A stretch of 37,289 nucleotides of DNA. It comes from Macrostomum lignano (lineage: Eukaryota). Positions 1 through 37,289 of the stretch are shown here, piece by piece (position 1 is the first letter of the stretch; the number at the start of each line of letters is the position of its first letter). The DNA lies in the NCBI GenBank assembly GCA_002269645.1, contig NIVC01004713.1:1-37289 (forward strand). The letters run 5' to 3'. The notes under the pieces are model-generated. The model saw only the letters and a program-made list of their open reading frames with translations, had not been told where the DNA came from and did not search any database. Made by a program: the position numbers and the translations under genes.

Positions 1-7
1 CTAGAGA

Positions 8-164
8 GGGTTGTAGTCCAGTAGTTAGAGTGTCGGACTCAGGACTGAAAGGTCGGGGGTTCGATTCTCAAGCCACTCGAACAATTTGTGTCCTTGAGCA
101 AGACACTGAATTCTGCATTGCTTCAGTTTACCCAGCTGTAAAATGGGTGCCAGCATTAGCTGGG
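8..164 (+). mobile_element. tRNA-derived SINE with CORE-like central domain, 5' part (copy 1, split by a nested transposon)
   Basis: A-box-like TAGTCCAGTAG and B-box GGTTCGATTC, followed by TGTGTCCTTGAGCAAGACACT...CCCAGCTGTAAAATGGG, which resembles the MIR/CORE domain. A close paralog lies at 14508-14711. Confidence 0.8.

Positions 165-200
<36 letters not shown>
165..200. repeat. (GT)n microsatellite, left half; continues at about 4475-4510
   Basis: Pure GT run on both sides of the 207-4469 insertion. Confidence 0.95.
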
Positions 201-206
201 TTTGCG

Positions 207-3200
207 CACGGGCATTTGTTGGGCCATACGCGTACAACGGGACCCGCACTGTTGGGCCAAAAAAATGTTGGGACTGTCCCATCAAGTCCGTCCAACACTT
301 CCAAAAAAGTTACAATAGCAGCTCAAAAAAATACTCTATGGATTCAGCTCGACAGCCTCTTTTTGATGGTGCAACTCATTTTTAATAATTTTACTTGCTG
401 TGTCAATAAATAAGCAAAAACTGGCGTCCCAATAAGGAAAAATGATACAAAATTCGACCAAATCACTATTGGGACACTGAAATGGCTAATTTGCTCCCGC
501 ATATTTTTATTGGTTTTTTCTATATTTTTACTTATAGTAGATTTCAAGCGCATTCATTTGCTGCAGTCTTTGTTTCAAGACGTAAATACATAGCATACAT
601 TAAAATACATACAAAGCAAAGCATAGCAAAACACTTTAAGGGTATTTTATTGTCAAAGGATGGTTCTGGATGGAGATAAACCTAAAGAAATGACAAGGGC
701 TTACATGTACTTCTGACTGTGATGGGCATCAGTCCTCTACACGAACTAAATTGTTAGGACAGTGTTGCAGTGTTGAATACAACAGCCCACTCTTGTTAGG
801 ACTCATGCTATTGACTGCTGCGCGCATTCGATATTCTATAAATTGTTGGGACTGTGTGCTAGAGTGTCGTTTACAAAAGCCCACTCATATTAGGACTTAC
901 CCCGTACATGTTAGGACTAAGCCCTACCCCCCTGTGTACATGGCTCCAATTTACCAGAGTCCCCTTGCTAGTTAAGTGTACATTTATTTTGGTCTATTAT
1001 TGACGCCACCCCGCAAACGTACGGTAAACAAAATTGGCATGTACTCGCCATGCTGAAATCAATGGTCAACTCTGCCTCTGCCATGGCACCCGAGTCACCA
1101 TGGTATGGAAAGAACAGCATGGAATGGCACAGCGATAAACATGTAAGTGGTATTAAAAAACTTTGTCGGAAACAAGAAGCATTTATATTTAAATGCTATA
1201 AAAAATACTGCTCCTGCTAAGCAGTACCTACCTTTACTTCAGTTATATCACCTTTGATCAACTGCCATGTGGCGCAATTGCCAAAGGATCCGTCGACTTT
1301 AACCGGTAAGCTGTAAAAGCTTTGAGTAAAACTTGGCATTTCGTCTGAATCCATTGACATTCAATAGCCTACGTGTCCAACCACAAAAATTATAAGTTTT
1401 GTACTTTTAACTCTCAGATTGGGTCTTAGCAGATTCTATAGCTATGCATGCAAGGGCCCCTCAGAGGAGATGCTTAAACACTGCAGTGCATTTTTCCTAG
1501 CAATTATTGGGACACGAAGTGTTGGGCCACTGTGTGTGTGTGTCTAGTTTTTTCCGCATTTGTTAAGTCACCTAAAGAACTCAATTAATAAAGGGCTCCA
1601 GAACAAATTGATGGGCAAACGGATGACACACTGCACAGAGACTTGTTGGGACATATTAAAAACAGCTTATTTTAGAATGGGTACACTTTACTAAAGTAGA
1701 ATGCTCCTAAGAAAGCTGCAAGCAAACTAGCATCTTCTGGAGCTGACATGCAGAGAAGAATGATTTTGTCGTCCTTGAAATCACTAAACAGATATGCGAA
1801 ATCGATCTTTTGCTAATCCCACCACAGGTTCCAGTGAAAAGAAGAAACGAAACCCATTGACTAAATTGGCAGTCGACTCAATCGATGCCGACTGCAACGG
1901 ACCTGTCAGCTTCGAACTCAGGAGAGCAGCTAATAGTCTACGAGAGTAATGCTAGATGCCAGAATGCTTCACAGCATCAAAGTCTTAAGCAGAAGCTTCA
2001 ATGAAAGGTTAGTTCATGCTGTGGCTGCATTCGTTTTCGTGTCTAGAAGCGTTATAACTTTTTGTACTTTTAACTCTCAGATCGGGTCTTAGCAGATTCT
2101 ATAGCTATGCATGCAAGGGCCCCTCAGAGGAGATGCTTAAACACTGCAGTGCATTTTTCCTAGCAATTATTGGGACACGAAGTGTTGGACCACTGTGTGT
2201 GTGTCTAGTTTTTTCCGCATTTGTTAAGTCACCTAAAGAACTCAATTAATAAAGGGCTCCAGAACAAATTGATGGGCAAACGGATGACACACTGCACAGA
2301 GACTTGTTGGGACATATTAAAAACAGCTTATTTTAGAATGGGTACACTTTACTAAAGTAGAATGCTCCTAAAGAAAGCTGCAAGCAAACTAGCATCTTCT
2401 GGAGCTGACATGCAGAGAAGAATGATTTTGTCGTCCTTGAAATCACTAAACAGATATGCGAAATCAATCTTTTGCTAATCCCACCACAGGTTCCAGTGAA
2501 AAGAAGAAACGAAACCCATTGACTAAATTGGCAGTCGACTCAATCGATGCCGACTGCAACGGACCTGTCAGCTTCGAACTCAGGAGAGCAGCTAATAGTC
2601 TACGAGAGTAATGCTAGATGCCAGAATGCTTCACAGCATCAAAGTCTTAAGCAGAAGCTTCAATAAAGGTTAGTTCATGCTGTGGCTGCATTCGTTTTCG
2701 TGTCTAGAAGCGTTATAACTTTTTGTACTTTTAACTCTCAGATCGGGTCTTAGCAGATTCTATAGCTATGCATGCAAGGGCCCCTCAGAGGAGATGCTTA
2801 AACACTGCAGTGCATTTTTCCTAGCAATTATTGGGACACGAAGTGTTGGGCCACTGTGTGTGTGTGTCTAGTTTTTTCCGCATTTGTTAAGTCACCTAAA
2901 GAACTCAATTAATAAAGGGCTCCAGAACAAATTGATGGGCAAACGGATGACACACTGCACAGAGACTTGTTGGGACATATTAAAAACAGCTTATTTTAGA
3001 ATGGGTACACTTTACTAAAGTAGAATGCTCCTAAAGAAAGCTGCAAGCAAACTAGCATCTTCTGGAGCTGACATGCAGAGAAGAATGATTTTGTCGTCCT
3101 TGAAATCACTAAACAGATATGCGAAATCAATCTTTTGCTAATCCCACCACAGGTTCCAGTGAAAAGAAGAAACGAAACCCATTGACTAAATTGGCAGTCG

Positions 3201-4469
3201 ACTCAATCGATGCCGACTGCAACGGACCTGTCAGCTTCGAACTCAGGAGAGCAGCTAATAGTCTACGAGAGTAATGCTAGATGCCAGAATGCTTCACAGC
3301 ATCAAAGTCTTAAGCAGAAGCTTCAATAAAGGTTAGTTCATGCTGTGGCTGCATTCGTTTTCGTGTCTAGAAGCGTTATAACTTTTTGTACTTTTAACTC
3401 TCAGATCGGGTCTTAGCAGATTCTATAGCTATGCATGCAAGGGCCCCTCAGAGGAGATGCTTAAACACTGCAGTGCATTTTTCCTAGCAATTATTGGGAC
3501 ACGAAGTGTTGGGCCACTGTGTGTGTGTGTCTAGTTTTTTCCGCATTTGTTAAGTCACCTAAAGAACTCAATTAATAAAGGGCTCCAGAACAAATTGATG
3601 GGCAAACGGATGACACACTGCACAGAGACTTGTTGGGACATATTAAAAACAGCTTATTTTAGAATGGGTACACTTTACTAAAGTAGAATGCTCCTAAAGA
3701 AAGCTGCAAGCAAACTAGCATCTTCTGGAGCTGACATGCAGAGAAGAATGATTTTGTCGTCCTTGAAATCACTAAACAGATATGCGAAATCAATCTTTTG
3801 CTAATCCCACCACAGGTTCCAGTGAAAAGAAGAAACGAAACCCATTGACTAAATTGGCAGTCGACTCAATCGATGCCGACTGCAACGGACCTGTCAGCTT
3901 CGAACTCAGGAGAGCAGCTAATAGTCTACGACCGTAATGCTGGATGCCAGAGTGCTCTAAATAACGAGACTCCTGTTGTCTCACTCGACCGGAATTTGTT
4001 GTTTAATCTGCTTAACTAATCTCTGCGTTTCAGTTTTTCAGTTTCACTGTCAATTTTAGGTTTTTTTCTAAGCGCAAGTGTAATTGAATTTTTTATTCAT
4101 ATTAGTCAGGCATATTGCGTACAGCATTATAGCGTATTAGTAAAGGTAAAGGTAAATAGACTGCTTGTAACTAGTTTTCCTTTATGTGGATTGGCTTTAA
4201 CGAAGCCTTTTGTATTTCAAGTAATGCTGAATTCGCTGGACTGAGGACAATATAGTTACACGATGATATGCTATTCCTTCACTTTCAATAGATCATACTA
4301 TTAGTATGGGACGTGCTTTTTTATTTCAATGTATGCTTTTTTTCATCATTTAAATGCTAAAAATACTTAATAGGTCATTGCACTGTGTGTATGTGTGTGT
4401 TTTCGTGTGTCAAAAAAAATTGCAAAATAAGTGCCCACCATTGTATACCGTACCAACAAGTGCCCGGTG
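207..4469. mobile_element. Non-autonomous DNA transposon, CMC/EnSpm-like (CAC...GTG termini, putative 2-bp CG TSD)
   Basis: Left end CACGGGCATTTGTTGG...TACGCGTACAACGG matches the reverse complement of the right end, CACCGGGCACTTGTTGGTACGGTATACAATGG (imperfect TIR of about 40 bp). CG lies at 205-206 and 4470-4471. A T(G/A)TTGGG motif recurs subterminally. No transposase ORF. Superfamily assignment is inference. Confidence 0.65.
1392..3955. repeat. Tandem array of about 3.9 near-identical 661-663 bp units inside the transposon
   Basis: GTACTTTTAACTCTCAG recurs at 1401, 2064, 2725 and 3388. Units differ mainly in an internal (TG)n run and a few substitutions. Confidence 0.97.
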
Positions 4470-4509
4470 CGTGATTGTGTGTGTGTGTGTGTGTGTGTGT
4501 GACTGTGTG

Positions 4510-4593
4510 TGGCGACCCCAGTCCTTGGACTGAACAGCCGTACGCAGCCTTCAGATGCGCCGCGCAATAGCTGCGGCTGAGCTGTGGGTTGCA
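4510..4593 (+). mobile_element. 3' part of the split CORE-like SINE
   Basis: GGCGACCCCAG...GCGGCTGAGCTGTGGGTTGCA matches the 3' part of the copy at 14508-14711 (GGCGAACCCCCAGCGGCTGAGCTGTGGGTTGCA). Confidence 0.7.
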
Positions 4594-4807
4594 TCCTTAG
4601 AAATCAAGGCATCCAAGTTTCTTTTAGTCTTTTAAGCCTCAGTTATTGAGTAGCCAATATTACTAGATATAGAAATTTGGTATACTCGTAAAATGTTTTT
4701 TTCTTTGAAATTCTGTCTGTGTGTCTGTCTGTCTGCCTGTGCCTGTCCGTCTGTTTTCGAGTCCATGATCAGCTGACCGCCAGCCTAAATTCCAAAACAC
4801 ATTCCAG

Positions 4808-7800
4808 ATACGAGCAGGCCCGTCTAGCCGTTGAGAATCGCTCCGAACGGATGCAGCAGCTTCAGCAGCAGCTCGACAGCGGCCTGGAGCTTCTCTGCGT
4901 CACCGGCGTTGAAGACCGTCTGCAATCCGGCGTGCGGCCCACCTTGGAGACTCTACGGAATGCCGGCGTGCGCGTCTGGATGCTCACCGGCGACAAGATG
5001 GAGACGGCCTGCTGCATCGCCAAGTCCTCCCGGCTGGTTGACCGGTCCGGCGGCCTCTTCGCTTTCCAGCCGGCTTCCCTGCGCAGCGCCGACTTGGACA
5101 AGGAGCTGCGCAACATGGCCAGGAGGGTTGAGGCCGGCCACAGCGTGGTCATTAGCGGCGAGTGCCTGCAGGTAAGTCCAAGAGCTAATGATCTTGATTG
5201 GCTAGTGATCCATTTAGTAGCTGATAATTCTGATCTCAAAGATAATAATGCCGATCTCCTAACTGGTAATCTCGATCCCGAAGCTGATTATCCCCATCCC
5301 CTAGCTGATAATCTGCATCCCCTAGCTGATAATCCGCATCCCCTAGCTGATAATCCGCATCCCCTAGCTGATAATCCTCATCCCCTTGCTGATAATTCCC
5401 ATCCCCTTGCTGATAATCCCCATCCCCTAGCTGATAATCCCCATCCCCTAGCTGATAATCCTCATCCCCTTGCTGATAATTCCCATCCCCTTGCTGATAA
5501 TCCCCATCCCCTAGCTGATAATCCCCATCCCCTTGCTGATAATCCCCATCCCCTTGCTGATAATCCCCATCACCTTGCTGATAATCCCCATCCCCTTGCT
5601 GATAATCCCCATCCACTTGCTGATAATCCCCATCCCCTTGCTGATAATCCCCATCCCCTTGCTGATAATCCTCATCTACTTGCTGATAATCGATAATCCC
5701 CATCCCCTAGCTGATAATCCCCATCCCCTTGCTGATAATCCCCATCTACTTGCTGATAATCGATAATCCCCATCCCCTAGCTGATAATCTCCATCCCTAG
5801 CTGATAATCCCCATTTACTTGCTGATAATCGATAATCCCCATCCCCTAGCTGATAATCTCCATCCCTAGCTGATAATCCCCATTTACTTGCTGATAATCG
5901 ATAATCCCCATCCCCTAGCTGATAATCCCCATCCCCTAGCTGATAATCCCCATCCCCTTGCTGATAATCCCCATCTACTTGCTGATAATCGATAATCCCC
6001 ATCCCCTAGCTGATAATCTCCATCCCTAGCTGATAATCCCAAGCCCCTAACTGATAATCAGATCCCCTAACTTATCGCCCCTATTGTCTTGATTATAACT
6101 GATTCCTTATTCCTTAGCCTATATTCACAATTCTTTCACTACAATTCCAGTTTTTATATGTACATAATGATTTTTATAATTTGCGGACAAATTCAGTACA
6201 CTACAATGTCACTACTTCATCATTAATACTCAGTAGCCAGTTTAGAATGGAACAACTAACAGTACGGATATTATTTGCCTCAGGCCGCAGTGGAACAGGA
6301 TGAGCGCCGTTTTGTTCAGCTGGCCTGCCAAGCCCCGGCCGTTGTTGTCTGCCGTTGTTCACCAACACAGAAAGCTGAAGTGGTTCGCCTATTGAAGGAT
6401 CACACCGGTAAACGGTGCGCCGCGGTTGGCGACGGTGGCAACGATGTCGCCATGATTCAGGAGGCCGACTGCGGTATGGGCATCGCCGGCAAGGAGGGCC
6501 TGCAGGCTTCTCTGGCTGCCGATTTCAGCATCGCCAGATTTCAGCACGTGACGCGGTTGATGCTGGTTAGTCAGGATACTGTGGGTCGAGTGTATAGATG
6601 TCAGGCTATTGGGTGTATAGATGCCCGGCTATTGTGTGTATAGATGTCAAGCGATTAGGTGTATAGATATCCGGCTATTAGGTGTATAGATGTCAGACTA
6701 TTGAGTGTATAGATGTCCGGCTATTGGTGTATGGATGTCCGGCTATCGGGTGTATAGCTGTCTAATGGGCGTATAGATGTCAGGCTATTGGGTGTATAGA
6801 TGTCCGGCTATTGGGTGTATAGATGTCCGACTTTTGTGTGTATAGATGCCCGGCTATTGTGTGTATGGATGTCAAGCGATTGGGTGTATACCCGGTAGAT
6901 GTCCGGCTATTGGGTGTATAGATGTGTCAGGCTATTGGGTGTATAGATGTCTATTGAGCGTATAGATGTCAGGCTATTGGGTGTATAGATGTCGGGTGTA
7001 GACATCCAATCCAAATAGAGGTGATTGCGCATCCCTCAATCGCGCAGGTTCACGGTCGCCGCTGCTACAAGAACACATCGGTGCTGGCCCAGTTCATCGT
7101 GCACCGCGGCCTGATCATCTCTACAATGCAGGCAGCCTTCTCGGCCGTGTTTTTCTACGTAGCCATCAGCCTGTTTCCCGGCATTCTCATGATCGGCTAC
7201 GCCACCATATTCACCATGTTTCCCGTGTTCTCTCTGGTGCTGGACAAAGACGTGGCCAGCGCCACAGCGGAGAAATTTCCCGAGTTATACAGAGACCTGT
7301 TGAAAGGCCGGGAATTGTCAGCTAAACTGCTGTGCATCTGGGTGGCCATCTCTATCTATCAGGGCGGCGTTATCATGTACGGATCTATCTGGCTGTTTCA
7401 AGGCTCATTTCTGCACATTGTCAGCATTGGCTTCACGGCTCTGGTGTTCACCGAGCTGATTATGGTGGCTCTGACTGTGCGCACCTGGTGTTGGCAGATT
7501 ATTGTTGCCGAGTTGGTTAGCTTGTGCTCATACTTGGCTGCCGTGTTTATTCTCACACAGTACTTTGGTGAGTCCTGTTTGCTTCATCAGGGTATGGAAG
7601 CTGATCTAGAAAAGTACGGAATCTAGAGGTGTATGGAAGCTAATCTAAAAAGATATGGAAGCTGATCTAGAGGGGTATGGAAGCTGATCTAGAGCGGTAT
7701 GGAAGCTGATCTAGAGCGGTATGGAAGCTGATCTAGAGCGGTATGGAAGCTGATCTATAGCGGTATGGAAGCTGATCTAGAGCGGTATGGAAGCTGATCT

Positions 7801-8097
7801 AGAGCGGTATGGAAGCTGATCTAGAGCGGTATGGAAGCTGATCTAGAGCGGTATGGAAGCTGATCTAGAATAGTTTGAAATCTTGAGTAATATTTTTACC
7901 AGAAAAATTTCGAAGCCTGTATAAAATGCGGCCACTCATGGATTATAAAAATGTTTTTAGATCGAGCCTTCATCCTGACGCTGAACTTCCTATGGAAAGT
8001 GTCGGCCATCACAGCAGTCAGCTCCATTCCCATTGTGGCGCTGAAACTCATTCGCTATTTGATGAGTCCGCCAATTGCCAGGAAACTGCAGGCGTAA
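4808..8097 (+). CDS. ATP9: Class-2 P4-ATPase phospholipid flippase (ATP9A/B, Neo1/TAT-5 family), C-terminal ~433 aa; upstream exons lie outside the window
   Basis: Exons 4808-5171, 6284-6565, 7048-7567 and 7961-8097, all GT-AG and phase-consistent. Motifs [48 protein letters not shown] and C-terminal FLWKVSAIT match human ATP9A/B as I recall them. Confidence 0.96.
5275..6060. repeat. 21-bp minisatellite (GCTGATAATCCCCATCCCCTT) in the ATP9 intron 5172-6283
   Basis: Direct reading. Later units include shorter and longer variants. Confidence 0.95.
6590..7000. repeat. ~23-bp minisatellite (TATAGATGTCCGGCTATTGGGTG) in the ATP9 intron 6566-7047
   Basis: TATAGATG recurs at 6593, 6616 and onward; units are moderately degenerate. 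Confidence 0.93.
7590..7870. repeat. 22-bp minisatellite (GGTATGGAAGCTGATCTAGAGC) in the ATP9 intron 7568-7960
   Basis: AAGCTG recurs at 7681, 7703 and onward. Confidence 0.95.
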
Positions 8098-8254
8098 TTA
8101 TTTTGTTAACTATTTTAACTTTTGCTTTTAGAACTTTATTGTGTGGTTGCTATTTATAGTATCACTATATGTTCGACAGGTTAAAACTAACACATCTAAT
8201 TCTATTTACATAGTAAGTCATTAAACTTCTCTGCACCCGAATAGAGCTGATTAT

Positions 8255-8632
8255 GCTGAGCTGCGGTAGAAAACACAGGGAGGGGGGTTGCGGCCCCCCA
8301 CTATGCCAGCTGAGCTGCGGTAGGAAACACAGGGAGGGGGGTTGCGGCCCCCCACTATGCCAGCTGAGCTGCGGTAGAAAACACAGGGAGGGGGGTTGCG
8401 GCCCCCCACTATGCCAGCTGAGCTGCGGTAGAAAACACAGGGAGGGGGGTTGCGGCCCCCCACTGTGCCAGCTGAGCTGCGGTAGAAAACACAGGGAGGG
8501 GGGTTGCGGCCCCCACTGTGCCAGCTGAGCTGCGGTAGAAAACACTGGGAGGGGGGTTGCGGCCCCCCCACTGTGCCAGCTGAGCTGCGGTAGAAAACAC
8601 AGGGAGGGGGTTGCGGCCCCCCACTGTGCCAG
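8255..8632. repeat. 54-bp minisatellite, about 7 copies, downstream of the ATP9 stop
   Basis: Unit GCTGAGCTGCGGTAGAAAACACAGGGAGGGGGGTTGCGGCCCCCCACTATGCCA at 8255, 8309 and onward. Confidence 0.95.
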
Positions 8633-9469
8633 CAATGCACACAAGGAAAAATTCTGTTCGGGTGCAGCAGCAGAGAAGAGTAGACTTCTACTATCAGCAT
8701 ATTTATCTAACATATTGTTTTGTAGTGATTCTAACTTAAATCCACTCTAATCATAACCTTTATTTATAAGCCAAATTAACACGCCTAACATTGCAGCTCG
8801 GTTGGAACAACAGCCGTCTCGTCAATATTTACAGTGTGATATGAATAACTAACCTGTCCGCACCTGGGAACAGCCTTGAATATCGGATCTATCCTTTTAT
8901 AACAACGCTTAATCCCAGTAACCTAACAGAGCTTTTCTAACTGGGGATTTGACTCAAAATTGTTGCGTCTTTCGTCAGTTTAAACGGAAGCTGTTTTGCC
9001 TGCGGTCACCCATTTTGTTTTCATGTTTTTGTTTTAACCTGGTTTTTTGCGTTTCAACGAAAACTGACCAATTAAATTTTCAAGAATAGAAACTTATCAA
9101 AATCATTCCATTAAAATTGATGTCTATTTTCATTTTTTTATTTACACTATGGACAAAAACTAAGTTTGGAGTTCCATCTCGTTTTATTTTTCATGCATAT
9201 TTGTTTGCCTCTTTACCCCGTCTCTCTTACCTACTGGCTATTAACTGTCTATTGTTATTCAGCTGTGTCTGTATATTCAATTAGTATTGCTTGTTACCTT
9301 TGACGTGTTAAACAGTTGGAAATATATACTACATCAGTTTTTTGAGGTAGACTTTTTGTTGAGCAGATGGTCTGTTTGTTGTGCTTTGCTTAGTTGGTAG
9401 CACTTGTAAATCTGCTAAACTGCCATTTCATTCCTCATCAATCTTCGTGGGAAAGTCGCTCTCGACATC

Positions 9470-11820
9470 CTGAGAATCGCTTCATCGTCCTGAGATTCGC
9501 TCCATCACCACCCTGATATTCGCCCCATCTGCGTCCCGAGATTCGCCCTATCAGAATCGTGAGATCCGCCCTATCACCACCCTGAGATTCGCCCTATCAC
9601 AATCGTGAGATTCACCCCACCACCACCCTGAGATTCGCTCCATCACCGCCCTGAGATTCGCCCCATCATCATCGTGAGATTCGCTCCATTATCACCCTGA
9701 GATTCGCCCCATCATCATCGTGAGATTCACTCCATCACCACCCTGAGATTTGCTCAATCACCGCCCTGAGATTCACTCCATTATCACCCTGAGATTCGCC
9801 CCATCATCATCGTGAGATTCACTCCATCACCACCCTGAGATTCGCTCCATCACCGCCCTGAGATTCGCTCCATCACCACCCTGAGATTCGCTCTATCACC
9901 GCCCTGAGATTCGCCCCATCATCATCGTGAGATTCGCTCCATTATCACCCTGAGATTCGCCCCATCATCATCGTGAGATTCACTCCATTATCACCCTGAG
10001 CTTCGCCCCATCATAATCGTGAGATTCGCTCCATTATCACCCTGAGCTTCGCCCCATCATCATCGTGAGATTCGCTCCATTATCACACTGAGCTTCGCCC
10101 CATCATCATCGTAAGATTCGCTCCATTATCACCCTGAGCTTCGCCCCATCATCATCGTGAGATTCGCTCCATTATCACCCTGAGCTTCGCCCCATCATCA
10201 TCGTGAGATTCGCTCCATTATCACCCTGAGATTCGCCCCATCATCATCGTGAGATTCGCTCCATTATCACCCTGAGCTTCGCCCTATCATCATCGTGAGA
10301 TTCGCTCCATTATCACCCTGAGATTCGCCCCATCATCATCGTGAGATTCGCTCCATTATCACCCTGACCTTCGCCCCATCATCATCGTAAGATTCGCTCC
10401 ATTATCACCCTGAGATTCGCCCCATCATCATCGTGAGATTCGCTCCATTATCACCCTGAGATTCACTCCATCACCACCCTGAGATTTGCTCCATCACCGC
10501 CATGAGATTCGCTCCATTATCACCCTGAGATTCGCCCCATCATCATCGTGAGATTCACTCCATCACCACCCTGAGATTTGCTCCATCACCGTCCTGAGAT
10601 TCGCTCCATCACCACCCTGAGATTCGCTCCATCACCGCCCTGAGATTCGCCCCATCATCATCGTGATATTCGCTCCATTATCACCCTGAGATTCGCCCCA
10701 TCATCATCGTGAGATTCGCTCCATTATCACCCTGAGCTTCGCCCCATCATCATCGTGAGATTCGCTCCATTATCACCCTGAGATTCGCCCCATCATCATC
10801 GTGAGATTCGCTCTATTATCACCCTGAGCTTCGCCCCATCATCATCGTGAGATTCGCTCCATTATCACCCTGAGCTTCGCCCCATCATCATCGTGAAATT
10901 CGCTCCATTAGCACCCTGAGCTTCGCCCCATCATCATCGTGAGATTCGCTCCATTATCACCCTGAGCTTCGCCCCATCATCATCGTGAGATTCGCTCCAT
11001 TATCACCCTGAGCTTCGCCCCATCATCATCGTGAGATTCGCTCCATTATCACCCTGAGCTTCGCCCCATCATCATCGTGAGATTCGCTCCATTATCACCC
11101 TGAGATTCACTCCATCACCACCCTGAGATTTGCTCCATCACCGCCATGAGATTCGCTCCATTATCATCGTGAGATTCGCTCCATTATCACCCTGAGCTTC
11201 GCCCCATCATCATCGTGAGATTCGCTCCATTATCACCCTGAGCTTCGCCCCATCATCATCGTGAGATTCGCTCCATTATCACCCTGAGCTTCGCCCCATC
11301 ATCATCGTGAGATTCGCTTCATTATCACCCTGAGATTCGCCCCATCATCATCGTGAGATTCGCTCCATTATCACCCTGAGCTTCGCCCCATCATCATCGT
11401 GAGATTCGCTCCATTATCACCCTGAGCTTCGCCCCATCATCATCGTGAGATTCGCTCCATTATCACCCTGAGATTCACTCCATCACCACCCTGAGATTTG
11501 CTCCATCACCGCCATGAGATTCGCTCCATTATCATCGTGAGATTCGCTCCATTATCACCCTGAGCTTCGCCCCATCATCATCGTGAGATTCGCTCCATTA
11601 TCACCCTGAGCTTCGCCCCATCATCATCGTGAGATTCGCTCCATTATCACCCTGAGCTTCGCCCCATCATCATCGTGAGATTCGCTTCATTATCACCCTG
11701 AGATTCGCCCCATCATCATCGTGAGATTCGCTCCATTATCACCCTGAGCTTCGCCCCATCATCATCGTGAGATTCGCTCCATTATCACCCTGAGATTCGC
11801 CCCATCACCACCCTGAGAAT
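9470..11820. repeat. 23-bp monomer / 46-bp dimer minisatellite (2.35 kb) just upstream of the RPL10 coding region
   Basis: Alternating GTGAGATTCGCTCCATTATCACC and CTGAG(A/C)TTCGCCCCATCATCATC, e.g. at 10203, 10226, 10249. Confidence 0.97.
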
Positions 11821-11921
11821 CGCACAAGGCACTTTATCTCTATAAATCTGGCTCAAAAACTGTCTGATGGCTAACCCAGTTGATTCTCCTTATCGCTCAA
11901 CTTGCAGCTCCATCGCTCAGA

Positions 11922-13183
11922 ATGGGTCGCCGCCCCGCCCGCTGCTACCGCTACTGCAAGAACAAGCCGTACCCCAAGTCGCGCTTCTGCCGCGGCGTCC
12001 CCGATCCCAAGATTCGAATCTACGATCTGGGCAAGAAGAAGGCCCGAGTGGACGACTTCCCGCAGTGCGTCCACATGATCTCGGACGAGTATGAGCAGCT
12101 GTCCGCAGAGGCTCTGGAAGCTGCCCGCATCGCCGCCAACAAGTACCTGGTGAAGAGCTGCGGCAAGGACTCCTTCCACCTGCGAGTCCGGCTGCACCCG
12201 TTCCACGTGACCCGCATCAACAAGATGTTGTCCTGCGCCGGCGCCGATCGACTGCAGACTGGCATGCGCGGCGCCTTTGGCAAGCCGAACGGCCTGGTGG
12301 CCCGCGTCAACATCGGCCAGGTTTGTCAGCTGTACTACAGCCCTGGGAATTCCCCTGTAACTGCACTACAGCCCTGGGAATTCCCCTGTAACTGCACTAC
12401 AGCCTCTGGGAATTCCCCTGTAACTGCACTACAGCCCTGGGAATTACCCTGTAACTGCACTACAGCCCTGGGAATTCCCCTGTATCTGCACTACAGCCTC
12501 TGGGAGTTCCCCTGTAACTGCACTACAGCCTCTGAGAATTCCCCTGTAACTGCACTACAGCCTCTGGGAATTCCCCTGTAACTGCACTACAGCCTCTGGG
12601 AATTCCCCTGTAACTGCACTACAGCCCTGGGAATTCCCCTGTAACTGCACTACAGCCTCTGGGAATTCCCCTGTAACTGCACTACAGCCCCTGCGAATCC
12701 CTCGTGGCTGGGAATCCCCTCATAACTGCCTTGGGAATCCCCTCATAACTGCCTTGGGAATCCCCTCATAACTGCCTTGGGAATCCCCTCATAACTGCCT
12801 TGGGAATCTCCTCATAACTGCCTTGGGAATCCCCGCTTATAAGCCGGTAGTCTGATGATAACTGGCTTTGCCAATCCTTGTCATAACTGACAACTAGCGA
12901 ATGGAATTGCCCGCCCCAGGTGATCATGTCGGTGCGCGGCAAGGAAAACAACGTGAACTCCATGGTGGAGGCTTTCCGCCGATCCAAGATGAAGTTCCCC
13001 GGCAGGCAGAAGATCGCCGTCAGCCGTCGCTGGGGCTTCACGAAGTGGGACAGAGCCGACTACGAGCGGATGCGCGCCGAGGGCCGCCTGCAGCCTGACG
13101 GCGTCGGCTGCAAGTACCTGCCGGAGCACGGGCCGCTGGACAACTGGAAGCAGGTGCAGGCCGCTATGCGCATGGCCAGCTAG
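11922..13183 (+). CDS. RPL10: 60S ribosomal protein L10 (uL16), 220 aa
   Basis: Exons 11922-12320 and 12920-13183 (GT-AG, phase 0). Begins [33 protein letters not shown] and includes [15 protein letters not shown] and KFPGRQKI. Confidence 0.98.
12330..12835. repeat. Compound minisatellite in the RPL10 intron: 31/32-bp unit, then a related 23-bp unit
   Basis: GGGAATTCCCCTGTAACTGCACTACAGCCCT repeats, then GGGAATCCCCTCATAACTGCCTT from about 12710. Confidence 0.95.
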
Positions 13184-13404
13184 GCCTGCATCCAATAACT
13201 GTCTGAGATAACAGGACAACTGTCGGAGCCGTTGTGCAAAAGTGCGCTATGAACTTTTGAAAAGAAATATACCAAGTCTTTATGATAAGTCGTTTTTGGC
13301 GTGTCTTTAGTTTTGCGCTATTGACTGATGGAGAGAAAATCTGGTGACGGCGGTTTAGAAGCCTCTTGTACATTTTTTTACTTCTATAAGCCTTATAAAG
13401 CCTG

Positions 13405-13745
13405 TGGATCTGGGAGAGGGCGGCAGGGGGCCAACAGCCGAGAGGCTGGCCCAGCAACTGGGGATCTGGAAGGCTGGCCCAGCGACTGAGATCTGGGAGG
13501 CTGGCCCAGCAACTGGGGATCTGGAAGGCTAGCCCAGCAACTGGGGATCTGGAAGGCTGGCCCAGCGACAGATCTGGGAGGCTGGCCCAGCAACTGGGGA
13601 TCTGGAAGGCTGGCCCAGCAACTGGGGATCTGGGAGGCTGGCCCAGCAACTGAGGATCTGAGAGGCTGGCCCAGCAACTGGGGATCTGGAAGGCTGGCCC
13701 AGCAACTGGGGATCTGGGAGGCTGGCCCAGCAACTGGGATCTGTG
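13405..13745. repeat. 28-bp minisatellite (GGCTGGCCCAGCAACTGGGGATCTGGAA) downstream of RPL10
   Basis: Direct reading, roughly 11 units with variants. Confidence 0.93.
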
Positions 13746-14168
13746 AGGGATCAACTGAGGATTGAGCAACTGCAGTTCCAGGTCCGGATCAGTTTGTTTC
13801 GGATTACCTGCCTGAAAGGCGCGAGCGTACGCTTAGTGTTCAGCATAGTTGAGCATAAGCTACTTTTTTTTGAGCAGCACTGGATAGTTCTTACCAATTC
13901 AATAAGCTGAGTACTCTGTAATTTGATGCATTCTACTTGGGATGAACATAGTACTGGAAATCTTCTATCCCTGTGCTGATACGTAGACTGCTCATTGGTC
14001 ATGGTTTGAACTCAGTGGGCTTGCAGCAGTATTTCTATGTTCTATTTATCATTTGGTTGCCAAGGCGCTACCTCACAGGGGAGGCTTAGCTAAAAATATT
14101 TGAAATCGCTCTGCTTCAAGGCAGCTCTGAAACGGCATCTAATTTTTTGCTGACAATTCAAGCAAGCC

Positions 14169-17088
14169 ATGAAGCGCATCGCCGCACTGCTATTGTGGAT
14201 TTTCTGTTTCATTTGTCTGCATCTGGCGCTGGTCCTGAGCTGCGATAACTGTAAGACAATTAGCTGGTATTTCTCTACAACTGCAGTCGATTATCATGCC
14301 TACGGTATAGCTTAGCCACCAGGATTTTTCAATCCATACTGGAGGGGTGTGTCCCAAAAGTGAATCAATTTGGGCTATTCTGTAAGGAGGGTTAGCCATG
14401 TACTTTTGCTAGCCGGCTGGGCAAACGACGCCCCCCATCTACTAGCCCTGCATGGCGTCCTGATAACCAGTTAATAATCAGTTGATAAACTCTTAGGGCT
14501 GCATGCATTGTAGTCTAGTAGTTAGAGTGTCGGACTTGCGACTGAAAGATCGGGGGTTCGATTCTCGACCCACTCGGAACAATTTGTTTCTTTGAGCAAG
14601 ACACTTAACTCTGCATTGCTTCAGTTCACCCAGCTGTAGAATGGGTGCCAGCATTAGCTGGGGTAATTAAAAATATATGGCGAACCCCCAGCGGCTGAGC
14701 TGTGGGTTGCACATCTGGCCATTGGGGCAGGTGAATCAATTTTCTATATAACGCTCAACGAATTTATTATCCAGCAATATTCAGAACGTCATATAGATTG
14801 CAGTCTCAGCCCAGTCAAACCGATCCCTGCATGGCAACTCCGCAGGGCGCTACCGGTTCCGACCTGTCCAGAACTCGTCTCTGCTGGCGCCGCCGCAGAC
14901 CGCCAGCTCGGAGCTCCGCCAGCTGCGGTTCAGCACGGCGCCCGGATTCGGCAGCACCGAGTGCGCCGCCGCCTGCGGCCGGATGTTCCACTGCCGGGCC
15001 TTCGCCTTCTGTCCGAAGGACGACTGCGTTCTGTACTGGAACTGGGGACCGCCGTTCCCGCCCTCCGGCTGCCAGCTGCCCGTGATGAGGAAGCTGGGTA
15101 AGGAGTCTGGGATGAGGCAGCTGGGTACTGGGAGGCTTGGAAGCAAAGGAATGAAGAAGCTGTGTGCTGCGAGCCGGGAGGAACCGCAGTGCCAGGCTCT
15201 GATTGAAGTGCAGAGGCATTGGGAGACTCTTTGAGTGTCAAGTTTAGTCCATGGGGATGGCAGAGCCGGCCTATGGGTTATCATTCAAGCTGTATTGATC
15301 GCTGCTGGAAATTTTGTCCCCCCACATCTATGCCATGCGAGAGCAATGAACCCCTATTAGATATGGACGCGATATGCAGGTGGATCCGCATACTGGAAGC
15401 TACAGAGTGCTACCCTCAACCCTCCCCAAACCCAAACACACAAGAAGTGGGGGGGGGAATACTGGGAGACGAGATTTAATATCCAATTATTTCATGGGGA
15501 AGTCTGTTGTTGTAGCTCAGTGACTCCCATTCTTGAGCTTATAAATATTGAACAAATTCAATATTTTCCCACGGCTTACAATTTTATCGGCTTTCTGATT
15601 TAATAGGGATATTTATTATTTCAAATCCATACTACTATCGGCAGTAGTAAGAGTAGTTTTTTTTCAAGTGCTAAAATATTTTTGCTTACCTAGAAGAACG
15701 GCTTCCTAGAATTGGTTCTAACTATTTTATCTCTGAAGCTATTTCTCAAAGGTACACAAAATCCTCGAATTTCCATTGCGCAGTGGCCCGCTTCGAGTCA
15801 TGCATCGAGCGCTGGGTTGGCAACCGCAGGTTCTGCCTGATGCAGCAGAGAATTTCTGGCAGCGTCAGCTTCGTTCGATCTTGGACCGAGTACGAAAACG
15901 GATTCGGTGATGCAGACAACTTCTGGATTGGTGAGACAGGAGAGATAGAAGAGAGATTGAAAGGGGAGCAGAGGGAAATGGCAGTTTGAGAATTGTTTCA
16001 GCCAATCAGCTACGACATGATACAAGCGTAAAAGACAATAGGACAGGCTCCTTAGCTAGTATGCAGTCCCAGCCAATCAGCAATGAGATAGGGATAGAAA
16101 ATTATAGAACGGGCTCGCATAGTATACAGATGTCCCAGCCAATCAGCAATTAGATAGGGATAGAAGATTACAGGACTGCCTCTCATAGTGACTATGTTTT
16201 AGCCAATCAGCGATGAGGTAGGAATAGAAGACTGCAATACGGGCCTGCATGGTGAGTAAATGATTGTGGGAGATTAAGATTCCAGCCTAGAGTAGTAATT
16301 TGATGCCTAAGCCTTAATATTTAAATAAATGAGGCTTAAAAATAGACTGCCTCAACAATACAGGCCTGAAGACGTTTCGCTCCTTGACGCCCGCTACCGT
16401 TCGATTCGAGCTCACCAAATTCAACGGCAGCCAGTATCACTGCGAATACGACGGCTTTACGATTGGCGACGAGGCTTCGAAGTACACGATGGACTACTCC
16501 AGGTGCAGTGAAAATTGTTGCTTAATCTTTGAGCATGGTCGCTCCTATTTTGTTGATAGAGTTGCCAGCTTAGCATTTAGGAACTCGGAGCTGTACTCAG
16601 CAACAGCTAAACCCAACCCACTAGCTAACTCACGCTGTCAGGCTGTCTGAAGTTAAGCAATGCCATATAGGTTATGCAATAACGTGTGGTGAAGGAACCT
16701 CGAGCATTCAAAATTGTCGTCACTCATCGCGTGCCACTGCTGGCCTCCCAGATAAGATTAGCGATATCGATAGCAAGCCAATCGATCTCTGCCTTGCAGG
16801 TACGCAAGCGAGAGGTCGAACATCGCCACGGACTCGCTGCACGAACGCAATCGGGGCATGAAATTCTCCACCACCGACCAGGACAATGACGCGCTCAGCT
16901 CAGAGTGCTCCAACACCTACGGAGGCGGCGGAGGCTGGTGGTTCGGAGCCTGCTTCAGGGCCAATCCTAATGGAGAGTACTCTAACACGGAGGTGTGGAA
17001 GCAGACAAAGTACCTGAACTGGTACTACATCGACGGAGATTTCGTATCGCTGCGGGAAACCCGCATAATGGTGCAGTTGGACGGCTGA
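14169..17088 (+). CDS. Secreted fibrinogen-related protein: signal peptide, PAN/apple-like Cys domain and fibrinogen C-terminal (FReD) domain, 302 aa
   Basis: Exons 14169-14250, 14846-15097, 15784-15930, 16364-16502 and 16800-17088 total 909 nt with consistent phases. Hydrophobic N-terminus MKRIAALLLWIFCFICLHLALVLS. ECAAACGRMFHCRAFAFCPKDDCVLY. FReD motifs SFVRSWTEYENGFG...FWIG, MKFSTTDQDND, GGWWFGACFRANPNG. Confidence 0.88.
14508..14711 (+). mobile_element. tRNA-derived CORE-like SINE, copy 2, in intron 1 of the FReD gene
   Basis: TAGTCTAGTAG A-box, GGTTCGATTC B-box and TTGAGCAAGACACTTAAC...CCCAGCTGTAGAATGGG; closely similar to 8-164. No TSD seen. Confidence 0.8.
16000..16255. repeat. Degenerate 64-71 bp tandem repeat (AGCCAATCAGC...GATAGAA) in FReD intron 3
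   Basis: GCCAATCAG at about 16001, 16072, 16138 and 16202, with partly conserved downstream sequence. Confidence 0.75.
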
Positions 17089-18173
17089 CTGAGATGCAGT
17101 TGATGACCAGAAGCTGGAGCAAATAAAATCCCGGAAAAATTTAACTGTCAAAAACTCCCCGTGGCTTAACGCTATTTAAGAGTATATGATTTTAGTCAGG
17201 TTGTTAACTGCATATATCAAAAGGGTCTGCACACCATAAAAAAACTTTTTCTTTATAAGTGTAAAACATCTCTAGCCTCAAGAGGCAATTAACCTCTTGT
17301 TCAAGGTCTTTGGAAATTTACGCCCTTATAAGGAATCAGCTACAACTTCAAGACGATTTCATAGTTGTATAGATTGAAAAACTGCCTGACTGCCTGACTG
17401 ACAGAAAGCAGCGATTGCGTGTCTACACATACAATACAAGACTGGCTGACGCAGCTTCACCCCTCCTTGTCCAGGCACCTACTATAGAAGGAAGCCATGA
17501 GCCAAGCTCAAGCCAGAAGCACATCACAAACTATTTAGTCATTTGCTGTGGAGTTACCGTCGTTGTTTTGGTTACAAGCAACACAATTGTCTCCATCTCC
17601 ACGGCTCTCAGTGGCAGTGGAAATATTCAATCCCAGCGCCTATTCTCTTCAGCCAATCAGCGTTGAGTCAATGATTAAGTCATATTATTCTACCTAAAGC
17701 TGCTAAGCACTTAGGTAAATACAGGGTTAGCTAGATATAGGAGAGATAGGGAGAAGCAAAGTAAAGGTAAGAAATGAAAGTGGACGGGCGAACATTCAGT
17801 TTTCTTCTCTTAATTATATTCATTTTATCAGCGTCATGATCGTTGTGCAAGCCAAAGCTGTTTTTGATAAGAACTCCTAATGCAGTTTTCGAATCTCAAC
17901 TATTATAATTATTTTTACTAAATCTCTATCGATTAAAATTAAAATTAGCCAATTTTTTGCAACAACCGATATTATTTGTAGAGTGGGCTGTGAAGTCTTC
18001 GAGAGTTTGTTTGCACTTTGCTCGGCCGCAACAGTGCAATGCTGACAGTCAAATACATGTATCATACCCGGTGCCTGCTGTGATAGCAGTTGAACAGAAT
18101 CTACGTATTAAAAACTGAGAGTAATAATTAGCGGACTAAATATTAGCGAAACAGACAAATATTTCGGAAATCG

Positions 18174-18397
18174 CAGGGGTCGGCAAACTCAGGCCCGCGG
18201 GGCACACACAAGAACAGAAACTTCACAATAGCAATCCGGCCTAGTTAAGGCTTGTCTTTTCTCAGCTCTCTTCTCTCCTTTCTCCTTCAATCTCTCTTCA
18301 ATCCTTTTCCCCTTTCCTCTCTCCCCAGCTCTGGCTCGCAGTCATGAGCTGGATTCTCTACCTAGCCCTTCAGGTAAAATAAGTTTGCCGACCGATG
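18174..18397. mobile_element. hAT-like MITE, about 224 bp
   Basis: TIR CAGGGGTCGGCAAACT against AGTTTGCCGACCGATG (14 of 16 match), typical of Charlie-type hAT ends. No clear 8-bp TSD. Confidence 0.65.
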
Positions 18398-18991
18398 CGC
18401 TTAAAGAAAAAAACTAGCGGCGTTTCGCTAACGCCAAAGAAAAAATCTGCCAAAGATTAGCGGACATTAGTGGAAGTATATGCCCAACATTTTCAGATAG
18501 CAATATATAATGGCTAATCCACTAAGTAATAAGCCAGTAGCCCTTGACACTCGACCACGATTCAATTAGATTATTACGTATTTACGAGCTATTTTAATAC
18601 TACTCTGATGAGCTAAAACGGAGGCAACCAAGCCTCAATCATTTGGGAGGCAAACAACCAAACAACTCGTAAAGTTAAATGAAAATAGCTTACCAAAATA
18701 AAGAATCTACGTTATCTCTATATAGAAAATTACAAACATACTTACATACGCTCGGATTGTTATTAATAAAATCAGAATCTGATCATTCAGGCTGGCTTGT
18801 GCACTCGAAGTTTTTTATCAATGACAGCAGACCAAACACGCAATGATCTCGCGTTCAGTTTAGCTTTATTCGGTTTAAATATATAGGTAAAAACAATACT
18901 AAAAAATTAATGACAGCAGGTAAGAAAATGCGCGAGAGAGAATAAAACTTCGACAAAAACCAACTAATTACTAAAAGTAGAAGTGCATCGC

Positions 18992-19111
18992 TTATCTTTT
19001 AGGCCTTTTCTTGCATTTAGTCTTCTTGGATTTCCTTTGAAACTTTCGCTTTTTTGGCTTCGTCTTCAATTCGTCTTTAAATTTCTTGTTGAAGTTCTTC
19101 TTTGATTTCAT
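18992..19111 (-). pseudogene. Duplicated fragment of the NOL12 last exon with open frame (39 aa if started at ATG 19111)
   Basis: Translates MKSKKNFNKKFKDELKTKPKKRKFQRKSKKTKCKKRPKR*, against the parent RSKKSFNKKLKDELKMKPNKRKFQRKSKKKTKGKKRSKR*. Confidence 0.7.
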
Positions 19112-19967
19112 AGTTCAAGAAAAAAGTTGATAAATTTTGTTTAAAAAAACTTACTGACGGACAGAAAGACAGCATCAATTGTTGTATCTGCTGCTTCACT
19201 CCATCCCCATTCCTCTGAGGTGCCTCATACAATACAAGGCTGACTGACGCAGCCTCACCCCCTCTTTGCTCAAGCTCCAACTTAGAAGCCAGCTCAAGCC
19301 AGAGACAACCGACAATTGTGTCCATCTTCACGACGCTCGGAAGCATTTCAATTGTTTCAACTCCCTGTTTTGGCGCGCTTGTAAAACAAAAACAAAGCAA
19401 TGGCACCGCAAATCCCCTTTGCTTCTAGAAGTCTTCGATCCCAGACTCAACTATGCACCACCATTTCTGCACTAGCTACACTACAATCGATTCCTTTTAG
19501 CCACGCAAAGCAGTTTTGTCCCATTGTTGCTTCTGTTCAGGAAAAAAGCCTATGCAGGGACGCCTAAAGTCAGAAACCTGGAAATGTTTTTCTCTAAAAA
19601 GTGTCTAAAAATTGAAGTCACAGCTGCGATCTTTCCTCTTCAACTAATCAGCCTTGAGCCGATGTTTAAGTAACATTATTCTAGCTAAAGCACTTCAAAA
19701 AATGAAAGATTAGTTAAAGAAATTGTTAATGATATAGGAGAGATAGGAAGAAGTAAAATGAGGTAGGAAATGAAAGTGGATGGATGGGAGAACATACGAG
19801 TACAATATGCTTCACTTAGCTATAATACTCATTTAATCAGCGTCATGGTTTTTGTGCAAGACAAAGCCGTTTTTGATAAGAATTCCGAATGCAGTTTTCC
19901 ATCTTTCAACTATTATAACTTAAACTAGACTATTGCTTATTTAGTTTAACATTATGTTGTGTCTAAT

Positions 19968-20480
19968 GAGCTGAGAGGCAACCAAGCCCCAATGAGCTGG
20001 GAGAGAGAGGCAACCAAGCCCCAATGAGCTGGGAGAGAGAGGCAACCAAGCCCCAATGAGCTGGGAGAGAGAGGCAACCAAGCCCCAATGAGCTGGGAGA
20101 GAGAGGCAACCAAGCCCCAATGAGCTGGGAGAGAGAGGCAACCAAGCCCCAATGAGCTGGGAGAGAGAGGCAACCAAGCCCCAATGAGCTGGGAGAGAGA
20201 GGCAACCAAGCCCCAATGAGCTGGGAGAGAGAGGCAACCAAGCCTCAATGAGCTGGGAGAGAGAGAGGCAACCAAGCCCCAATGAGCTGGGAGAGAGAGA
20301 GAGGCAACCAAGCCCCAATGAGCTGGGAGAGAGAGAGAGGCAACCAAGCCCCAATGAGCTGGGAGAGAGAGAGAGGCAACCAAGCCCCAATGAGCTGGGA
20401 GAGAGAGAGAGGCAACCAAGCCCCAATGAGCTGGGAGAGAGAGAGAGAGGCAACCAAGCCCCAATGAGCTGGGAGAGAGG
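19968..20480. repeat. 32-38 bp minisatellite GAGCTGG(GA)nGGCAACCAAGCCCCAAT, about 15 copies
   Basis: ACCAAGCC at 19981, 20013, 20045 and onward. The internal (GA)n lengthens toward the right. Confidence 0.96.
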
Positions 20481-20807
20481 CAACAAAGTCTCGAAAGTCA
20501 GATGAAAATAATTTACTAATATCATTAGTTTACATAATCTCTTTGTCGAAAATTACAAATATACTCACGTATTTTATTACTAAAATTGTTTCATGAATAA
20601 GATCATTCAGCTCATTTAACTCGAAAACTTTTTATCACTGACAACGGAGCAGACGCGCAATGATCTCGCGTTCAGTTTTGCTTTATATTTTGGCTTAAAA
20701 ATATACAGGTAACAATGCTACAAACTTCAATGACAGCAGGTAAGAAAATGCTTGAGAGAACAAAACCTCGATAAAGGCAGATATTACTAAAAGTAAAATT
20801 ACATCGC

Positions 20808-22348
20808 TTATCTCTTAGACCTTTTCTTGCCTTTAGTCTTCTTCTTGGATTTTCTTTGAAACTTTCGCTTGTTTGGCTTCATCTTCAATTCGTCTTTCAA
20901 CTTCTTGTTGAAGCTCTTCTTTGATCTGCGGACCGGAGACGCGAGAGCAATGATCAGTTTCTCGCACTGCCTACTGGAAAGTAGCATGTTAGGGAAAATT
21001 TAAAATGGTATGCATTGACAAGCTCACATTGCTGGTAGTGGCTGAGAAGGACCTGACTGTTGTGCCGGCTAAAATAGAAAACAAAATATATACTGGCAAT
21101 AATTAAATGACTTTTCATGCTACTTACCAGATGTGTATACTACTAACCGTATAATAAACTTCTTTTTAAGTTTCACATGAGAATTCTCCAGTGAGTTGGA
21201 GGGCGATTCTTTAGGGGTTGGAGGGCGATTCTTTAAAAATGGGAGGGCGATTTTTTAGTGGGTTGGAGGGCGATTCTTTAAAAATGAGAGGGCGATTTTT
21301 TAGTGGGTTGGAGGGCGATTCTTTAAAAATGAGAGGGCGATTTTTTAGTGGGTTGGAGGGCGATTTTTTAGTGGGTTGGAGGGCGATTCTTTAAAAATGG
21401 GAGGGCGATTCTTTAGGGGTTGGAGGGCGATTTTTTAGTGGGTTGGAGGGCGATTCTTTAAAAATGGGAGGGCGATTCTTTAAAAATGGGAGAGCGATTC
21501 TTTAAAAATGGGAGGGCGATTCTTTAAAAATGGAAGGGCGATTTTTTAGTGGGCTGGAGGGCGATTCTTCAGTGTGTTGGAGGGCGATTTTTAAGTGAGT
21601 TGGAGGGCGATTCTTCAGTGGGTTGGAGGGCGATTCTTAAGGGGTTGGAGGGCGATTGTTAAGGGGTTGGAGGGCGATTCTTAAGGGGTTGGAGGGCGAT
21701 TCTTAAGGGTTGGAGGGCGATTCTTAAGTGGGTTGGAGGGTGATTCTTAAGGGGTTGGAGGGCGATTCTTAAGGGGTTGGAGGGCGATTCTTAAGTGGGT
21801 TGGAGGGTGATTCTTAAGGGGTTGGAGGGCGATTCTTAAGGGGTTGGAGGGCGATTCTTTAGTGGGTTGGAGGGCGATTCTTAGTGAGTTGGAGGGCGAT
21901 TCTTTAGTGGGTTAAAGGGCGATTCTTAAGGGGTTGGAGGGCAAATTCTCATTGGGTCTGATTTTCAAATTTAAAAAACGACTTATTAAAGAGTTAATTT
22001 GCTATAAAGAACAGCACAGCAAGCTCACAGTAGCGGTAGGCTGCAGGTCCAGCTCAGTAACCGTGACAGTGTGCTCAGGCAGCTCCTCAGTCACTGGCTG
22101 GCACTCAATCATCTGCATATCCGGTGCCAGAACTCCCGCCCGCTGCAGCACCAGCGCCTCGTGCCGCTCCTTCAGCAACCGTTTCTCCTCTTTTAACTCG
22201 TCCGCCGCCTTGCGCAGGGCCAGCTTGCGCCGTTCCACTTTGCGCTTGTGAAATCCGGTCAGGTATTCGGCTCGTTTAGCCTCGTCGAATAGAATGACGC
22301 GCTTGGCGGTTGGCTTTTGTTTTTCTGCTTTGATGGAGGTCGCGTCAT
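20808..22348 (-). CDS. NOL12: Nucleolar protein 12 / Rrp17-like, about 175 aa; needs one extra base in the A5 run near 22320-22324
   Basis: Exons 22348-22029, 21068-21028 and 20973-20808 (GT-AG). Family motif LFDEAKRAEYLTGFHKRKVERRK and a Lys/Arg-rich C-terminus. The ATG at 22348 is one base out of frame with this motif. Confidence 0.85.
21195..21945. repeat. 22-24 bp minisatellite (GGGTTGGAGGGCGATTCTTAAG and variants) in NOL12 intron 1
   Basis: Constant GGAGGGCGATT core with several flank variants. Confidence 0.95.
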
Positions 22349-23439
22349 GACTTCAAGCTGCAGTGCATTTTAGTGTCACTATGAGAACTTTTATGAGCAT
22401 TGTCTATAATTAAACATAGATGTCAGATGAGATCAAAGATTTTAGGATTGGAATTACATTTTACAGCTATTATAATTGCCTCTGGTACACCCATTAAATC
22501 ACACTACTTTTATCCTATTTTACCAATTCCAGACTGTCTCAGACTCAAAAAAGAAAACATTTTGGACTTTGTAAGATCTTGAAATTTAAGACATTAAGAA
22601 TCTTGTTAGATCACTTTATTTGGTCTTCTTGGGTCCCCTTTTTGCTAAAAAATTAAGGCTAAAAAGCAAATTATGGCATTTGAATAATAAAGGTAAAGGA
22701 CAAAGAAAATTTATAACTAGGAGAATATCTATGTCCTTATATAAAATAAGCTTAGCAAAATTTTTAAAAGGCTAAAGATCAGAAAAAGCTGAATCTTTTC
22801 TTATTAACTTTCTTCATCTTTTTTTCTACTTCACAAATAATTCTGCATGATTCTATAAGTGCATGCCAGGTATGCACATACACTATTTTCTTAGGAGTGA
22901 TGCATGCCAACTGTGCATGTCTACTTTTGGCATACATGGCCAATGCACACCCAAATTTTGGGCATATACTATATGATTCAGAGTGTGGCTTGTGGTCACC
23001 TTGTTTTATCACCAAAGTAAAAGCTTAAATGAAACTGAAAGCTAAGCTAGGCCTAGGGCTAGGTCTAGTCTAGGCCTGGGCTTTTCTTGCAATACTACAA
23101 GTATTAACTTTTATAGGCCTAAGCAGATAAATAATAGACCTAGGCTTAGCCTAATAGGCTAATACTAGGCCTAATTAATACTAATGGGCCTAAGACTAGG
23201 AAAATATTGTAGGCCTTTTAAGTTTTAAAATTTAATAGGCCTAGGCCTATACAATGAGATAGGCCCTATGTTGCTGTTAGGGGGGAGGGGGGGCCAGGCT
23301 ACAAAAGTAGGCCTAGACCTAGGCCCTATCATTAAAAAATAAAAAAATTCTTATCTAAACATGAAATTAAAGATTAACAATAAAGGCCTATTCAATAATA
23401 AATAGATAGGCTTTACAAAAGAAAAATGGACATTATCAA

Positions 23440-23555
23440 TTGGGTCACTAATCACTTTGGCAACAGGTCACTTCGGCAACAGTCACTTTGGCGGCGACAA
23501 GTCACTTCAGCGACAGTCACTTCGGTGACACATTTAGATTACTTTGGCAACAAAC
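23440..23555. repeat. Short degenerate repeats of GTCACTTYGGCRACA
   Basis: About 6-7 imperfect 15-19 bp copies. Confidence 0.7.
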
Positions 23556-23814
23556 ATATATTGCATAAGCAGTAAACCTGGTAACGCCTAAAATAAAAAA
23601 GAAAGCAATGAAAAACAAATGCAAGAATAACAAATTTATAGCACCAAGTTTTTTACGCATTATAATAGAAAGCATTGCAATTATTTTGTTCTAAAAAAAT
23701 ACTGGTATACTGAATACATTACACACTTGTACATGTACAATGTTTAGATGTTCTTGTTCATTTCAAGAACATTTTCATTTCTCCGTCTTTCTTCTCTCTT
23801 AATCTCTATCTGTT

Positions 23815-23910
23815 CCCTTTCTCTCTCTATATATCTCTCTCTTTCTCTCTCTTTCTTTCTCTCTCTCTCTCTTTCTCTTTCCCTCTAATCTCACACTCTG
23901 TCTCTCAGAG
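23815..23910. repeat. (CT)n-rich microsatellite
   Basis: Direct reading. Confidence 0.85.
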
Positions 23911-26035
23911 GATTATCATTTTTATTGATATTTAGCTAGTTTCTCACTGTCACACTGTCCCACATTCTGCAAATCTTAATATGGTTATCGGCACATCATC
24001 TTTGCTACGCGAGAAATGCTGTCTCTCCTTGCCCAGGCCAAAGGTCTTGGTGTGTGGCAGTCTTAGTCATGTCATGTGCCACTTAGCCTATGCTCAAAAT
24101 AGAACACTTTTTGGATTGGATTTAGCATTCAATTTTCTATAAAGTGAATATAAACATAAATCAGACATAAATCAGTAAAATATATATAGGCCTAGTTGAA
24201 CAAAATATGCTCCTTTGGTAATACTAAACTACCTAGGCCTATTATATTAGATAATTTAGATTTCAGAATCATCAGCTCAACAAAATCTTTTAACTGAATG
24301 CACAAAAAAGGTCGAAAAAACTAAGACAAACGCCGCAAACCTAGACTAGAGCCCATTTATAGCCTAATAGGCCTAATCACAACGTGGGTGTGTTAATTTG
24401 ATAGGCTTTGTTTCATTTACTTAGCCCAGTGATTTATAATTATTTAAGGCATAGTCAAGACACGACCAAATTCTTATTAGGTTATAATGCCACATAAGCC
24501 ACGTGTTTTATTTTCTAATCAGCCGCTAAAGGCGCGATTGCTATTTCTTTTCTAAGCGTAAATAGCTTGATTGCAAAATTGCCACTGCCAGAAAGATCGC
24601 TTCACGCACGCGCGCGCTATAGGCTGCGTGGATGGGGGTAACGATATCTAAGAAAGTATACCCTAAAAGGAAGAAATAGAAAAATTACGTTTTCATATGT
24701 TTAACTCTTTCTTTTTGATATTCATAGAATTAGTTAAAGAAAGCAATTAAATTATTAGAAATCAATCAATTTATCTAAGTTCTAAGAAAGCAATGGTTTG
24801 ATTTATTCTTTTGCATTAGTGGATTGAATTTAATTTGTATATTTTCTGAGAATAGAGAAAAATCCATAAATCAGAGACATAAATCACATCACGATCTCAC
24901 TAGTGATTCACTGAGGTTGAAACTATATTTTTATAGTCGAGGTAGCCAGGTAGATTAGTTATTTTGTAGTGTGTCTATGTCTAGACTACTCCAATGCTGT
25001 ATCTAGTAGCTCAGTAGCTGCTGAGTCAAGAAATTCCTTTTGAAGTTTTTCCAGTTTTTTAAAGTATGGGCCTGGCTTCCTGGCTAGCTATGTGCCTGCT
25101 TGCACTGTGAGTGGGAGTAGACTGTAGAGTATAGGCTCATAGAGCCATACACTATGACTTATTCTAAGGCTAGGCCTATATTATAGTAGGCCAATGTTAT
25201 AGGCTCAGGCCTTTTAATATATCAAAATATAAGTTTAACTAATTTTTTTGTTTCAAGTAATAGTAGGCCTAAAATGTATGCACCATGCTCTATTTTAATT
25301 TATTAACTAATCTTAAACTTATAGTCTTTAAATTACACGATCACTAAGGCCTTTACTAATACTAATATATGTAGGCCTATTACCTATATAGTAGATAATT
25401 TTTTGAGACAGTTATTTTAAAGATATAAATCTATATAATATAGGCATACATATAATGATATATAGCTACCTAGTTACTGATATTTCATAATGTATATTTA
25501 GCTTTAATAAGGGAAAACACCTTACCTATAATTATTAATATAATTAAACAAGAATAACAAAATATGCCATTGGAGGATTAAGGTTATAAAATAACTATAC
25601 TAGGTAATGTTTGAATAAGATCCCAATATTATTTGATCCCAAAGCTCCATCTCGATAATTATAATTAAAGGTTATAATATTGCCCAAAATGAAAAAGAAT
25701 GAATCCCATCCTATTACTAAGAAAATGCAATATAGCTGAGCATTTAATATATTTAGATCTTAGCACCAACTGATATACTCATAATTCATACCATTACTTG
25801 TAAATTTTTCAACTGTAGGTAATGCAATTTGAATCACAAGGCCCCATGCCAGCTTAGGCTGGTGAAGAGAGAGTAAAGAGTTATATCTAGAGTTGAATTA
25901 ACACTGTCACTTGTTAGCCACTGGTTTTAGGGCAGAAACTTCAACATGTTACTGAGTATGCTTGTTTCCATTGCCTAAATGTCCATGTCCTAAGTATTCT
26001 AAGGGCAGAGATTTGTCACAGATTTCAGAACAGCC

Positions 26036-29000
26036 ATGCACGGCAGACCCCGAGTTCGCACAACAGAAGAGCAACGAGCCGCTAAGGCTAAAGAGCGTGC
26101 AGCCAAAGTAATTGAATATCGAGCAGCTATGGATGATGCAATGCGGCTGAGACAGTTGTGCCAAGATTCTCTGGCCGGCTTAGAACCAGATGAAAGGCGC
26201 AAAAATCGGGAACAACTTCTGCGAGTGACACAGGCTCTACTTCAGGTATTCAATTTTCTTATCCAGCTGTATTGAAGTTAAATGTGAGCTAGTAGAAATT
26301 CACTTTGTCATCTTGTGATTCTCGCTACTGAGGTGAGATTTACCTATCCTAATCCTCACTCCCGATTGGGTGAGATTCTCATAGATAGATGTGTTTCTCA
26401 CATATCACTTTTTCGTCGTTTTTCGAAGATCTCTCAACAACTAAGTGCGGTTGTCCTAACTCTCACTTAAAAGAGATGGGAGTTGCTCCATTCAGAGCGA
26501 GAATCTTGTTTTTTTGAAAGGGTGATTCTTGTAGATCTCACTCAACTAACTGTGAGATTCTTGTAGATCTTACTCAAGTTACTCAACTAACTGTGAGATT
26601 CTTGTAGATCTTACTCAAGTTACTCAACTAACTGTGAGATTCTTGTAGATCTTACTCAAGTTACTCAACTAACTGTGAGATTCTTGTAGATCTTACTCAA
26701 GTTACTCAACTAACTGTGAGATTCTTGTAGATTGCACTCAGGGGGCCGTAGCCCAGCGGTAGCGCAGCTGCTCTGGTGTGCCAGCGACCCAGGCTCGATT
26801 CCAAGTGCAGTCACATTAATTTGGGGCTGAATTGGAATCTCGGCTTGGCTCTGCTCGTGCAATTAACGGCCTTGAGGGCCAACCCCCAAGGCGCAGTGAA
26901 GTGTACATGCCTAACGATAAAATAAAGTTAGGGCCGCTGTACAATCCTGTGTGAGTGTGTGCCTGCGTACGTATCCGCGCGCTTGTATGCCTGCTCAGGG
27001 GAGTCGGCGGAATGGGCAGTAATGCCTCTCGCCGGTTGTGTGACAATGTCGCTTAAAGTGCGCCAGGGTGCACACAACCCCCCTGCCTCTAATAAAAAAA
27101 AATGTAGATCGCACTCAAGTTACTCAACTATCTGTGAGATTATTGTAGATCTTACTCAACCAACTGTGATTTTCTTGTATATCTCACTCAATTAACTGTG
27201 AGATTCCTCTAACTCTATAAATCTCGCTTCAAAGAGATCAGATTATCCTAACTCTCGATCTCATTCCAAATTGATTTGCTGCTCCAAGATTTGCCGCCTA
27301 CATGTAAACTCGTGCCTCCCTACGTATTTACTGTCAGGCCAACCCGGACATTGGCACCCTGTGGGCGGCCAGACGGGAGACACTGCAGCAGATAGAACAA
27401 CAGCAACAACAGCAGCAGCAAGAACAACAGCAGCAGCAAGAACAACAGAAGCAGCAAGAACAACAGAAGCAGCAAGAACAACAGCAGCAGCAAGAACAAC
27501 AGCAGCAGCAAGAACAACAGAAGCAGCAAGAACAACAGAAGCAGCAAGAACAACAGAAGCAGCAACAGCAGCAGCAATCAGACGAAGCAATTGTTGCCCA
27601 ATTAAGCAACGAGCTGCAATTAACCGCCGCCTGTCTGATGCAGAATCCCAAATCCTACGGTGCCTGGCATCACCGAGCCTGGACGCTGGACCGTCTGGGA
27701 GTCAGCCGGGCCGACTTAGCAGGGGAGCTGCGACTCACTAGGCAGTTTCTGCAGCGAGACGAGCGCAATTTCCACTGCTGGGATCACAGGCGTCACGTGT
27801 GTCGCCTTGGCGGCGTGCCGGCTAGCGAAGAGCTGGCGTTCTCGGATAAACTGCTGACAGCCAATATGGGCAACTTCAGCGCCTGGCATTATCGATCCAG
27901 GCTGCTGCTGGCCCAGACTGATGGAGGACTGACTGCCCAGACCAGAAAGCAAGGAGGGGCCCGTTTAGACGCAGAAATTGAAGCAATTTGAAGAGTTCTA
28001 TGTAGCACCTGACTCGCTGTTGACCCACTAATGACTAATCTAATAGTGGCTGCTGTTGACCCACCAATCTAATAGTGGCTGCTGTTGACCCACCAATCTA
28101 ATAGTGGCTGCTGTTGACCCACCAATCTAATAGTGGCTGCTGTTGACCCACCAATCTAATAGTGGCTGCTGTTGACCCACCAATCTAATAGTGGCTGCTG
28201 TTGACCCACCAATCTAATAGGGCTGCTGCTGACCCACCAATCTAATAGGGGCTGCTGTTGACCCACCAATCTAATAGTGGTTGCTGTTGACCCACCAATC
28301 TAATAGTGGCTGCTGTTGACCCACCAATCTAATAGTGGCTGCTGCTGACCCACCAATCTAATAGTGGCTGCTGTTGACCCACCAATCTAATAGTGGCTGC
28401 TGTTGACCCACCAATCTAATAGGGGCTGCTGCTGACCCACCAATCTAATAGTGGCTGCTGTTGACCCACCAATCTAATAGTGGCTGCTGTTGACCCACCT
28501 ATCTAATAGTGGCTGCTGTTGACCCACCAATCTAATAGTGGCTGCTGTTGACCCACCAATCTAATAGTGGCTGCTGTTGACCCACCAATCTAATAGTGGC
28601 TGCTGTTGACCCACCAATCTAATAGTGGCTGCTGTTGACCCACCAATCTAATAGTGGCTGCTGTTGACCCACCAATCTAATAGGGACTGCTGTTGACCCA
28701 CCAATCTAATAGTGGCTGCTGTTGACCCACCAATCTAATAGGGGCTGCTGTTGACCGTATGTATCTGATGGGTAGGTCATGTTGACTTAGATGTATTTGA
28801 CAAGGTCCTACTAGAACTGTTTCCACCCCTAGCAACTAAACCCGCTGATTCGCTATATCCGTGCACACCCGACAGGCGCGAGCTGGACACGGCTCTCTCG
28901 GCGATGTTCAGCGACCCGGCGGACACGGCGCCCTGGGCCTACTACCGCTGGCTGATGTCGCCGCCTAGCGAGCCCCAGCGGCTTCTGTGGCTGCGCTATT

Positions 29001-29923
29001 TATCGAGAAACGATAAATCCGACAATACAGACTGGGACAATGACGAAAATGTTTCCAGCTGCGTTCTGATGTGTCTCAGCCGGCCAGTTACTAAGGCCTG
29101 GCTAGCTAAGCTGCTCGACATTCGACTGTTACCAGCTGGCAATAATGGCGACGGTTGCAGACTTGAGGCCGAGGATCCGGTGCCTGTGGCCGCCGTGTCC
29201 GGCTGCGGCTCCGCCAACCCGGCTGCTCATCTCTGGCGCCTGCCGATCAAGGCCGCTGACGGCGTCGAAGTTATTCGCGTCTCAGTCGGCGCCGATTCGA
29301 CGCTGATGAGTTCGACTGTGTCGACCGCGGCGCCTGGCAGACTTCGATTGCTGCCGTCGCCGACACAGCCGTCGGCAGTCGACGAAGCGCTTCGATCCGA
29401 GCAGCTCAATTTGATTCGTCAGCTCAACGAGTTGGCCGGCGACTCTCGACAGGGTCTGCTGACCGAGGCCGCCCTGCTGCCGACGCCGGCCGAGGCTTTG
29501 CCGCTGCTGGATCGGCTGGCGCAGCTGGACCCCACCCGCTCGGGGGCCTACGGTCACGCCCGCAGCCGCCTCGCTGTCCGAGCTCGCCTACAGGAGGCCA
29601 AGTCCGAGCCAGAGACGCTGAGTCTGGCCGGTCTGGGCCTCACAGCTCTGCCACTAATGCACGAGTTTGCTTTCGTGTCCGAGCTGGACCTGTCCGACAA
29701 CCGCCTGACCCGTCTGCCCGGCCAGGTGGCCGGCCTGCAGCTCTTGCAAACTCTGGACGCCCGCCGGAATCGGCTGGCCGACGCAGACGCCTGCCGACCT
29801 CTGGCCGCGTGTCGGCGTCTTCGCGTTTTGCGCCTGACCGGCAATCCTCTGGCCGAGGAGGCCGCCGCATTGGCTGAACTGTCCGGCCAGCTGTCCGAAC
29901 GTGTCCGGATTGAGTTGGATTAG
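26036..29923 (+). CDS. RABGGTA: Rab geranylgeranyltransferase type II alpha subunit (PFTA repeats, Ig-like region, LRR), about 622 aa
   Basis: Exons 26036-26245, 27338-27948 (donor uncertain) and 28876-29923. Motifs MHGR..., ANPDIGTLW, NPKSYGAWHHR, DERNFHCWDHRR, NFSAWHYRS, DPADTAPWAYYRW and C-terminal LRRs (LDLSDNRL, LDARRNRL, LRLTGNPL). Confidence 0.93.
26530..27200. repeat. 41-bp minisatellite in RABGGTA intron 1, interrupted by a SINE
   Basis: TGTGAGATTCTTGTAGATCTTACTCAAGTTACTCAACTAAC at 26551, 26592, 26633, 26674 and 26715; resumes after 27103. Confidence 0.93.
26741..27102 (+). mobile_element. Full-length tRNA-derived SINE (second family, 362 bp) with poly(A) tail and 15-bp TSD
   Basis: A-box TAGCCCAGCGG, B-box GGCTCGATTCC and tail AATAAAAAAAAA. 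TSD TGTAGATTGCACTCA (26726-26740) and TGTAGATCGCACTCA (27103-27117). Confidence 0.88.
27398..27577 (+). repeat. Coding 18-bp repeat (CAAGAACAACAG(C/A)AGCAG) giving a 60-aa Q/E/K tract in RABGGTA
   Basis: In frame between ...RRETLQQIE and SDEAIVAQLSNEL. No GT donor inside, so not a canonical intron. Confidence 0.85.
28040..28757. repeat. 29-bp minisatellite (GCTGCTGTTGACCCACCAATCTAATAGTG), about 25 copies, in RABGGTA intron 2
   Basis: Direct reading. Confidence 0.97.
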
Positions 29924-30054
29924 GGTGCAACTGTGGCAATTGGCGCATGCTATAAGTCGCTATTGGGCGAAACAATTGTCACGTGACAGAATCTTTTCTA
30001 AAGGAGTGTCTCCCTTTCTTAGTTCCAAGTGTTTCTCGGCGAATTGCTCTCCCT

Positions 30055-30416
30055 AACTTTAGTCGTAGCCCTAGCCGTAACCATAGTCCTAGCCGGAACC
30101 TTAGCCGTAACCTTAGCCCTAGCCCTAGCCCTAGCCGTAACCATAGTCCTAGCCGGAACCTTAGCCGTAACCTTAGCCCTAGCCCTAGCCCTAGCCGTAA
30201 CCATAGTCCTAGCCGGAACCTTAGCCGTAACCTTAGCCCTAGCCCTAGCTGGAACCCTAGCCGTAATCACAGGCCTAGCCGTAGCCCTAGCCGTAACCCT
30301 AGCCCTAGCCGTATCCATAGCATTATCCCTAGCCGTAACACTAGCCCTAGCCGTAACCATAGCCGTAGCCCTAGCCGTAACCCTAGCCCTAGCCGTATCC
30401 ATAGCATTATCCCTAG
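30055..30416. repeat. Telomere-like hexamer array (CCCTAG/CCGTAG/CCGTAA/CCTTAG) with a 60-bp higher-order unit, left arm
   Basis: 6-bp periodicity; the sequence repeats with a 60-bp period over about 30065-30245. Confidence 0.9.
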
Positions 30417-31058
30417 TTGTTGTTGTTGTTAATTCCCGGCCGGGTTAATATCCGGGGGCGGGTTTGCGCCCCTACCGCCTGGAGGAAGTGCAGTGCGCGC
30501 GGGCCGTCGTCGTGGAGGATGGCCAGCGTCGGGTTCTCGCCCAGAATTTGTCGTCTGGTCTCGGTCGTGGCGCGACATTCCAGGAGCAGGTGTTTGAGGT
30601 CCTCCGGGGCCTCCCCGCAGGCCGGGCAGGTGGCCTCCGGTTCCAGCCCGATGCGGTGCCGATACTGTCGGAGTATCGGGCAGTGGCCAGAGCGTAGTTG
30701 GGCTAGCAGGACTCTGTCCTTACGGTTCATGGAGGTTTGCTGTTTGGGTCGTCGGCCGTTGATGCAGGTGCGGTGGATGCTGCAGTGCTCGTTTGTCTCA
30801 TACGATCGGATGAAGTCGTTGTGGGCCGTCGCCAGAATGGCAGAGCGTGCGCTGCGGTGATCCAGGGGTGCGTTGGTCTGATCAAGGGTGGCAGCAGCGC
30901 GGGCAGTGGCATCGGCGAGATCGTTGCGACGAAGGTCGCAGTGGCCCGGGATCCATTGCAGGGTCACGTGATGGCCAGGCGGGAGGCGTCCCAAGATGCG
31001 CAGTATGTCGCGGCAGCAAGGGGAGAGCCGCGGGCTTGGGCCGCCTTTGGATAGAAAT
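30417..31058 (-). mobile_element. 5'-truncated non-LTR retrotransposon (RNase H C-terminal half plus C-terminal Cys/His knuckle; I-group-like) with (AAC)n tail
   Basis: ORF reads TLQWIPGHCDLRRNDLADATAR (RNase H) then LAQLRSGH...CPACGEAPEDLKHLLLEC and ends in (AAC)n. Flanked by TTATCCCTAG at 30407-30416 and 31059-31068. Confidence 0.9.
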
Positions 31059-31200
31059 TTATCCCTAGTCGTAGCCCTAGTCGTAGCCCTAGCCGCCATT
31101 ATCCCTAGTCGTAGCCCTAGCCGTAGCCATAGCCCTAGCCCTAGCCGTAACCGTAGCCCTAGCCATAACCGTAGCCGTAACCCAATCCCTAACCTTGAGT
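31059..31200. repeat. Telomere-like hexamer array, right arm
   Basis: Same CCCTAG/CCGTAG/CCGTAA units, including one true CCCTAA near 31187. Confidence 0.88.
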
Positions 31201-32558
31201 AAACCCCAACTCTCAATCACATCACCAACTTTGTGCTAACTAGAGAAAGCCAAATTTGAGCTTCAATTATTTATCTCGTAAATTGAAATTATTGCGCTTA
31301 TGAGCTACCAGTGTTCCTAGATGTGCCATCAGATGCACTGCAATACATGCAAACCAATTTGATCTGTTGGCTCTTCTAATTAACCTTTGCTTGTTTCCCT
31401 TGCTTTATTTTGCATAGCGAGTGGCAATAAATTATGAGCAAATTTGTTATACTGATAAATGTAGTAAATTAGACACATCAGTATGTGTCATTTCAAAGTC
31501 AATTTCTATCCAAAAAGTGGTCAATTTTAGTAATGGTTAAATTTATTTAAATTGTACGAGTCGTTTTGGTAGGAAAGAACAATACAACACTTGAAATATA
31601 GGTCAACCTCAGAAGTTGGATTAGAGGGGTTGAATAATTCTTTAATAATTAATTGAATTAATAATAATAATATAATGTAAACGACCAGTTTAATACAAGT
31701 GCCGATATAGTTTCTTTATTTAAGAAAGCACACGATAAAATAGCATATTTTACGTTAATGAGTCAGTCTGTAATTACTCGAGAGAACAGCTTTGTCAGTT
31801 GTAAAAAAGCAATTGTTTAGGCGCCAGGACTAGAGAGTAAATTTTTTTAAACAAGCTTTCGGTTTTGAATCCAGATCCAGACAGTCGTGCATGGGCGCAG
31901 AAATTGAAAAAAAATTAAAGCACAAATCTTGCTACTCTTTAGTAGTTAGCATGATTTTAGTATACATTTTATGATATATATGTGTAAATCTAAAAAAACT
32001 ATATTAGTACATGGGTAGCAATGACTAGAACAAATGTATGCGTATGAACAAAAATAAACCACAGCAACTGTTAAGAGTTCGAAAGGCTCTGCAAAAATTA
32101 ATTGTTTCATAAATGGTTATCCAACTCTACTTACAGAAAAGCACGCAGCCAACATGGAAATTTATCATTGCACAACAAAAAGCACAGCCAACACAAAATT
32201 GTACTTCTTATTCTTTTAATCGAGTCCCAAATAAATTCTGCTTCTGCAACAGAGTTGAAAAAATCCAAGCAAAAGTTTAGTAAAAGGTACACGCACAAGC
32301 CAAAACCATAATGCAATACTTTATCAATTTGTTATCGTAATCGCGGTTACCTAGGAGACAAAGAAAAGCTCCAATTGGGAGAACAAAAAAGTTGGTTTCT
32401 TGGAAATCCGTGGAATTTTATTAAACGGAACAAATGGGAAAATTTTAATAGATAAAAATGTAATACTCAACAAGCGCAATATGCTACATACGCTACTTGT
32501 GCAGTAGTAAAGTTAGTAGCGTGTTAACTTCTCTCCGTATTTGAATAGCCATTGCGGA

Positions 32559-35548
32559 TCAGGGCTTGTGAAAGCGCGTGAATCGTTTGCTTTCCTCGTG
32601 CACCGGCATCTCGTTTGCTTTGAAGTCATTCAGCTCCTTCCGAATGCGGGCCTGCGGGGTGCAGATTATCAAGTGTGAAAGAAGCAGGTCTGAGATGAAA
32701 TTATCAAGTGAGAAACAGGCAGGTGAGATGAGATTATCAGGTGAGAAACAGGCAGGTGAGATGAGATTATCAAGTGAGACACAGCACGTGAGATGAGACA
32801 GTCCAGAGCAGACAGTACAAACCTTGTCAGTGCCCGACAGCCGGGTCCACGGCTTGTCAATGACTCTGTCGTACTCCTCAGTATTGGTAACCTCAACGTA
32901 GTCGTTAAACCTTATGATTCGTTTCTCGCGCAACTCCTGCACAGTCGGCCTGAAGCTCAGCTTTCTAGTTAGAAATCGGATCTTCTGTTGCTTCTCAGTC
33001 TCCAACGCCGCCTCGGACTTGTCGTGCAGAATATTGCGGTCCTGCAGGTCGGTCGGACTCGGCCGCAGGCTCAGCCGCCGCTCCAACGCGTTGCCAATCT
33101 TCGTGCGCTCCTCTTTCCTCTGATCTGACGGCACCCGACGCAGCGACAGGGTCTGCTGGCGCTCCCGCTGTTTGTTTTCTAAGAAACGAGCCATCGAATC
33201 GCGTCGACGAACTCTGGCGGCCAGGTCTGATGATGCTGCGGCGTCTCTGCGTTCGGGCAGCCCCTCCTCCTCCTCGTCTGAGGTCGGCGGCGTCGGTGGC
33301 CGGTGCCTCACGGTGACGGGCCGCGCGGGGCCGCCGCCGCCGGGTCGCCTGATGATGCCGCGGGCGGGCCGGCAGCTGGGGTCGGCCGGCTCCTTGGCTG
33401 GCACCCGTTCGTAGCGGCCGACAACTGCTGCGGGGACAGCGGCGGCAGTTGGTGGCGGCGCTGGCTGAGACTGCCGTGGTGACGCCGGGGAAGCCGCCGT
33501 CGCCGCTGCCGGCTTCGACGCTTCGTCCTCGTTGGGTACATCGTCGTAGAATCGATCGCCGCTACCCGGATCGACGTTTGCATCGGCATCCGTCGTGTCG
33601 ACGGCGACGACTGTTGAATCGGATTTCGTTTCCGGCGCTTTTGTCGCGGGAGGCGACGGCGAAGGCCTGATTCGAGACGCGAGTTCGGCTTGTAGATTGG
33701 CAGTGGCAGAAACTGCTGATGCTGCTTCTGCTTTTGCTGCTGCAGCTGACGAAACAGTTGGAGAGAAGGTTTGGAAGCCAAACCAAAGCCAGGTTCATTC
33801 TTGTTACTTGCAGTCCCCAGGGATTTCAGTTTTTACAGATCATTCTTGATCCCAGATCCTTCTTGATCCCAGATCCTTCTTGATCCCAGATCCTTCTTGA
33901 TCCCAGATCCTTCTTGATCCCAGATCCTTCTTGATCCCAGATCCTTCTTGATCCCAGATCCTTCTTGATCCCAGATCCTTCTTGATCCCAGATCCTTCTT
34001 GATCCCAGATCCTTCTTGATCCCAGATCCTTCTTGATCCCAGATCCTTCTTGATCCCAGATCCTTCTTGATCCCAGATCCTTCTTGATCCCAGATCCTTC
34101 TTGATCCCAGATCCTTCTTGATCCCAGATCCTTCTTGATCCCAGATCCTTCTTGATCCCAGATCCTTCTTGATCCCAGATCCTTCTTGATCCCAGATCCT
34201 TCTTGATCTCAGATCCTTCTTAATCCCAGATCCTTCTTGATCCCAGATCCTTCTTGATCCCAGATCCTTCTTGATCCCAGATCCTTCTTGATCCCAGATC
34301 CTTCTTGATCCCAGATCCTTCTTGATCCCAGATCCTTCTTGATCCCAGATCCTTCTTGATCCCAGATCCTTCTTGATCCCAGATCCTTCTTGATCCCAGA
34401 TCCTTCTTGATCCCAGATCCTTCTTGATCCCAGATCCTTCTTAATCCCAGATCCTTCTTGATCCCAGATCCTTCTTGATCCCAGATCCTTCTTGATCCCA
34501 GATCCTTCTTGATCCCAGATCCTTCTTGATCCCAGATCCTTCTTGATCCCAGATCCTTCTTGATCCCAGATCCTTCTTGATCCCAGATCCTTCTTGATCC
34601 CAGATCCTTCTTGATCCCAGATCCTTCTTGATCTCAGATCCTTCTTAATCCCAGATCCTTCTTGATCCCAGATCCTTCTTGATCCCAGATCCTTCTTGAT
34701 CCCAGATCCTTCTTGATCCTAGATCCTTCTTGATCCCAGATCCTTCTTGATCCCAGATCCTTCTTGATCCCAGATCCTTCTTGATCCCAGATCCTTCTTG
34801 ATCCCAGATCCTTCTTGATCCCAGATCCTTCTTGATCCCAGATCCTTCTTGATCCCAGATCCTTCTTGATCCCAGATCCTTCTTAATCCCAGATCCTTCT
34901 TGATCCCAGATCCTTCTTGATCCCAGATCCTTCTTGATCCCAGATCCTTCTTGATCCCAGATCCTTCTTGATCCCAGATCCTTCTTGATCCCAAATCCTT
35001 CTTGATCCCAGATCCTTTTTGATCCCAAATCCTTCTTGATCCCAGATCCTTCTTGATCCCAGATCCTTCTTGATCCCAGATCCTTCTTGATCCCAGATCC
35101 TTCTTGATCCCAGATCCTTCTTGATCCCAGATCCTTCTTGATCCCAAATCCTCTCACCAGTTCCCGTAGTTCGAGGCTTAGGTGGCGGCAGTGGCGGCAA
35201 GACGGCCACGCCGCCAAAGGCTTTTGCCGGATGTTGCAGCACCGGCTGCTTTGGCACAGGCTCTGAAAGCAGAATTTAACAGCCCAACAGTTACAAAAAG
35301 GTTGAAATCTTTGTTAGTAAATTGGACTCAGAAAAAGCAAAAAATTGAAAACAAACCTGTCTGCGACATATCTATTTGCTCACTTATAGCCTGCTGCTGC
35401 TGCAGCTTCGTGGCCGTATCAGGCGTAGAAGTTGCAGATTCTGCTAAATTATCAGAAGCAATCCCGTCTGCTTCTGTCTGGCCTCCACTGGGCCGCTCGG
35501 AGTCTGCAGAATCTGTGCCGACAGGGTTCGCTGCCGCTGTTGCTTCTT
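32559..35548 (-). CDS. PHACTR: Phosphatase and actin regulator (PHACTR family), 3' part (~427 aa); 5' exons not resolved
   Basis: Exons 35548-35384, 35262-35158, 33745-32823 and 32651-32559 (GT-AG, consistent phases). RPEL repeats LERRLSLRPSPTDLQDRNIL and LTRKLSFRPTVQELREKRII. PP1-binding tail IRFNDYVEV...KPWTRL...IRKELNDFK...TRFHKP*. Confidence 0.92.
32685..32790. repeat. ~33-bp repeat, about 3 copies, in the last PHACTR intron
   Basis: GAGATGAGATTATCA(A/G)GTGAGAAACAGGCAGGT recurs. Confidence 0.8.
33844..35150. repeat. 17-bp minisatellite (TTCTTGATCCCAGATCC), about 77 copies, filling the PHACTR intron 35157-33746
   Basis: Highly homogeneous. A variant pair (ATCTC then TTAAT) recurs 425 bp apart at about 34206 and 34631. 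Confidence 0.98.
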
Positions 35549-35919
35549 CTGGCACAAAAATTAACAGATGATTTACTACTTCGATTAGCAGTTCAAACAG
35601 CTGATGAATTAGTAGATATTAATTGAAACCAGTAAACCATATAAAGCTGTTGGTGGGAAGCGGCGAAACGGTTCCGAACGGATAAACCATATTTACATTT
35701 GGAGTAGATGCATGGAATTTTACTTACAAGAGCTTCAAATCAGATCAGAATGTACTTAAAGAGAGCATTATTAAGCAACAATGCAGATGCTGAGTTCGGA
35801 CTCGTCAGTGCCAGGGCACGAGTATGCGTTGGTTTTATATTTTTATCAACTATCCAAAACCTTGCAAAAATAGTTTGTGATAACATTTAGTGTAAAATTA
35901 TACAGATCTTTGGTTACGG

Positions 35920-36980
35920 TGTCAGCTATGGGATTGGGTCAGGGTCGTGTGTCAGCTATGGGATTGGGTCAGGGTCGTGTGTCAGCTATGGGATTGGGTC
36001 AGGGTCATGTGTCAGCTATGGGATTGGGTCAGGGTCATGTGTCAGCTGTGTCAGCTATGGATTGGGTCAGGGTCGTGTGTCAGTCATGAGATTGGGTCAG
36101 GGTCGTGTGTCAGTCATGAGATTGGGTCAGGGTCGTGTGTCAGTCATGAGATTGGGTCAGGGTCGTGTGTCAGTCGTGAGATTGGGTCAGGGTCGTGTGT
36201 CAGTCGTGAGATTGGGTCAGGGTCGTGTGTCAGTCGTGAGATTGGGTCAGCCATGGGATTGGGTCATGTCACAAGAATCATGGGATTGGGTCATAAAGTC
36301 ACAAGAATCATGGGATTGGGTCATGAAGCCACAAGAATCATGGGATTGGGTCATGAAGTCACAAGAACCATGGGATTGGGTCATGAAGTCACAAGAATCA
36401 TGGGATTGGGTCATGAAGTCACAAGAACCATGGGATTGGGTCATGAAGTCACAAGAATCATGGGATTGGGTCATGAAGTCACAAGAATCATGGGATTGGG
36501 TCATGAAGTCACAAGAACCATGGGATTGGGTCATGAAGTCACAAGAATCATGGGATTGGGTCATGAAGTCACAAGAACCATGGGATTGGGTCATGAAGTC
36601 ACAAGAATCATGGGATTGGGTCATGAAGTCACAAGAATCATGGGATTGGGTTATGAAGTCACAAGAATCATGGGATTGGGTCATAAAGTCACAAGAACCA
36701 TGGCATTGGGTCATGAAGTCACAAGAATCATGGGATTGGGTCATGAAGTCACAAGAATCATGGGATTGGGTCATGAAGTCACAAGAATCATGGGATTGGG
36801 TCATGAAGTCACAAGAATCATGGGATTGGGTCATGAAGTCACAAGAATCATGGGATTGGGTCATGAAGTCACAAGAATCATGGGATTGGGTCATGAAGTC
36901 ACAAGAATCATGGGATTGGGCCATGAAGTCACAAGAACTATGGGATTGGGTCATGAAGTCACAAGAACCATGGGATTGGG
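35920..36980. repeat. 30-bp minisatellite made of three successive sequence variants
   Basis: ATGGGATTGGGTCAGGGTCGTGTGTCAGCT, then GAGATTGGGTCAGGGTCGTGTGTCAGTC(A/G)T, then CATGGGATTGGGTCATGAAGTCACAAGAA(T/C); all have period 30. Confidence 0.97.
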
Positions 36981-37289
36981 TGTCAGACATGGGTTTGGGG
37001 CAAAGCAAATTAGCTATAGACCCGACAAAGGTGCCAAAGCAAATCAGTAAAACTTTGTTGCAAATCTTGCTTTTCTATAACGAATCACATACATGTATAT
37101 AAAGACTTGAATACTACTAAACAGCCAAACCCAGTAGGCATAAGGTGTTTATAACGAATAAATAAACAATACTAGCGAATTATCATTAACATACCGACAT
37201 CAAGATTCAGCAGCTGCTTCGAAACTTTTGGCCTTGGCCAGGCTTGGGAAAAGATTTCTGAAGAATTTCAGCATTACCACTAAGAGCTG

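Follow-up and report, generated by a model that had tools for sequence, protein, structure and literature searches.

The locus described here holds a tandem array of short units in one copy of a duplicated segment and a small trace of the same unit in the other copy, and it raises the questions of whether the array arose where it now stands and whether the second copy preserves the state from which it grew. A first-pass annotation of the DNA had proposed that both are the case: a motif occurring once in unique DNA of copy A would have expanded in place in copy B, and an embedded (GA)n tract would record the order of expansion. We consider it about 80% probable that the array, between the convergent FReD and NOL12 genes, is a VNTR minisatellite specific to this locus, having originated where it now stands and continuing to evolve there. 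The state of copy A and the meaning of the (GA)n tract are separate matters, and they are weighed separately below.

The array and its counterpart in a tandem duplication

The window analyzed here is the entire contig NIVC01004713.1 (37,289 nucleotides) of the Macrostomum lignano assembly GCA_002269645.1 (Mlig_3_7); the 220-aa RPL10 spliced from two exons in the window is 100% identical to an M. lignano protein. The contig is gene-dense and carries genes for a phospholipid flippase, RPL10, NOL12 (on the minus strand, identified by the Pfam family Nop25), and RabGGT-alpha, as well as a PHACTR-like gene, the last exon of a fibrinogen-domain (FReD) gene, and a fragment of a non-LTR retrotransposon. 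FReD and NOL12 are convergent, and the array sits in the spacer between their 3' ends. Protein look-ups gave no match for the FReD last-exon ORF or for the ORF that spans the array, and Rfam and tRNA scans of the window and of two further copies of the locus (L003 and L004) gave no match. At least 19 minisatellite arrays together account for 27.6% of the contig, and the units of all 19 are site-specific, each being confined to its own site. Simple and tandem repeats were reported to make up 15% of this assembly, which was also described as heavily redundant (Wudarski et al., 2017; PMC5730564).

Table 1. Features of the locus, with positions in the window, and the assembled copies of the locus on other contigs
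Feature	Location	Strand	Description
FReD gene, last exon	ends 17088		
Copy A	17358-19106, 1749 bp		contiguous with FReD gene flank; TTCATAGTT at 17358, CTTCTTTGAT ends at 19106
MITE-like inverted-repeat element	18162-18409		copy A only; inside ~650 bp absent from copy B
Pre-array segment	18407-18573		common to copy A and L003 17661-17820 (64% identity); deleted in copy B
Copy A low-copy repeat	18608-18657	+	5' partial ATGAGCTaaaacGGA, full unit, 3' partial GGCAAaCAA
NOL12 last-exon duplicate in copy A	18992-19111	-	ATG supplied by the junction; intact 39-aa lysine-rich ORF
A/B junction	19097-19115		CTTCTTTGAT directly followed by TTCATAGTT, no filler
Copy B	19107-20925, 1819 bp		contiguous with the rest of NOL12; TTCATAGTT at 19107, CTTCTTTGAT ends at 20925
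Array 5' partial unit, copy B	19966-19976	+	ATGAGCTGAGA
Minisatellite array	19977-20478	+	15 full units, 30-38 bp (parsed on GGCAAC)
Landmark unit 9	20233-20266	+	34 bp, only CCTCA variant in the copy B array
Incomplete terminal unit, copy B	20479-20486	+	GGCAACAA, runs into 3' flank
AATAAA	20573-20578	-	sole one between NOL12 stop codon and array
NOL12 last coding exon	20808-20925	-	encodes the lysine-rich tail and ends with the stop codon
L004	NIVC01004058.1		99-100% identical to window; A and B both present, joined as in the window; 13 units
L007	NIVC01002535.1		near-identical; begins within copy B and so has only part of it; 13 units, L004 layout
L002	NIVC01002534.1		99.9% identical; sequence stops ahead of copy A; array not covered
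L003	NIVC01002536.1		divergence of 0-2.3% in the flanks; segment unduplicated; 27 units

TRF placed the array at 19973-20479, with a period of 32, 15.1 copies, and 96% matches. When it was parsed into units, we found eight of 32 bp, four of 36 bp, and one each of 30, 34, and 38 bp; the array of about 15 copies that had been noted at the equivalent position of copy B is thus present, although its units span 30-38 bp. Each consists of a 26-bp core, GGCAACCAAGCCCCAATGAGCTGGGA, and a nested (GA)n tract. A 30-mer unit gave 15 matches against 0 expected by chance, and the 12-mer GGCAACCAAGCC was found at 18623 and in the 15 array units but nowhere else in the window. Across the arrays of the locus, variant units are interspersed and include the CCTCA unit, units with A or C at position 11, and GGGA, GGGAGGGA, and (GA)n forms. 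The CCTCA unit, which is of the same type as the unit in copy A, is the variant-keeping unit that the annotation had placed near 20241, and it is the ninth in the array. One strand of the array is G-rich and contains GCTGGGAGG, which may resemble chi and the "core" sequence of Jeffreys' probe 33.6.

The segment that was duplicated (~1.75 kb) comprises the last exon of NOL12, the 3' UTR, and the downstream spacer. Its two copies are collinear and abutting and form an exact head-to-tail tandem segmental duplication, so the paralogous pair recognized in the annotation can be given exact bounds (Table 1). Three collinear BLAST blocks relate the copies at 76-83% identity (~78% overall), and the duplication is old. 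The microhomology at the junction is the 3-bp sequence GAT, which was also found at both outer breakpoints. The right breakpoint falls on the first base of the last NOL12 exon, and we treat this as a coincidence because copy A contains ~1.6 kb of DNA beyond the poly(A) signal and has no upstream exon. For the same reasons we rejected a retrocopy origin of copy A, which the breakpoint at an exon edge had suggested. In the copy A duplicate of the last NOL12 exon, the frame alternative to that of the 39-aa ORF contains a stop codon. The one AATAAA signal on the way from the NOL12 stop codon to the array is retained in L003, whereas the corresponding site of copy A carries a mutated version. Because the array starts ~95 bp beyond this single signal, it probably lies outside the mature NOL12 mRNA.

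The counterpart of the array in copy A amounts to ~1.8 unit-equivalents. Its full unit (18623-18648) is 26 bp long, of the CCTCA type, and has a single GA, and the whole repeat matches the 26-bp consensus at 40 of 46 positions, with one 4-bp insertion. The earlier statement that the motif occurs once in copy A therefore holds for the full unit, whereas the statement that it lies in unique DNA does not, because partial units stand on both sides of it. Direct repeats one period apart bound the copy A unit, as in a proto-minisatellite: GGAGGCAA[C/A]CAA recurs at a spacing of exactly 26 bp, matching at 8 of 8 positions and, when extended, at 11 of 12. This direct-repeat score was matched by 1 of 300 shuffles of the sequence and was equaled in 14 of 150 natural control windows, so that direct repeats as good as this pair turn up often in such DNA and the pair is not special in itself. 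Copy A already spans two periods, and the event that gave birth to the array is not captured there.

Other assembled copies and the nested (GA)n tract

Four further copies of the locus were retrieved through RPL10 and NOL12 protein clusters. Array copy number among alleles had been proposed as a point of comparison, and it does differ, with 15 units in the window, 13 in L004 and L007, and 27 in L003, as counted on assembled contigs of a PacBio-era assembly rather than in genotyped individuals. The A/B junction recurs in L004, and L003 reads through both breakpoints. L005 is an older flippase-RPL10 paralogue that contains neither the FReD-NOL12 spacer nor any window repeat unit, and it was ruled out as an outgroup.

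Mlig_3_7 has been described as redundant, with 36% of the assembly length in chimeric scaffolds (PMC5730564; PMC10733133), and the L007 array contains 1-bp gaps, which are typical of a contig end. Misassembly of such a repeat-rich and redundant genome could in principle produce a false duplication or a false array length. We regard this explanation as barely conceivable here. Copies A and B, at only ~78% identity, are too different to be one allele that was collapsed or expanded; L004, an independent contig, has both of them and the same junction; and the seven 3' units follow the order 34T-36-36-36-36-38-30 in the window and L004 and, barring the 1-bp gaps, in L007.

All differences between the 13-unit allele and the window lie on the 5' side of the CCTCA unit, where the allele has six units rather than eight. 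The array is polymorphic and still changing, and the change between the two window-type alleles is confined to its 5' side. The L003 array is internally diverse. Its units are mostly of the 26-bp form GGCAACCAAG[A/C]CCCAATGAGCTGGGA with a single GA, and most have A at position 11; there are also many 30-bp GGGAGGGA units and a few (GA)n-expanded units, which lie at the 5' end. The basic unit is 26 bp, equal to the spacing of the repeats in copy A.

The CCTCA unit is the seventh from the 3' end in all four arrays (window, L004, L007, and L003). Given its position in copy B, the chance of finding it at the seventh position in L003 is ~1 in 27, and we conclude from the shared position that the 3' parts of the arrays are homologous by descent. 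All four arrays end in an incomplete unit, G/CGCAAC, that runs into the flank. The array was therefore present before the window-type and L003-type forms of the locus separated, and the presence of 27 units in the diverged, unduplicated L003 makes it much older than a recent expansion in copy B would be.

From 5' to 3', the (GA)n counts in copy B are 2 in the partial unit, 4 in each of the next eight units, 5 in one, 6 in each of four, then 7 and finally 3. The rise covers most of the array, yet it is not monotonic, and the claim that it records the order of expansion did not survive comparison of the arrays. The last unit of copy B has the shortest tract of any full unit, (GA)3; the 13-unit allele has a (GA)5 unit amid the (GA)4 block, 5' of the CCTCA unit; and in L003 the expanded units are at the opposite, 5' end, while most units have a single GA. 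The tract is better described as a secondary microsatellite nested in the minisatellite unit, and its gradient is therefore no record of the order in which units were added.

Such a tract could have formed in a few steps. A 4-bp duplication would convert GGGA to GGGAGGGA, the form that is common in L003, and one G-to-A change would convert GGGAGGGA to GGGAGAGA, which is (GA)3. Slippage would then lengthen GGGAGAGA to (GA)4-7, and homogenization through the window-type array would carry the (GA)n form to every unit. The one-base step is seen directly in the last unit, which has GGGAGAGA in copy B and GGGAGGGA in L003.

Probable origin in place and the direction of change

On either side, the sequence that borders the array in copy B is homologous to the sequence that borders the unit in copy A, which agrees with the proposal that the array arose in place. 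We found no match to the array unit outside orthologous and paralogous sites in the rest of the window, L002, and L005 (~135 kb), and every other array in the window likewise has a unit of its own site. The transposon-like sequences nearby are lineage-specific and lie beside the repeat rather than carrying it. The MITE-like element of copy A has relatives at 21921-22166 of L005. A SINE-like element at 17306-17570 of L003 is present at the locus in L003 only and has copies elsewhere; its tRNA-like head was not recognized by ARAGORN. Because the MITE-like element is an addition to copy A and the pre-array segment was lost from copy B, the ~650-700 bp found only in copy A is part insertion and part deletion from copy B.

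The position of these elements could be taken to mean that the unit belongs to a dispersed transposon (a MITE, a SINE, or a Helitron with internal tandem repeats) whose insertion both copies inherited. MITE-like DNA in copy A and SINE-like DNA in L003 do adjoin the repeat, both have dispersed relatives, and TTAGCGGA / TCCGCTAA motifs are repeated in the pre-array segment. Delivery by a mobile element is nevertheless very unlikely: the unit has no dispersed match in the ~135 kb, each transposon is present in one lineage only and stands beside the unit rather than around it, and the array is not bracketed by terminal repeats or a target-site duplication. The features of a transposon-derived tandem repeat are not those of this array. 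Within the ~135 kb of M. lignano DNA examined, an origin of the array in place is well supported.

The repeat may have started when slippage or unequal exchange between direct repeats spaced 26 bp apart duplicated the intervening sequence, which would be a birth of the Haber-Louis / Taylor-Breden type. Later growth would have come from gene conversion or from unequal exchange between sister chromatids, more actively on the 5' side.

The direction of the difference between copies A and B is a separate question. A minimal collapsed array and a founder look alike, and a gain on the copy B lineage and a collapse in copy A are one event each. We lean slightly toward a low-copy state in copy A that has not undergone expansion, which we would put at even odds; the lean reflects the best-aligned block, which favors it, and the comparison of 11 arrays among four or five copies of the locus, none of which has collapsed. 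The NOL12 search recovered copies from M. lignano only, with vertebrate sequences as the next matches.

A global three-way MAFFT alignment of copy A, copy B, and L003 was reliable only in the block 3' of the array, and the middle of the locus was compared by sensitive local alignments. Jukes-Cantor distances in the 3' block were 0.224 between A and B, 0.226 between A and L003, and 0.075 between B and L003. These distances indicate the topology (A,(B,L003)), whose internal branch is long enough to accommodate an origin of the array. Constraint on the UTR does not account for the similarity of B and L003, because their UTR divergence (6.7%) exceeds the 0-2.3% baseline of the window-L003 flanks.

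On the left of the array, the blocks that could be aligned gave a different picture, a near star with branches of 0.123 for A, 0.085 for B, and 0.085 for L003. A 170-bp segment is common to A and B and absent from L003, whereas the other large indels are each lineage-specific and uninformative on branching order. These left-side data fit a history in which L003 branched off before the duplication, the array is ancestral, and copy A collapsed. The idea that L003 is a simple unequal-crossover product of A-left and B-right is not supported, as its left blocks are no closer to A than to B.

If the array predates the duplication, both copies would have inherited it, and copy A would later have collapsed to a full unit and two partials and then decayed by point mutation (ATGAGCT to ATCATTT). 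We consider this possible, at somewhat less than even odds. L003, although unduplicated, has a long and diverse array with variants of its own; its left flank is about equally far from A and B, and it lacks the 170-bp segment that they share; copy A has the exact structure of an array end, with a 5' partial, a full unit, and a 3' partial; and the long copy A branch gives time for a collapse. Against a collapse, the distance of B from L003 in the best-aligned block is a third of the distance of either from A, and none of the 11 compared arrays has collapsed. In addition, retention of the rare CCTCA unit would be a 1-in-15 to 1-in-27 event, unless the type was then common. The CCTCA-type unit of copy A suggests that CCTCA is the ancestral unit type, and no more than that.

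The reading of the annotation as a whole, in which copy A is the pre-expansion state, the array was gained on the copy B lineage after the duplication, and (GA)n gives the order of addition, is on balance unlikely. A gain later than the A/B split is compatible with the topology of the 3' block, and copy A has both the flanking direct repeats expected of a founder and the simplest unit, a 26-bp single-GA form of the CCTCA type that survives as a landmark in every array. Against this reading, copy A already spans ~1.8 periods, so that the birth itself is unseen; three observations contradict the (GA)n order, namely a last unit with only (GA)3, a (GA)5 unit interspersed in the 13-unit allele, and the reversal of ends in L003; the array is old and common to L003; and the left-flank distances are near star.

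The spacer between FReD and NOL12 is also an island of divergence. From ~16.4 to 20.8 kb, the window and L003 differ by 7% at the edges and are unalignable in the core, whereas the surroundings differ by 0-2.3%. Ershov et al. (2023; PMC10733133) described three subgenomes with ~2% SNP divergence and very large indel differences, and the island, at 7% to unalignable, exceeds that published divergence. The relatedness of B and L003 switches at the array, from 0.075 on its right to ~0.17 on its left. Minisatellites do not generally raise the divergence of their flanks, as 0 of 607 sites differ beside the arrays in the RPL10 intron, and the array alone therefore does not explain the island. The array might be a long-lived exchange boundary, active rather than a passive passenger, but we think this improbable. 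In that case two ancient structural haplotypes, one duplicated and one single-copy, would have persisted across the recent genome duplication, and crossovers or conversion tracts arriving from the NOL12 side would repeatedly have ended inside the minisatellite.

Significance and comparison with known systems

Taken alone, the locus is of little importance, being a typical VNTR; the models of minisatellite birth are already established, and so is the pattern of low-copy state to array. It is a neat teaching example of the growth of a repeat in place. The greater value lies in M. lignano itself, whose genome is rich in arrays that each have their own unit and whose DV1 line carries three subgenomes together with older paralogues, so that arrays can be compared across several internal copies. 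With one or two outgroup Macrostomum genomes, a census across the genome of sites with arrays versus one or two units could measure the rates at which minisatellites are born, grow, and collapse, and direct measurement of such turnover has so far been hard in other animals.

The duplication resembles microhomology-mediated tandem segmental duplications in its head-to-tail arrangement, the absence of filler, and the 3-bp GAT at its breakpoints; it consists of a single junction between copies ~22% diverged, from which a mechanism cannot be assigned. For the (GA)n tract, the closest parallel is the birth of a microsatellite as Messier et al. reportedly described it in 1996, in which a point mutation creates a minimal run that slippage then extends. 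The likeness lies in GGGAGGGA and GGGAGAGA, which are one base apart, the resulting (GA)3, and the tracts of (GA)4-7; the difference is that the microsatellite here is nested in a minisatellite unit, so that turnover of the units would spread it in addition to slippage of the tract itself.

Judged by its sequence organization, a head-to-tail array with units of 30-38 bp on a 26-bp core (minisatellite units being ~10-100 bp), the locus would have the defining features of a VNTR minisatellite, which do not imply a function for the array. It can be compared with the human hypervariable minisatellites that show polar variation, such as MS32 (Jeffreys et al., 1994, as cited in PMC3389668). With those loci, as they are presented there, it shares head-to-tail units of 26-38 bp, interspersed variants, length alleles, and change concentrated at one end, here 5' of the landmark unit. 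The polarity here would follow from three window-type arrays (representing two allele forms) and one diverged copy rather than from pedigrees; no recombination hotspot is known beside the array, and it is one of very many (28% of the contig).

The Haber-Louis and Taylor-Breden models of minisatellite birth, as summarized in PMC3389668, are matched in two respects: the direct repeats of copy A are exactly one unit apart, and the last unit of the arrays is incomplete, with GGCAAC passing into flank. The studies behind those models, in the form summarized, used orthologues with a known branching order, whereas the present comparison is between paralogues without an outgroup. It also contrasts a low-copy state (~1.8 periods) with an expanded one, rather than the states before and after birth. 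Gray and Jeffreys are said to have described in 1991 the transience of minisatellites, with low-copy "proto" states in related primates corresponding to arrays in humans. The M. lignano locus is similar in that the same site is low-copy and expanded in related sequences, and it differs in that the two states are tandem paralogues of a single chromosome, at a distance of 1.8 kb.

Minisatellites and the divergence island

Minisatellite DNA makes up 27.6% of the window (1-37289), in at least 19 arrays that are intronic for the most part and whose units are each confined to their own site. All 11 of the arrays in the region common to the window, its near-identical locus copy L004 and the diverged single-copy version that lacks the duplication (L003) occur in every copy, and their copy numbers differ strongly between the locus copies (for example, 10 versus 54 and 40 versus 25).

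Between the 3' ends of the fibrinogen-domain (FReD) gene and NOL12 lies an island of deep divergence (window ~16400-20800, L003 ~14950-18950), in which substitution divergence ranges from 7% up to unalignable, whereas all flanks, including the DNA immediately adjoining other arrays, differ between the window and L003 by 0-2.3%. A CAG-run-rich array with a period of 84-93 bp is present at L003 15287-15911 and absent from the orthologous window site (~16534-16749); this is a second array-present/array-absent pair between copies at the FReD-NOL12 locus.

The duplication breakpoint and NOL12

On its right side, the tandem duplication breaks (window 20925 and 19106) at the base where the last exon of NOL12 begins, and this point lies inside a 3 bp GAT microhomology. 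At the junction, an ATG precedes the copied last exon and opens an intact ORF. Copies A and B are only 8% diverged in the exon part, as against 25% in the neighbouring UTR, and the low exon divergence hints at past constraint or gene conversion.

One annotated NOL12 isoform, P0129, omits the small middle exon and translates the last exon in another frame (IKEELQQ...EED) than the 162-aa isoform, in which that exon encodes a lysine-rich tail. Because the two isoforms use different frames, this exon is apparently dual-coding. Compared with L003 and L004, the NOL12 copy in the window is frameshifted within an A-rich stretch close to its start (22316-22331, minus strand), and its gene model is shortened to 82 aa (P0179); either the assembly has a homopolymer error here or the copy is disabled.

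Features of the locus and of related contigs
Feature	Position	Strand	Remarks
SINE-like element copies	L003 17306-17570; window 5-183, 4500-4597, 14509-14691; L005 1225-1490, 2259-2523
MITE-like element	window 18162-18409		inverted arms 28 nt, 79% complementary
Non-LTR retrotransposon fragment	window 30413-31216	-	RNase H/C-terminal region
Junction ORF	window 18992-19111	-	39 aa, lysine-rich, intact; ATG from duplication junction
NOL12 coding exons (n = 3)	window 20808-20925, ~21027-21068, ~22030-22357	-

Dispersed elements and contig relations

The dispersed SINE-like element is ~270 bp long, with copies 85-92% identical, and ARAGORN called no tRNA in it. Rfam gave no matches in the window, L003 or L004. 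The MITE-like insertion is confined to copy A, and related sequence (71-72% identity) occurs at 21921-22166 of L005, an older flippase-RPL10 paralogue. TAGCCC-type hexamer-based arrays (window 30060-30416 and 31059-31194) lie on either side of the non-LTR retrotransposon fragment.

The accessions of L002 and L007, near-identical contigs of which the first ends before copy A and the second starts inside copy B, and of L003 run consecutively (NIVC01002534.1, NIVC01002535.1 and NIVC01002536.1), and the three contigs may be parts of one scaffold. If they are, L003 would be a nearby inverted paralogue and not a subgenome homeologue.
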